Shown here piece after piece: positions 1-56,856 of a stretch of DNA of 56,856 bases. The position numbers were made by a program, and so were the translations under genes. The notes under the pieces are model-generated. The model saw nothing but the letters and a program-made list of their open reading frames with translations. It did not search any database and had not been told where the DNA came from. The DNA is from an uncultured Gammaproteobacteria bacterium (GTDB lineage Bacteria; Patescibacteriota; Patescibacteriia; UBA1558; S5-K13): contig CAYLQO010000001.1 of assembly GCA_964386425.1 (NCBI GenBank), positions 1 through 56,856 of the forward strand, given 5' to 3'. Numbering within the stretch: position 1 is the first letter of the stretch; each line of letters opens with the position of its first letter.

Positions 1-2623
1 TGGACTTTGCTAATCCGAATTGTCTACTTTCTGTTGGATTATTTGTGGCAACTGACATATTGTTAGAAGTCGGCGCTACCAAATTAATTGCTGGCATGAC
101 TTTATAAATACTATAGACAACTTGTTTTTCTATGTTGTTTAGTAGTTCAACAAATAATTCATATGTTTCCCTTTTGTATTCTACAAGTGGGTCGGTCTGA
201 GCATAACCACGAAGTCCTATTCCAGCTCGTAAATGATCAATATTTTCCAAATGCTCAATCCACAAACTATCGATAGCACGAAGCAACAACCCTTTTTCTA
301 TTTCAGAAACTGGATTTTTTATATTTTCTACCCCTGGAATTTTTGAAATTCTATCTTTAAGTTCTTCGTATTTAATTTTTGCTAAATTTATAAAATATTC
401 TATTATTTTTGTTCTTTTTTCTGCTTCTGCTAATTTTTCATCTTTACTTTCTTTTTCCATCAACTCATTGAAATTTTTTATTTCTTCGTCAGTTAGTGGA
501 TATATTGTTTTAATTGATTCAAAAATTTCATTTATATTCCAAACTGTTCCATGGTCTGAAGCTGTGTGAAATGAAACAATTTCATTTATTTCACTTTCAA
601 TTGTTTCAAGTACATAATCTGATAAAGTCTCATAATCTTCAAATTTTTCTCCTTCTGATAAAGTAAGAATGCTTTTTCTTCTTTTATAAATTGTTTCACG
701 TTGCTTGTTCATAACATCATCATACTCAACCAAATGTTTTCTCATATCAAAATTATAACCCTCTACTCTCATCTGAGATTTTTCTATAGAACTTGATATC
801 ATTCCATTTTCAATTGGCATGTCATCTGGAATTTTTAGTGTATTCATTATGCTTTTCATTCTATCTGAACCAAAAATTCTCATTAGATCATCGTCCATCG
901 AAACATAAAAGCATGAAAGTCCTGGATCTCCTTGTCTTCCACTTCTTCCCCGAAGCTGATTATCAATACGACGAGATTCGTGACGTTCAGTTCCAAGTAC
1001 ATATAATCCACCCAAATCAACTACTTTTTTATAATTTTCTTCATTGTATGGTGTTCCGCCTAAAATTATATCAACTCCACGACCAGCCATGTTTGTAGCA
1101 ACTGTAACTGCACCCATACGACCTGCTTGAGCAATTATTTCAGCTTCTTTTGCGTGTTGTTTTGCATTTAAAACATTGTGTGGAACACCTTCCCTTGTTA
1201 GAAGTTGTGATAATAATTCATTTTTCTCAATAGAAATAGTACCAATTAAAACTGGCTGCCCCTTTTCATTTCTAGTCTTTACTTCACGCACAATTGCTTG
1301 AAATTTTGCTTCTTCTGATTTATAAATTTTATCATTTATATCACGCCTTATTAAAGATTTATTTGTTGGAATTACATTTACTTCTAGATTATAAATTTTC
1401 ATAAACTCCTCTGCTTCTGTCTGGGCTGTTCCTGTCATACCTGATAATTTTTCATACATTCTAAAATAATTTTGAAAAGTAATTGTAGCAAGTGTTAAAC
1501 TTTCTCGCTGAACACTTACTCCTTCTTTTGCTTCAATTGCTTGATGAAGTCCTTCTGAATATCTTCTTCCAGGCATAAGTCGTCCAGTAAATTCATCAAC
1601 AATTAACACCTCTCCATCTTTTACGATATAATCTTTATCACGTTTAAAAAGAAGTCGCGCTTTTAAAGCTGCCTCAAGATGAAAAATAGAACTAAAATCA
1701 GCATTTGCCCATGGATCAAAGTTTAATTTATTTGCTATATAATTTTGTCCATCTTCTGTAAAAGTAACTGATCTCATTTTCTCATCAATATTATAATGAG
1801 TGTTTTCTTCTACATCAGAAACAACATAAGAAAACTTTTTATATTTATCAGTTGATTCTGCATCGGCTGAACTTATAATAAGTGGGGTTCTGGCTTCATC
1901 AATTAAAACACTATCAACTTCATCAATAATACAATAATAATATCCCCTCTGGCATAACTCTGAAATTGATTGTTTCATGTTGTCACGAAGATAATCAAAT
2001 CCAAATTCATTATTTGTTCCATAAACTATGTCAGCTTTATATGCATCTTGTCTTGAAACAGGTTTTAAGTAATCTTCTACAATTGTAATGTTATTTGGTT
2101 TTCCATCTTGTGAGTCAACATGAGATGCGTCATAAATATATGAAGCCTCGTGCTCTATTGCTGAAACAGAAAGACCCAAATAATCATAAATTTGTCCCAT
2201 CCACACACAGTCTCTTTTTCCTAAATAATCATTTACTGTTACTAAGTGTACTGGTTTTCCTGTTAGAGCATTTAAATAAAGTGCTAGGGTAGAAGAAAGT
2301 GTTTTTCCTTCTCCTGTTTTCATTTCAGCAATTCTGCCCTTATGTAATGTAATTCCAGACAAAATTTGAACATCATAATGACGTTGACCCAAAGTTCGCT
2401 TTGCAGCCTCTCTTACCATTGCAAATGCCTCGGGAAGAATTTCATCTAAAGTAGTTTTATTATTTTTTAAATCTTCTTGAAATTTTTTAGTTTTCTCGCG
2501 AAGTTCTTCTTTTGATAATTTCTCAAAATCTTTTTCAAGAGAATTAATACTCTCTACAATAGGCAAAAGAGAGTCAATGTATTTTTGATTTGGATCTCCA
2601 AATATTTTTGAAAGTAGGGACAT
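1..2623 (-). CDS. secA: preprotein translocase ATPase SecA (C-terminus runs off the left window edge)
   Basis: My reverse-complement translation from the ATG at 2623 gives MSLLSKIFGDPNQKYIDSLLPIVESINSLEKDF...RIAEMKTGEGKTLSSTLALYLNALTGKPVHLVTVNDYL. Further in (about 1080-1135) it reads AQAGRMGAVTVATNMAGRG. Both are SecA hallmarks. It is absent from the ORF track because no stop lies in the window. Confidence 0.92.
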   Translation of the reverse strand, partial: MSLLSKIFGDPNQKYIDSLLPIVESINSLEKDFEKLSKEELREKTKKFQEDLKNNKTTLDEILPEAFAMVREAAKRTLGQRHYDVQILSGITLHKGRIAEMKTGEGKTLSSTLALYLNALTGKPVHLVTVNDYLGKRDCVWMGQIYDYLGLSVSAIEHEASYIYDASHVDSQDGKPNNITIVEDYLKPVSRQDAYKADIVYGTNNEFGFDYLRDNMKQSISELCQRGYYYCIIDEVDSVLIDEARTPLIISSADAESTDKYKKFSYVVSDVEENTHYNIDEKMRSVTFTEDGQNYIANKLNFDPWANADFSSIFHLEAALKARLLFKRDKDYIVKDGEVLIVDEFTGRLMPGRRYSEGLHQAIEAKEGVSVQRESLTLATITFQNYFRMYEKLSGMTGTAQTEAEEFMKIYNLEVNVIPTNKSLIRRDINDKIYKSEEAKFQAIVREVKTRNEKGQPVLIGTISIEKNELLSQLLTREGVPHNVLNAKQHAKEAEIIAQAGRMGAVTVATNMAGRGVDIILGGTPYNEENYKKVVDLGGLYVLGTERHESRRIDNQLRGRSGRQGDPGLSCFYVSMDDDLMRIFGSDRMKSIMNTLKIPDDMPIENGMISSSIEKSQMRVEGYNFDMRKHLVEYDDVMNKQRETIYKRRKSILTLSEGEKFEDYETLSDYVLETIESEINEIVSFHTASDHGTVWNINEIFESIKTIYPLTDEEIKNFNELMEKESKDEKLAEAEKRTKIIEYFINLAKIKYEELKDRISKIPGVENIKNPVSEIEKGLLLRAIDSLWIEHLENIDHLRAGIGLRGYAQTDPLVEYKRETYELFVELLNNIEKQVVYSIYKVMPAINLVAPTSNNMSVATNNPTESRQFGLAKS

Positions 2624-2689
2624 ATTTTTGAATTGATAAATAAATAAAAACTTAATTGAAAATTATAAATTTCAAATTGAATATTAATT

Positions 2690-2992
2690 CTATCTTTTTA
2701 TTTTATCTTTTATTTTTGTTATTTGTATTTCTAATTTATCTTTTACAATATCTATTGCTGACATTACATCTCCTGCACTTGCTTCTGCTCTTATCATTTT
2801 ATTACCCATTATTGTCATATTTGCCTCAAATCTGAATACATCTCCTTTTTGGTGATGAGAATCTTGTGAAATATCCACTCTAACGCTAGAAAAATTAAGC
2901 CCATATCTATCAAGGCTTCCTATTTTTTCTTGTGTATAATCTTTTAATTGCTGTGTTAAATCCACATTTTTTGCATAAAATTGGATGTTCAT
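2690..2992 (-). CDS. hpf: ribosome hibernation promoting factor / RaiA family (short form)
   Basis: 100 aa ORF MNIQFYAKNVDLTQQLKDYTQEKIGSLDRY...EANMTIMGNKMIRAEASAGDVMSAIDIVKDKLEIQI. This matches the sigma-54 modulation/HPF fold pattern. Confidence 0.85.
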   Translation of the reverse strand: MNIQFYAKNVDLTQQLKDYTQEKIGSLDRYGLNFSSVRVDISQDSHHQKGDVFRFEANMTIMGNKMIRAEASAGDVMSAIDIVKDKLEIQITKIKDKIKR

Positions 2993-3075
2993 TTTTTTGT
3001 TTTTAAATGTTTAAACCTATCTTTTATATTATCAATAAAAAACCCGTTTGACAAATATATAAAATGCATTATTTA

Positions 3076-3103
3076 TTGACATTTTTTATGATTTAGATAT
3101 AAT
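3076..3103 (+). promoter_or_regulatory. consensus sigma-70 type promoter
   Basis: TTGACA at 3076-3081, a 16 nt spacer, then TATAAT at 3098-3103. Confidence 0.7.
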
Positions 3104-3109
3104 TTAATC

Positions 3110-3535
3110 GGACTGAGATTATGCTACAATTGATAATAGCGAAGGAATGGAAGACCACAGTCTAATAAAAAACAGGAGGATCTTATGTAGAAGATCAAAA
3201 ACATCAGAGCACCGCCTTATTTAAACGTAGACAACTGATAAACCAAATTAAGAAATAAGGAAGTTTTATTATGAAAACAACAAAAATACTGTTTTAGACC
3301 AAGGCGTGCTATATGAAATGGAGAAACTTTTTTCAGAAACTCCAAGTCGCACAATTTAAATGTGCAAATAATGTCTTTGAGACTCGGATTTGTTTGCTTC
3401 TACGAAAAAGAACAATCTATATCGGGGTCCATAGACTCAAATACTAACTTTTTTCACCCGGAGTGATTGTAAAACATTGCTCCACTGCTCAAACCCTCCG
3501 CAACAAGCGTCGCCCCCCAAAGCGACGCTTTTTCT
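3110..3535 (+). ncRNA. orphan transcript of about 425 nt with unknown function (ncRNA or sORF carrier)
   Basis: It is bounded by the consensus promoter at 3076-3103 and an intrinsic terminator at 3506-3535. No ORF of 60 aa or more is present. Its GC content is visibly above that of its neighbours. I recognised no tmRNA, SRP or 6S signature. Confidence 0.45.
3506..3535 (+). terminator. intrinsic terminator
   Basis: The 8 bp stem AGCGTCGC (3506-3513) pairs with GCGACGCT (3522-3529). It is followed by a T-run. Confidence 0.8.
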
Positions 3536-3590
3536 TCTTATTTGACAAATTTTTTTATAGTTATAAAATTTCCAAAGAAGGAGGAAGACA

Positions 3591-3764
3591 ATGCATATAA
3601 TCTTAACAGCTCCAAGCTTTCCAATTCACGAACCATGGTCATATATAATAGCATCTATAATCTTAATCCTTGGATTATTTGGACTCATTGATATTTTGCG
3701 AGAAAAACTGGGTCAAATTGTAGAAAATTGGAAAGAAAAAAAGAAACAAGAACAACAAAAATAA
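3591..3764 (+). CDS. small (57 aa) single-pass membrane protein, hypothetical
   Basis: The ATG at 3591 follows GAAGGAGGAAG. The product is MHIILTAPSFPIHEPWSYIIASIILILGLFGLIDILREKLGQIVENWKEKKKQEQQK. Upstream promoter is TTGACA (3542-3547) plus TAAAAT (3564-3569). A terminator hairpin lies at 3763-3797. It is below the ORF track length cut-off. Confidence 0.6.
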   Translation: MHIILTAPSFPIHEPWSYIIASIILILGLFGLIDILREKLGQIVENWKEKKKQEQQK

Positions 3765-3797
3765 GCTCTTCACAACTTCGCTGAGCTTATTTTATTT
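3763..3797 (+). terminator. intrinsic terminator after the small ORF
   Basis: AAGCTC (3763-3768) pairs with GAGCTT (3783-3788). The following sequence is ATTTTATTT. Confidence 0.6.
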
Positions 3798-3813
3798 ATA
3801 AAAATAAATGTAA

Positions 3814-4755
3814 TCAAAATTTACCAATAAATTGAACCTCTGGTTCTAATTTTATTTTATATTTTTCAAAAACAATATCTTCTATTTTTTTTGAAAGATT
3901 ATAAATATCACCTGCTGTTGCGTCTTTATAATTTATTAAAAAATTTGCATGTTTTTCTGAAACACTCGCTCCGCCAAATCCTAGTCCTTTAAGTCCGACA
4001 CGCTCTATTAAAAATCCTGCCGGAATAATCCCACTCTTTTCAAAAATTGAAATATCTAAGTCCTTAAAATTATTTCTTATTTCTTCATTTAATTTAACAT
4101 TCTTGAAAAAAGAACCGGCACTTGGATATTCAAGTGGTTGTTTTGAGTTTCTCTCAATAATATTTTTTTCAATTATTGTTCTTGCAGACTCAACATCTCC
4201 GGTAGTCAAAATTATTTTTGCACTAAATATTATATATTTGTTTTGTTTAAAAATACTGTTTCTATAATCAAATTTACAATCTTGTTTTTCTATTTCTTGT
4301 ATTTCTCCATTATTACTCACACATAAAACCGACTCTACAATATCACAAATATTGGTATTATAAACTCCTGCATTTCCATAAATTGCTCCACCAATAGTTC
4401 CTGGAATTCCTGCTAAAAATTCTGCACCAACATAACCACTATCAAGAGAAAATTGTAAAAAACTATTAAGCATGGTTCCCGCTCCAACATAAAAAATATT
4501 ATTTTCTAATTTTATATCATTATTTTTTATTTTTATAATTAACCCATTAAATCCACTATCACTTATCAAAACATTACTCCCCCATCCTAAAACCAAAAAA
4601 TCAATATTATTTTTATTACAATATCTAATACAAGATTGTAACTCGTTAATATCTGAACTTTCTAAAAAATATTTTGCATTTCCTCCAACTTTAAAAGTAG
4701 TAAGTTCTTTTAAGCTTTTATTAAGTTCGATATTTTTAAACTTATCAGTAATCAT
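3814..4755 (-). CDS. murB: UDP-N-acetylenolpyruvoylglucosamine reductase
   Basis: 313 aa product with a FAD-binding MurB pattern (TTFKVGGNAKYF, VLGWGSNVLISD, C-terminal KLEPEVQFIG). It sits in the mur cluster. Confidence 0.9.
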   Translation of the reverse strand: MITDKFKNIELNKSLKELTTFKVGGNAKYFLESSDINELQSCIRYCNKNNIDFLVLGWGSNVLISDSGFNGLIIKIKNNDIKLENNIFYVGAGTMLNSFLQFSLDSGYVGAEFLAGIPGTIGGAIYGNAGVYNTNICDIVESVLCVSNNGEIQEIEKQDCKFDYRNSIFKQNKYIIFSAKIILTTGDVESARTIIEKNIIERNSKQPLEYPSAGSFFKNVKLNEEIRNNFKDLDISIFEKSGIIPAGFLIERVGLKGLGFGGASVSEKHANFLINYKDATAGDIYNLSKKIEDIVFEKYKIKLEPEVQFIGKF

Positions 4756-4756
4756 A

Positions 4757-6130
4757 TTATTTATATTCTAAATAAAATCTTACAAAATCATCTATATCTC
4801 CAGCCCCTGTTATAATTATTACATTATCTTTCAATTTTGATAATGTTTTTTTCAATTCTTTAAAATCTTTTGTATAATAAATTTCTTGTCCTTCTTTTAA
4901 ATAATTCTTTTTTATTTCTTTATACAAATCATAAGAATTCTTTTTTGGTTTACTTCTGCGACCTGAAACTCTATAGACTGGATATAAAACTATATTATCA
5001 GCAAGCTCAAAACAATTTAAAAATTCATCAAATAATTGTTCAGTTCTATCTTCTTGGTGTGGCTGAAAAACTATTGTTATTTTTTTATTTTGATAAAAAC
5101 CACGAACACCAGAAAGTAGTGCTTTTACTGCTGTTGGATGATGTGCATAATCAGAGAAAATTAAATTTTTTCTCCAAGTACCAACAAACTCAAACCTACG
5201 CCACAAGCCCTTAAATTCTCTTATCGCTTCTGAAATTATATTTGGTTTAACCCCAAGTCTCAAACATATTGCACATGCGATTAAAATATTATAAATATTA
5301 TAAACTCCAGGTAGTGATGTTTCTATTTTGCACAATTTTTTATCATTCAAACATAAATCAAATATCTGCATTTTATTAGTTCTCGAAACATTTTCAACAT
5401 ATAAATCAGAATTATCAGTTAATCCAATAGATATGGGGTCTCTACCAAGTTTTAAATCTTTTATATTTACATCATCGCCATTGTAAATTAAATTTGATTT
5501 TGATTTTAATTTATTTATAAATTCCTGAAATGAATCTTTTATATTTTTTAAATTTTTATAAACGTCTAAATGATCTTTGTCTAAAGATATGAGCCCTATA
5601 TAATCTGGGAAAAGCTTTAACATTTTTCTATCATATTCATCTGCTTCAACAACTAGATACTTACTGCATCCAAGGACAAAGTTTGAATTTAATTTAGAAA
5701 TTTTTGTTCCCACAAAAACAGTTGGGTCCATACCAGCTTTTATCATTATCATAGAAACAAGTGCGGTTGTAGTTGATTTTCCATGAGTTCCCGTTATTGC
5801 AATTGTAGTATAATCTTTTGATAGCTCTCCGATAAAATCAAAATGTGATAGTGTTGGTATTTTTAATTTTTTAGCTGATAAAATTTCTGGATTATCACTT
5901 GTGATTGCTGGACTATAAACCACCAAATCAAATGACTGATCTAAATTTTTTTCATCGTGATTATAAAAAATTTTTATTCCTAATTTTTCTAAATCTTTTG
6001 TTAACTCATTTTTGATTAAGTCTGAACCACTAACTTGTTTTTTTAATTCAAACATCATTTTTGCAATAGCCGATATTCCTATTCCACCAATTCCTATTAA
6101 ATAAACTTTTTTTATTTTTTTAAGATCCAT
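4757..6130 (-). CDS. murC: UDP-N-acetylmuramate--L-alanine ligase
   Basis: 457 aa product with the N-terminal IGIGGIGISAIA motif and the Mur ligase P-loop GTHGKSTTTALVS. Confidence 0.9.
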   Translation of the reverse strand: MDLKKIKKVYLIGIGGIGISAIAKMMFELKKQVSGSDLIKNELTKDLEKLGIKIFYNHDEKNLDQSFDLVVYSPAITSDNPEILSAKKLKIPTLSHFDFIGELSKDYTTIAITGTHGKSTTTALVSMIMIKAGMDPTVFVGTKISKLNSNFVLGCSKYLVVEADEYDRKMLKLFPDYIGLISLDKDHLDVYKNLKNIKDSFQEFINKLKSKSNLIYNGDDVNIKDLKLGRDPISIGLTDNSDLYVENVSRTNKMQIFDLCLNDKKLCKIETSLPGVYNIYNILIACAICLRLGVKPNIISEAIREFKGLWRRFEFVGTWRKNLIFSDYAHHPTAVKALLSGVRGFYQNKKITIVFQPHQEDRTEQLFDEFLNCFELADNIVLYPVYRVSGRRSKPKKNSYDLYKEIKKNYLKEGQEIYYTKDFKELKKTLSKLKDNVIIITGAGDIDDFVRFYLEYK

Positions 6131-7160
6131 AAATTTTGGAAATTATTTTCTCAGCTGAATCGTGCGGCATAATTCTATTTATATTTTTCTCTAATGATAA
6201 TTTTTTTTCTTTATTTTCGTAGAGTAAAAAAATCTTCTCTGTCAAGTTTTTTAATTCTGAGTTATCCACAGCCTCATGTTTTTCAAAATATTTTACATTT
6301 TCTTCTTGATGACCAGGAAGTGGCACTATTATTGAAGCTTTTGATAAATATGATAATTCAGTTAATGTTGCCATGCCGGCACGAGAGACAATAATATCTG
6401 AAACAAACATAAAATCTAACAATTCTTTATCTAAAAATTTATATTGATAATAATATTGTTTTTCAATATTTAAATTTTTATTTTCACCAGTTGAATGAAT
6501 TATTTGAAATTTTTGAAGCAACATATCTAAATTATCATAAATCACTTTGTTTAAATTTAATGCACCACTTGATCCACCAAGAATTAAAAGAATTGGTTTA
6601 TCTTTTTCAAAATTATATTTTTCTAAAATTTTATCTTTTGATAAATTATAAATTTCATCACTTTTAAATCTACATGGATTTCCAGTAAGTATTGCGTGTT
6701 TACCAAAATACTTTAATTGTTCTGGAAATGTAACCGTAATTATATCTGCAAATGGTTTCATTAATTTATTTGCAAGACCAATATAAACATCCTGCTGATG
6801 AATTAATATTTTCTTTTTCATTAATTTTCCAACTATTACAATAGGAACGCTCACGTAAGCACCTGCGCTAATTATTATATCTGGATTTAATTTTTTAATA
6901 ATTTTATAACTTTCAAATAAAGATTTTATAAAATTAAAAATATCTAATAGGTTATATATACTTATATATCGTCTTAATTTCGCACTTGATATTTGGTGGG
7001 TTTTTATTCCACGCAAATTTAAATAATTATTCTCAATTCCATTTTTTGTTGATACCCAAAAAATTTCATCATTGTCATGATTTTTTTTAATTTCATTTAT
7101 TATTGCTACAAGTGGTGTTACGGGACCAAGTGTTCCCCCACCACTAAACATTAATTTCAT
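6120..7160 (-). CDS. murG: undecaprenyldiphospho-muramoylpentapeptide beta-N-acetylglucosaminyltransferase
   Basis: 346 aa product with the N-terminal FSGGGTLGPVTP motif and the C-terminal SRAGMATLTE motif, both typical of MurG. Confidence 0.88.
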   Translation of the reverse strand: MKLMFSGGGTLGPVTPLVAIINEIKKNHDNDEIFWVSTKNGIENNYLNLRGIKTHQISSAKLRRYISIYNLLDIFNFIKSLFESYKIIKKLNPDIIISAGAYVSVPIVIVGKLMKKKILIHQQDVYIGLANKLMKPFADIITVTFPEQLKYFGKHAILTGNPCRFKSDEIYNLSKDKILEKYNFEKDKPILLILGGSSGALNLNKVIYDNLDMLLQKFQIIHSTGENKNLNIEKQYYYQYKFLDKELLDFMFVSDIIVSRAGMATLTELSYLSKASIIVPLPGHQEENVKYFEKHEAVDNSELKNLTEKIFLLYENKEKKLSLEKNINRIMPHDSAEKIISKIYGS

Positions 7161-7216
7161 ATAAATTTTACATAATTAAATTTAAATTTGTCATTTGAAA
7201 ATTGAAAATTAAATTA

Positions 7217-8374
7217 CTATCTTGTGTGTTTTGATATATTAACAAGTATTCCCATTGCTGACAAACTCATTATCATAGCTGTTCCACCATAACTTACAAA
7301 TGGAAGCGGAACTCCCGTCATTGGCATGAGTCCAAGCATGGAACATATGTTTATCAAACTTTGAAATCCTATCCAACATATTATACCGGCTGATAATACT
7401 TTTCCATATGTGCTTTTTGTATTTTTTGAAATTTTGAGTCCATAACATATTAAAAGAAAAACAGCAAGAATATAAAAAAAACAAACAATAAAGCCCAGCT
7501 CTTCTCCCATTATTGCAAAAATTGAATCCCCGGATACTTCTGGAATATAACCATATTTTTGTCTTGATTGTCCAAGTCCTATACCAAGTAACCCACCAGA
7601 TCCAATTGCGATAAGTGATTGATTTAAATGATAACCAATTCCTTTTACATCTGAAGCGGGATTTAAAAATACAGTGAGCCTTGCTAGTCTATATGGAGCT
7701 GACTTTATAGCAACAAAAATCAATCCGAAAGCCAATAATATTAAAAATATTATATGTTTTATATTTCCCCCACCCATAAAAAATCCAGCAAAGGCAATTA
7801 TAAATATTATAGATAGTGTACCCAAATCTGGTTGTAATAACATTAAAACAGAAATAATTACTAATAATGTTAAAAATGGTATAAAACCCTGATAAAGGTC
7901 TTTTATTCTATTCCCACGTGATTCTATCCAACTCGCAAGATAAATTAAAAAGGTTAATTTAACAATTTCTGATGGTTGTAATGATATGCCAAAAACACTG
8001 ATCCAGCTTCTTGCATCTTTGCCGTGATCAGTACCAATTCCTGGAATAAAAACAAGAACCAAAAGTATTATTGATATAATAAGCATTAAAAATGAATATT
8101 TTTTCCAAAAATTAAAATCTATTTTTGATAAAACATAAAAACATATTAATCCTGGACATATTCCAAATAAAAACTGGTGCCAAAAAATATGATAGGTATT
8201 ACCATATTTTTTATATGACAACACTGGACTTGCAGATAAAAGAATAATGAGTCCAAATAGAACTAAAATCCATGAAATTACAATGATTCTATAATCTGGA
8301 CTATGTTCTGATTTATCTTTTTTTAGAATTGATCTAAAAAATGATTTAATTTTGTTTTCTTTGAAACTCCTCAT
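7217..8374 (-). CDS. ftsW: SEDS family peptidoglycan polymerase FtsW/RodA
   Basis: 385 aa polytopic membrane protein. QPSEIVKL and the C-terminal MPMTGVPLPFVSYGGTA are SEDS hallmarks. It lies between murD and murG. Confidence 0.88.
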   Translation of the reverse strand: MRSFKENKIKSFFRSILKKDKSEHSPDYRIIVISWILVLFGLIILLSASPVLSYKKYGNTYHIFWHQFLFGICPGLICFYVLSKIDFNFWKKYSFLMLIISIILLVLVFIPGIGTDHGKDARSWISVFGISLQPSEIVKLTFLIYLASWIESRGNRIKDLYQGFIPFLTLLVIISVLMLLQPDLGTLSIIFIIAFAGFFMGGGNIKHIIFLILLAFGLIFVAIKSAPYRLARLTVFLNPASDVKGIGYHLNQSLIAIGSGGLLGIGLGQSRQKYGYIPEVSGDSIFAIMGEELGFIVCFFYILAVFLLICYGLKISKNTKSTYGKVLSAGIICWIGFQSLINICSMLGLMPMTGVPLPFVSYGGTAMIMSLSAMGILVNISKHTR

Positions 8375-8376
8375 AA

Positions 8377-9690
8377 TTATAATGAACTAACTATTTTATT
8401 AAATTTTTCTCCTCTATCAAATTCATTTTTAAACATTCCGAAGCTTGCACATCCAGGAGAAAGTAAAATTATATCCCCAAATTCTGCTTTTTCATAAACA
8501 GATCTTACAGCACTCTCAAAATCATCAAAAATTCCAATTATCAAATTTTCTCCACCAAAATTTTTTATTTTTTCTTTTAAATTTTCTGTTTCAGTACCAG
8601 ATAAAAGCGCTACTAATTTTGCTTTTTTACAAATAGTGTTAGCAAATTCTTCAATTGGCAAACCCTTTGTAGCACCACCACAAATAAGTAATATTTTTTC
8701 ATTAAATGACTCGAGTGCTTTTACTCCAGCAATTGGGGCAGTAGAAGCCGAATCATTTATAAAACTTATCCCATTTATTTCTCTAATTTTTTCTAATCTA
8801 AATTCAATTGGATTAAATTGCTCTACAACACTTTTTATAATATTTTCATCTATCTTTAATCTTAAACAAAGTTCTCGTGCTACTGCAATATTTTCTAAAT
8901 TATGACTCCCTAAAAGTTTTGTTTTATAATTTTTTACAAAATCCTTTGAAAAATAAATAATTTCTCCATTTGCTTCATTTTTAAACTCAGTATGATACTT
9001 ATCATGAATATCTTTATTTAAAAACAAAACATCTGATTTTTTTTGAAATCTATAAATATTTTTTTTATCATTTACATAATCATCCATACCCCCCCCTCTA
9101 TTTAAATGATCCGGATAAATATTTGTAATAATAGAAAATTCCGGAGAAACTTTCTCGTCTTCAAATCCCTGTAATTGCCAAGATGATAATTCTAAAACTA
9201 AATGTGAATTTTCTGTGAGTTTATCTAATATTGGAAGTGTTGCAGTTCCTCTAACATTTCCAGAAATATAAACGTCAAATCCTGCGCGTTTTAATATTTC
9301 ATAAATTAAAGTTGTTGTTGTTGATTTTCCTCTAGTTCCTGTTATTCCAATAACATGTGCTTTTGTATTTTTACATGCGAATGATTCATCCATTATAATT
9401 TTATTTCCATGTTTCTTTGCAATTTCTAAAAATGAAGAATCCATTCTTACGTCGGGATTTCTTACGATTATTTCATTTTCAATAAAATCAGATTCTAGGT
9501 GACCTCCCAAATGTAATGTTATATTTTTATATTTTTTTAACTCATCTATTGAATTTCCTAATTCTTGTTCTGTTTTTAAATCAGTAACAGTAACAATAGC
9601 CCCTGTATCATAAAAAAACAAAGCGTCTTTTAAACCCTTTCCAATAGTTCCGAGCCCCATTATTAAAACCTTTTTTCCATTAAAATTCAT
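8377..9690 (-). CDS. murD: UDP-N-acetylmuramoylalanine--D-glutamate ligase
   Basis: 437 aa product with N-terminal VLIMGLGTIGKG and the P-loop GITGTRGKSTTTTL. It has the Mur ligase middle and C-terminal domains. Confidence 0.88.
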   Translation of the reverse strand: MNFNGKKVLIMGLGTIGKGLKDALFFYDTGAIVTVTDLKTEQELGNSIDELKKYKNITLHLGGHLESDFIENEIIVRNPDVRMDSSFLEIAKKHGNKIIMDESFACKNTKAHVIGITGTRGKSTTTTLIYEILKRAGFDVYISGNVRGTATLPILDKLTENSHLVLELSSWQLQGFEDEKVSPEFSIITNIYPDHLNRGGGMDDYVNDKKNIYRFQKKSDVLFLNKDIHDKYHTEFKNEANGEIIYFSKDFVKNYKTKLLGSHNLENIAVARELCLRLKIDENIIKSVVEQFNPIEFRLEKIREINGISFINDSASTAPIAGVKALESFNEKILLICGGATKGLPIEEFANTICKKAKLVALLSGTETENLKEKIKNFGGENLIIGIFDDFESAVRSVYEKAEFGDIILLSPGCASFGMFKNEFDRGEKFNKIVSSL

Positions 9691-9813
9691 AAAATATTTT
9701 TAATTTACCATTTTCAAATTCCAATTGATTTATTATTTATCTATTGAATTATTTAATTGAAAATAATGAAATAGTAAATGAATTGAAAATGGCCAAATAA
9801 TAAATAGAAAATA

Positions 9814-10863
9814 TTATATTCCTTTATCAAAAAGATATATTATCAAAGTTACAACGGCCAAAATTCCACTCATAAGCCATGCTCTCATAACAATTTTTGC
9901 CTCAGGCCAACCTAGGGCTTCTAGGTGATGATGAATTGGGGTTGAAAGAAAAAGTTTTTTTCCAGAATGTGTTTTTTTATAAATTATTTGAATTATTACT
10001 GAAAGAGATTCAATTAAAAATACAAACGCAAAAACAGGTAAATAAAGCAATGTATTTGTAAGCATTGCAATGACCCCAAGTGTTACCCCCAAACTCATTG
10101 ATCCAGTATCACCCATGAAAAACCTTGCTGGTGGAATATTAAACCACAGAAAACTTCCAAGTGCACCAACAATTACCGCACAAAATACACATAAATCAAA
10201 TTTTCCTTGTAAAAAACAGATGACACCAAGTGCTCCAAAACAAACTAATAGTAACCCGCCCACAAGACCGTCAAGTCCATCTGTTTCATTTACTGAAAAA
10301 GATGTTGCAGTCACAACAAAAACAAATATAGGAATAATCCACAATCCTACATTAAAATTTCCAACAAAAGGAATATGGAGTACATCCCAATCAAGTTTAA
10401 AATAAAACCAAAGTGCTCCAATAAGAGTTATACTTGTATAAATTAAAAGTTTTTGTTTTACACTTAATCCCCCGCCTTTTGAACCTATTCTTCTTACACC
10501 CATATAATCATCTAATAGACCCACAAGTGCTGATGCAATTAAAGCCCCAAGGGGTAAAAGTGTTTGAGATCTTGAGAAAAAATTTAAAACAGCAATTCTT
10601 GTATCTGGAAACATAGAAGACAGGAAGTAAAAGAAAAATATAACTAAAATGACAGTAAGCCAAATTATTACTCCACCCATTGTTGGTGTTCCTTCTTTAC
10701 TTTTATGCAAACTAAAAAAAATCGGAGCGGTATTTTCAGATCTAATTTGTTTTCCAAGTTTATATTTATACAAAAAATAACTCACAAGCGGAGTAATTAA
10801 AAAAGCAATAATTGCTGAAAAAGTGGTAAGTATAAAAACTTTTACTATAATTGCATTTATCAT
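9814..10863 (-). CDS. mraY: phospho-N-acetylmuramoyl-pentapeptide transferase
   Basis: 349 aa polytopic protein with the MraY motifs GTPTMGG, LLDDYMG, NETDGLDGL and HHHLE. Confidence 0.92.
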   Translation of the reverse strand: MINAIIVKVFILTTFSAIIAFLITPLVSYFLYKYKLGKQIRSENTAPIFFSLHKSKEGTPTMGGVIIWLTVILVIFFFYFLSSMFPDTRIAVLNFFSRSQTLLPLGALIASALVGLLDDYMGVRRIGSKGGGLSVKQKLLIYTSITLIGALWFYFKLDWDVLHIPFVGNFNVGLWIIPIFVFVVTATSFSVNETDGLDGLVGGLLLVCFGALGVICFLQGKFDLCVFCAVIVGALGSFLWFNIPPARFFMGDTGSMSLGVTLGVIAMLTNTLLYLPVFAFVFLIESLSVIIQIIYKKTHSGKKLFLSTPIHHHLEALGWPEAKIVMRAWLMSGILAVVTLIIYLFDKGI

Positions 10864-10864
10864 A

Positions 10865-11224
10865 TTAATATTCTATTGAAATTATTTTTAATAAATAAAT
10901 TAATAAAACCGAATTTAAAAATACGCTTGAGGCAACTAAAATATATGGTAAAACTAATGATTCTTTTTTTAAATTATAATAATATCCTAAAATAAAATTA
11001 AATAATATAAACACAATTCCTAAAATTGGTGCAAATAAAATATATTTTGGCTCATTTAAATAATCTATTCCAAAATAAAAATTATAATGTAAAACATGCA
11101 TTGTTCTTCCAAAATCTATAACCCTATAAATAATTAACCAAATAGATAAATTAATCAGACAAGAAAAAATTACAGGAATTAATATCCACGTTTTTCTCAA
11201 AAATATTTTTATTTTTTTTAACAT
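10865..11224 (-). CDS. small integral membrane protein, hypothetical
   Basis: 119 aa product with 3-4 predicted hydrophobic helices. It is tightly packed between mraY and the desulfurase gene. Confidence 0.55.
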   Translation of the reverse strand: MLKKIKIFLRKTWILIPVIFSCLINLSIWLIIYRVIDFGRTMHVLHYNFYFGIDYLNEPKYILFAPILGIVFILFNFILGYYYNLKKESLVLPYILVASSVFLNSVLLIYLLKIISIEY

Positions 11225-11228
11225 AAAC

Positions 11229-12401
11229 TTATTTAAGCGGAGAAAAATCTCTTAGTTGTAATACTGCCTTTTTTAAAATTATAATAAAAAATTTTGCTTC
11301 TTCCATTGTGTTGTATTTTCCTAAACTAACCCTTAATGATCCGTGGGCATTCTCCGGTTTTATCCCCATTGAAAGCAAAACATGAGAAGCGCTAAGTGAT
11401 CCTGATGCACAAGCTGAACCAGTTGAACATGCAATGCCACTTAAATCTAATTTTAATAACAAACTTTCACCTTCAACATTTTTAAACAATAAATTAACAT
11501 TATTTTCTAATCTTTGTTCCCTGTCTCCATTTAATGAGACATCTTTTATTTTAAGTGCTTCATTTATTATAAAATCCCTAATTTTTTTCATTTTCTCTAC
11601 TAGTATCTTATGATCTTTGTTTGAAATTAATTCAATCGCACGCCCAAATCCAACAATTGCTGGTACATTGTATGTTCCTGGTCTTGTTCCATATTCCTGA
11701 TGTCCTCCGTGCATAAGTGGAGATAATTTTGTATGTTCACGCATAAAAAATGCACCAATACCTTTTGGTCCGTAAATTTTATGAGAAGAAATAGATAAGA
11801 AATCAACTCTTAATTTTTTTACATCCATATCTCTAAAATAACATGCTTGTACTGCGTCACTATGAAATAAAATTTTATCATCTCTTTTCTGATTTATTTC
11901 CTCTAATTTTTTACCAATATGAGCAATTTTCGAAACAGTTCCCACCTCATTATTTGCATACATCACTGAGATTAGGCGAGTATTGTTTTTTATTGCTGCA
12001 AAAACTTTCTTTGGGTCTATTACTCCATTTTTTTCCGGTGCGATAAATGTGACCTCAACGCCCCGTCGGGACAAATACTTTGCAGTTTCTAAAACACATG
12101 GGTGCTCAAACATTGTTGTTATTAAATGTCCCTTAAAATCACTAAAAACTCCTTGTAAAATTGTATTGTTACTTTCTGTCGCACCTGATGTAAAGATTAT
12201 TTCATTTGGTTTACAATTTAAAAATTTTGAAATAATATATTTTGCATTTAAAACTCCTGCTTCTGCTTTTTGACCAAATGTGTGTATTGATGAGGCATTT
12301 CCAAATTCTAAATTAAAATAAGGGGTCATTGCTTTAAAAACCTCTTTATCTATAATAGTTGTAGCTGCATTATCAAAATAAATTTTATTTTGTTTTTTCA
12401 T
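11229..12401 (-). CDS. cysteine desulfurase (NifS/IscS class)
   Basis: 390 aa product with the PLP-lysine motif SSHKIYGPKG and the active-site loop STGSACASGS. Confidence 0.88.
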   Translation of the reverse strand: MKKQNKIYFDNAATTIIDKEVFKAMTPYFNLEFGNASSIHTFGQKAEAGVLNAKYIISKFLNCKPNEIIFTSGATESNNTILQGVFSDFKGHLITTMFEHPCVLETAKYLSRRGVEVTFIAPEKNGVIDPKKVFAAIKNNTRLISVMYANNEVGTVSKIAHIGKKLEEINQKRDDKILFHSDAVQACYFRDMDVKKLRVDFLSISSHKIYGPKGIGAFFMREHTKLSPLMHGGHQEYGTRPGTYNVPAIVGFGRAIELISNKDHKILVEKMKKIRDFIINEALKIKDVSLNGDREQRLENNVNLLFKNVEGESLLLKLDLSGIACSTGSACASGSLSASHVLLSMGIKPENAHGSLRVSLGKYNTMEEAKFFIIILKKAVLQLRDFSPLK

Positions 12402-12624
12402 TATTTTTTCTTATTACTTTTACGTTTGGTATAGCTTTCTTTAATTCTTCTTGTATAAATCCTGTTATGGTTAATTCAGCCATTGGACAATGCTGACACA
12501 CCCCCAAAAGTTTTATTTCAATTATATTTTTCTTTTCATCAAAATTAACAATTTCTAAATCCCCACCATCCATATTTAAAATACTCCTAATTTTTTCTAT
12601 TGCTTTTTCTAGGTTTTTTGTCAT
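12385..12624 (-). CDS. NifU C-terminal (Nfu-like) Fe-S assembly domain protein
   Basis: 79 aa product containing GGDLEIVNFDE...GVCQHCPMAELT, the CxxC of Nfu domains. Confidence 0.75.
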   Translation of the reverse strand: MTKNLEKAIEKIRSILNMDGGDLEIVNFDEKKNIIEIKLLGVCQHCPMAELTITGFIQEELKKAIPNVKVIRKNNEKTK

Positions 12625-12997
12625 TTGGTTTTTTTAAATAATCGTTTATTGCCTTGTGAAGTGCTTCTATTGATAACATTGAACAATGAACTTTCTGATT
12701 TGGAAGTCCACCTAATTTTTTTAGTATTATATCTTTGTCTAATTTTAATGCATTTTGTAGTGTTTTCCCCTTTGCTGACTCTGTAACAACAGAAGAACAT
12801 GCTATAGCAGCACCACACCCTAGAGTTTCAAATTTTATATCCTTAATTTTGTTTAATTTTTTGTCAATTTTAAGGTATATTTTCATTATGTCACCACAAA
12901 CAGGATTACCCACCTGAGAAACAGCGTCTGGACTCGTCATTTTCCCCTGATTTCTAGGATTTTGAAAATGATCCAAAACTTGTTTTGAATATAGCAT
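12587..12997 (-). CDS. IscU/NifU N-terminal type Fe-S cluster scaffold
   Basis: 136 aa product with VLDHFQNPRNQG, NPVCGD, LGCGAAIA and VHCSMLS, the three conserved Cys positions of IscU. Confidence 0.85.
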   Translation of the reverse strand: MLYSKQVLDHFQNPRNQGKMTSPDAVSQVGNPVCGDIMKIYLKIDKKLNKIKDIKFETLGCGAAIACSSVVTESAKGKTLQNALKLDKDIILKKLGGLPNQKVHCSMLSIEALHKAINDYLKKPNDKKPRKSNRKN

Positions 12998-13052
12998 ATA
13001 TAAGTATAATTAATTATAAATTCTTTATATATATTATCATTGAAGTGACTAT

Positions 13053-13080
13053 TTGACAATATGGCTATTTTTGATATAAT
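13053..13080 (+). promoter_or_regulatory. consensus promoter of rpmA
   Basis: TTGACA at 13053-13058, a 16 nt spacer, then TATAAT at 13075-13080. Confidence 0.7.
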
Positions 13081-13100
13081 TTTCTAAGTTATCAATAAAA

Positions 13101-13178
13101 TAGCTATCAGCTATTAGCAATAAGCTCTCAGGAAATTCCTATGGCTTAAGGCTAAACGCTGAAAGCTGAAGGCTTAAA
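13101..13178 (+). repeat. AGCT-word leader element (family A copy) in the rpmA 5' UTR
   Basis: It reads GCTATCAGCTATTAGCAATAAGCTCTCAGGAAATTC. The copy upstream of ftsE reads GCAATTAGCTATTAGCTGTCAGCTTTCAGGAAAGC in the same orientation relative to its gene. Confidence 0.5.
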
Positions 13179-13181
13179 CAT

Positions 13182-13466
13182 ATGGCACATAAGAAATCTG
13201 GTGGTTCTACTCAGCTGGGAAGAGATTCCCGACCAAAAATGCTGGGTGTGAAAATGCAAAACGGACAAAGTGTAAAACCTGGCCAAATTATCATAAAACA
13301 GCGTGGTACAAAACATCATGCAGGAAAAAATGTTAAAAAGGGCTCTGATGATACACTTTATGCTGGAAAATCTGGAGTAATAAAGTTTTCCAAAAAAAAG
13401 GTAAAAGCATTTGATGGAAAACTTAAATTAAGAAGCTTTGTATCAATAGAAGAATCAAAGAAATAA
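13182..13466 (+). CDS. rpmA: 50S ribosomal protein L27
   Basis: The product begins [24 protein letters not shown], the canonical L27 N-terminus. Confidence 0.93.
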
Positions 13467-13480
13467 ATTACTCATACAAA

Positions 13481-13509
13481 AAATTCCAAATCTAGTTTGG
13501 AATTTTTTT
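13481..13509. terminator. bidirectional terminator between rpmA and ftsX
   Basis: AAATTCCAAA (13481-13490) pairs with TTTGGAATTT (13496-13505). It is flanked by an A-run and a T-run. Confidence 0.7.
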
Positions 13510-13518
13510 ATTGAAATT

Positions 13519-14448
13519 TTATATCTTCAGATATCTTTTTATAGAAATCATGGAGCTTAGTATTGAAAAAACACATGAGAGCAATAACTGTCCAAAAAAT
13601 ATAACAATAAAATTGGAATTAAAATAAGATACCATATTCACTGTGTAACCCTCAAACAATCTATTGATTATCGGTTGTAAAAACGCCAAACCAGAATAGA
13701 CTATAATAATAATTAAAATTAGTGCCACCACATTATAAAACAAAATGTTTAATAAAAATGGTGCTTTTATAAAATTTTCTGTTGCACCAACTAATTTCAT
13801 TATATTTATTTCATCTCTATGAGTATATATTGCTATTTTAATAGTATTAAAAACCATCATAAATGCTATTAACATAAACACTCCTGAAATTATATAAGCA
13901 AAAAATCTTATTTTCTCTGAAATATCATCTAATTTTTGTGTCATTATTGTATAATCTCTAAATTGAGCCTCATCTATTTCAAATAAATCAACATATTGAC
14001 TTTCTTTTAATTCTTTCAGGATATTAGAATACATTGAAATATCTTTTGCCTTTATTCTTAAACTCGCTGAAAACACATTTGAATTATCTTTTTTCAATTC
14101 CTCTATAGCACTTAAAAGATTTTGATCTTGTTCATGTTTTTTTTGAAAATTTTCTAGAGCTTCATTTGAGGAAACATAGATAACTGATTTTATATAATCT
14201 GATGAAGCAATTTTTTGTTTCAAGTCATCAATTTGCTCTTGTGTTATAGTTTGTTTGAAATAAACACTTACATCAACCTTGTCTTTTATGACATGAATTG
14301 CGTTATTTGTTAATAAATTAAAAATAATTAAAAAATTAATCGTTAAAAGTGCTAAAACTAAAATAGTAATATTAACTATTGAAAGCCAAATATTTCTAAC
14401 AAAATCATTAAATGCAAATTTTAATACTCTTACAAAATTTACTAACAT
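13519..14448 (-). CDS. ftsX: cell division permease-like protein FtsX
   Basis: 309 aa product with an N-terminal TM helix, a periplasmic domain and a C-terminal FtsX-type 3-TM bundle. It lies directly downstream of ftsE. Confidence 0.8.
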   Translation of the reverse strand: MLVNFVRVLKFAFNDFVRNIWLSIVNITILVLALLTINFLIIFNLLTNNAIHVIKDKVDVSVYFKQTITQEQIDDLKQKIASSDYIKSVIYVSSNEALENFQKKHEQDQNLLSAIEELKKDNSNVFSASLRIKAKDISMYSNILKELKESQYVDLFEIDEAQFRDYTIMTQKLDDISEKIRFFAYIISGVFMLIAFMMVFNTIKIAIYTHRDEINIMKLVGATENFIKAPFLLNILFYNVVALILIIIIVYSGLAFLQPIINRLFEGYTVNMVSYFNSNFIVIFFGQLLLSCVFSILSSMISIKRYLKI

Positions 14449-14491
14449 AAATTTATTTACTATTTATTATCCCACTTAGCGAGATTGAAAA

Positions 14492-15172
14492 TTATAATAT
14501 ATAACGTCCTCTCATCTGATCACTTATAATTCTACCCCCCTCCATTGTTACAACACGCTTATTTAAACTATTAACAATATCTCTATTGTGAGTAACTAAA
14601 ATTACCGTTGTATTTAAATTGTTAATACGTAATAATAAATCAATTATTTCTCTTGAATTAATAGAGTCTAAATTACCAGTTGGTTCATCTGCTATAAGTA
14701 ATTTTGGTTGATGAACTAAAGCACGGGCAATTGCTGCTCTTTGTTGTTCTCCACCTGAAAGTTGATTTGGATATCTCTCTGCTTTATATTGAAGACCTAC
14801 AATTTTTAAAATTTGAGGAAGAACCTTTTTTATTCTTTCATTATTTATACCAGATGTCTGCATTGCAAAACTTATATTTTCATAAATATTTTTCTTTGGT
14901 AATAATTTAAAATCTTGGAATATAAAACCTATCTGGCGTCTTAAATATGGAATCTCATATTGTTTTATATTTGTTATATCCCAACCACCTATTTCTACAC
15001 TACCCTCTGTTGGACGTTCTTCTGCAAATAAAATCTTTGCTAATGTACTTTTTCCAGTTCCTGATTGTCCAACAACAGAAACAAACTCCCCCGCTCCAAT
15101 ATCAAGAGATACTTTGTTTACAGCCCAGACATCTGGCTTATAAAATTTTGAAACATTATTTAATTTAATCAT
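14492..15172 (-). CDS. ftsE: cell division ATP-binding protein FtsE
   Basis: ABC ATPase with Walker A GQSGTGKST, signature LSGGEQQR and Walker B LLIADEPT. I start it at MIKLNNVSKFY (15172). The track ORF extends 6 codons further to 15190, inside the repeat element. Confidence 0.85.
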   Translation of the reverse strand: MIKLNNVSKFYKPDVWAVNKVSLDIGAGEFVSVVGQSGTGKSTLAKILFAEERPTEGSVEIGGWDITNIKQYEIPYLRRQIGFIFQDFKLLPKKNIYENISFAMQTSGINNERIKKVLPQILKIVGLQYKAERYPNQLSGGEQQRAAIARALVHQPKLLIADEPTGNLDSINSREIIDLLLRINNLNTTVILVTHNRDIVNSLNKRVVTMEGGRIISDQMRGRYIL

Positions 15173-15180
15173 TATATTAG

Positions 15181-15250
15181 CTTTTAGCATTTAGCTTTTA
15201 GCTCTTAGCTAATGCTTTCCTGAAAGCTGACAGCTAATAGCTAATTGCTA
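15181..15250 (-). repeat. AGCT-word leader element (family A copy) upstream of ftsE
   Basis: The plus strand reads GCTTTTAGCATTTAGCTTTTAGCTCTTAGCTAATGCTTTCCTGAAAGCTGACAGCTAATAGCTAATTGC. Confidence 0.5.
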
Positions 15251-15295
15251 CTATATATTTTACTATATTTTTGTATTTTTGACTAAAAATATAAT

Positions 15296-16171
15296 TTATT
15301 TTAACAAAAAATCTTTATTATTTAATAAAAATGTTTCAAAATCAACTGCTTTTTCTGGCTCTTGATTAGAATATTTTTTATATAAATTATATGTTCTATT
15401 ATTTGATTCATATGGAAAACTTCCTACGTATTTTTCACTATCACTTTTATACCAATCATTATAGGTACGGACGATTACTTCACATAAACAACTTTTAAAA
15501 TCATCTTCATAATGTTCTCTTAATTTGGGATTAATTGTTTCCATTATTTGATTTTTTTCATCTTCAGAAAATTGTCTTTCTTGTATTAATTTATCCACAA
15601 TAGAATTAATAAAAGTATGCATAAATTCATGGTCAAAATTATCTTTATTTGTACTATGAGACAATATAAATGCTTCTTTATTAATCATTATGGCATATCC
15701 AGATTTCTTACTTAGTATATCATCAGCATCAACTTTTATGACTTTCTGAACTCTTGATTCAAAATCAACTGGTTTAAAATATTTTATTAATTTTTTTATC
15801 CTTTCACTATATTCATCTTCTATACTTTTTTTATCTACATCATTAATATTTTGTGAAATTTCACTTTTATTTTTTTCTAAAATTTTAAATAACTCTTCTT
15901 GAATTTGTTTTGGATTTTCAATATATTCTTTGTCTTCTTTTATTTTCAAAAAAACAGCGTCTTCTCTTTCTGGATGATTAAATGTCATAACCAACCAATA
16001 AAGCGCTTCTTCGTCGGCTAATTCTAATAAATATGATAATTCCTTACTTTTTTCTTCTTTATTTAAAAGTTTACTAAAAATTTCAAGAATTGGCTCTCTT
16101 CTATATTCTATTTCTGGATAAAAAAAGTTCTCTTTTTCCTCTACTGTTTGTGGTTTTTCAAAATTGTTCAT
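15296..16171 (-). CDS. hypothetical protein with an HExxH motif (possible zinc metallopeptidase)
   Basis: 291 aa acidic/lysine-rich protein with no signal peptide. It contains NFDHEFMHTFINS (H-E-F-M-H). I recognised no other family. Confidence 0.5.
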   Translation of the reverse strand: MNNFEKPQTVEEKENFFYPEIEYRREPILEIFSKLLNKEEKSKELSYLLELADEEALYWLVMTFNHPEREDAVFLKIKEDKEYIENPKQIQEELFKILEKNKSEISQNINDVDKKSIEDEYSERIKKLIKYFKPVDFESRVQKVIKVDADDILSKKSGYAIMINKEAFILSHSTNKDNFDHEFMHTFINSIVDKLIQERQFSEDEKNQIMETINPKLREHYEDDFKSCLCEVIVRTYNDWYKSDSEKYVGSFPYESNNRTYNLYKKYSNQEPEKAVDFETFLLNNKDFLLK

Positions 16172-16204
16172 TTTTTATATTTTTGACTAAAATTTTAATA
16201 AATT

Positions 16205-16280
16205 TGGAGCCGGAGACAGGAGTCGAACCTGCGACTTGCAGTTTACGATACTGCCACTCTACCAACTGAGTTACTCCGGC
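16205..16280 (-). tRNA. tRNA-Thr (anticodon CGU), CCA encoded
   Basis: The reverse complement is GCCGGAGTAACTCAGTTGGTAGAGTGGCAGTATCGTAAACTGCAAGTCGCAGGTTCGACTCCTGTCTCCGGCTCCA. It folds into a cloverleaf with a 7 bp acceptor stem. The anticodon loop is ATCGTAA and the T-loop is TTCGACT. Confidence 0.9.
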
Positions 16281-16284
16281 ACAA

Positions 16285-17157
16285 TTACGGCACCAAAACT
16301 TTAAATTTTCCATTAACCAGGTATTCTTCTATATAATCACTTAAATTTTTAGTTTCTAAAAATATTTGACTAAATTCATAAAACTTCTGATCTTTTTTCT
16401 CATCAAGTATTATTGATTCAATTTTATAAATATGATAACCCGAAATACTCTGTATAACTGGAGACAAATCACCAACATTCATATTATCAATAATATCTCT
16501 GAGACTTTGTGGTAAATCATTTTTTGGTAAAAAACCAATTTTTTTTATTGAGTTTATATCTTTATCATTATATTTATCTGAATACTCAATAAATTTATCT
16601 GGATTTTTGGCTATATCAGAATATATTTCATCAATTTTTTTTCTTTGATCTATATTATCTTTTAAAGTTGGTAATTTTTCTGATATTTTAATTCTACAAA
16701 ATGAGGGAAATATAACATATTCTTCAAATTTTTCTTCCCTAAATCCTAAATTATTTTTTAATTTTAAAATAACATTTTTGTCTATATTATTCTCAGCATA
16801 AAAACTATTTTTAAATTCTAAATATTCTTTATTTCTTTCACATTTAACATTTAATTTTTTACTCATTTTTTCAATAAAATTTATTCCGATAATTTGTTTT
16901 ACTGCAGAATTAACATATTTATCCTTATTTGCACTACCATCAAATAAAAAATAAATTTTATAATCCTTTAAAAAATTTTCATAATCATTAAAACTAATAT
17001 AAGCTCCATTAGAATAAATTGCTGGAAATGGTATTATTTTAGCAAAAAATCCTCCCAAAAATAAATCCGATTTAGAAGCATAAATATCAAAAACAGAGAA
17101 AGAAAATAAAACAACAACAAATAAGATAAATATATAAATAGTTTTTTTAAATTTCAT
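16285..17157 (-). CDS. membrane-anchored PpiC-type peptidyl-prolyl isomerase / SurA-PrsA-like chaperone
   Basis: 290 aa product with an N-terminal TM helix. The C-terminal rotamase-like segment reads GDLSPVIQSISGYHIYKIES. Confidence 0.6.
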   Translation of the reverse strand: MKFKKTIYIFILFVVVLFSFSVFDIYASKSDLFLGGFFAKIIPFPAIYSNGAYISFNDYENFLKDYKIYFLFDGSANKDKYVNSAVKQIIGINFIEKMSKKLNVKCERNKEYLEFKNSFYAENNIDKNVILKLKNNLGFREEKFEEYVIFPSFCRIKISEKLPTLKDNIDQRKKIDEIYSDIAKNPDKFIEYSDKYNDKDINSIKKIGFLPKNDLPQSLRDIIDNMNVGDLSPVIQSISGYHIYKIESIILDEKKDQKFYEFSQIFLETKNLSDYIEEYLVNGKFKVLVP

Positions 17158-17159
17158 AT

Positions 17160-17588
17160 TTATTGCTTTTTACTTGCAAAAAAATAACCCCACCAGGATT
17201 TAATATTTTCATAAATCATGGACTCCTCTTTATTATTATTTAATTTTTGCTCTAAATTTTCTTCTTTTGGAAGAACTATTATTTTTTCTCCTGGTTTTTT
17301 AAGGCCTAATTTTTCTCTTGAAAAAGATTCAACATATTCGTCTGTTTCAAAATAAGTTATAAGATTTTTGAGATCTGAATTTTGTTTATCAATATCATTT
17401 ATCTGTGATTTTAAATTTTCAATTTCTTGTTTTACGCGTTTTCTCTGTTGTAAATCTTTATATAAATTTGTAGCCAAATAGACTGAAAAAATTAAAATCA
17501 ATGCAAAAAATATTTTTGATGAAAAAATTCTAAAAAACAAAGATTCTTTTTGTTTAACCATGACTATATTATACCTAAAAATACCCAT
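17160..17588 (-). CDS. septum formation initiator FtsB/DivIC family protein
   Basis: It has a single TM helix, then a coiled coil (QQRKRVKQEIENLKSQINDIDKQNSDLKNLI), then REKLGLKKPGEKIIVL. The start may be the internal MVKQKE at 17561. Confidence 0.65.
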   Translation of the reverse strand: MGIFRYNIVMVKQKESLFFRIFSSKIFFALILIFSVYLATNLYKDLQQRKRVKQEIENLKSQINDIDKQNSDLKNLITYFETDEYVESFSREKLGLKKPGEKIIVLPKEENLEQKLNNNKEESMIYENIKSWWGYFFASKKQ

Positions 17589-17597
17589 AGATTCAAA

Positions 17598-18077
17598 CTA
17601 AACACGTACTTCTAGAATGAAATTCTTAATCTTTTTTGGATTAACAACAAAATCAAAATAAACTTCTTTTTTATTTTTTAATTTAATAGTCAAATCTCCT
17701 ATTTTTAAAAATTTAAAAAGGGAACTGCTATATTCTATATCTATTTTGGAAACATTATCCAGAAAAAATTCCTGCATATCATTTTTAATAAAACCCCAGT
17801 AACATCTAATCGATTTTCTATTTGTAACAACCAGACAATCATATTCCCATGTCTTATAAACAACATATGTAGAAATAATACAAAAAATTATTATTATTAG
17901 AAACAACAATAGACCAAAAAATCCCAACTTCATAATTGGGACCATGAAAAAAAATGCACATAAAAATATAAAAAAACGAAGTGCTATTTTAATTACAAGA
18001 AAAAATAATGCATAATGAAAAATTTCAAGCACCTCTTCATTATTCGATAAATATCTGCTAAAATATTTATACGACAT
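17598..18077 (-). CDS. membrane protein with bacterial PH (YdbS/DUF304-like) domain
   Basis: 159 aa product with two TM helices followed by a beta-rich domain. The assignment rests on architecture only. Confidence 0.45.
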   Translation of the reverse strand: MSYKYFSRYLSNNEEVLEIFHYALFFLVIKIALRFFIFLCAFFFMVPIMKLGFFGLLLFLIIIIFCIISTYVVYKTWEYDCLVVTNRKSIRCYWGFIKNDMQEFFLDNVSKIDIEYSSSLFKFLKIGDLTIKLKNKKEVYFDFVVNPKKIKNFILEVRV

Positions 18078-18181
18078 AAATTTATGAAAAAAAATAAAGT
18101 AGTAAAAATATTCTGGATAATAACTGCAATAATTGTTATATTCTCTATGTTAGTCTGGACAGTTGGAGTAAATTATTTGTA

Positions 18182-19993
18182 TTAATCTCTTTTTAATACT
18201 GATAAATAAACATCTTGAGGCAATTCAACCTTTCCGCTGGATTGCATTCTTTTTTTACCTTCTTTCTGTTTAGTGAGAAGTTTTTTCTTTCTACTCACAT
18301 CTCCTCCATAAAGTTTCGCTGTAACATCTTTTCTTAGTGCACTTAATCTTTCAGCTGCAATAACTTTTGAACCAATTGATGCCTGAATTTTTACAACGAA
18401 TTGCTGACGAGAAATCGTTTCCTTCAATCTATCAACTATACCACGGCCAACTCGATAAGCCTCATCTTTATAAACAAATGATGAAAGTGGTTCAACGAGC
18501 TCATCTGCTATATAAATATCAAGTCTTATTAAATCAACTCTTTCATATCTAGAAAATTCATAATTTAAAGATGCATATCCTCTGCTTATGCTCTTTAATT
18601 TATCATAGAAGTCAACAAGTATTGGAGTAAGTGGAATTTCATATTTCAAAACAACCAAATCTTTATCTAAATATTCTGTATTTTTATAGATTCCACGTCG
18701 TTCAGTTGCTAGACTCATAACAGAACCAATATATTCACTTGGTGTTACAATATCCATATTTACAATTGGCTCTTCTATAAAATTTATAAATTGTTCTTCA
18801 AGCTCCGCCGGTTTAGTCACCTGAATATAGCTCCCTCTTTCATCTTTTATTATATCACCTTTAAATTTATGCATCATCTCATTTTTTAGGTACGCACGAT
18901 ATGCAACAGATGGAATTGTAACAACTAAATCTAAATCATATTCTCTCTTTAGCCTTTGCAAAAATATATCCAAGTGTAATAATCCTAAAAAACCACATCT
19001 AAATCCAAAACCAAACACAGGTGAAGAATCTTTCTGAATTTCAATTGATGAATCATTTAATTTTAATTTTTCAACAGCGTCTCGAAGCTCTTCATAATTA
19101 TCTCCTCCCCTAGAATAAACTCCTGCAAAAACCATTGGTTTTACAATTTTATATCCGGGAAGTGGTTCATTATTCTGCGAAACTAAAGAAATTGTATCCC
19201 CGACTCTTACACTTCTCAAGTCTCTTTCTCCTGTTATAATGTAACCTATTTCGCCACTTTTTAATTCTTCTGATTTTTCATGTTTTATTTTGAAGTATCC
19301 AACTTCTAAAACATCTGTTGTTGTATTTGTTCCTAAAAATTTAATTTTATCTCCTCTTTTAAATCCCCCTTCAAAAACACGCACATAACTTATAATTCCT
19401 TTGTATTCATCATATACTGAGTCGAAGATAAGTGCTCGGTTTTTTGAAAAATCAATATTTGGAGCTGGGACTTTATCAATAACCTGTTCTAATAATTTTT
19501 CTACATTTGATCCTGTTTTTGCAGAGATTCCTATTATTTCATCAGGATTACAATGAATTAAATTTACTATTTCTTCTTTAACTTTTTCTACATCTGCTGT
19601 TTGTAGGTCTACTTTATTTATAACTGGAACTATTTTAAGATTTTGTTCTTGAGCAAAACGAAGATTTACAAGTGTTTGTGCTTGCACCCCTTTTGTTGCA
19701 TCTACTACCAATACCGCCCCCTCAACACAAGCAATTGAACGAGACACTTCATAAGAAAAATCCATGTGCCCTGGAGTATCAATAAGATCTAAAATATAGT
19801 CCTTGTATTTCATTCTAACTGGCTGGAGTTTTATTGTTATTCCTCTTTCGCGTTCTAAGTCCATATTATCTAATACTTGATCTTTCATTTCACGACTTGA
19901 AACGGTGTTTGTGATTTCTAAAAATCTATCCGCTAATGTGGACTTTCCGTGATCAATGTGTGCAATAATGCAAAAATTTCTAATATTACTCAT
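18182..19993 (-). CDS. lepA: elongation factor 4
   Basis: 603 aa product with IRNFCIIAHIDHGKSTLADR, DTPGH and NKVD, plus the LepA C-terminal domain (LLTKQKEGKKRM). Confidence 0.93.
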   Translation of the reverse strand: MSNIRNFCIIAHIDHGKSTLADRFLEITNTVSSREMKDQVLDNMDLERERGITIKLQPVRMKYKDYILDLIDTPGHMDFSYEVSRSIACVEGAVLVVDATKGVQAQTLVNLRFAQEQNLKIVPVINKVDLQTADVEKVKEEIVNLIHCNPDEIIGISAKTGSNVEKLLEQVIDKVPAPNIDFSKNRALIFDSVYDEYKGIISYVRVFEGGFKRGDKIKFLGTNTTTDVLEVGYFKIKHEKSEELKSGEIGYIITGERDLRSVRVGDTISLVSQNNEPLPGYKIVKPMVFAGVYSRGGDNYEELRDAVEKLKLNDSSIEIQKDSSPVFGFGFRCGFLGLLHLDIFLQRLKREYDLDLVVTIPSVAYRAYLKNEMMHKFKGDIIKDERGSYIQVTKPAELEEQFINFIEEPIVNMDIVTPSEYIGSVMSLATERRGIYKNTEYLDKDLVVLKYEIPLTPILVDFYDKLKSISRGYASLNYEFSRYERVDLIRLDIYIADELVEPLSSFVYKDEAYRVGRGIVDRLKETISRQQFVVKIQASIGSKVIAAERLSALRKDVTAKLYGGDVSRKKKLLTKQKEGKKRMQSSGKVELPQDVYLSVLKRD

Positions 19994-21549
19994 AATTTTT
20001 TAAAAAATCTTTTTATAAACTGAACCTCCTCTAATTTCTCATAAACTGATATAAAATAATATAAAACAAAACCTATTATAAACAAAATTGTAGATTCTGC
20101 AAGTACTTTAATTAAAGATTCTATTCCTATATATTTTACATAAAAAAATCTTAAAATATATGCGATGACAAAAATTATCAAAGAATTAAATAAAATTTTA
20201 AAAAAATAAATAGAAAATTTCTTTACTTGAAAAACTCTATATTTTTTTGAAAGTATAATTACAAGAAGCAAACAATTTATAAAATTACTTATTGAAAAAG
20301 CTACTGCAATTCCTAAAACTCCGATTATTTTTGATAAAAATAATGATAAAACCACGCTTATTATTAAGCTTATTATTCCAATAATAACTGGGGTTTTAGT
20401 ATTCTCATATGCATAAAAAGCACGCGCAATTATAGCTGAAATACATTGAAATATTAAAGAAGCACAAAATATAGCCAAAACCGATGAAGTATAATTAATA
20501 TTTTCCAAATTAAAATTTCCAGACCCTAGAACAATTTTTACTATTTCAAATTTTGTTAAAATCATGAATAATGAAATAGGAAGCACAAAGAATGTAATTT
20601 TTCTTAAATTTCTATCCAAATAATCTTTAAGATTTTCGTGATTATTATCATCTACAAATTCAGATAATACTGGGAATATTGCAATTGCAACTGAAACTCC
20701 AAAAATACTCACAACAAAAGATTGTAGGTTTAAACCAAAATAAAACACAGAAATACTTCCCACAACAAGAGACGATGCAATCATGGTAATTACAATTTGA
20801 TTAATTTGACTCACAATAAGCCCAAAAGTTCTTGGGATCATTAATTTAAAAATTCTTACAACATTTGAATCTTTAAAATTAAAAACAAATTCATATTTCC
20901 AACCAAGTTTTATTACTGCTATTAATTGAATTAAAAAATGAAGCGTTGCACCTAGCACAACTCCCCAGGCAAGCATATCATAACCAAAATATTTTGATAA
21001 AATTATTCCTGCTATTAATCCTATATTATAAAATACTGGGGCAATACTATATGCAATATATGTTTTTTTAGAATTTAAAATTGACCCCATTACACTTCCT
21101 AAACCAAAAACAACAACACTTATAAGCATTATTGATGTAAGACGAGTTGTTAGAGCTAATTGAAAATAATTAAAACCTGGAGCTAAAAATTTTACCAGCG
21201 TATCTACATTTAAAAAAGCCACTAAACACAATACAGATAAAATTATTGTAATTATATTTAAAATGGAATTTGAAACTTTTATTGCATATTTTTCATCTTG
21301 TTTGCTGAGTTTTATAAAAACCGGAACAAAAGCCGAGGCAAGTGCTCCCAAAATTAAAGAATTAAATATAAAATCAGGAATTCTAAATGCTGCAAAGTAT
21401 GAATCCATTATTTCCCCAGCTCCGAAGTGTGATGCAAGCATTCTGTCTCTCAAAAGCCCCAAAACCTTGCTTAAAACAGAAAAAACGCTAATTAGTATAG
21501 CGCCACCCATTACTGTCTTATTTAGGCTTTTAAATAGGTTTCTCGTCAT
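19990..21549 (-). CDS. murJ: lipid II flippase MurJ (MviN)
   Basis: 519 aa product with about 14 TM helices. The N-terminus SVFSVLSKVLGLLRDRMLASHFGAG is typical of MurJ. Confidence 0.85.
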   Translation of the reverse strand: MTRNLFKSLNKTVMGGAILISVFSVLSKVLGLLRDRMLASHFGAGEIMDSYFAAFRIPDFIFNSLILGALASAFVPVFIKLSKQDEKYAIKVSNSILNIITIILSVLCLVAFLNVDTLVKFLAPGFNYFQLALTTRLTSIMLISVVVFGLGSVMGSILNSKKTYIAYSIAPVFYNIGLIAGIILSKYFGYDMLAWGVVLGATLHFLIQLIAVIKLGWKYEFVFNFKDSNVVRIFKLMIPRTFGLIVSQINQIVITMIASSLVVGSISVFYFGLNLQSFVVSIFGVSVAIAIFPVLSEFVDDNNHENLKDYLDRNLRKITFFVLPISLFMILTKFEIVKIVLGSGNFNLENINYTSSVLAIFCASLIFQCISAIIARAFYAYENTKTPVIIGIISLIISVVLSLFLSKIIGVLGIAVAFSISNFINCLLLVIILSKKYRVFQVKKFSIYFFKILFNSLIIFVIAYILRFFYVKYIGIESLIKVLAESTILFIIGFVLYYFISVYEKLEEVQFIKRFFKKL

Positions 21550-21585
21550 ATTTAAGTCTATTATAACAGAAATTAATCAAAAAAT

Positions 21586-21610
21586 CACCCCCAAGGAGGG
21601 TGGTTTTAAA
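21586..21610 (-). terminator. intrinsic terminator upstream of murJ
   Basis: The minus strand reads CACCCTCCTTGGGGGTG followed by ATTTTTTG. An extended -10 TGTTATAAT follows. Confidence 0.6.
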
Positions 21611-21643
21611 ACCGACATAAAATTATTTAATTTCTGAGATGAT

Positions 21644-22396
21644 TTAAATCTGTGGTTTGACTTCTTGTATTGGGGTTATTACGCCGGTATCAGTTTCTTT
21701 TAATTTCTTATAAATATAAAGACTGCCTAAATACATCATTGGAATTGTTATAAACAAACCTACAATTAAACATAAAAAACCCAATACATTTATCATCATA
21801 AAAACAAATCCAACAACAATAAGCGACCAAACTAATCCTTTTGTAATTTTGTAACTGTTTTTTAGTGATTCAATTATTTTAGATCCCTCAACTATAAAAT
21901 ATTGATGATATCCCAATCTTACAGAATATATAATAATAAATATGAGACTTATTATACCAAAAACCCCCAGTATTATTTTAACAATATTTCCCCAGGCAAA
22001 AATAATAGCAAGACTAAATAATGAAAATACTATAACGAGCGGTACCATAAGAACAATGGAATATAAAATTTGAACAACATAATATCTAATAAATAATGTT
22101 ATATTAATCTTAAAAAGATTTTTTACTTTTGGTTTATCATTTCTTTCATAAACAATATCTAAACCAGTTTTTATAAAATTAATCGCAATTATAATAGATA
22201 AAATTTGAATAATAACAAAAACAATAACATATGCAATTCCCCAATAAAAACTATCAATAGCAAACAATATAATAATCTGTGGCAACACTGATATTGCAAA
22301 AAGCATTAAAAATGTTCTTACAAAAAACCATACATGTTTTTTTGCTTTGCCCCAAGAAAAATTAATTACTTCATTAATCGAAAAAATGTTTGTCAT
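21644..22396 (-). CDS. polytopic membrane protein, hypothetical
   Basis: 250 aa product with about 6 hydrophobic helices. I recognised no catalytic motif. Confidence 0.55.
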   Translation of the reverse strand: MTNIFSINEVINFSWGKAKKHVWFFVRTFLMLFAISVLPQIIILFAIDSFYWGIAYVIVFVIIQILSIIIAINFIKTGLDIVYERNDKPKVKNLFKINITLFIRYYVVQILYSIVLMVPLVIVFSLFSLAIIFAWGNIVKIILGVFGIISLIFIIIYSVRLGYHQYFIVEGSKIIESLKNSYKITKGLVWSLIVVGFVFMMINVLGFLCLIVGLFITIPMMYLGSLYIYKKLKETDTGVITPIQEVKPQI

Positions 22397-22439
22397 GTGT
22401 TTAGCTATTACTTAATTGTTAATTTAAAAACTAATCTCA

Positions 22440-22471
22440 ATTCCTAAAAGCTAAAAGCCAATAGCTAATAG
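22440..22471 (-). repeat. AGCT-word element (family A copy)
   Basis: The minus strand reads TAGCTATTAGCTATTGGCTTTTAGCTTTTAGGAATTGAG, starting at the stop codon of the DUF4012 gene. Confidence 0.45.
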
Positions 22472-25306
22472 CTATTTTTTATCTAAAATAAATCCATTTG
22501 CAAAATCACGTGAAAATTCTCTCGTTGAATTAAAATTTTCTAAATTTGACCAAACCAATTTAAGCGCATCTGACCATTTATAATTAAACTCTATTTGCGA
22601 TTCTATTCCTGATTGTTTCTGATAAATTATTGAGTAGCTGCTTATTCTGTTAGAATCATCTCTAAACAATCCATTTAAAAATGATCCTAGGGATTCAAAG
22701 CTTAATGAAAATGGTAATTGATATTTTATATAAACAATTTTTTCCTCACCAGGATTAATTTCCTGCCATCCTGCATATGTAGTTTTTCCCATTTCATCAA
22801 ACATTTCAATTCCAGATGCCTTATCAACTGAAATTCTTCCTTGCAATTCTAACAATTTTCCAAATTCTTGAGATCCATATGTTGGTTTTACATAATCTTT
22901 TTCTGGAAAAGAATCAAATCCACCAGCTTCAAGTAATTTACTTCCTATTGGTACATAAATTCTTATGTAATTTTTATTTTTTGTTTGTGAAAAAATATTA
23001 TCAGGTTGTGATTCAAATTTTCTTACAATTTTTACAGTATCAATGATATTTCCATTTGATAATATTTCAACATTATGATAAATATTTTGTTTTATGAATT
23101 CATCTGTTTTTCCACCACCAATATTTGTATTTATAATACTTAAATAATCCTTATCTGTTTGTTTCATTGAGCCAGACCAACCATAACTATCAATAACTGA
23201 TTCAAGCGAAGAATCATTAAAATACATTTGTATATCTTTTCTTGATACACCTTTATCAAAAAGTTTTATCATTTCGAGATAATTTAAATTTTTATCATTA
23301 AATAATCTATCAATAATTTTCTGCATCATTTCTCCTATAACTTTTTTAGGTTTGTTTTCTTCTTTGTCATATTTGAATTCAACAATTTCCTGAATTTCTT
23401 TATAAAAATTTTTCTCTGTTATATCCATATCATATTCATCAATATGAACTGGCCCTGTTAATTTCAAAACATCGAGCATTAAATCACTGTTTATTGAAAT
23501 TATTCCATCAACACTTACACCGCCAGCACGTTCAAAATTTTCCATAATTGTTGAATAAGATGTTGGTGCATCGCTCCACCAATTCATATCCCAGAAATAA
23601 AAATTAGGATTTATAATCCACATTGGCTTTGGAGCTATAAAACTATCTGTAATTCCAGCTCTAAAGTCATATGGACCGCCAGCTGGAACATTTATATTTT
23701 TTATTTCACCATTTTGTATATCAACTATTGCGAGTGATCCAATAAAACCTCCTGTTGGACGAAGTTCGTTATTGTTCTGGAATAAAAATAAATATCTTTT
23801 CATTCCATCAGATCCTAAAATTTTATTTGTCACATCAAAAAGCGAGGTAATATTATCAATATTTGAAGTAAGTAAGGGAAATTTTTCTTTCATTAACACA
23901 AATTTCTCTCTGTATTCTACTGGCAAAACATCTGGGTTAATACTGGAAATATTATCACCTGCTTTTTTAAGGTTATCCTTACATTTCTCTAAATTTTCTT
24001 GAATTAACTTGATTTTCTGAGTTAATGTAAGTCCTTCTTGGTCTATTAATGCTGAATTTATATAAACAGCTGATTCAGATAATAATCTTCCTGTTTCAAG
24101 TAGTTTTTCTCCATAGTCTAATTGTTTTCCTTGATTTGGAATAAGCTTTAATATTTGATTTATTATTTCACCATTTTGCGAAATTTCATTTTCAGCTTGT
24201 GTAAATTTTTCACTTGCACTAGAAAAACTTATTTCCGCATTTTCAAAATCATATCCAACCATTGATCTAATTCCGCTTTCTAAATTCTCATATGCTTGTT
24301 CTGAAATACTTAGTACCCTTCCCTTGCTTTCGTTTAATTTATTTACAAGTGAAGAAAAATTAATAATTATAATTATTAAAATTGCGGTTATTATAAAAGC
24401 AAAAATCTTCTTATAAAATTTATATCCTCCGGGATTAAATAATTTAGATGGTTCTATTTTAGAAACTTCTGATTTAATTTCTTTGTATCTGCTTTTTGTT
24501 GGTTTTTTTTCTGAAACAATAAATAATTTATAGACACCGCGTCCCAACATATCAACAGATGCAACCATTGAAACACTAGCACCAACAATTCCATTTGCTA
24601 TAAATTTTAATGGATAAAGTGAATAAACAAAAAAATTATTAGTACCCTCACCTAAAAAGTATACTAATTTTACAAATTTATTTTTGAGCAACATTTTTGC
24701 TATTTCTCTAAAATAAGAGTTCGAAACTTCTTTAAATGTTTTTTTCTTTGGAATATCAAAATTTAATCCTCTTTTTAAATTTTCTTTTTGCTCTTCAGAT
24801 TTTCTCAAATTTACAACGTGTTGTGAATTTTTATTTTTCTGCACTGTACCAATTACAGTAGAGTCATTATCGTCAATTTTTATTTTATAATTAAAATTCT
24901 GTCTTAAAAACTCTGCATCAGCCACATCTGTCATTATTATTTTTTGAATTTCATCAAGTTCTTTTGGACTATCAATTTCTTTTTTATTTTCAATAATATC
25001 TTTTACATTTAAAAAATTAGGGGCATAACCTATTTCAGCTTGTTCTAGAAATGAATCCAAATCACTTAAAATCTCGTCATTACTATAATACAAAAATTGA
25101 TCCTTATTTTGTAGTAAAGAATCTTTTTCTTGTATTTGCTCAAAATTTACAATTGTTTCTTCTTGTTTTTCTGGTTCTTGAATTGTAATTTTTGGCTTCT
25201 TCTCTCGATTTAAATTGAGAGTTGATTTCTTGTTTATAACAGAAGAATCCTTCCTTGATATACTTTTTTTAGGAAGTTTTTTCTGTAAGACATTTGTCTT
25301 TTTCAT
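22472..25306 (-). CDS. DUF4012 domain-containing membrane-anchored protein
   Basis: 944 aa product with a Lys-rich N-terminus and a TM segment. The hallmark FLFQNNNELRPTGGFIGS motif belongs to DUF4012. Confidence 0.75.
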   Translation of the reverse strand: MKKTNVLQKKLPKKSISRKDSSVINKKSTLNLNREKKPKITIQEPEKQEETIVNFEQIQEKDSLLQNKDQFLYYSNDEILSDLDSFLEQAEIGYAPNFLNVKDIIENKKEIDSPKELDEIQKIIMTDVADAEFLRQNFNYKIKIDDNDSTVIGTVQKNKNSQHVVNLRKSEEQKENLKRGLNFDIPKKKTFKEVSNSYFREIAKMLLKNKFVKLVYFLGEGTNNFFVYSLYPLKFIANGIVGASVSMVASVDMLGRGVYKLFIVSEKKPTKSRYKEIKSEVSKIEPSKLFNPGGYKFYKKIFAFIITAILIIIIINFSSLVNKLNESKGRVLSISEQAYENLESGIRSMVGYDFENAEISFSSASEKFTQAENEISQNGEIINQILKLIPNQGKQLDYGEKLLETGRLLSESAVYINSALIDQEGLTLTQKIKLIQENLEKCKDNLKKAGDNISSINPDVLPVEYREKFVLMKEKFPLLTSNIDNITSLFDVTNKILGSDGMKRYLFLFQNNNELRPTGGFIGSLAIVDIQNGEIKNINVPAGGPYDFRAGITDSFIAPKPMWIINPNFYFWDMNWWSDAPTSYSTIMENFERAGGVSVDGIISINSDLMLDVLKLTGPVHIDEYDMDITEKNFYKEIQEIVEFKYDKEENKPKKVIGEMMQKIIDRLFNDKNLNYLEMIKLFDKGVSRKDIQMYFNDSSLESVIDSYGWSGSMKQTDKDYLSIINTNIGGGKTDEFIKQNIYHNVEILSNGNIIDTVKIVRKFESQPDNIFSQTKNKNYIRIYVPIGSKLLEAGGFDSFPEKDYVKPTYGSQEFGKLLELQGRISVDKASGIEMFDEMGKTTYAGWQEINPGEEKIVYIKYQLPFSLSFESLGSFLNGLFRDDSNRISSYSIIYQKQSGIESQIEFNYKWSDALKLVWSNLENFNSTREFSRDFANGFILDKK

Positions 25307-25350
25307 ATATTATATTATACAACTTTTTGATAATTTTGAGAAATGTTTTT

Positions 25351-25388
25351 GATAAAAATTTAAGGCGCTCCTTTGAAAGGAACGCCTT
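25351..25388 (-). terminator. intrinsic terminator of the GC-rich orphan gene
   Basis: The minus strand reads AAGGCGTTCCTTTCAAAGGAGCGCCTT followed by AAATTTTTA. Confidence 0.65.
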
Positions 25389-25407
25389 TATGTTGTAGAA
25401 GATACTT

Positions 25408-25926
25408 TTATGACGACTTGGAGTCCCTAATGCATTGAATGAGTGCTAGTTCGTCTTCATTGACACCCCATTTAGTCTGGTAGAGTTTCCAGTATTTCTC
25501 TACCATCCTTTGGACTTTTTCATGTCCCTCCGGAGTCTGAGTCCATAGAATCTGGTCACACCACCTTAGTGCAACCATCATTCCGTTTTCAGAATTTGAC
25601 ATGTTACACCACCCCCAATCTTCTGGATTAGGATCCCGAAGGGCGAGTTTTAACATTTTTTTTGCTATAGCCCTCTGTGCAGTTGGGTAATTAGCCGGAA
25701 GATAGTTACCTTCCACGCGTTGTGCATAACCGGAAATAATCTCCAGTTCCCATACGTTATCTGCTTGCCGAATCATTTGGTTGAGAGCTATGATCTTTAC
25801 GCCAGGTACCTTAGTGTAAAAGTAGGTGTCCACAAGAACTTTGTGTGGGATGGACACGAGTCCCAACGCAAGCATCACAACCAGAGCGAGTAAAAACCCG
25901 CACGCGAATATGGCAATTTTTTTCAT
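25408..25926 (-). CDS. hypothetical membrane-anchored/secreted protein, compositionally foreign
   Basis: 172 aa product with an N-terminal hydrophobic anchor MKKIAIFACGFLLALVVMLALGLV. The SD GGGAGG is at 25931-25936. The gene has its own promoter and terminator. I counted 29/60 G+C at 25801-25860. Confidence 0.7.
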   Translation of the reverse strand: MKKIAIFACGFLLALVVMLALGLVSIPHKVLVDTYFYTKVPGVKIIALNQMIRQADNVWELEIISGYAQRVEGNYLPANYPTAQRAIAKKMLKLALRDPNPEDWGWCNMSNSENGMMVALRWCDQILWTQTPEGHEKVQRMVEKYWKLYQTKWGVNEDELALIQCIRDSKSS

Positions 25927-25960
25927 TTTTCCTCCCTAGGAAATCATTTTTAGTATATTA

Positions 25961-25989
25961 ACTATATCATATTTTAAATACTTTGTCAA
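25961..25989 (-). promoter_or_regulatory. promoter of the GC-rich orphan gene
   Basis: On the minus strand: TTGACA (25989-25984), a 17 nt spacer, then TATAGT (25966-25961). Confidence 0.65.
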
Positions 25990-26042
25990 TAGTTTACAAA
26001 AAAACAAAAAATGGCCTAATTATGGACATTTTTGTATATTAC

Positions 26043-27146
26043 CTACTTATATATCTCTAATGTCTGCTTTGCCATCTTTGCCCAACTATAATTTTTCAAT
26101 AATTCTTGAAATTTTGCTCTTAACTCCCCTTTTAATGCATCATTACCTAAAATCTTCTCTAATTTGATTACGAAATCGCTTATATTTTTTGGATCAAAAT
26201 AAATTGCACAATCTTTTAGTATTTCTGGTAGACATGAATAATTACTTGAGAGCACTACTGCACCATTTGTCATGGCCTCAAGCGGTGGAAGTCCAAATCC
26301 CTCACAAAGCGAAGGAAAAACATAAACAGAACATTTTTTATATAAAACACTTAAATTTTCATCATCAACAAATCCTGCAAAAATTATATTTTTGAAATTG
26401 TTATCTACGACATATTGCTTTAATCTCTTATAAAAATAATCCTCTTTCCCAACAAGTACTAGTTCATAATTTTCTAAATTTGGAAATTTATTAAAAACAG
26501 AGACTAAAAATTCTAAATTTTTGTGTGGGTAGGCGTTTCCCACATAAAGCAAAAAATCTTTTTTAATATTTAATGTATCAAGAATATTAGAATTGTCATT
26601 GTTTGTTACTAGGGCTCGGGAAACGCCTTCGTAGGTAACAAAAACTTTTTTACTATTTATCTTAAAAAATTCTACTATATCTTTTTTTGTAAATTCTGAA
26701 ACTGCAATAATTGCTTTTGATTTTTTTACTGCGTGAGAAATTATAATTCTATATAGAAGATTTTTTATGAAATATTTAATTGGTGAGAGGGTTGTTGCCC
26801 TACGACTAGGATATTTTGTAAGAATTAAATCGTGAATTGTAACAACAAATGGAAATTTGATAAATATTGGAACATTAAAATGCGGGAAATGAACTAAGTC
26901 TGGTTTTATTTTATTTAAAACTTTTGGAATATCAATTTGTTCTTTTATTCCATACCAAGGAATATCAACTATTACTTTTTCAAAATTTAAATTTCTTGGA
27001 TTATATTTATTTTCATTTTCACGATTAATTAAAATAAAATAATGATTTTCCTTATCAATTTTTTCTAAATTAAAAATAAGCTCACTAACATATCTTCCTA
27101 TGCCAGTTGCAGTGCCCATAAATCTTGCATCAATTGCTATCTTCAT
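26043..27146 (-). CDS. glycosyltransferase family 4
   Basis: 367 aa product with the GT-B C-terminal motif FPSLCEGFGLPPLEAM (EX7E). Confidence 0.8.
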   Translation of the reverse strand: MKIAIDARFMGTATGIGRYVSELIFNLEKIDKENHYFILINRENENKYNPRNLNFEKVIVDIPWYGIKEQIDIPKVLNKIKPDLVHFPHFNVPIFIKFPFVVTIHDLILTKYPSRRATTLSPIKYFIKNLLYRIIISHAVKKSKAIIAVSEFTKKDIVEFFKINSKKVFVTYEGVSRALVTNNDNSNILDTLNIKKDFLLYVGNAYPHKNLEFLVSVFNKFPNLENYELVLVGKEDYFYKRLKQYVVDNNFKNIIFAGFVDDENLSVLYKKCSVYVFPSLCEGFGLPPLEAMTNGAVVLSSNYSCLPEILKDCAIYFDPKNISDFVIKLEKILGNDALKGELRAKFQELLKNYSWAKMAKQTLEIYK

Positions 27147-27148
27147 AA

Positions 27149-27214
27149 GGTTAAAAGTTATAAAGTTCTAAGTTATAAAGCATACTTTTAACTTTATAAC
27201 TTGGTACTTGATAA
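27149..27214 (-). repeat. AAGTTATAAAG palindromic intergenic element (family B copy)
   Basis: AAGTTATAAAG (27170-27180) pairs with CTTTATAACTT (27192-27202), giving an 11 bp inverted repeat. The shared flank AACTTGGTACTT is at 27198-27209. Confidence 0.55.
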
Positions 27215-28357
27215 CTAGAATATTTTCAGTAAATCCTGTGCGCAAGACCTCCAATTATTATAAAAACCCTCATCAAATGTTTTATTTTTATAAAAATTAT
27301 ATAAATCCTCATTTTCTAATAATGATTTAATTGCAATATAAAATGACTCGATATTATATGCTTCACAAAGAATAGAATTTTTACCAAGTACTTCCGGCAT
27401 TGAAGAATTATTTGATATAACAACTGGACACTTGCAGGAACACGCTTCAAGTGGTGGAAGTCCGAATCCTTCATAAAAAGATGGCCAAATAAATATTTTT
27501 GCACTATTGTATAATACTGGCAATTCATGATCTTGTACGTATCCTAAAAATTTAATTTTTGATCTCACAGAATCACCTAATTTTTCAAAAAATAAATCAA
27601 ATTTGTGTTTCATCCAACCAAAATCACCACAAATAACAAGCTCTAAATTAGAAAAATCACATGACAATTTTTCAAAAACACTTAAAACACAATCTAGGTT
27701 TTTTCTTGGTTCTATTGTACCAACATATAATAAAAAATCCTTATTTAAATTATGTCTATTTTTAAAATCCTGAATTTCTTGATTATCTAATTTTTTATAG
27801 TTTACCGATATACCTAAGTGACTTACTATTATTTTTTCTTTTGAAACATTCAAAAAATTTGTCAAATCAAGTTTTGTATTATCTGATACACAAATAATTT
27901 TATCCGCTCTTTTTATAAGTTTTTTTGGTTTTGTTAAAAAATGCCATAAATTTCTTTTGAAATCAAAAAAATGCCTAAACATTATAAAACTCAAATCATG
28001 AATTGTGAGAATAAGTCTAACTTTTTTTGAAAATGAACCCGGCCCAATGTTTGGCATCCAAAAACAATCAAGTTCTATATTTTTTTTCCTACTTATTAAT
28101 TTATCTATTTTTGGATAATTTAAAAAAAAACTTGATAAAAGAACTAATTTACTCGATATATTAAAATGAATATGGGAAACGTTTTTATATTTTGATATAT
28201 CAAAATTAATATTAATATTTTTTTTACCAAAACTTATTAGATAATATTCATTTTCATTATCTATTTCAAAAAGATTTTCTAAAACATTTTTTAGATACTT
28301 TCCGATTCCACTAATATTTTCCTGTCTAAGTGGCGTTATATCAATTCCTATTTTCAT
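27215..28357 (-). CDS. glycosyltransferase family 4
   Basis: 380 aa product with WPSFYEGFGLPPLEAC (EX7E motif). Confidence 0.8.
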   Translation of the reverse strand: MKIGIDITPLRQENISGIGKYLKNVLENLFEIDNENEYYLISFGKKNININFDISKYKNVSHIHFNISSKLVLLSSFFLNYPKIDKLISRKKNIELDCFWMPNIGPGSFSKKVRLILTIHDLSFIMFRHFFDFKRNLWHFLTKPKKLIKRADKIICVSDNTKLDLTNFLNVSKEKIIVSHLGISVNYKKLDNQEIQDFKNRHNLNKDFLLYVGTIEPRKNLDCVLSVFEKLSCDFSNLELVICGDFGWMKHKFDLFFEKLGDSVRSKIKFLGYVQDHELPVLYNSAKIFIWPSFYEGFGLPPLEACSCKCPVVISNNSSMPEVLGKNSILCEAYNIESFYIAIKSLLENEDLYNFYKNKTFDEGFYNNWRSCAQDLLKIF

Positions 28358-29438
28358 CTAATTTTTCATTTATATAATTTGCAATTTCTGTTTCAAACCT
28401 ATTCCTAGAAAAATTTTGTGCATGATTTTTTATAAATTCATGATCAAAATTCATTTTACTAAAATCTAAAATGCCTTCCGCGAGTGATGGCCAATTTTGT
28501 TCTTCAAAAAATACTCCAGTTTTCCCGTCAATCATTGTTTCAAGTGCTCCACCCTTTTTATATGCAATTACTGGACATCCTGAAGCAAGTGCTTCTACAA
28601 GTGAAATTCCAAAATCTTCTTCTTGTGGATGAATAAACGCTTTGGCCCTAGATAAATATTTAAACTTTTCTTCATCGCTAACTTCCCCTAAAAATTCTAT
28701 ATTATCTTTTGCCATACTTTTATAATAATCAATATCTCCCCCACCTATAATTTTTAGTGGCAATTTCAACTGATTAAATGTTTGAATTGCTAAATCAATT
28801 TTTTTGTATGGTCTAAGTCGAGATACTAAAATATAATAATCACTTTTTTCATCACTATAAAAATTTTCTACATCAACTGGCGGATAAATAACGTGTGATT
28901 CTTTGTTATAGTATTTTTTAATTCTACTAGCGATAAAATGGGAATTTGCAATAAAATAATCGACTTCTTGTGCTTTTCTATAATCCCATTCTTTCATATT
29001 TTCTAAAACATTTATTAAAAAAAGTCTTATTGGTTTTGGAAATCTAAGCCCATCAACATATTCTTTCATATCACTCCACAAATATCTAGTTGGTGTATGA
29101 CAGTAACAAAAATGTGTAGTGCCTTTTGGCTTTGTTATTCCTTTTGCAAAAGCAGAAGTTGAAGAAAGAATTACATTATAATCAGATAAATCAAAACTCT
29201 CCCATGCTTTTGGCATGAAGGGTAAAAATAATTTAAATAATTTAGTAGAGCCAGGAATTTTTTGTAGATAAGATGTCCTAATGTCACAGCCCCTCAAAAA
29301 CTCCCTACTTCTTTTATTACAAATTAAAGTATAGATTGGGCTATTAGGAAATACTTTATGAAACTCCAAAAGTACCCTTTCTGCTCCACCGATTTGAAAT
29401 AAATGATCATGAGTTATTGCTAATTTTCTGTCTTTCAT
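28341..29438 (-). CDS. glycosyltransferase family 4
   Basis: 365 aa product with HPQEEDFGISLVEALASGCPVIA (EX7E motif). Confidence 0.8.
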   Translation of the reverse strand: MKDRKLAITHDHLFQIGGAERVLLEFHKVFPNSPIYTLICNKRSREFLRGCDIRTSYLQKIPGSTKLFKLFLPFMPKAWESFDLSDYNVILSSTSAFAKGITKPKGTTHFCYCHTPTRYLWSDMKEYVDGLRFPKPIRLFLINVLENMKEWDYRKAQEVDYFIANSHFIASRIKKYYNKESHVIYPPVDVENFYSDEKSDYYILVSRLRPYKKIDLAIQTFNQLKLPLKIIGGGDIDYYKSMAKDNIEFLGEVSDEEKFKYLSRAKAFIHPQEEDFGISLVEALASGCPVIAYKKGGALETMIDGKTGVFFEEQNWPSLAEGILDFSKMNFDHEFIKNHAQNFSRNRFETEIANYINEKLDENRN

Positions 29439-29523
29439 ATAAAGAATTATAGATAATTAAAGACCTCTGGTCAACTAAACAAAAAATGAGTCAAATACCC
29501 ATTTTTATATAAATTATAGTTAA

Positions 29524-30906
29524 TTAAACAGCTTCTTTTTTAAAAAGAACTTTAAATGTTTTAAGTAGTATTCTCAAGTCCAACATTAAACTCCAATTTT
29601 CTATATAATAAACATCAAGCCTTACCTCGTCTTCAAATTTTAAATTTGATCGCCCTGAAACCTGAGCCATTCCTGTTATACCTGGTTTTATAACTAAAAG
29701 TTGCATTTGTTCATCTTTATACTGCGAAACCTCACGAGGCTCATGAGCACGAGGTCCAACCAAACTCATTTGTCCTTTTATCACATTTAAAATTTGTGGG
29801 ATTTCATCAATTGAAGTGCGTCTTAAAAATTTTCCAACATGTGTAATTCTTGGATCATGCTTCATTTTAAAAAGTGGCCCATCATTTCTTTCATTAAATT
29901 TTATAAGTTCGTCTTTCATTTTTTCAGCATTATCAATCATTGATCTAAATTTATACATTTTAAATTCTCTATTTTTTGCTCCAATTCTGTTTAATTTTAC
30001 TAAAACTGGACCATGGGAATCAATTTTTATAATTATTCCTACGATTATATAAATTGGAATAAATACAATTAGACCCATAATTGAAAGAATAAAATCGAAA
30101 AATCTTTTCCAAATTCTTCCCCACCCCTCAAGTCGAGTTCTTTTTATTTCCACAATTGGAATCCCCGCAACATCATTTACTTCAAAATTTATTATTTTTG
30201 TTTCAAGAAGCGATGCTGTATATTTATAAGTAATATGTTTTACATTACATAAATTTATAAGCTGCGAAACAAATTCTTTTTCTGCATATGGATCAACAAG
30301 AATCATTTCATCAATTTTATTATCTGAAATATAATTTTTAATTTCATTGATTGAATTTTCATTTATTAAAAATTGATTTACTACTTCATATCCATATGTT
30401 TTGTCATTTTTAAATTCTGTTTTTAATTCTTCACTTGTTTCATTATTTCCAACGAGTATAATTTTTATTTTTATAATTCCTTTTTTAGCTAAGATTCTTC
30501 TTGTTATGTCTAGTATTATTCTTTCAATTAATAACAAAAAAACACCTATGACCCAATATATTATTACTATAAATCTAGATGAAAATAATCTTTGATTAAA
30601 GAAAAAAGCGATAATTAATATTAAAATAAATGTTGAGCAAGCTGAAAATACTTTTGCAAACTTTTGATAAACTGTTCTTTTTTCAGAACTATAAAGTCCA
30701 GAGATCATGAAAATTAAAATTGCAACGAAAGAAACTCCAATCAATATCTTAAAAAATAAAAAAAACGGCAACTCAAAAATTACCGGTCTATATTGAACTA
30801 CAAATTCTGCAAATCTCAAATAATAAGCAATTATTCCTGAAATCACGAGTAAAATAAAATCAAGTGGAATTTCTATTGCGTTTAAAAAAAGTTTATTTCT
30901 TATCAT
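29524..30906 (-). CDS. polyprenyl-phosphate glycosyl-1-phosphate transferase (WbaP/EpsL-like bacterial sugar transferase)
   Basis: The C-terminal domain reads KRFFDFILSIMGL...YKFRSM...PQILNVIKGQMSLVGPRA. I place the start at MIRNKLF (30906). The track ORF extends to 31014, but that extension overlaps the RNase P RNA 3' end and a 12 bp palindrome. Confidence 0.8.
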   Translation of the reverse strand: MIRNKLFLNAIEIPLDFILLVISGIIAYYLRFAEFVVQYRPVIFELPFFLFFKILIGVSFVAILIFMISGLYSSEKRTVYQKFAKVFSACSTFILILIIAFFFNQRLFSSRFIVIIYWVIGVFLLLIERIILDITRRILAKKGIIKIKIILVGNNETSEELKTEFKNDKTYGYEVVNQFLINENSINEIKNYISDNKIDEMILVDPYAEKEFVSQLINLCNVKHITYKYTASLLETKIINFEVNDVAGIPIVEIKRTRLEGWGRIWKRFFDFILSIMGLIVFIPIYIIVGIIIKIDSHGPVLVKLNRIGAKNREFKMYKFRSMIDNAEKMKDELIKFNERNDGPLFKMKHDPRITHVGKFLRRTSIDEIPQILNVIKGQMSLVGPRAHEPREVSQYKDEQMQLLVIKPGITGMAQVSGRSNLKFEDEVRLDVYYIENWSLMLDLRILLKTFKVLFKKEAV

Positions 30907-31009
30907 AAACTGAATATAATAAATTTTTGCTAAATTAGCTATAAGCCGAATTCTGTCTCCCCTACTATATAAAATTTTTATTAAAAATTTCATATAGTAG
31001 GGGATGATG

Positions 31010-31350
31010 ATCATCTATCTTGTCTATTTATCACTAAATAGATCTAGCAACCTACCACTCCAGCTAAGCTGGATTTCTTAGTTTTGCACCGAATAGAGTT
31101 TACCTCATCTCTATTGTCACCAATAGAGCGTCTGAGCTAATTATCTCAGAATTTCACCCTTAGTTAATCAAATTAGTTAAACTAATCAGATTATCAGGAA
31201 TATTTTCTGTTGTACTTGTCCTCTTTTAAAATTACTTTTAAAAGGGTTGCTGTTAGCAACTATTCCCAAGTTATAAAACTTGGCAAAAATGGTGTTCGGA
31301 CTTTCCTCGATGAGTCAAAACGATTCACCGCGATCATCCGCTAATCTAGC
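31010..31350 (-). ncRNA. rnpB: RNase P RNA (bacterial)
   Basis: The reverse complement of 31298-31308 is GAGGAAAGTCC, the universal P4 strand. AAGGGTGAAA is at 31152-31161 (rc). AAGAAATCCAGCTTAG is at 31064-31079 (rc) and resembles the conserved ACAGAANNCGGCTTA region. The ends are approximate. Confidence 0.85.
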
Positions 31351-31358
31351 TTATATAT

Positions 31359-31385
31359 ATTATAACAATTATTTAATTTTGTCAA
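31359..31385 (-). promoter_or_regulatory. promoter of rnpB
   Basis: On the minus strand: TTGACA (31385-31380), a 15 nt spacer, then an extended -10 TGTTATAAT ending at 31359. Confidence 0.6.
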
Positions 31386-31396
31386 ATAATGAAAAT

Positions 31397-32362
31397 TTAT
31401 TTTTTAATAGACAATTTATTAAAAAATTTTAAAACATTATCATTACAATACATACTATGTTTTTCTGGGTCATTCAATATTTTGTCTCTTAAAGATTGTG
31501 TATCCTTCTCATTATTAAAATTCTCAAAAAAAGATAATAATTTTTGATATTCACTTATTATATCTTCTTTACAATATAATAATTCTTCATGTCCATTTAC
31601 TATATATTTTTTTCTGTCTTCGGGTGCATACTTTTGTGCATAATCTATAAAATATTTAATTTGTAATATAATTTGATCTAAAATTATAAAACGAAGCGGG
31701 TGTTCATTCCTTATTTGTTCATGAAAATCACCACACCACAATGGAAAAATATTTTGCAAAGTCTTAAAATCTATGCCAATAATAAGTTTTGGTATATTAT
31801 CTAGGCTTGTCCTTTCTGGATCTTTGTCTGATTTAAAATATTTAACATAAGACAATCTTCCATCTTGTATGTTTTTCTCTATAATATTCACTTTTTTCTT
31901 TAAATTCATGCTGTCTTCATCAGAAGACATAGCAACATCATATGCAATAGCAGAATAATCATATTTTCCAGTTTTTTGATTTGATATCTGCATAATACTA
32001 TCCACGCCATTTACATAATCATCAAACTTACAAGTACTTATTGTTTCTATATCACCAAAAATCATATTCTGATCTATTTGTTGATACAAAATAGCCTCCA
32101 AGATTGTAGCCATTTGTTTATTTTTTTCTGCCATTTCATCATTATTTTTTTTCCATTTGTTTTCTTTATGAATAACTTCTTTTTCATCTTTTTCTTTGTC
32201 TTCTAATGAATAAACATTATTAAAAAATGGATCTCTAGGATTAATTCTACATACTTTCAATATTTCATTTGCCTTATTATATCCAAATAATCTATCAACT
32301 TCATAATCTTCATCACCATAACTTAATTCTCTTTTTTCGGTCCAATCTTTATTTTCAAACAT
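31397..32362 (-). CDS. hypothetical protein (no family recognised)
   Basis: 321 aa acidic/lysine-rich cytosolic-looking ORF with host-like AT-rich codons. Confidence 0.6.
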   Translation of the reverse strand: MFENKDWTEKRELSYGDEDYEVDRLFGYNKANEILKVCRINPRDPFFNNVYSLEDKEKDEKEVIHKENKWKKNNDEMAEKNKQMATILEAILYQQIDQNMIFGDIETISTCKFDDYVNGVDSIMQISNQKTGKYDYSAIAYDVAMSSDEDSMNLKKKVNIIEKNIQDGRLSYVKYFKSDKDPERTSLDNIPKLIIGIDFKTLQNIFPLWCGDFHEQIRNEHPLRFIILDQIILQIKYFIDYAQKYAPEDRKKYIVNGHEELLYCKEDIISEYQKLLSFFENFNNEKDTQSLRDKILNDPEKHSMYCNDNVLKFFNKLSIKK

Positions 32363-32480
32363 GTGTTTAAATTAAATAATTAATATGATATATTCATATA
32401 ATAAATAAATATCTATGTCAATATTGACAAAAAAATTTAATATGATATTATAATACAACTTATCAAAAAGGAGGTTTTAA

Positions 32481-32786
32481 ATGAGAATTATCGGAGATAT
32501 CTACAATCCCGAGCAAACTGCTCTTACTGAATATCTCATAAAACGTTTCATGAATGATTCTTGGATGAGAGATTTATTACTATGGATCATCAACATCAAC
32601 AAGGATGCTACAATTGTAATTCCGTGGTTTTGGGAAAAAACAACGATCAGAATCAATCTCATAACATTCATTACCATTTTAGGAGAAAATCAAACAATGA
32701 TGGTTTTTTGGGATGAATTTTTATATCTCCCGGAAGACAAAACAACACCAAAAAAATTCTTAAGAAAGATTATGAAGAAATGCTAG
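32481..32786 (+). CDS. hypothetical protein (no family recognised)
   Basis: 101 aa product. The SD AAAGGAGG is 6 nt before the ATG. TTGACA is at 32424-32429. A strong terminator follows immediately. Confidence 0.65.
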   Translation: MRIIGDIYNPEQTALTEYLIKRFMNDSWMRDLLLWIININKDATIVIPWFWEKTTIRINLITFITILGENQTMMVFWDEFLYLPEDKTTPKKFLRKIMKKC

Positions 32787-32819
32787 AGTTGGATTCCGTG
32801 GAGTCCAACTCTTTTTTTA
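32785..32819 (+). terminator. intrinsic terminator
   Basis: AGAGTTGGA (32785-32793) pairs with TCCAACTCT (32804-32812), a 9 bp stem. A T7 run follows. Confidence 0.8.
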
Positions 32820-33914
32820 TAAATTATTAAAAAAATCAACTGTTTTTTCTGCACTTTTCTCCCATGTATAATTATCTAAAATCTCAAAATTTTTATCAAT
32901 TATATAATTTCTGAACTCCTCGTCTTTTAATATTTTCATTGCTTTTTTCACTGCATCTTTTGAAAAATCTTTAATATAACAGTTCTCATCTAAATTTATT
33001 TCTCTGAAAACTTCTATATCAGATATTAAAAGTGGAACTTTTAATATTGCTGCTTCTAAAATTGTCATTCCAAATCCTTCAAAATTTGAAAAATTTAGAT
33101 AAAGCGAAGAATTTTTTAAAATTTGAATTTTTTCATTTTCGCTTACATAGCCCAAAATTTTTATATGATCTTTAAATTTTGAATTATTAATCTTTGACTG
33201 TATTTTATCATAACCAAATCCTGGCTTACCAATTAAAACAAGTTCGTAATTTATACCGAATTCATTACAATAATTGTCATAAAAATCTATAAGTCCCGAG
33301 ATATTTTTCTTAGCTTCTAATCTTCCAATATATACAAAATAATTTTTTAAATTGTGTTTTTCTAAAACCTCTCTATTGTCTAATATATTATTATATTTTT
33401 CAAAATCAATTCCGTGTTGAACAACTTTAATTTTATTTTCTGGAATATTATAAAATTTTATTATATCTTTTTTCGTAAATTGTGATGGGGAAATTATAAT
33501 ATCGGCCTTTTTTAACTTTTTTGCACCTAATTTAAGTGATAATAATTGTAGTTTTGAATAATACTCGCTGTAATATTCATACCCTAAATCATGCCATGTT
33601 ATAACTTTTTTACAATAACACTCTGGTAAATTATGAGAGGGGGAAAAAAACAAATCTAAATTATATTTTTTAATTCCAGTGCTTAATTTTATAATTGTCC
33701 AAAACTTTTTCATTGGCCAATTTAAAATAATATTTTTAACATTTTTAAATTTAGTAAACTCTTCTCCTAGTTTTTCTCTTGAAAATAAAAAATATTGATT
33801 TTCTCTATCAATATTTAAAATATTTTTCACAATATAATAAGAATACCATTCAGTGCCGGTTTTCTGTTTTATTTCAATTCTTGAACAATCAATTCCAATA
33901 TTCATAAGTTTCAA
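32817..33914 (-). CDS. glycosyltransferase family 4
   Basis: 365 aa product with FSNFEGFGMTILEAAILKVPLL (EX7E motif). Confidence 0.78.
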   Translation of the reverse strand: MKLMNIGIDCSRIEIKQKTGTEWYSYYIVKNILNIDRENQYFLFSREKLGEEFTKFKNVKNIILNWPMKKFWTIIKLSTGIKKYNLDLFFSPSHNLPECYCKKVITWHDLGYEYYSEYYSKLQLLSLKLGAKKLKKADIIISPSQFTKKDIIKFYNIPENKIKVVQHGIDFEKYNNILDNREVLEKHNLKNYFVYIGRLEAKKNISGLIDFYDNYCNEFGINYELVLIGKPGFGYDKIQSKINNSKFKDHIKILGYVSENEKIQILKNSSLYLNFSNFEGFGMTILEAAILKVPLLISDIEVFREINLDENCYIKDFSKDAVKKAMKILKDEEFRNYIIDKNFEILDNYTWEKSAEKTVDFFNNL

Positions 33915-33993
33915 ATTTTAGATTTTAGCCAGAAGAAAAATGGGTATAATTCTAACAGCTAAAACCTAAAAACTAAAACCGGAACTTAATTAA

Positions 33994-35007
33994 TTATTTT
34001 GCTGATAATAAACTCCTCTTATATGATTCTAAATTTTCAAGTGCAATACCAGTTCCCTTTGCAACAGAAAGATATGGATGATCTGATACATATGATGGAA
34101 CACCAGTTGTTTGAGTTAATAATTTATCTAAATTTCTAAGTTGAGCTGTGCCACCTGAAAGAATCATTCCCTTTTCCATAACATCTGCGGATAGCTCCGG
34201 CGGAGTATCAAACAAAACTGCCTTTATTGCAGAAATAATTCCGTAAATGTCATTTTGTAATGCCTCTGTTATATCATCTGATGTTATTTTTAAAATTCTT
34301 GGAAGTCCTGTTACCATATCTCTTCCTTTTATTTGCATACTCATTTTTTCTTTATCTTCCAAAAATAAAGCTGAACCAATTTTTATTTTTGCTTGTTCTG
34401 AAGTAGATTCTCCAATAGCAAGTCCATATTTTTTCTTAATATGCTCCATTATTGACGCATCAAATTTTGTACCACCAATTCTGACGGATTTGCAAGTTAC
34501 TATTCCACCCAGTGAAATAACAGCAATTTCTGTTGTTCCTCCACCAAGTTCAACTATCATATGACCTGAAGCTGATCCGATTGGAATTTCGGCTCCAATA
34601 GCAGCTGCAAGTGGTTGTTTTATTATATATGCTGCTTTTGCTCCTGCGGAGATTGTGGCACCTATCACGGCTCTTCGCTCTGTTGAAGTAATGCCGGCTG
34701 GAACTGATATCATAACTTCTGGTCTTAGTATTTTAATTCCAGAAAGAGCTTTGTTAATAAAATATCTTAACATACTCTCTGTTGTCCTATAATCAGCTAT
34801 AACACCATCCTTAAGTGGTCTATAGGCCATTATAGAATCAGGTGTACGGCCAATCATTTCTTTTGCCTCGTTTCCAACAGCAAGTACTTTTTTATCTATT
34901 GTTGAAATAGCAACAACAGAGGGTTCATTTATTATAATCCCTTTTTTGGGCACATAAACTAATGTTGTTGTAGTGCCAAGATCAATTGCTATTTTTTTTC
35001 TAAACAT
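33994..35007 (-). CDS. mreB: rod shape-determining protein MreB (paralogue 2)
   Basis: 337 aa actin-fold product with IAIDLGTTTTLVYV, VELGGGTTEIAVISLGGI and MILSGGTAQLRNLDKLL. Confidence 0.88.
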   Translation of the reverse strand: MFRKKIAIDLGTTTTLVYVPKKGIIINEPSVVAISTIDKKVLAVGNEAKEMIGRTPDSIMAYRPLKDGVIADYRTTESMLRYFINKALSGIKILRPEVMISVPAGITSTERRAVIGATISAGAKAAYIIKQPLAAAIGAEIPIGSASGHMIVELGGGTTEIAVISLGGIVTCKSVRIGGTKFDASIMEHIKKKYGLAIGESTSEQAKIKIGSALFLEDKEKMSMQIKGRDMVTGLPRILKITSDDITEALQNDIYGIISAIKAVLFDTPPELSADVMEKGMILSGGTAQLRNLDKLLTQTTGVPSYVSDHPYLSVAKGTGIALENLESYKRSLLSAK

Positions 35008-35009
35008 TT

Positions 35010-35477
35010 TTATTTTATATCTAAAATTTTACATTTTACTATTCCTTTTGGAACCTCTACTTCAAATTCATCTCCTTTTAATTTTCCAATAAGTGACTGT
35101 CCAAGTGGTGAATTATAAGAAATTAATCCTTTAAGCGGATCACTATCTGTAGCTCCCACTATTTCAAATTCTTTTTTATGTCCATCAAATTCCGCTGTTA
35201 ATATTGAACCAATTTCAACAATGCTACTTTTTGTAGAAGATGATTTATCAACCACGCTTGATGTTTTAAAAAGATGCTCAATTTCTAAAATTCTGCCCTC
35301 TATAAAAGCTTGTTCATCTTTCGCATCTTGATATTCAGCATTCTCAGACAAATCACCGAATTCTCTTGCCTTATCTATTCTCTTGGCAACTTCTAATCTT
35401 TTTGTCTTTTTTAAATATTCAAGTTCTTCTTTTAATTTTTTATATCCCTCTTCTGTTAAGAAACTTGTATCTACCAT
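35010..35477 (-). CDS. greA: transcription elongation factor GreA
   Basis: 155 aa product with LTEEGYKKLKEELEYLK...REFGDLSENAEYQDAKDEQ. Confidence 0.92.
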   Translation of the reverse strand: MVDTSFLTEEGYKKLKEELEYLKKTKRLEVAKRIDKAREFGDLSENAEYQDAKDEQAFIEGRILEIEHLFKTSSVVDKSSSTKSSIVEIGSILTAEFDGHKKEFEIVGATDSDPLKGLISYNSPLGQSLIGKLKGDEFEVEVPKGIVKCKILDIK

Positions 35478-35550
35478 AGATTTGTTATTGTTTAATAGAA
35501 AAACTAGACAGCGCTAAAGCTCTCTAATTATATTAATTTAAAGCAAAATT

Positions 35551-37482
35551 TCATTTCTGCCTATCTTTAAAATACCATAATAAAATGTCTCTAGCAAGTG
35601 GCACAGCCACACTACTTCCTTCTCCCCCACCCTCTATTATTATTGTAATTGCTATTTCTGAATTTTGAAACGGGGCATAACCTGTAAACCAAGCATGAGT
35701 TTTTCCTTCATTTCCAAATTGTGCTGTTCCTGTCTTGCCGGCCATTTCAAACGGAAGAGTGGATAAAAACCTAGAACTCCCAGATAAAACACCTTCTCTC
35801 ATACCATCTTGAACTATTTTTATTTTATCTGCGTCAATAAAATTAGAATTTTTTACTTTTATTGGCATTATTTCTTGTTTATCATTAATATCAATTTTTT
35901 TATCAACAATTTTTGGTTCATATAAAATTCCACCATTAGCTATAGCGCCCGTCATCATGGCAATTTGAAGTGGGGTAACGAGTGCATCTCCCTGACCAAT
36001 ACTTAAATGATATGTGTCTCCTATATACCATGGCTCATTTGTTGCATTTTTCTTCCACTCTTCTGTGGGTAAAAATCCATCTGCCTCATTTGGTAGATCT
36101 ATTCCTAATTTTTGAGATAATCCAAATTTTTTTGCATATTCTACAATTTTTGACAAACCCAATCCTTCAAAATTATCATAACCCCCACCTATTGTATAAA
36201 AAAATGTATTAACAGATTCTGATATTGCCTTCGTAACATTTGTAGACCCATGACCCCCGGATTTCCAATCGGGAAAAAACCATTGTCCAACTTTAATACC
36301 ACCTGTACTCATAAATCTTGTATTTATATCAACAATATTTTCTTGTAGGGATGCTCCAGCCATTATTAACTTAAATGTGGAACCAGGTGGGTATTCTCCA
36401 GATATAGCCCTAAAAAACATGGGTAAATTGATATCTTCGATTACTTTTTTATAATCTTCTTCATTTAATTTTTCTGAAAATATATTATTATCATAAGAAG
36501 GCGTTGAAATTAATGCCAAAATTCTTCCATTTCTTGGATCAATCGCTACAATACTTGCTTTTTTAAATCCACTTTTAGATAAAACATTATTTAAAAGTTC
36601 ATATGATTTTAATTGCAAATCTAAATCAAGAGACAAGACTAAATTAGTTCCATCTTGTGCTTTATCAAATGCAACCTCCTTAATTTCCTTTCCAAGAGAA
36701 TCAACCTCTATCTTTCTTCTCCCAACTATACCCCTTAAATCTTTTTCATAAACATATTCGAGTCCAGTTTTACCAATTTTATCATCTAAAAAATACCCCT
36801 TATTATTTAACTGTTTATATTCTGTGTCTGAAATTTTTCCCATATACCCTAAAATATGTGAAAGTGGCTCTTTATAAATATATTCTCTTTTATTATCCAT
36901 AATAACTGAAATACCATTTAAATTTTTTGTTAATACCATCAACTTCATTGCATCTTCATAACTAAGCGATTCTTTTATAATTCTTGGTTTAAAATTTTCT
37001 AATACATCCTTAGAAATATATTTTGATAAATCCAATTCATTATCTCTTAGATTTTGTCTTAAAATATTTTGAGAACTCAACAGTTCATCATTATTTTTTG
37101 GAAGATCAATTGGCAAAATCTGCAAAGAAAAACTTGCACCATTTTTTAAAAGTGGCTTCATGTTTTTATCGTAAATAATGCCTCTGTTTGAGTCTACTCT
37201 TTTCACCCTAATTCTATTTTCATCTGCAAATAATCTATAATTATTTCCGTTTATAATTTGTAAATAAAAAATTTTTCCAAAAATGATTATCCAAATACAA
37301 AACATTAAAATAGTCATTATAGAAAATCTATATTTATTAAGCAGAACTCCAATACTTCCTCCACTCTCAAATGTATTAAAAAAGTCTCCGATTCCTCTTT
37401 TTTGGGAATAGTCCTTGATTACAGAATTTTTTTTATCTGGCCTAGATTTTAAATCTATTTCAGATATTTCAAAATAATCCAT
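35551..37482 (-). CDS. mrdA: penicillin-binding protein 2 (class B transpeptidase)
   Basis: 643 aa product with an N-terminal TM helix and the motifs SxxK (PGSTFKL), SxN (SESVN) and KTGT. It is adjacent to mreCD. Confidence 0.85.
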   Translation of the reverse strand: MDYFEISEIDLKSRPDKKNSVIKDYSQKRGIGDFFNTFESGGSIGVLLNKYRFSIMTILMFCIWIIIFGKIFYLQIINGNNYRLFADENRIRVKRVDSNRGIIYDKNMKPLLKNGASFSLQILPIDLPKNNDELLSSQNILRQNLRDNELDLSKYISKDVLENFKPRIIKESLSYEDAMKLMVLTKNLNGISVIMDNKREYIYKEPLSHILGYMGKISDTEYKQLNNKGYFLDDKIGKTGLEYVYEKDLRGIVGRRKIEVDSLGKEIKEVAFDKAQDGTNLVLSLDLDLQLKSYELLNNVLSKSGFKKASIVAIDPRNGRILALISTPSYDNNIFSEKLNEEDYKKVIEDINLPMFFRAISGEYPPGSTFKLIMAGASLQENIVDINTRFMSTGGIKVGQWFFPDWKSGGHGSTNVTKAISESVNTFFYTIGGGYDNFEGLGLSKIVEYAKKFGLSQKLGIDLPNEADGFLPTEEWKKNATNEPWYIGDTYHLSIGQGDALVTPLQIAMMTGAIANGGILYEPKIVDKKIDINDKQEIMPIKVKNSNFIDADKIKIVQDGMREGVLSGSSRFLSTLPFEMAGKTGTAQFGNEGKTHAWFTGYAPFQNSEIAITIIIEGGGEGSSVAVPLARDILLWYFKDRQK

Positions 37483-37483
37483 A

Positions 37484-37993
37484 TTAGCCTATTGAAATAA
37501 ATCTATTTTTAGTTTTGTGTGAAAAAACATTTGTAAGCGAATAAAAAACAGAAGAAATAACTACATTAAAAAACATACCCTCAAAACACATAACTATATA
37601 TCTTCCAAAATTTATATTATAAATACCCAAATTCAAACTTCTTATAAAAAGACCATAAATTAAAAAAAAGATGAACAATAAAAACATTCCTATTAAATTC
37701 ATCCAAACATATGTGGAAAACCTATCATTTGGTAAGAGCTCTTTTTCCATATAATAAAGGATTATAAATATTAATAAAAATGAAAAAAGATAAGCGCCAA
37801 AATTTATTGCAAAAAAATCCATTATCAAAGCACCTATAAAAGCTGACAAAAGTGCATCATTGGGATTATGAAAGAATAAAATATAAATAAAAAATATTAA
37901 AGAAATGTTTAAATTTAAAATTCCGAAATCAAAACTTGATTGTATTAATGCAAGAATAATAGAAAAAATTATTATAAAAATTTTTAATCTCAT
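37484..37993 (-). CDS. mreD: rod shape-determining protein MreD
   Basis: 169 aa polytopic membrane protein directly downstream of mreC. The call rests on position and architecture. Confidence 0.65.
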   Translation of the reverse strand: MRLKIFIIIFSIILALIQSSFDFGILNLNISLIFFIYILFFHNPNDALLSAFIGALIMDFFAINFGAYLFSFLLIFIILYYMEKELLPNDRFSTYVWMNLIGMFLLFIFFLIYGLFIRSLNLGIYNINFGRYIVMCFEGMFFNVVISSVFYSLTNVFSHKTKNRFISIG

Positions 37994-38790
37994 TGGCTTA
38001 TCATAACATTAACAAAGCTTAAAAAATTCACATCAAAAAATGGATAAATTACTGCTGTTTTAAAATAATCTCCGTCTGAAAAAGACAACTCTCTAATTTG
38101 ACCAATGACCAAACCTCTTGGAATATATTCTTCAAAACCAGAACTTGTAACTATATCACCTTGTTTAACTTTTGAATCTAATGGTATGTAATACATTTCC
38201 ATTGCGTTTGCTAAATTTCCCCTTAAAACACCAGAAATTTTTTCTTCCCCCTGGATTGAAGCACTTATTATGCTTTTCCTGTCAGATAAAAGTATAACGT
38301 CAGAAAAATCATCATCTGCTTTTAATATTGTTCCTATTAAAACACCGTTATATAAAACAGGTAAATTATCAAAAACACCATCATTTTTACCGGCATTAAT
38401 TCTTACAACATTGCCACTATCTAAATTAAATCCTGATATAACCTCAGCTGTTACAAATTTAAAACTTGGATTCTTTACATAAGAAATTTCATTTTTTAAT
38501 AAAATATTTTCATTTTTTAACTCTTCTAGCTTACTATAATCAACTATTCTTTCTGATAATTGTTTATTTATATCGTTTATATAATTACTTATTTCTCTGT
38601 GATGAAAAATATAATAAAAATAAGAATCTATATTTTGACTTAAATCATAAGACACGGACCTTGGTTTTGATGTAATATTAAAAAATCCTCTTTTAAGTGG
38701 AGAGAGTATTTTATTATAGTTTAATATTATAAGAACAAATGAAATTATTAAAATCCAGAAAAAAAATTTTCTCTTTAGAGATTGTCTCAT
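37990..38790 (-). CDS. mreC: rod shape-determining protein MreC
   Basis: 266 aa product with an N-terminal TM helix and a coiled coil (KLEELKNENILLKNE). The beta-barrel domains contain GDIVTSSG and IPRGLVIGQI. Confidence 0.82.
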   Translation of the reverse strand: MRQSLKRKFFFWILIISFVLIILNYNKILSPLKRGFFNITSKPRSVSYDLSQNIDSYFYYIFHHREISNYINDINKQLSERIVDYSKLEELKNENILLKNEISYVKNPSFKFVTAEVISGFNLDSGNVVRINAGKNDGVFDNLPVLYNGVLIGTILKADDDFSDVILLSDRKSIISASIQGEEKISGVLRGNLANAMEMYYIPLDSKVKQGDIVTSSGFEEYIPRGLVIGQIRELSFSDGDYFKTAVIYPFFDVNFLSFVNVMISQ

Positions 38791-38799
38791 ATATTTATA

Positions 38800-39852
38800 T
38801 TATCTTCTTTTATAGTCAGAAGCTGGGGGTAGAAGTAAATCTTTTAAATTATCAAAGTCTTCTAAAACCATTCCTATACCACGCACAACGGTTGTAAGTG
38901 AATCATCGGCTATCATAACAGGAATGAGTGTTTCTTCATATATGAGCTTATCTAATCCTCGAAGTCCAGCTCCTCCGCCAGATAAAATCATTCCTTTTTG
39001 ATATAAATCAGATACAATTTCTGGGGGAGTTTGCTCTATTACATCTTTTATTGCAATAATTATTGAATCAATAGATCTTTTAATTGAATCTCTTATTTCA
39101 TCGCTCTTTATTACTATTTCTTTTGGTAGGCCATTTAAAAGATTTCTTCCTCTTACCTTTATACGCAATCCTTTTTCAAGTGGTAAAACACTTCCTATTT
39201 TTATTTTTGCTTGTTCTGCTGATCTATCCCCTAAAAATACATTATATTTTTCTCTTATGTACTCAATTATATCATTATCTAATTTTTCTCCAGCAATTTT
39301 TAATGATTTTGAAGCAACTATTCCACCAAGGGAAATAACAGCAATTTCTGTTTTGCCTCCGCCTATTTCAATAATCATACTTCCATTTGCTTCTTGTATA
39401 GGCAATCTTGCACCTATTGAAGTAGCAACTGGTTGTTCTATCAAGTGAACCTCTCTTGCACCAGCAGACATAGCAACATCTTCAACTGCCTTTCTTTCTA
39501 CTTCTGTTATGTCTAGTGGAACTCCTATTATTATTCTAGGACGTGGAGCCAAAGAAAATGATTCTTTATGAATTTTATCAACAAAATATTTCATCATTTT
39601 CTCAGCAACTTCAAAATCAGAAATAATTCCATTCCTAAGTGGTTGCACAGCAGAAATATGCTGTGGTGTTTTGCCAAGCATTCGTCTGGCATCTTCTCCG
39701 ACTGATAAAATTTGATCTGTTCTTAGATTTATTGAAACAACAGATGGTTCATTAATTACAATGCCCTTTCCTTTGACGTAGACCAAAGTATTTGATGTCC
39801 CAAGATCAACGGCTATATCTTTTGAAAATTGTCCAAAAAGATTTTTAAACAT
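38800..39852 (-). CDS. mreB: rod shape-determining protein MreB (paralogue 1)
   Basis: 350 aa product with IAVDLGTSNTLVYV, IEIGGGKTEIAVISLGGI and MILSGGGAGLRGLDKLI. Confidence 0.92.
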   Translation of the reverse strand: MFKNLFGQFSKDIAVDLGTSNTLVYVKGKGIVINEPSVVSINLRTDQILSVGEDARRMLGKTPQHISAVQPLRNGIISDFEVAEKMMKYFVDKIHKESFSLAPRPRIIIGVPLDITEVERKAVEDVAMSAGAREVHLIEQPVATSIGARLPIQEANGSMIIEIGGGKTEIAVISLGGIVASKSLKIAGEKLDNDIIEYIREKYNVFLGDRSAEQAKIKIGSVLPLEKGLRIKVRGRNLLNGLPKEIVIKSDEIRDSIKRSIDSIIIAIKDVIEQTPPEIVSDLYQKGMILSGGGAGLRGLDKLIYEETLIPVMIADDSLTTVVRGIGMVLEDFDNLKDLLLPPASDYKRR

Positions 39853-39853
39853 A

Positions 39854-41095
39854 TTATTTAAAAAATTCCTTATTTAATAATTCCAAAGACTCTTTTTGTG
39901 ATACTATTGTACTTGCTTTTTCATCCCTCTTTTTTACTTCAATTTTATCTCCCAATTTATCACTTAACACAAATCTATAATAAATTCCTATTAAATCAGA
40001 GTCATTGAATTTTACACCGGCATTTTCATTTCTGTCATCATATAGTACTTCAATATTATTTTTTTGTAAAATATCATAAAATTTATAATCAATTTTTGAT
40101 CTTAGATCAATGACATGAACATGGTATGGAGAAACATTTTTTGGCCACATCAAACCATTTCCATCATTATAAATTTCTGCAATTGTTCCCATGAGTCTTC
40201 CTGGTCCTATTCCGTAACTTCCCATAAATACAGTTTTTTGTTTCCCGTCTTCATCGGCGTATTTAAGTCCCAGTGGTTCTGAAAATCTAGTTCCGAGTGT
40301 AAATATATTTCCCACCTCAACTGCTTTCTCTTCCGCTAAATCTTTTTTATTTAATCCTAAATTTTTTACAACCTCATCTGTATATACTTCTTTGTTGATA
40401 GCAATTTTCTTTTTTTTATCAACATAAATTATATCTTCACCGCTATTTGTAATTGTTTGAAATTCATGTGAATATTTACAAAAAACTCCACCAGATGCAA
40501 ATGTTAAATATGTTATATCTCCCAGCCCACACCTTGAAAAAACGTTTAAATATGCAATCTTAGCTTTTTCATAAAATTCATCATGTTCTTTTTCATCTCT
40601 TGAAAAAGAATACATATCTTTCATAAGAAATTCTCGACACCTCATAATTCCACCCTTTGCACGAAGTTCATTTCTAAATTTGGTTTGAATTTGATAAGCA
40701 TATCTTGGCAAATCTTTGTAGGAATTTATATAATTTTTCATTAAATTTGTAAGTGGTTCTTCATGAGTAAATCCTAAACCTAATTCAGTATTATTTTTAA
40801 GTTTTGTTTTAAACCAATTATCAACTATTGCGTCATCCCATCTATTTGTTTTTTTCCATAATTCTGGATTTTGAAGTGATGTTAAAAATAATTCTTGACC
40901 ACCAATGGCGTTCATTTCTTCTCTTATAATATTATTTATTTTATTTAAAACTCTAAGTCCAAATGGTAAATAAATATAAGCACCAGCTAATTCTTTATAA
41001 ATAAAACTTGCTTTTAAAAGCAATTGAGCGCTTAGACTTTTTTCTTCCTTATCAACACTTCTTAGTGTTTTTGTAAAAAGTTGTGATTGTTTCAT
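39854..41095 (-). CDS. proS: proline--tRNA ligase, short form lacking the INS editing domain
   Basis: 413 aa product. The N-terminus is MKQSQLFTKTLRSVDKEEKSLSAQLLLKASFIYKELAGAYIYLPFGLRVLNKINNIIREEM. Motif 2 is YQIQTKFRNELRAKGGIMRCREFLMKDMYSF. Only about 110 aa separate it from motif 3 (GSYGIGPGRL). Confidence 0.88.
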   Translation of the reverse strand: MKQSQLFTKTLRSVDKEEKSLSAQLLLKASFIYKELAGAYIYLPFGLRVLNKINNIIREEMNAIGGQELFLTSLQNPELWKKTNRWDDAIVDNWFKTKLKNNTELGLGFTHEEPLTNLMKNYINSYKDLPRYAYQIQTKFRNELRAKGGIMRCREFLMKDMYSFSRDEKEHDEFYEKAKIAYLNVFSRCGLGDITYLTFASGGVFCKYSHEFQTITNSGEDIIYVDKKKKIAINKEVYTDEVVKNLGLNKKDLAEEKAVEVGNIFTLGTRFSEPLGLKYADEDGKQKTVFMGSYGIGPGRLMGTIAEIYNDGNGLMWPKNVSPYHVHVIDLRSKIDYKFYDILQKNNIEVLYDDRNENAGVKFNDSDLIGIYYRFVLSDKLGDKIEVKKRDEKASTIVSQKESLELLNKEFFK

Positions 41096-41153
41096 TTTAT
41101 TTGCTTGTCCCGCCGAAGCATTAACGAAGGCGGGAATTTATTTAATTTTATAT

Positions 41154-41453
41154 TCAAATATGTTTTGACATTATATTTAATATCCTTTTAATTTCTTGAT
41201 TTACATTTTCATTATCATAATCTCCACTATGCGCTGTTTGTCCATCGTAAGATGTTTTTTTCTGATCTATGTGTAAATCAAACTCATAAAAATCTTCATT
41301 TTTGTCAAAATATAAATGCCATCTCGGGTAAAAACCAACATTTGATAATCTTCTTATATAACTATTTTCATATCTTGGATGCGAATGATAACCACAATAT
41401 CTCAAAACAGTATTTAAATTTTCTTTGAAATTGGCTGTTATTTTAAATTTCAT
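41154..41453 (-). CDS. hypothetical protein (99 aa)
   Basis: The ORF abuts the rseP stop codon, so it is probably co-transcribed. It contains the His-rich segment HLYFDKNEDFYEFDLHIDQKK...AHSGDYD. I recognised no family. Confidence 0.55.
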   Translation of the reverse strand: MKFKITANFKENLNTVLRYCGYHSHPRYENSYIRRLSNVGFYPRWHLYFDKNEDFYEFDLHIDQKKTSYDGQTAHSGDYDNENVNQEIKRILNIMSKHI

Positions 41454-42533
41454 TTATTTGTGAAAAACATATTTTAATACATCTTTGTATGTAACAAGCA
41501 CCATAAGTAACATTAGAAGTCCAAATCCTAAATTATGAACAATTGCTTCTATTTTTTGATTATTTGGTTTTCTTCTAATTTTTTCAATTGCTAAAAATAA
41601 CAATCTGCCTCCATCAAGAGCTGGAAATGGAAATATGTTTATTATTGCTAAATTTATTGACAAAAGTGCCATAAATTGGAGTATGTATTCCCAACCCATT
41701 GAAATAGCGTTACCAGTAAAAACTGCCACTCCTATAGGACCTGACACATCTTTTGCTCCTTCGCCATGAAATAAACCAACCAGTAAATTATAAAATGCTT
41801 CAGAAATTGCAATAGTTAAATTAATTCCCGACTTAAATCCATGTATTGGTGCACTGTACCAAGGATACGAAACAATTCCAGTATCAATCAAAGATACTCC
41901 TAAAACTTTTTTATCCTCTACGCCTTCTAAAATTTCTGGTTTTGCTTGTATGGTTTTATTTTCTCCAACGCTAACTAGGGCTATTTTTATATCTTTGTCT
42001 TGATTATTATAAATATAATTAGTGGCATCTATGGAGTTTTCAAATTTATTGTCATCAAAAGAAATCAAATAATCGCCTAATTTAATTCCTGCTTTTTCAG
42101 CTGAAGATCCTGGATAGACACCCATAACCTGAATTTTTTTATCTCTAATTTTTGCATTGGCAGGTACACCGTCAAGAGAAGCAGGAAGTCCAATTCCAAA
42201 TCCAATACTTAAAATAACACAGGCTAAAATAAAATTCATAAATACCCCCGCAAAAAGAACTATTGCTCTTTTCCAAATTGGTTGACTTGCAAAACTATCT
42301 GGATCATTATTATCGCCTGACTCTCCTTTAATTTTTACAAACCCCCCTATTGGAATCCAATTTAAAGAATAAATAATACCATTTTTCTTTATACCAAAAA
42401 TTCTTGGCGGAAATCCAAAACCAAATTCTTCTACTCCAATTCCAAGTTTTCTAGCTGTGTAAAAATGTCCCAATTCATGAACAAAAACTATAACACCTAA
42501 AATTAGAAAAAATATTATTATTGTTAAAATCAT
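41454..42533 (-). CDS. rseP: RIP metalloprotease RseP (site-2 protease, M50)
   Basis: 359 aa product with VHELGHFYTARKLG (HExxH in TM1), a PDZ segment, and the C-terminal NIFPFPALDGGRLLF motif. Confidence 0.9.
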   Translation of the reverse strand: MILTIIIFFLILGVIVFVHELGHFYTARKLGIGVEEFGFGFPPRIFGIKKNGIIYSLNWIPIGGFVKIKGESGDNNDPDSFASQPIWKRAIVLFAGVFMNFILACVILSIGFGIGLPASLDGVPANAKIRDKKIQVMGVYPGSSAEKAGIKLGDYLISFDDNKFENSIDATNYIYNNQDKDIKIALVSVGENKTIQAKPEILEGVEDKKVLGVSLIDTGIVSYPWYSAPIHGFKSGINLTIAISEAFYNLLVGLFHGEGAKDVSGPIGVAVFTGNAISMGWEYILQFMALLSINLAIINIFPFPALDGGRLLFLAIEKIRRKPNNQKIEAIVHNLGFGLLMLLMVLVTYKDVLKYVFHK

Positions 42534-42635
42534 AAAATTAGTTAAAAGTTATAAAGTTAAAAGTTTATAAAGTTATAAATCATTAAAACTATAAATATTC
42601 GAAACTTTATAACTTAGTACTTTTTACTTTTTTAC
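42534..42635 (-). repeat. AAGTTATAAAG palindromic intergenic element (family B copy)
   Basis: AAGTTATAAAGT (42546-42557) pairs with ACTTTATAACTT (42604-42615), a 12 bp inverted repeat. The flank AACTTAGTACTT is at 42611-42622. Confidence 0.55.
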
Positions 42636-43190
42636 TTAGATCTTCATTATATCTTCTTCTTTTACTTTGGAAATACTATCAATTTCATTTGATTTATCTT
42701 TTGTTAACTTATCTAATTCCTCAATAAAAGAAAATTTTTCATCCTGAGATATTTCTTTATCTTTTTCTTGTCTCTCGGCTTCTTTTTTAATTTTATCTCT
42801 AAGTTGTCTTATTATTACTTTTGTGTCTTCCTTTTTCTCATTTAAAATTTTTATAATTTGTTTCCTCTTTTCTTCTGTGAGTGCTGGAATTTTTGCTCTT
42901 ACAATATTTCCCGCAACAGATATACTTAGATCTAAATTTGCAGCAGAAAGTCCTTTTTCAATTTCTTTTACAACGCTTTTATCCCATGGTTCTATTTGAA
43001 GAAGTGATGGTTCCGGAACTCCTATTGAAGCAACTTGTTTGAGCGGAGTTTTGACTCCGTAACACTCAATCATTACTTCCTCTATCATCGAGGGATGTGC
43101 TCTTCCTGCTTTTAATTTTTCAATTTCTTCCTGAAAGTGTTTAATTGATTTATTAAAGTCATCACTAAATGATTCTATAAATTGTGACAT
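42636..43190 (-). CDS. frr: ribosome recycling factor
   Basis: 184 aa product with LKAGRAHPSMIEEVMIECYG...LTEEKRKQIIK. Confidence 0.92.
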   Translation of the reverse strand: MSQFIESFSDDFNKSIKHFQEEIEKLKAGRAHPSMIEEVMIECYGVKTPLKQVASIGVPEPSLLQIEPWDKSVVKEIEKGLSAANLDLSISVAGNIVRAKIPALTEEKRKQIIKILNEKKEDTKVIIRQLRDKIKKEAERQEKDKEISQDEKFSFIEELDKLTKDKSNEIDSISKVKEEDIMKI

Positions 43191-43214
43191 AAATATTTTT
43201 ATTAATTATTATTT

Positions 43215-44285
43215 TTATTTATTAACTAACCTAACGGCCATGAAAATACTGTTTTGGTTTCCAGAATCGACTATCATATCAACAGGGATTTGTTTAGTTG
43301 CAAGTGTCTTTGCAACCCAAGTATTTCCACCGTCTTGACTCTTATAAAATTTATTAGGAATTGTATAGTAAATTTCATTAGGATTTGTTGGATTAGATGC
43401 AATTGAGTAAATATTTACTGACCCTGGTTTTGTAAGAAGTTTTATAACACTCCAGGTATTTCCACCGTCTTGAGAATAAAAAATTCCATATTTATTTGCA
43501 TAAAAAAATGCATCGTCTTTTGACAGGTCAAATTCAAAATCCTTATATTCATTAATACTTGAATTAATTTTTTTATCTCCTAGATCTATTTTATCTGTAA
43601 TACTTACCCAGTCAGTGCCTTCATTCTCAGTCTTAAATATTCCATTTTTATCAGTACAAACATAAATTTTACTAGAATTTTTTGAATTCATTAAAATTTT
43701 TACAATTTTTTGTCCATCAAAGCTTTTTATCATTTTCCACGAAAAACCAAAATCCTCACTCTTATAAAATCTTCCATCACTAGTTGCAAGATATGTTTTA
43801 TTTGTATTTACATAGTCAACTAAAACTGATTTTACTGCTTGATTAGGCAAACCATCTACATATATTTGTTTCCAATTTCTTCCACAATCTTCTGATTTAT
43901 AAACCTTGTTAGAAACTGCACTATACATTGTACATCTATACTTACTATCAATTGCAACATCATTTACAATTCCTTTACCAAAAAGAGTTTTCTGCCAACC
44001 ATTTCCACCATCAAAAGAATATAGAAGACCATCCTGTAGAGTTCCTAAATAAATTGCTTTTGGATCATTTGGATCTTGTTTTATAAACGTTGATTGTCCT
44101 GTCTTAAAAAATGATCTATTTGGACCAACTCTTAAATATTCTACTTTTTGTACCCAGGTTTCTCCCCTGTCATAACTTACATAAACACCAGAATCGCCCT
44201 CTTTCTTTTTTCCAAGCTGTAATGAACATCCTGTCAAAACAAGAGATAGAACAATTAGTAATAAAATTTTTATTTTTGTATTCAT
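43215..44285 (-). CDS. lipoprotein with BNR/Asp-box beta-propeller repeats
   Basis: The lipobox is LVLTGC. There are seven SxDxGxTW-like Asp-boxes: SYDRGETW, SFDGGNGW, SEDCGRNW, SEDFGFSW, TENEGTDW and SQDGGNTW (twice). Confidence 0.75.
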   Translation of the reverse strand: MNTKIKILLLIVLSLVLTGCSLQLGKKKEGDSGVYVSYDRGETWVQKVEYLRVGPNRSFFKTGQSTFIKQDPNDPKAIYLGTLQDGLLYSFDGGNGWQKTLFGKGIVNDVAIDSKYRCTMYSAVSNKVYKSEDCGRNWKQIYVDGLPNQAVKSVLVDYVNTNKTYLATSDGRFYKSEDFGFSWKMIKSFDGQKIVKILMNSKNSSKIYVCTDKNGIFKTENEGTDWVSITDKIDLGDKKINSSINEYKDFEFDLSKDDAFFYANKYGIFYSQDGGNTWSVIKLLTKPGSVNIYSIASNPTNPNEIYYTIPNKFYKSQDGGNTWVAKTLATKQIPVDMIVDSGNQNSIFMAVRLVNK

Positions 44286-44371
44286 AGACTTAAATTATAA
44301 AGTTAAAAGTTATAAAGTTATAAAGTTTTGAATTTTTCTTTCAACTTTACAACTTAGTACTTTCAACTAAC
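44286..44371 (-). repeat. AAGTTATAAAG palindromic intergenic element (family B copy)
   Basis: Arm 44315-44332 pairs with arm 44340-44355. The mismatch becomes a G-U pair only in the minus-strand RNA. The flank AACTTAGTACTT is at 44351-44362. Confidence 0.55.
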
Positions 44372-45376
44372 TTATATTAATAATAAATTTTCAAAAATTA
44401 ATTTTGGATTTACGTTGTCAAAAATTATATTTCTTGAATTATTAGCAAAATTATAAAATTCTAACAAACGTTCTGTTTTATATTTTTCTGAAATACCCCT
44501 AATTTCGTCTTGTAAAAATGGATGTATTAATTCAGCATGTTCATCTGTTTTTAAAACACATATATCCCTTCCTATTCTCATAAAATCAACAAGAATTTTT
44601 GATAAAACATTATAAGAATCCTGAGTTCTTGATTTATCTACAATATTTTCAACCCATTTAAATTTGTCATTTATCGAACTATCTATTATTTCTATTGTTT
44701 GTTTCAAATCTTGTTTTCTTTTCTCCCACTCTTTTGGATTCTTTAAATATGCCATTGCAACTCCAGGCGCTCCACCTGAAAATTTTGATAATTCTATCGC
44801 TAAATTTTTATCAGCACCGTTATTTATTAAATAATCATAAATTTCTTTTTGTTTTACGCCAGAAAAAAGAATATTTTGTGAACGTGATTTTATTGTTGGC
44901 AAAATTTTATCAATATCTTGAGCTATTAAAATTACAAATGAATTTTTTGGTGGTTCTTCTATTATTTTTAAAAGTGCGTTTGATGATTCTTGATTTAGTC
45001 TATCAGCATCATTTATTATTCCAATTTTAAATTCTGACCGCATTGGTGTTAAGGAAAATTTTTCTCTGAAATCTCTAATTTGATCTATTGAAATATTTTT
45101 CTTATTATCTTCAAGTGATACTTGTATAAGATCTGGATGAGTTCCGTTTTTTATCTCTAAACAATCACTACATTTATTACATGGAATGGACTCCTCGTCT
45201 TTACAAAATATAGATTGCACAAAATATCTTGCAATTGTTTTTTTACCCACATCTTCAGCTCCTGCAAAAAGATAAGTATTTAAAAAATTCCTAGTTCTTA
45301 TAAGTTTCTGCAAATAGTTAATTATATTTGCATGTCCCAACATGTTCCAGTTATACAAAAATTTATCTTCTTTCAT
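44372..45376 (-). CDS. holB: DNA polymerase III subunit delta prime
   Basis: 334 aa product with the AAA+ motif GAEDVGKKT, the zinc module CNKCSDC and SRSQ (sensor). Confidence 0.82.
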   Translation of the reverse strand: MKEDKFLYNWNMLGHANIINYLQKLIRTRNFLNTYLFAGAEDVGKKTIARYFVQSIFCKDEESIPCNKCSDCLEIKNGTHPDLIQVSLEDNKKNISIDQIRDFREKFSLTPMRSEFKIGIINDADRLNQESSNALLKIIEEPPKNSFVILIAQDIDKILPTIKSRSQNILFSGVKQKEIYDYLINNGADKNLAIELSKFSGGAPGVAMAYLKNPKEWEKRKQDLKQTIEIIDSSINDKFKWVENIVDKSRTQDSYNVLSKILVDFMRIGRDICVLKTDEHAELIHPFLQDEIRGISEKYKTERLLEFYNFANNSRNIIFDNVNPKLIFENLLLI

Positions 45377-45494
45377 ACTATCGGAAGTTTTATGTTTATA
45401 TATGTTAAGAATATCAAATTTTTAGTGTTTATACAATGTAAATAAAACTCTAAATTGCTAATTTCTAATATAAAAAGTTATCCACAGCTAACTA

Positions 45495-45522
45495 TTGACA
45501 AATTTTGTGAGTATGCTATAGT
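45495..45522 (+). promoter_or_regulatory. near-consensus extended -10 promoter of the large GC-rich RNA
   Basis: TTGACA at 45495-45500, a 16 nt spacer, then TGcTATAGT (TG at 45514-45515, hexamer at 45517-45522). Confidence 0.7.
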
Positions 45523-45529
45523 ACTCTGT

Positions 45530-46635
45530 TAGCCTAAAAATGTAATTTAACAATTTAGAGATCTGTAAAGGGCAGAATTATGCAGAAGATATGCAAGATA
45601 AATATCCAGAATAAATAGCTAAAAACTTCATAGAAACAGCTAAAAATAACGTGAAATTCATCTTCTTCTACATAATTCTGCCCTTACCCACTACTGGTTT
45701 CTTCGATGAAGGAAATTCAAAACCAGTACGGTAAAAAGGAGAGAAAATGAAACATGCCCCTCCGAATAGCCCGCTTAATAACGGGCCCATTAAAAGTATT
45801 GACAACCTCACCGTGCCCACCAGCGCCGCCGCCAACAACACCTCCGGCTGATCCCTGGATCATCTCCTGCCGAGCACTGGTATGTGTAACCCAGCCAGTG
45901 CCACCCAGACAAGAAAAGGGTGAAAATGTGGGTAAAAGAGACAAGATTTACAAACCATGTCTCACTGGAAATTCAACGGAGGCCCAAATCGCCTCAACAA
46001 GGAGATTTCGATGAGCCATTCAGGATTCCAGTAAATCTAAGGCCGCCCAATCTCATCTCGGCCAATAACCTATAAAGATGAGACTTGAAAATTCTCTGGC
46101 AATAGTGATAGGAAAACCTAGGGGGAGAAGCTTATCCCCTGGAAAAACCACCACAGAGCAACGCTCAAAACGCCATAAGGAGAATTTATCAAGCGGGACC
46201 TTTAAAAACACCTGATCGCCGTGGCACACGCATGGGCACAGACCCGTCGCCCACACAGCCAGCCGCCCATAGGAAAACCTAACTGGACCGCTGAGCTTCC
46301 GAATCGCCACGACAAACCTGGATTGCGGATAGGGGCCCATAGCTACAAAGCTATCTTGGCCCCCCGCACTCCGGGAATCGACCCCCGCCTCAAGAAAAGG
46401 CCCCCACCCAGACAAGGGCCACTCATGACATCAGTCAAGGGAATTGTACTGGAATTGATCTCAGCCCTTCCTTTGCGGGAAATTCTACCGCGGAAGATAA
46501 ACCCGCGCCAAGACCCAAAGAGCTGAGACGCCGTGAGTATGGGGAGTCACGCTAGACTTCCATGCCAAGTGAAGCTCGGCCAGACTCCCCTCGCGGTTAA
46601 AACCACGCCCCCGCCTACACAAGACGGGGGTTTTT
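45530..46635 (+). ncRNA. candidate large (about 1.1 kb) structured noncoding RNA, unknown class
   Basis: It runs from a promoter to a terminator on the strand opposite all neighbouring genes. GC is far above context (36/60 at 46201-46260). It has many stems of 5-22 bp, including GGGGAGTC (46541-46548) with GACTCCCC (46583-46590). Only short ORFs in mixed frames occur on both strands. Confidence 0.6.
46608..46635 (+). terminator. intrinsic terminator of the large RNA
   Basis: CCCCCG (46608-46613) pairs with CGGGGG (46625-46630). TTTTT follows at 46631-46635. Confidence 0.8.
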
Positions 46636-46679
46636 ATATAAACATATTGACAAAATTTAAATATAATTATAACATATAA

Positions 46680-46826
46680 ATGTTGAGTTCCCAATCAACT
46701 AGTCCGGGGCCCTAGGACTCTTTGAGGGTACGGGGGATCATGAAAACTTGGTATGGTTATATCCAAATGAGATCAAATCAAGCATGATTCTAACAGTAGG
46801 TGGACATAGCGAAACCTACTTTTTTA
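46680..46826 (+). ncRNA. candidate small RNA (about 145 nt), unknown class
   Basis: TTGACA is at 46647-46652, with a weak -10 TATAAC at 46668-46673. Three or more hairpins are visible. The terminator is GTAGGT (46796-46801) with ACCTAC (46814-46819) plus a T-run. No ORF is present. Confidence 0.45.
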
Positions 46827-46890
46827 TTTGGAAAAAATTATAAAAAACAAATCAATATTTAACTGACTCTAAACTCCTAAAAGCTAATAG

Positions 46891-47283
46891 TTAATTGCTG
46901 TCCAATGCTTCATTAACTAATTTATCAGCCAGAGAATTCTCCTCTCTTCTAACATGGGTAAAGGTAATTTTTTTAAAACTTTGTTTCATGTTCCAAACAC
47001 GAACAAAAAGAACTGCCAAATCTTTGTCTTTTACTTTAAATTCTCTATTTAGTTGTTTTACAACTAGTTCACTATCTAGAAAGCATTCTAATTCTTTTAT
47101 ATTTAAATTTATTGCGATTTGAATTCCTTTTATAATTGCTTTGTACTCTGCTTGATTGTTTGTACAATTTCCAATGACCTGCGAAAAAGTTTCAATAATT
47201 TTCTCATTGTGAATTAAAACTCCTCCAATAGCACCTGGCCCAGGATTTCCACGAGATCCACCATCTGTAAATAATTTATACAT
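46891..47283 (-). CDS. rnhA: ribonuclease HI
   Basis: 130 aa product with LFTDGGSRGNPGPGAIGGVL, NNQAEYKA and the C-terminal NSLADKLVNEA. Confidence 0.88.
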   Translation of the reverse strand: MYKLFTDGGSRGNPGPGAIGGVLIHNEKIIETFSQVIGNCTNNQAEYKAIIKGIQIAINLNIKELECFLDSELVVKQLNREFKVKDKDLAVLFVRVWNMKQSFKKITFTHVRREENSLADKLVNEALDSN

Positions 47284-48997
47284 TTTCTTTTGAATTATTT
47301 ATATCTGAAATATATATTTCTATGTTTCTATTTCCATTCCACTCATTTATAGAAATAGTAACTACTAAATCTATTTTATCTCCAATTTTTAAATTTGAAA
47401 ACTTGTTTGCAAATCCGAAACCAACTGCTCTTTTTATGACACCATCTTGCTCTAATGTAATTCTAAGATGAGATTTATCAGAACCCATTGTAGTTACATC
47501 TTTAACAATACAATTTTTTAATAAAAATTTTGGTTCTGGATTTTCAACTCCAAATGGTTCAAATTTATCAAGAGAGTCACATAAATTCCAATCAACATCT
47601 CCTAAATTTATCTCTGATTCAACTTTTAAAGATGGGCTAAGTTCTACTCCCGTTAACTTTTTTTCTAATTCTTCTTTTATAACACCTTGAACATATTCTA
47701 AATTTTCGTCTGGAATAGAAAATCCTGCTGCTGATTTATGTCCACCAAATCTGATTAATTTTTCTTTGAACTTCAAAATTATATCCATTATATCAACTTC
47801 ATCTATCGAACGACATGAGCAAACCCAATGTTTATTATCATGCCCTAACACAAAACTAGGCCTGTAATATTCCTGAGATAATTTCCCCGCAACGAGCCCT
47901 ATAATTCCTAAATTCCATTTGTCATTTTTCACAAATATAAATTTCGTATTTTCATCCACGCAATCAATTTGGCTCTTTGCCTCAAGAACAATTTTATTCG
48001 TTAAGTCTTGTCTCTTGGAATTACTTATATTTAATTCTCTTGCAATTTTTATGGCTGTTTCTAAATTATTTGTTTTTACAAGTTCAAAAGCATTGTTTGC
48101 ATGATCCATGCGTCCTGCTGAATTAAGTCTTGGACCAATCTGAAAACCAATTGTAGTGCTATTTATTTTTTCTACATTAGTTCCTGCTATTTCATAAAGT
48201 TGTTGAAGTCCCAATCTTTGAGTTTTTCTTAGAACTATAAGTCCATATTTTACCAAAGTTCTGTTTTCTCCTATTAATGGAACCATGTCTGTGACAGTTC
48301 CAATTGCAACTAAATCAAGTAACCATTTCAAACTTTTTTCTCTTTCAATTTCATCTTTGCTAAATAATTCACTTCTGATAATTCCTGATGCGAATTTGTA
48401 GGTAACGCCAACTCCTGCTAAATTTTTTGTGGGGTAATTTTCTCGTGCGAGTCCCGGGTGAATTATGGCATAAGCATTTGGTAATTTTTCTGGTTCTTTG
48501 TGATGATCAGTTATTATTACATCAACTCCATTGGCATTAAAAAGTTCAACTTCTTGAAAATTACTAATTCCGCAATCACAGGTTACAATAAGAGTAAATT
48601 TCCTATCAATAATTTCTTTTACTGCGGTTTCATTTAGTCCGTAACCTTCTGTTTCTCGCTGTGGAATATAAACTTCTGGATGAAGTCCAATTTGAGTAAA
48701 AATATCAAATAAAAGTGTTGAGCTCGTCACTCCATCAGCATCATAATCACCATAAATTAGAACTTCTTCATTATTACCTACTGCTTGAAATATTCTTTCA
48801 ACTGCTTTCTTCATATCAATTAAAACATACGGATCACAAATATCTGAAATAAAATCAGAATTAAAAAACTCATCAATTTGTTCCTGTGTTGTAACTCCTC
48901 TATTATAAAGCAATTGCAAAATCAAGGGACTCATGTCCGGAAATTGTTTTGCGAAATTATCAGGAATTTTCTCTGCTAATTTCCACTTTTTACTCAT
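47276..48997 (-). CDS. recJ: single-stranded-DNA-specific exonuclease RecJ
   Basis: It has the DHH motifs (IYGDYDADGVTS, DCGISN, ITDHH) and DHHA1 (GGHKSAAG). I place the start at MSKKWKL (48997). The 25-codon track extension to 49072 runs through a terminator hairpin. Confidence 0.85.
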   Translation of the reverse strand: MSKKWKLAEKIPDNFAKQFPDMSPLILQLLYNRGVTTQEQIDEFFNSDFISDICDPYVLIDMKKAVERIFQAVGNNEEVLIYGDYDADGVTSSTLLFDIFTQIGLHPEVYIPQRETEGYGLNETAVKEIIDRKFTLIVTCDCGISNFQEVELFNANGVDVIITDHHKEPEKLPNAYAIIHPGLARENYPTKNLAGVGVTYKFASGIIRSELFSKDEIEREKSLKWLLDLVAIGTVTDMVPLIGENRTLVKYGLIVLRKTQRLGLQQLYEIAGTNVEKINSTTIGFQIGPRLNSAGRMDHANNAFELVKTNNLETAIKIARELNISNSKRQDLTNKIVLEAKSQIDCVDENTKFIFVKNDKWNLGIIGLVAGKLSQEYYRPSFVLGHDNKHWVCSCRSIDEVDIMDIILKFKEKLIRFGGHKSAAGFSIPDENLEYVQGVIKEELEKKLTGVELSPSLKVESEINLGDVDWNLCDSLDKFEPFGVENPEPKFLLKNCIVKDVTTMGSDKSHLRITLEQDGVIKRAVGFGFANKFSNLKIGDKIDLVVTISINEWNGNRNIEIYISDINNSKENV

Positions 48998-49045
48998 ATA
49001 TTTTCTTTTAACTTTCACATAGAGATTATAAAGGAAATATTGGAA

Positions 49046-49076
49046 AAACACAAAAAGTGAGCAACAACTCACTTTT
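49046..49076 (-). terminator. intrinsic terminator after the ferredoxin gene
   Basis: The minus strand reads AAAAGTGAGTTGTTGCTCACTTTTTGTGTTTTT. Confidence 0.65.
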
Positions 49077-49105
49077 ATTATTTTCTAAAAGCTAATGTCT
49101 TACCA

Positions 49106-49327
49106 CTAAGAGCCTATTTTTATTGCTCCATCAGGACAAATTCTTTCACAAATTCTGCATTGAATACATTTTGAAATATCGCACTTTACTGTGTTATTTC
49201 CATAAACTCCTCTTTCTTTGTCGGAAAATTCTATACATTTTTTTGGACAAAATTCTATACAAAGCCCACAACCCTTACAATATTTTGGGTGATTTATAAA
49301 TGATTTGTCTCCTTCTTTGTATTGCAT
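49106..49327 (-). CDS. 4Fe-4S dicluster ferredoxin-like protein
   Basis: 73 aa product with two CxxCxxCxxxCP motifs: CKGCGLCIEFCP and CIQCRICERICP. Confidence 0.82.
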   Translation of the reverse strand: MQYKEGDKSFINHPKYCKGCGLCIEFCPKKCIEFSDKERGVYGNNTVKCDISKCIQCRICERICPDGAIKIGS

Positions 49328-49329
49328 AA

Positions 49330-50118
49330 TTATTCTAAATTAATAATTATTATACTTCCGTCTTTTTCTAATTTTACTTTATAGGATCTCTTAAGTGGCA
49401 TAAGTTCTATTACATCACCTTCTCCATGTTTTGTTTTTATTCTTTCACCCACTTCTGGCATCCCAATAAGTAAATCTTTATAAGCATCTTCTTCATATGC
49501 TAAACAACATTTGAGTCTTCCACACATTCCAGATAATTTTTCTAGTCCACGATGAGCGACCTGTTGATCTCTTGCAAAACTAGTATTGATACTTTCTAAT
49601 GTTTTTAAAAATCTTTTACAACACAATACTTGCCCACATTCCCCTATGTCTCCGAATGATTTTGCCTCATCTCTAACTCCTATTTGATATAATCTAATTT
49701 TTTTCTTATATTTTTTTGAAATTAATTTTACAAGCTCTCTAAAATCAACTCTTCCGTCAGCAACAAATGAAAAAACCATCATTGTATTATCAAGTGAAAT
49801 ATGCAAATCAACAAGTTTCATTTCCAAATCTTGTTTTTTTATAAGACCCTTTATATCTTTTAAGATTCTGTCGTTATTTTGATTATTCTTTTTTAATTGT
49901 AATATGTCTTTTTCAGTTACATGCCTTATAATTGAACTTAAATTTTCCGTTTCCTCTGATTCTTTTATTTCAACTATCTCTACTATATCACTTACGTCCA
50001 TATGTTCTACGACAGCTCTTGTTCCAACTGAAAGATTCAGTTCATTACCACTAGAGTCCTTTGATAAGAAATAATTTATAGAGTCCCATGAGACGAATTT
50101 TGCTCCGTATATTTTCAT
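49330..50118 (-). CDS. PSP1 domain protein (RicT/YaaT-like)
   Basis: 262 aa product with RVDFRELVKLISKKYKKKIRLYQIGVRDEAK...CGQVLCCKRFL...CGRLKCCLAYE. Confidence 0.78.
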   Translation of the reverse strand: MKIYGAKFVSWDSINYFLSKDSSGNELNLSVGTRAVVEHMDVSDIVEIVEIKESEETENLSSIIRHVTEKDILQLKKNNQNNDRILKDIKGLIKKQDLEMKLVDLHISLDNTMMVFSFVADGRVDFRELVKLISKKYKKKIRLYQIGVRDEAKSFGDIGECGQVLCCKRFLKTLESINTSFARDQQVAHRGLEKLSGMCGRLKCCLAYEEDAYKDLLIGMPEVGERIKTKHGEGDVIELMPLKRSYKVKLEKDGSIIIINLE

Positions 50119-50119
50119 A

Positions 50120-50824
50120 TTATTTTTTTATAATTGTTCCAATTTTATCACTTAAAATTGCTTTTTTTAAATTACCTGGTGCTAATTTAAAAACCTTTAT
50201 TTTTATATCGTTCTTTTGTGCAATTTCATATGCTCTTATATCCATAATGCCTAATTTCATTTTTATTGCATCAGATAATTTAAGTTCATGAAATTTTTTT
50301 GCATTTTTAAACTTTTTTGGATCTTTATCATACACACCATCAACTTGAGTTGCTTTTAAAACTACTTCTGCTTTTAATTTTTTTGCTACATCAACCGCTG
50401 AAGTATCTGTTGTAAAATGCGGATTTCCTGTTCCGCCAGCAAATACTAAAACATTGTTTTTATTCCAATGATTTAAACATTTTTTAATATTAATTTTTTC
50501 TACGAAATTAGATACTGTAAAACTTGAAATTGTCTTTGACTTTACTCCATTTTTATTGAGTACTGCGCTAAGACACATTGCATTTAGTACAGTAGCTGTC
50601 ATTCCCATATAATCAGCTGGAACTTTATCGATTTCATTATGTTTTATCATACGACCTCTAAAAATATTTCCACCGCCAATCATTATTCCAATTTTTATAC
50701 CATATTTGTTTAAAACTTTTAATTCTTGTGCTAGCTTTTTAATTCTTGGAAAGTCAAAACCAAAATTACCAGCTCCGCTTAGCGCTTCACCAGATAATTT
50801 GATAATGACTTTTTTATATTTCAT
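50120..50824 (-). CDS. pyrH: UMP kinase
   Basis: 234 aa product with KYKKVIIKLSGEAL, IMIGGGNIFRG and GGTGNPHFTTDT. Confidence 0.92.
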   Translation of the reverse strand: MKYKKVIIKLSGEALSGAGNFGFDFPRIKKLAQELKVLNKYGIKIGIMIGGGNIFRGRMIKHNEIDKVPADYMGMTATVLNAMCLSAVLNKNGVKSKTISSFTVSNFVEKINIKKCLNHWNKNNVLVFAGGTGNPHFTTDTSAVDVAKKLKAEVVLKATQVDGVYDKDPKKFKNAKKFHELKLSDAIKMKLGIMDIRAYEIAQKNDIKIKVFKLAPGNLKKAILSDKIGTIIKK

Positions 50825-50882
50825 GAAGAAAGAATAATTTTTTATAATTCTATTATACAGCCCAGAAAAACAAATAACAAAT

Positions 50883-51656
50883 CTATAAACTATATCTTAC
50901 AAATTTTAGAATTTCTGCTTTATTTTCTTCTAGTAGCTTTCCAATTGTTTTGCTGTCATCTTTCACAAATAACTGATTTACTAAACAATTTTCTTTGTAA
51001 AATTTTTCTAATTTACCTTTTAATATGTTTTCTATAATATTTTCCGGTTTTCCTTCTGATTTTAATTGTTCACTATAAATTTCTTTTTCTTTTTCTATAA
51101 TATCAGCTGGGATTTCAGATGAATTTAAATATTTTGGACTCATAGCAGTTGCATGCATTGCAATATCTCTTGCTAATTCTTCACTACCACCAGACAATGA
51201 CACAACTGAAGCTATCTTATTATTTGTATGCAAATAATATCCAACAATATCTCCCTCAATAATATCAAAAAATGCTATTTTTAAATTTTCGCCAATTTTT
51301 ACAATTAATTCATTTTTAATTTTCTCGTTTGCTAGTTCTTCAAAAGAATCTTTGCCATTTTCTAAAAGTTTCTCTGCTAATTCTTTTGTAGAGTTAATAA
51401 AATCGGCATTTCTTGCAACAAAATCTGTTTCACAATTTAATCCAAAAACAGCAACCTTATTATCTTTTTTTACAACAGAAACACAACCTTCATTTGCAGT
51501 TCTTGAAGATTTTTTATCTGCTAATTGTTCCCCTTTTTTTCTAAGAAGCTCTACGGCTTTATTTAAATCACCATTTGTTTCTGTTAGTGCGTTTTGACAA
51601 TCACTCATTCCAGCACCAGTTAAATCTCTAAGTTGTTTTATTTGTGCTATTTCCAT
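50883..51656 (-). CDS. tsf: translation elongation factor Ts
   Basis: 257 aa product beginning IKQLRDLTGAGMSDCQNALTETNGDLNKAVELLRKKG. Confidence 0.9.
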   Translation of the reverse strand: MEIAQIKQLRDLTGAGMSDCQNALTETNGDLNKAVELLRKKGEQLADKKSSRTANEGCVSVVKKDNKVAVFGLNCETDFVARNADFINSTKELAEKLLENGKDSFEELANEKIKNELIVKIGENLKIAFFDIIEGDIVGYYLHTNNKIASVVSLSGGSEELARDIAMHATAMSPKYLNSSEIPADIIEKEKEIYSEQLKSEGKPENIIENILKGKLEKFYKENCLVNQLFVKDDSKTIGKLLEENKAEILKFVRYSL

Positions 51657-51743
51657 ATTTGTTTTAGTTATAGTTATAAAGTTTTTAAAGTTAAAAGTTA
51701 TAAAGAATATTTTTGCTTTATAATTTTGAACCTTCGGGTAATT
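51657..51743 (-). repeat. AAGTTATAAAG palindromic intergenic element (family B copy, weaker)
   Basis: TTATAAAG (51698-51705) pairs with CTTTATAA (51716-51723). The tandem words GTTATAAAG and GTTAAAAG are also present. Confidence 0.45.
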
Positions 51744-52424
51744 TTATTTTTTTGCTTCGTTTATTGATTCTTTCAAGGTTGAAAGTATAAGTTTTAATGT
51801 ATTTACTGAGTCATCATTTGCAGGAATTGGATAATCAACAAGTTCTGGGTTTGTATTTGTATCAGCAATTGCAATTATAGGAATATTTCTTTCTCTTGCT
51901 TCAGTTACTGCTGTTTTTTCATATTTAATGTCAACTACAAATATTGCCTGGGGCATGCCTGTCAAATCTCTAATTCCCTCTACCATGTCTTTTAATTTTG
52001 TAATTTCTCTTTCAATCATCAACTTCTCTTTTTTTGTATATTTATCATAAACTCCATTTGCCATATCTTCTTCTAATTTTTTCATTTTATGTGGGAGACG
52101 TATGATATTATCAAAATTAGTAAAAGTACCACCCAACCAACGTGATATCACATATGGCATATTTACACTTTCAGCAAATTCTTTAATAATTGCCTTTGCT
52201 TGACGCTTTGTTCCAACAAAAAGAATTTTGCCATTGTTTGCAACAACTTTTTTTATAAATTCAGATGCCTTTTCAAGAGATACTATTGTTTTTTCCAAAT
52301 CAATAATGTGCACACCGTCTTTTACACCAAAAATATATTTATCCATTTTTGGATATCTTTTTGATTTTACTTGACCGAAATGTGCTCCGCTCTTTAATAA
52401 ATCTAGTATTGATACTGTTTTCAT
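51744..52424 (-). CDS. rpsB: 30S ribosomal protein S2
   Basis: 226 aa product with LLKSGAHFGQVKSKRYPKM and FVGTKRQAK. Confidence 0.93.
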   Translation of the reverse strand: MKTVSILDLLKSGAHFGQVKSKRYPKMDKYIFGVKDGVHIIDLEKTIVSLEKASEFIKKVVANNGKILFVGTKRQAKAIIKEFAESVNMPYVISRWLGGTFTNFDNIIRLPHKMKKLEEDMANGVYDKYTKKEKLMIEREITKLKDMVEGIRDLTGMPQAIFVVDIKYEKTAVTEARERNIPIIAIADTNTNPELVDYPIPANDDSVNTLKLILSTLKESINEAKK

Positions 52425-52520
52425 ATTGTATTTATCCCGCTTATTGCGAGGTGAATTAATTTTAGATTAATAAAAATAGCATTATCATGCTTAAAGTGAT
52501 TAAATATTAGCATAATAGTC

Positions 52521-52559
52521 AAAAAAAAGCAAGAAAAAGGGCTACCCCGAAGAGTAGCC
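52521..52559 (-). terminator. intrinsic terminator
   Basis: The minus strand reads GGCTACTCTTCGGGGTAGCC followed by CTTTTTCTTGCTTTTTTTT. Confidence 0.75.
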
Positions 52560-52581
52560 ATGGAAAAAAGGAGGATTTTGG

Positions 52582-52755
52582 TCAAAAATCACTGGGATCG
52601 AGCACTGGATACTTTTGATCCAGCATACGAAGACGATTACTTAAACCCTTTGTATGGGATATGGTTTCAAGATCTTCTTCTGTGGGCTCAATTAACTCAG
52701 TGGATTTAAATTTTGACCCACTCGCTTTTTTTGATTTGTTTCTGTCCTTTTTCAT
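52582..52755 (-). CDS. small hypothetical protein (57 aa, Lys-rich N-terminus)
   Basis: The ATG at 52755 is 4 nt after GGGAGG (52765-52760). The promoter is TTGACA (52810-52805), a 17 nt spacer, then TAATAT (52787-52782). The track start at 52794 lies upstream of that -10. Confidence 0.6.
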   Translation of the reverse strand: MKKDRNKSKKASGSKFKSTELIEPTEEDLETISHTKGLSNRLRMLDQKYPVLDPSDF

Positions 52756-52907
52756 AATTCCTCCCAGAATTTGATAATAATATATTACCTCCAAAACACA
52801 TCATTGTCAAGACATTTAAATTTTTAGTAAAAACAAAAATAGCCCTTGCGTATTATATAATATTGTGCTAATATCTTATTCAGTTATAAATTAAATTTAT
52901 ATTTTTT

Positions 52908-53195
52908 ATGAAAAAAGAATTACACCCAAAATACAATGAAAAAACAAAGGTTACATGCACATGTGGCAATACTTTTTATACTGGATCTACAATGGATGCA
53001 ATAAATATTGAAATTTGTTCACAATGTCACCCTTTCTATACGGGCAAGCAAAAACTTATTGATGATTCAGGAATTATTAATAGATATGCAAAGAGAATTG
53101 CAAGTCATGGAAAAATTTCAAAAACTAAACTTGGTAAAAAAGTTAAAAAAGCAAGACAGGCTGTAAAAAAATCAGAAAAATCAACAAAAAAATAA
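52908..53195 (+). CDS. rpmE: 50S ribosomal protein L31 with a Lys-rich C-terminal extension
   Basis: The product reads MKKELHPKY...CTCGN...CSQCHPFYTGKQK, followed by about 25 extra basic residues. Confidence 0.9.
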   Translation: MKKELHPKYNEKTKVTCTCGNTFYTGSTMDAINIEICSQCHPFYTGKQKLIDDSGIINRYAKRIASHGKISKTKLGKKVKKARQAVKKSEKSTKK

Positions 53196-53210
53196 CATAA
53201 ACATATAAAA

Positions 53211-53237
53211 AACACTCTTCTTACGGGGTGTTTTTAT
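53211..53237 (+). terminator. intrinsic terminator after rpmE
   Basis: AACACTC (53211-53217) pairs with GGGGTGTT (53225-53232). TTTTATT follows. Confidence 0.65.
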
Positions 53238-53263
53238 TATTCAAATTTTGATAAACTAAATAT

Positions 53264-54319
53264 ATGATAAGTAAACAAAAAATTACAGAAATCCAAGAAA
53301 AATTTGCGACGTTGGAAAATCAAATGAATGATCCGGCTATTTTTAATGATCAAAATAAATTAAAAAATATTTCAAAAGAATACACAGAAACAAAAAAAAT
53401 TCTAGATAATATTTCTCAAATTCAATTACTGGAAAAACAAATTGCTGAATGTGATGAAATTTTAAAGTCAGATGATGCGCAAATGATTGAAATTGCAAAA
53501 TCAGAAAAACAAATATTAGAAACAAAATTCAAAAAATTGAGTCTAGAAACTGAAGAAATTATAAATCCATCATCTCCATATGATAAAAAAAATGCAATTA
53601 TGGAAATTCGTGCTGGGACGGGTGGTGATGAATCAGGACTTTTTTCTGCAGATTTATTTAGAATGTATTCAAGATATTGCGAAAGACACAGCTTGAAATT
53701 AAAAATAATGAGCGAAAGTAGAACGGAAATTGGCGGTTTTAAAGAAATAATTTTTGAAATAACTGGAGATAATGCTTTTGGACTTCTAAAATATGAAAGT
53801 GGCGTTCATCGTGTTCAACGTGTTCCTGAAACAGAAAAATCTGGTAGAATTCATACATCGGCTTCTACTGTTGCGGTACTCCCTGAAGCAGAAGATGTAG
53901 ATGTGCGTATTGAAGATAAAGATTTGAAAATTGATACATTTTGTTCAAGTGGTGCTGGTGGTCAGTCAGTAAACACAACTTATTCTGCTGTTAGAATTAC
54001 ACACCTAGCATCTGGACTTGTTGTCTCATGTCAGGATGAAAGATCACAATCACAAAATAGAGAAAAAGCAATGCAAATCCTAAAATCCCGTCTTCTTGCG
54101 ATGGAAGAAGAAAAACATCAAAAAGAAATAGCTCTAAACAGAAAATCACAAGTTGGAACAGGTGACAGATCTGAAAAAATAAGAACCTATAACTTTCCTC
54201 AAAACAGAGTCACTGATCATAGAATTAATTTAACCTCACATAATTTAGATAGGGTTCTAGATGGAGAAATAGATGAATTTATAGAAAAATTAAAAGAATT
54301 CTATAAAAATGAAAATTAA
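53264..54319 (+). CDS. prfA: peptide chain release factor 1
   Basis: 351 aa product with the GGQ motif SGAGGQSVN. The tripeptide region [16 protein letters not shown] is RF1-type PxT rather than the RF2 SPF. Confidence 0.9.
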
Positions 54320-55139
54320 TGAATTGCTAAAATTTGGTTATGAAATTCTAAAAAAGAATGGAATCGATTCTTATGTTTTGGATACAGAACTTTTGCTTGG
54401 TTTTGTACTAAAAAAGAAAAAAGAATGGATTTTAGCAAATCCAGAATTTAATGTACACAAAAATGCAGAAAAAAGATTTTTTAGATTAATTGTTAAACGT
54501 ATAAAAAATTATCCGATTGCTTATATATTAGGATATAAATATTTTTATGGACTCAAATTTAAAGTAAACAAACATGTTTTGATTCCCAGACCTGAAACAG
54601 AAACCCTGATTGACGAAATAATTAAATTAAAACCTGAAAAAATAACAATTCTTGATGTGGGAACTGGCTCTGGGTGTATTGCAATTTCTCTTGGCACAAA
54701 ATTACAAAATGTAAATATAATCGCGTCAGATATATCACAGAAAGCTCTAAGAATTGCAAAAAAGAATGCTAGATTAAATAATACAAAAAATATTCAATTT
54801 ATAAAAAGTGACCTACTAACTGGTATTGAAAACAAAGATGTTGATATAATTGTCGCTAATTTGCCTTATGTAAAAAAAGATTATAAAAACGAATCAATAA
54901 AATATGAACCACGCTCAGCGCTCTACTCTTCTAAAGATGGTTTGAGTCACTATAAAAAATTATTATACCAAATAAAGGAACTAAAATTTAGTCCAAAATA
55001 TATATTTCTTGAAATAGATCCGGATCAAGTCGAAATTTTAACAAATTTTACAAAACAAATATTTTCAAAACCAATAATTGAAATTAAAAAAGATTTAAAT
55101 GGTTTTGATAGGATTTTTATAATAAAACTTATATTTTAA
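54309..55139 (+). CDS. prmC: release factor glutamine N5-methyltransferase
   Basis: 276 aa product with the SAM motif [12 protein letters not shown] and the catalytic IVANLPYV. It overlaps the prfA stop codon. Confidence 0.85.
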
Positions 55140-55150
55140 TATAAAAAAAC

Positions 55151-55184
55151 AAAAAAACAGCTCAATACCATGAACTGTTTTTTA
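55151..55184. terminator. weak bidirectional terminator between convergent genes
   Basis: AAACAG (55155-55160) pairs with CTGTTT (55175-55180). It is flanked by an A-run and a T-run. Confidence 0.45.
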
Positions 55185-55196
55185 TATATAAATATA

Positions 55197-56856
55197 TTAT
55201 TCAATATTTTCTCCAATAGTATAGTCCCCGAAAAATATTTCACTTATGTCTCTAACTAACTTATTCCAAGCATTACCAAATAGTCTAGTTGCAACATTTT
55301 CATTTATAATCCATCTTAATACCTTATTTTCAGTAACTTTGTATACTTTTGGACTTGAAGTTATTTTTATTAAAGAACCTATTTTATGAGGAACATCATC
55401 TCCTGTTAAATAATTATTTAATTCTTGCTTTGATACTGTTTCAACTTTTGAAAAATCATCTTTAAAATATGATTCCCATGTATGTGTATCTGGATACTCA
55501 TGCTTTATATTGTCACTATCTACAAAATATATTGTAGTACTATCCTCTGCTTTGATAAATCTACCATCTGTCCAGAAACTTGGTTGTGATGATTGATTAT
55601 TGTTTGATTCTTGATTATTGTTTTGTTGTTCACTGCTGTCTCCTGTATCTGTGTCAGTATCCTGATTATTGTTGTCTTGATTTTGACTTTCATTCATTGA
55701 TTCTAATATGTATGGTGGTATAGGTGATGATCCTGTGTTTGCACCAGGCAATCCAGATATTACATTTACTGTTCTTGTTGATGTTGTTATATTTCCGGCT
55801 GTATCAGAAACAACATATGTAACCAAATATGATCCTAAAATAGATGTATTTACTTCATTTGTTGTAATAATACTATTTGTTAAATCACCATCTACTGTAT
55901 CAATAGCAGTAGCTCCACTATCTGTGTATATTGTATTTTCATATATTAATTCTGGATTAGAGCCTAGGATAGTTATTACTGGTGATGTTGTGTCTGGAAT
56001 ATATTTCATAACCGTAACCTTATCACTATTTACAACATCCTTATATGCAACATATATAACATTATTCCCATCTATTGCTAATGACGTGTAATTAGTTGGC
56101 CCATCGGAAAACGTCTCATCACCAACTGATACCCAGGAAGAACCATTATATTTTCTAACCATTGCTTTTCTAAAATCTGGAGTAGGTGCTAATTCATGTT
56201 TTGAAAATGCAACATATGATACATTGTTTGAATCAATTGCAATAGCAGTGTTGTTTGACACACCATTAAATGGTTGGTCAACATATTCCCATACAGAACC
56301 ATTGTATTTCATTATCGAAATACTACCCGTTGAGTCTGAAAATGCAACATACGGTACATTGTTTGAATCAATTGCTAAAAAAGTGTACGTAGCAAATCCT
56401 GCAGAAAATCCTGCAGAACCGACAAGTTCCCACGATTCTGTAGATGTAGAATATTTCATTACAGTTGCGTAATTACTATTAGCACCATCCCTATATGCAA
56501 CATATGGAATATTATTTGAGTCAATTGCAAGAGATATATACTCAGCAGACCCATCAGAAAATCCTGCAGAACCGACAAGTTCCCACGATTCTGTAGAGGT
56601 AGAATATTTCATAACTGTGGCTTTATCACTATTCGCACCGTCTTGATATGCAACATATGGAATATTATTTGAATCAATTGCCAAGGAAATATAAGTAGCA
56701 GATCCTTCGGAAAATCCCGCAGAACCAACAAGTTCCCATGATTCTGTAGAGGTAGAATATTTCATAACAACAACCCCATCTATATTTTTTGATGTATTGT
56801 AATATGCAACATATGGAATATTATTTGAATCAATTGCCAAGGAAATATAAGTAGCA
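55197..56856 (-). CDS. large repeat-containing surface protein (N-terminus beyond the right window edge)
   Basis: The frame is open to the window end. It has at least six blade-like repeats of about 51 aa (AIDSNNIPYVAY...MKYSTSTESWELVGSAGFS). These are followed by an Ig-like DUF5011-type segment (TSPVITILGSNPELIYENTIYTDSGATAIDTVDGDLT), an N/Q/D-rich linker and a C-terminal globular domain. Confidence 0.75.
   Translation of the reverse strand, partial: ATYISLAIDSNNIPYVAYYNTSKNIDGVVVMKYSTSTESWELVGSAGFSEGSATYISLAIDSNNIPYVAYQDGANSDKATVMKYSTSTESWELVGSAGFSDGSAEYISLAIDSNNIPYVAYRDGANSNYATVMKYSTSTESWELVGSAGFSAGFATYTFLAIDSNNVPYVAFSDSTGSISIMKYNGSVWEYVDQPFNGVSNNTAIAIDSNNVSYVAFSKHELAPTPDFRKAMVRKYNGSSWVSVGDETFSDGPTNYTSLAIDGNNVIYVAYKDVVNSDKVTVMKYIPDTTSPVITILGSNPELIYENTIYTDSGATAIDTVDGDLTNSIITTNEVNTSILGSYLVTYVVSDTAGNITTSTRTVNVISGLPGANTGSSPIPPYILESMNESQNQDNNNQDTDTDTGDSSEQQNNNQESNNNQSSQPSFWTDGRFIKAEDSTTIYFVDSDNIKHEYPDTHTWESYFKDDFSKVETVSKQELNNYLTGDDVPHKIGSLIKITSSPKVYKVTENKVLRWIINENVATRLFGNAWNKLVRDISEIFFGDYTIGENIE
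56000..56856 (-). repeat. in-frame tandem coding repeats (153-156 bp unit)
   Basis: The string CAATTGCCAAGGAAATATAAGTAGCA ends at both 56700 and 56856, exactly 156 nt apart. The three distal units are nearly identical at the DNA level. Confidence 0.85.

Follow-up and report, generated by a model that had tools for sequence, protein, structure and literature searches.

A putative gene for a long, modular, GC-rich RNA between rnhA and holB in Patescibacteria

Large RNAs and variable loci in bacteria

To our knowledge, few bacterial RNAs longer than 0.5 kb have been described beyond ribosomal RNA. GOLLD, ROOL and OLE are large ornate RNAs whose function is partly known at most, and GOLLD has been described with one variable half. 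Each of the three, as well as raiA and HEARO, revealed unexpected biology. The Patescibacteria form a huge, almost uncultured group with minimal genomes, in which 1.1 kb of non-coding DNA is costly. A full-text search of the literature returned no description of an RNA such as the one considered here, nor of any large RNA from Patescibacteria. The window, that is, the whole stretch of 56,856 nucleotides that was analysed, contains at about 45530-46635 of its + strand a genuine gene, about 1.1 kb long from promoter to terminator, for a folded RNA rich in G+C. This unit matches no described RNA or protein family and defines a new family of long modular RNA. We hold it probable that the gene acts as RNA and that its family, hitherto undescribed, is restricted in public data to one clade of Patescibacteria, always in the slot between rnhA and holB.

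The resemblance to GOLLD, ROOL and OLE is general: a length of 0.6-1.2 kb, many GC-rich helices, a dedicated promoter and terminator, no long ORF, a narrow phylogenetic range and the situation of a GC-rich island in an AT-rich genome. By contrast with all three, the window RNA has no similarity to their covariance models, there is no family-wide core, whole domains being swapped between near-identical strains, and the RNA carries mini-ORFs led by strong Shine-Dalgarno (SD) motifs. It also lacks the prophage or tRNA context of GOLLD and ROOL and, judged from gene identities, oapA, oapB and oapC, associated with OLE, are not among the flanking genes. RNAIII of Staphylococcus aureus, SR1 and SgrS are likewise long multi-hairpin transcripts with a strong promoter and their own terminator, a short ORF that looks translated, C-rich single-stranded loops and a strain-polymorphic locus. 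Yet no sequence relation links them to the window RNA, which is twice as long, has no sensor or regulator operon next to it, and whose peptide is not conserved. Pairing of C-rich loops with SD regions is unlikely here, because the genes of this genome do without SD motifs.

A further parallel comes from CRISPR, TIGR and integron arrays, where a conserved promoter and leader precede strain-variable units, assemblies break at the locus and alleles differ between near-identical genomes. TIGR arrays are made of direct repeats in units of about 36 nt, with an adjacent effector gene, tas (PMC12045711). Unlike CRISPR and TIGR arrays, the present locus has neither direct repeats nor a 36-nt periodicity; cas, tas and intI are all missing from its flanks, and where those arrays have spacers, it has long folded domains that show compensatory changes. 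Tandem Repeats Finder (TRF) reported no tandem array in 45495-46635, where the repeats are scattered two-copy 10-13-mers only. No integrase gene was found in the flanks read (the divergent gene is holB), and a search by eye for the R''/R' boxes of attC sites gave no consistent pattern.

A predicted transcription unit opposed to its neighbours

A first-pass annotation, based on the letters of the DNA, had singled out a near-consensus extended -10 promoter oriented against all surrounding genes, a clean terminator about 1.1 kb downstream, an abrupt change in composition and six helices found by hand. Each of these observations held on re-examination (Table 1). The promoter scores 11/12 plus the TG extension and is the top site in 44500-47500; from its position, transcription would be expected to start near 45529-45531. 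The ORFs of at least 120 aa in 3814-52424 lie on the - strand with one exception, which overlaps a longer - strand ORF, and the long RNA gene is antisense to both rnhA and holB, between which its homologues also sit. The flanking genes code for HolB, a BNR-repeat protein, RRF, RNase HI and RecJ; an exact-protein look-up of the window RNase H and RecJ returned no contigs. An automated scan listed no + strand terminator here, which we attribute to an 11-nt loop exceeding the 8-nt limit of the scan. G+C amounts to 36/60 at 46201-60 versus 10/60 at 44401-60, and the island at 45676-46725, with up to 61% G+C, stands out as by far the strongest in a window that averages 28.6%. The helix arms are exact reverse complements, save for one G-U pair in CCGTGAG/TCGCGG.

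Table 1. Features of the long RNA gene and its surroundings (positions in the window)
Feature	Position	Strand	Details
DnaA-box consensus (putative)	45478..45486	+	TTATCCACA; 8 nt upstream of the -35 hexamer
Sigma-70 promoter, extended -10	45495..45522	+	TTGACA (45495-45500), 16-nt spacer, TGcTATAGT (45514-22)
H1, AT-rich long 5' hairpin	45568..45685	+	22-bp basal stem 45568-89/45664-85, 74-nt top
H2 hairpin	45692..45728	+	TACTGGTTT/AAACCAGTA
ORF1, 34 codons (MKHAPPNS...SG*)	45736..45851	+	strong SD AAGGAG 45736-41, ATG 45747
Allelic cassette	45776..46556	+	781 nt; strain L001 has instead 603 nt, also GC-rich, that cannot be aligned
Hairpin	45875..45900	+	CACTGG/CCAGTG
Hairpin	45938..45963	+	GAGACA/TGTCTC
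SGF mini-ORF MSHSGFQ*	46011-46034 (ATG..TAA)	+	strong SD AAGGAG 45999-46004
Hairpin	46051..46083	+	TCTCATCT/AGATGAGA
Domain common to L036	46249..46373	+	includes hairpin GGGGCC..GGCCCC, 46332-46363
Domain common to L004, L005, L036	46382..46528	+	GGCCC-loop CCACCCAGACAA-GGGCC; GCGGG..CCCGC
3' closing helix	46531..46596	+	CCGTGAG-GGGAGTC with GACTCCC-CTCGCGG
Intrinsic terminator	46608..46635	+	CCCCCG (46608-13), 11-nt loop, CGGGGG, T5 (46625-35)
RNA2, second shorter RNA unit	46647..46832	+	TTGACA-17-TAACAT promoter, about 145 nt, hairpin-plus-T7 terminator

An equivalent promoter stands at the same position in every allele whose 5' end is intact in the sequence read, even in the distant L047 and L065, and promoters and terminators occur at matching places in L001, L004, L005, L006, L034, L036, L039, L047 and L065. 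The alleles other than that of the window stop at the corresponding position; their hairpins differ, but each has a T run after it, which fixes the transcribed strand. This conservation of promoter and terminator suggests that the long RNA is transcribed, with predicted ends at about 45530 and 46635.

Just upstream lies the putative DnaA box: GTTATCCACA is invariant in the L004, L005, L034, L036 and L039 alleles while flanking bases vary, L001 has TTATTCACA at this position, the box is inverted in L046/L047 and it is absent in L065. A lone 9-mer is not significant (the window holds three perfect copies); the case for possible DnaA binding at 45478..45486 is its conserved position. An origin of replication was considered and rejected, with a single box, one gene orientation on both sides and a monotonic GC skew.

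Comparison with RNA and protein families

The suggestion that no known class is present was borne out by cmscan. All 4227 Rfam 15 models were run, and none matched at gathering score in the window or in nine loci, be it GOLLD, ROOL, OLE, HEARO, raiA, an intron or tmRNA. On the alleles of the window, L036 and L034, GOLLD, ROOL, OLE, HEARO and raiA gave nothing even at thresholds of E <= 10 or <= 5. No Rfam model reached E = 1 or better on the window allele or L036; L034 had only matches of the chance type below E = 1, far under gathering score, and a permissive search of the window and three other alleles produced just chance-level miRNA and snoRNA matches. ARAGORN gave only a tRNA-Thr in the window, with no tmRNA, and no Rfam tmRNA match was found either. 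For group I/II introns there was no Rfam match, no interrupted host gene and no intron-encoded ORF.

Size and an ornate GC-rich look, resembling GOLLD, ROOL and OLE, might still have indicated a diverged form of a described RNA (these three, HEARO, raiA, tmRNA, 6S or a group I/II intron), or the transcript might be that of the opposite strand, which folds at lower energy and z-score. The body folds at -316.8 kcal/mol versus -257.6 +/- 11 for 20 dinucleotide shuffles (z = -5.4), and its antisense strand at least as well (z = -8.4); since both strands beat their shuffles, folding energy is uninformative for the choice of strand. By contrast, promoters and T-run terminators are conserved in the + orientation only, and wobble pairs, through the G-U versus A-C asymmetry, favour the promoter (+) strand. 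Together with the Rfam and ARAGORN results, this makes either alternative extremely improbable.

As for proteins, five ORFs of the region, which was earlier said to hold none resembling a family, had no Pfam match at E <= 1, nor did Pfam match the six-frame segments of L001, L005, L036 and L034, searched in concatenated form. A decayed foreign gene, which the first-pass annotation wished to see excluded, was looked for by comparing the window six-frame translation with 5.8e9 proteins: there was no match among the best 8000 candidates, which is a weak negative. An antisense ORF of 180 aa proposed by the gene caller in L036 matched only itself (a singleton). A phage or plasmid origin was rejected: a distant-sensitivity blastn of 50,697 phage records was negative, that of plasmids had one 30-nt chance match, and pattern scans of IMG/VR gave chance matches only.

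Mosaic alleles in one chromosomal slot

Homologues, for which a search had been proposed, are present in the same rnhA-holB slot of related Patescibacteria, as about 10 distinct alleles in genomes whose HolB identity to the window is 51-100%. Strain L001 has flanks 99.8% identical to those of the window over 7.4 kb and 98.9% over 5 kb, with an unalignable cassette between them (Table 1), and a species with a HolB identity of just 68% carries the window's allele at 85% nucleotide identity. In the comparison of the window with L039, the RNA is 85% identical and holB 77%, the third codon positions of the latter differing at 129/335; divergence of the RNA is about 2.6 times slower than that of these positions. 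Domains are exchanged as blocks between strains and species, so that the RNA exists as discrete mosaic alleles.

The alleles have in common a promoter and a terminator, an AT-rich 5' stem of 22 bp, GC hairpins whose loops are of A/C, and a strong SD with a start codon that opens a tiny ORF. Their bodies are mosaics of interchangeable, optional domains with no universal core. The sole deeply conserved core that we found (with the stretch GAAGCACTGGTTTAAAACCGAC) occurs in four alleles and is absent from that of the window: a covariance model of the GGYCGGAUAACCCAGCAYAGCA...GAAGCACUGGUUUAAAACCGAC element matches only L004, L005, L036 and L065. The lack of any structured core common to all alleles speaks against one conserved tertiary fold. 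The proposal of a new large structured non-coding RNA is supported by the lack of Rfam or protein matches, the existence of homologues and the compensatory changes, with the qualification that the RNA does not have one conserved ornate fold.

Decayed foreign DNA, or inert GC-rich DNA acquired in an insertion hot spot, would account for a G+C content far from that of the genome, for a slot that holds a small membrane-protein gene in L041 and L043 and is empty in L007, and for the ending of contigs of many assemblies at the locus. This reading is largely refuted, and very improbable. In the five alleles scanned, no frame has protein similarity. Every allele is framed by a conserved promoter, H1 and terminator, compensatory changes are seen, and conservation of the RNA exceeds that of holB. 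Lineages with as little as 51% HolB identity still have the high G+C, although their background is AT-rich. A dispersed repeat or selfish GC cluster was also rejected, as no domain copy was seen outside the slot in the 0.55 Mb of sequence examined.

Domains maintained by compensatory changes

The gene has what one generally expects of a structured non-coding RNA: a promoter and a terminator of its own, helices kept through compensatory substitutions (in 2-4 sequences per domain), and neither a conserved long ORF nor homology to proteins. The body is a chain of GC-rich hairpin domains with loops made almost exclusively of A and C: of the bases predicted to be unpaired, 79% are A or C and only 7% G. 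When applied to L039, the minimum free energy model of the window allele holds poorly (2 compensatory versus 15 broken pairs), and alignments of each domain were therefore used as a basis instead.

The arms of the H1 basal stem are 95% complementary. Its inner part, GYAGAAGA/UCUUCUAC, is conserved and its outer stem, read by hand, covaries completely in L047 and L065 (GGGCAGAATT/AATTCTGCCC versus CAGYGAAA../..TTTTTCRCTG), so that covariation of this hairpin, which comprises the stretch GCAGAATTATGCAGAAGA, spans three lineages. H2 has GCTAG/CTAGC in place of ACTGG/CCAGT in L005 and L036, that is, two compensatory pairs. Among the small hairpins compared with L039, that at 45875..45900 becomes TACTGG/CCAGTA (a compensatory C-G to U-A change), that at 45938..45963 is retained via a G-U pair, and that at 46051..46083 has an identical stem and a differing loop with an indel. 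Compared with L036, the 46249..46373 domain keeps its basal stem, with compensatory change in 3 pairs, and has its top replaced (ATAGCT/AGCTAT versus CAAC/GTTG). The next domain, 46382..46528 (nhmmer E = 5e-17), has compensatory change in 5 pairs; read by hand, GCGGG/CCCGC of the window is GCAGG/CCTGC in L004. Written in different letters, the 3' closing helix closes a larger three-way domain in L004, L005, L034 and L036. This 3' domain has 63 pairs (92% paired), and 11 compensatory pairs versus 4.8 +/- 1.6 in shuffled controls (0/500 reach 11) and 1-4 in slid ones, figures to be read with about 10 alleles, 2-4 per domain, as thin statistics, and with a shuffle control that overstates significance for related sequences. 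The pattern of substitutions indicates that the domains are under selection to fold. A long-range pairing between mini-ORF and 5' leader, seen in L039, was discarded, as it showed no covariation in L005 or the window.

RNase III cuts long stems such as the 22 bp of H1, and H1 may be an RNase III, processing or stability element. It could then be the first processing site in a precursor of several small RNAs, a cassette array cut into hairpin guides, decoys or regulators, with a repertoire differing between strains. Independent and exchangeable domains with no common core would fit, as would the A-rich linkers between hairpins, the 5' stem and a turnover of alleles at the level of strains, as in defence loci. 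We consider such a precursor unlikely, as the domains are not set apart by a repeat unit, by periodic spacers or by a conserved signal for processing, and no Cas, Tas, Argonaute or TnpB effector gene lies within the flanks read. Several helices, the 3' three-way domain for example, pair over long distances, so that one folded molecule fits better than separate small RNAs.

Ribosome-binding sites and mini-ORFs

A strong SD and a start codon are found in the 5' part of the RNA in every complete allele, the distant L065 included. This is unusual in a genome otherwise without such ribosome-binding sites: 1/42 ordinary genes of the window has an SD. Strong SD motifs number 36, versus 7.3 expected, and SD plus ATG 19, versus 0.6 expected (about 30-fold enriched); CCUCC is likewise enriched, so helix sequence alone explains part of the excess of GGAGG. 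The ORF that follows, ORF1, varies in length from 2 to 37 codons across alleles, and its pN/pS of 0.66-0.86 among the window, L039 and L001 alleles means that the start site is conserved, not the peptide.

The second mini-ORF is different. Its SGF element recurs in otherwise unalignable alleles, as MSHSGFQ in L039, ..HSGFT in L036, MYSGFT in L034, ..ANSGFY in L005 and ..RDSG in L006. Variation falls at third codon positions (TCA/TCT, GGA/GGT, TTC/TTT), TAA, TGA and TAG are all used as stop at the same place, and a GC hairpin comes after each. The SGF mini-ORF may thus be translated, and the codon-like pattern suggests that peptides may matter. The earlier description of the region as non-coding needs a qualification: the tiny SD-led ORFs, one of them with codon-like substitutions, leave "purely non-coding" unproven.

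It might be argued that the transcript is a dual-function or micro-peptide mRNA, comparable to S. aureus RNAIII/hld or SR1/SR1P, whose main products would be the peptides of ORF1 and of the SGF mini-ORF, the hairpins serving stability or translational control. The enrichment of SD plus ATG in a genome that hardly uses SD motifs, the start site present in every complete allele, the third-position variation and interchangeable stops of the SGF mini-ORF, and the fact that both ORF1 indels between the window and L039 are of 3 nt speak for it. We nevertheless find it rather doubtful: ORF1 shows no peptide constraint and is reduced to start-Asp/Gly-stop in five alleles, the SGF ORF is absent from L001 and L004, the ORFs make up at most 15% of the transcript, compensatory changes and selection fall on the untranslated body, and no peptide-processing genes are adjacent.

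Possible roles of the RNA

For a gene acting as RNA, our best guess is a multi-site scaffold or sponge that engages ribosomes. The RNA would be abundant, H1 would be its processing or stability stem, and ribosomes would load on the mini-ORFs. The chain of hairpins may then form a multi-site platform, scaffold or sponge for proteins or ribosomal subunits. If each domain were an independent binding module, the gene could survive the gain, loss or swapping of domains. The conserved DnaA box might tie expression to replication status.

More tentatively, and with rather low confidence, one may think of a hypervariable RNA gene, in which a fixed expression platform (the DnaA-box promoter, the 5' stem and a ribosome-loading mini-ORF) would be combined with recombining folded domains, repertoires of which would be selected to be polymorphic across species as strain-specific determinants of conflict or partnership. 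The domains could be decoys against phage or toxin RNA-binding factors, or else RNAs aimed at the host cell of these episymbionts. If true, mosaic surface-antigen or defence-island loci would have here a counterpart made of RNA. What sets the locus apart is that signs of selection on folding go together with a cassette-like exchange of whole domains between strains; were transcription confirmed, the locus would be a testable case of the evolution of a long RNA by domain shuffling, and may point to conflict at the level of strains, or to interaction with a host, in bacteria that live as episymbionts.

Two further observations concern the surroundings of the gene. The stopping of contigs at this locus in many assemblies is likely caused by strain-level variation. 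RNA2, for which cmscan gave no Rfam match, is tied to the long RNA by position only; in L001, L004, L005 and L006 the long RNA is likewise followed in tandem by a second unit that has a promoter and a terminator of its own, which is not the case in L036.

A bounded RNA gene between rnhA and holB

The analysis shows that the unit between rnhA and holB is a gene bounded at both ends, whose product is a long RNA that is selected to fold and lies outside the described families, and that this RNA evolves via exchange of whole domains. A first-pass annotation had proposed a large structured RNA here, and the proposal is sustained by a bounded unit, folding under selection and the absence of a described family. 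Its promoter (TTGACA-16-TGcTATAGT) is the best sigma-70 match within positions 44500-47500, at 11/12 plus the TG extension, and its terminator reads CCCCCG, 11 nt, CGGGGG, TTTTT; the six helices found by hand and the G+C counts of two 60-mers (36/60 and 10/60) are exact. The unit does run opposite to its neighbours, as had been claimed: across 3.8-52.4 kb, all ORFs of at least 120 aa that fill the stretch lie on the - strand, with a sole + strand exception that is overlapped by a longer - strand ORF. In the GC-rich island G+C climbs to 61%, where the window as a whole averages 28.6%, and no other patch of the window rivals it. Structured RNAs in this genome need not be GC-rich, since the class A bacterial RNase P RNA (171 bits; its 3' end is overlapped over 89 nt by a mechanical ORF) has only 34% G+C, which makes the 52-61% of the long RNA more striking. 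A small GC-richer patch, identified by eye only, reads as ribosomal protein L27, among the few + strand genes of the stretch.

Features of the window, in order of position
Feature	Position	Strand	Remark
Ribosomal protein L27 patch	~13180-13440	+	GC-richer
Gene with Shine-Dalgarno	25408-25926	-	172-aa protein
Mechanical ORF	29524-31014		overlaps RNase P RNA
RNase P RNA	30926-31349	-	class A bacterial
holB	44372-45376	-	flanking gene
DnaA box TTATCCACA	45478-45486	+	perfect; 8 nt upstream of -35; position conserved in window clade
Promoter	45495-45522	+	long RNA
Long RNA	~45530-46635	+	~1.1 kb
Hairpin H1	45568-45685	+	AT-rich, 5' part of long RNA
GC-rich island	45676-46725
Terminator	46608-46635	+	long RNA
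RNA2	46647-46832	+	second, shorter unit
RNase HI gene (rnhA)	46891-47283	-	flanking gene
recJ	47276-49072	-	flanking gene

A variable slot and a mosaic body

Homologues were sought in contigs from genomes, metagenomes and Logan, with the neighbouring RecJ and HolB as guides. A homologous unit, antisense to both rnhA and holB, occupies the same slot in the related contigs L001, L004-L006, L034, L036, L039, L047 and L065, where HolB identity to the window is 100% (L001), 82-83% (L004, L005, L034, L036), 68% (L039), 53% (L047, truncated), 51% (L065) and 47% (L006); L005 is identical to L032, L033 and L037, and the L034 allele is also found in L031 and L035. In L006 the unit is shorter, and its G+C does not rise above 40-47%. 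What fills the slot in L041 (753-1807) and L043 (2639-3500) is an AT-rich gene encoding a small membrane protein with several passes (125 or 182 aa); this gene has a promoter that resembles the unit's and a strong Shine-Dalgarno (SD) sequence. In L007 the slot is an empty 38-nt gap (8183-8222). These differing contents make the slot a variable accessory position. Many independent assemblies have contigs ending within or beside it (L003, L031, L034, L035, L038, L040, L042, L045-L049), which suggests assembly failure from strain variation at the locus.

The RNA body is a mosaic across alleles. The window and L001 share flanks that match at 99.8% over 7.4 kb to one side of the locus and at 98.9% over 5 kb to the other; between them, window positions 45776-46556 (781 nt) correspond to 603 nt in L001 that are unalignable and equally GC-rich. 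L039, with holB DNA only 77% identical to the window's, carries the window allele at 85% identity, and L036 combines L005-type, window-type and L001/L034-type domains. One element, GGYCGGAUAACCCAGCAYAGCA followed by a variable hairpin and GAAGCACUGGUUUAAAACCGAC, is kept across lineages with only ~50% HolB identity; its covariance model found just four alleles, the window's not among them. No copy of any domain occurs outside the slot in the 0.55 Mb of sequence examined.

RNA2 has a TTGACA-17-TAACAT promoter, a folded RNA of ~145 nt and a hairpin-plus-T7 terminator, and has no match in Rfam. L001 has this copy almost unchanged, L036 has no second unit, and L004, L005 and L006 have a tandem second unit of different sequence with its own promoter and terminator. 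RNA2 shows 78% complementarity, at 46768-46790, to positions 46441-46463 within the long RNA.

Evidence for selection on folding

The folding energy of the body lies 59 kcal/mol below that of dinucleotide shuffles (z = -5.4), and the antisense strand folds equally well. In the 3' domain, 63 pairs compared in four alleles are 92% paired; in 11 pairs both partners changed, where shuffles give 4.8 +/- 1.6 (0/500 reach 11) and slid partners 1-4. Covariation is read from only 2-4 sequences per domain. Window helices are kept in relatives by compensatory changes (CACTGG/CCAGTG to TACTGG/CCAGTA, GGCCC/GGGCC to GGCTC/GGAGCC, GCGGG/CCCGC to GCAGG/CCTGC), by wobble, and by replacement of hairpin tops over a retained base. 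On the promoter strand G-U pairs exceed A-C mismatches, and across all alleles A makes up 50%, C 29% and G only 7% of predicted unpaired positions. Comparison of the window with L039 gives 14.7% differing aligned positions for the RNA and 38.5% differing third codon positions for holB. High G+C is kept in all lineages although the background is AT-rich. Nothing resembling the long RNA turned up in phage or plasmid collections.

The whole-molecule minimum-energy fold is poorly kept between alleles. The long RNA is probably highly expressed, and its chain of hairpins would form a multi-site binding platform, with modules individually dispensable. Four rival readings rank behind this one, in descending order: a micro-peptide or dual-function mRNA, a precursor of several small RNAs, inert foreign DNA, and last a known family that has diverged or a transcript of the opposite strand.

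Comparison with known RNAs and proteins

A scan of the region with Rfam 15 gives no family at its gathering score, and relaxing the cut-off to E <= 10 adds only miRNA and sRNA matches of the chance type, in agreement with the earlier impression that no known class left its signature; three other alleles and nine related loci likewise match no family, and ARAGORN finds no tmRNA. A decayed gene finds no support: in five alleles neither the ORFs nor the six-frame segments match Pfam, six-frame translation against 5.8 billion proteins returns nothing among the matches listed (a weak negative), and the sole gene-caller ORF ever placed in any allele lacks relatives. Full-text literature yielded no description of such an RNA. 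The one RNA system that has been reported in these bacteria, TIGR arrays, differs from the long RNA in its repeat units of 36 nt and its Tas gene (PMC12045711). We class the long RNA among the large bacterial RNAs of unknown function, a known kind, as a new family whose architecture is unusual in being mosaic and strain-variable.

Ribosome-binding sites and mini-ORFs

An SD sequence precedes only 1/42 genes in the window; that gene (tagGGAGGaaaa) encodes a protein without Pfam match, in a patch reaching 47% G+C. The RNA bodies of eight alleles contain 36 strong SD motifs against 7.3 expected and 19 SD-plus-ATG sites against 0.6, counts inflated by related alleles and overlapping motifs. Enrichment extends to CCUCC, with which some of the GGAGG motifs pair. 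The foremost rival, an mRNA for micro-peptides or with a dual function, would account for such sites. The first site opens ORFs of 2-37 codons lacking peptide constraint (pN/pS 0.66-0.86), and in five alleles, including the distant L065, consists of a start codon (AUG/UUG), GAC or GGC, and UAG, nothing more. The second opens a mini-ORF ending ..[H/Y/N]-S-G-F-[Q/T/Y]-stop in alleles otherwise unalignable (truncated to ..D-S-G-stop in L006), in which all three stop codons occur and a GC hairpin begins 3-6 nt past the stop. This mini-ORF varies at third codon positions. Loading of ribosomes, or of 30S subunits, is probably part of how the long RNA works.

Shared 5' features and the DnaA box

Every allele read with an intact 5' end has TTGACA, 16-17 nt and TGnTATAnT, then a short leader and H1, with its inner GYAGAAGA/UCUUCUAC conserved and its outer stem completely covarying in L047 and L065; H1 may be a processing or stability stem. 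Every complete allele carries, in the 5' part of the RNA, a start codon led by a strong SD, and it also has a GC-rich body and an intrinsic terminator, the latter in this orientation alone. Within the window clade, the -35 hexamer is preceded at 6-8 nt by a perfect DnaA box (GTTATCCACA), invariant in variable surroundings, and we infer that DnaA modulates the promoter. A replication origin was rejected, since the box is single, the genes to either side point the same way and the GC skew shows a monotonic course. L038 and L040 part from L039 just past the box, into unrelated sequence. In the lineage with 51% HolB identity, its place upstream of the promoter is occupied by a perfect GC-rich hairpin, CCACCCGCCGGGTG-loop-CACCCGACGGGTGG (L065, 1700-1732; L048, ~135-170, - strand).
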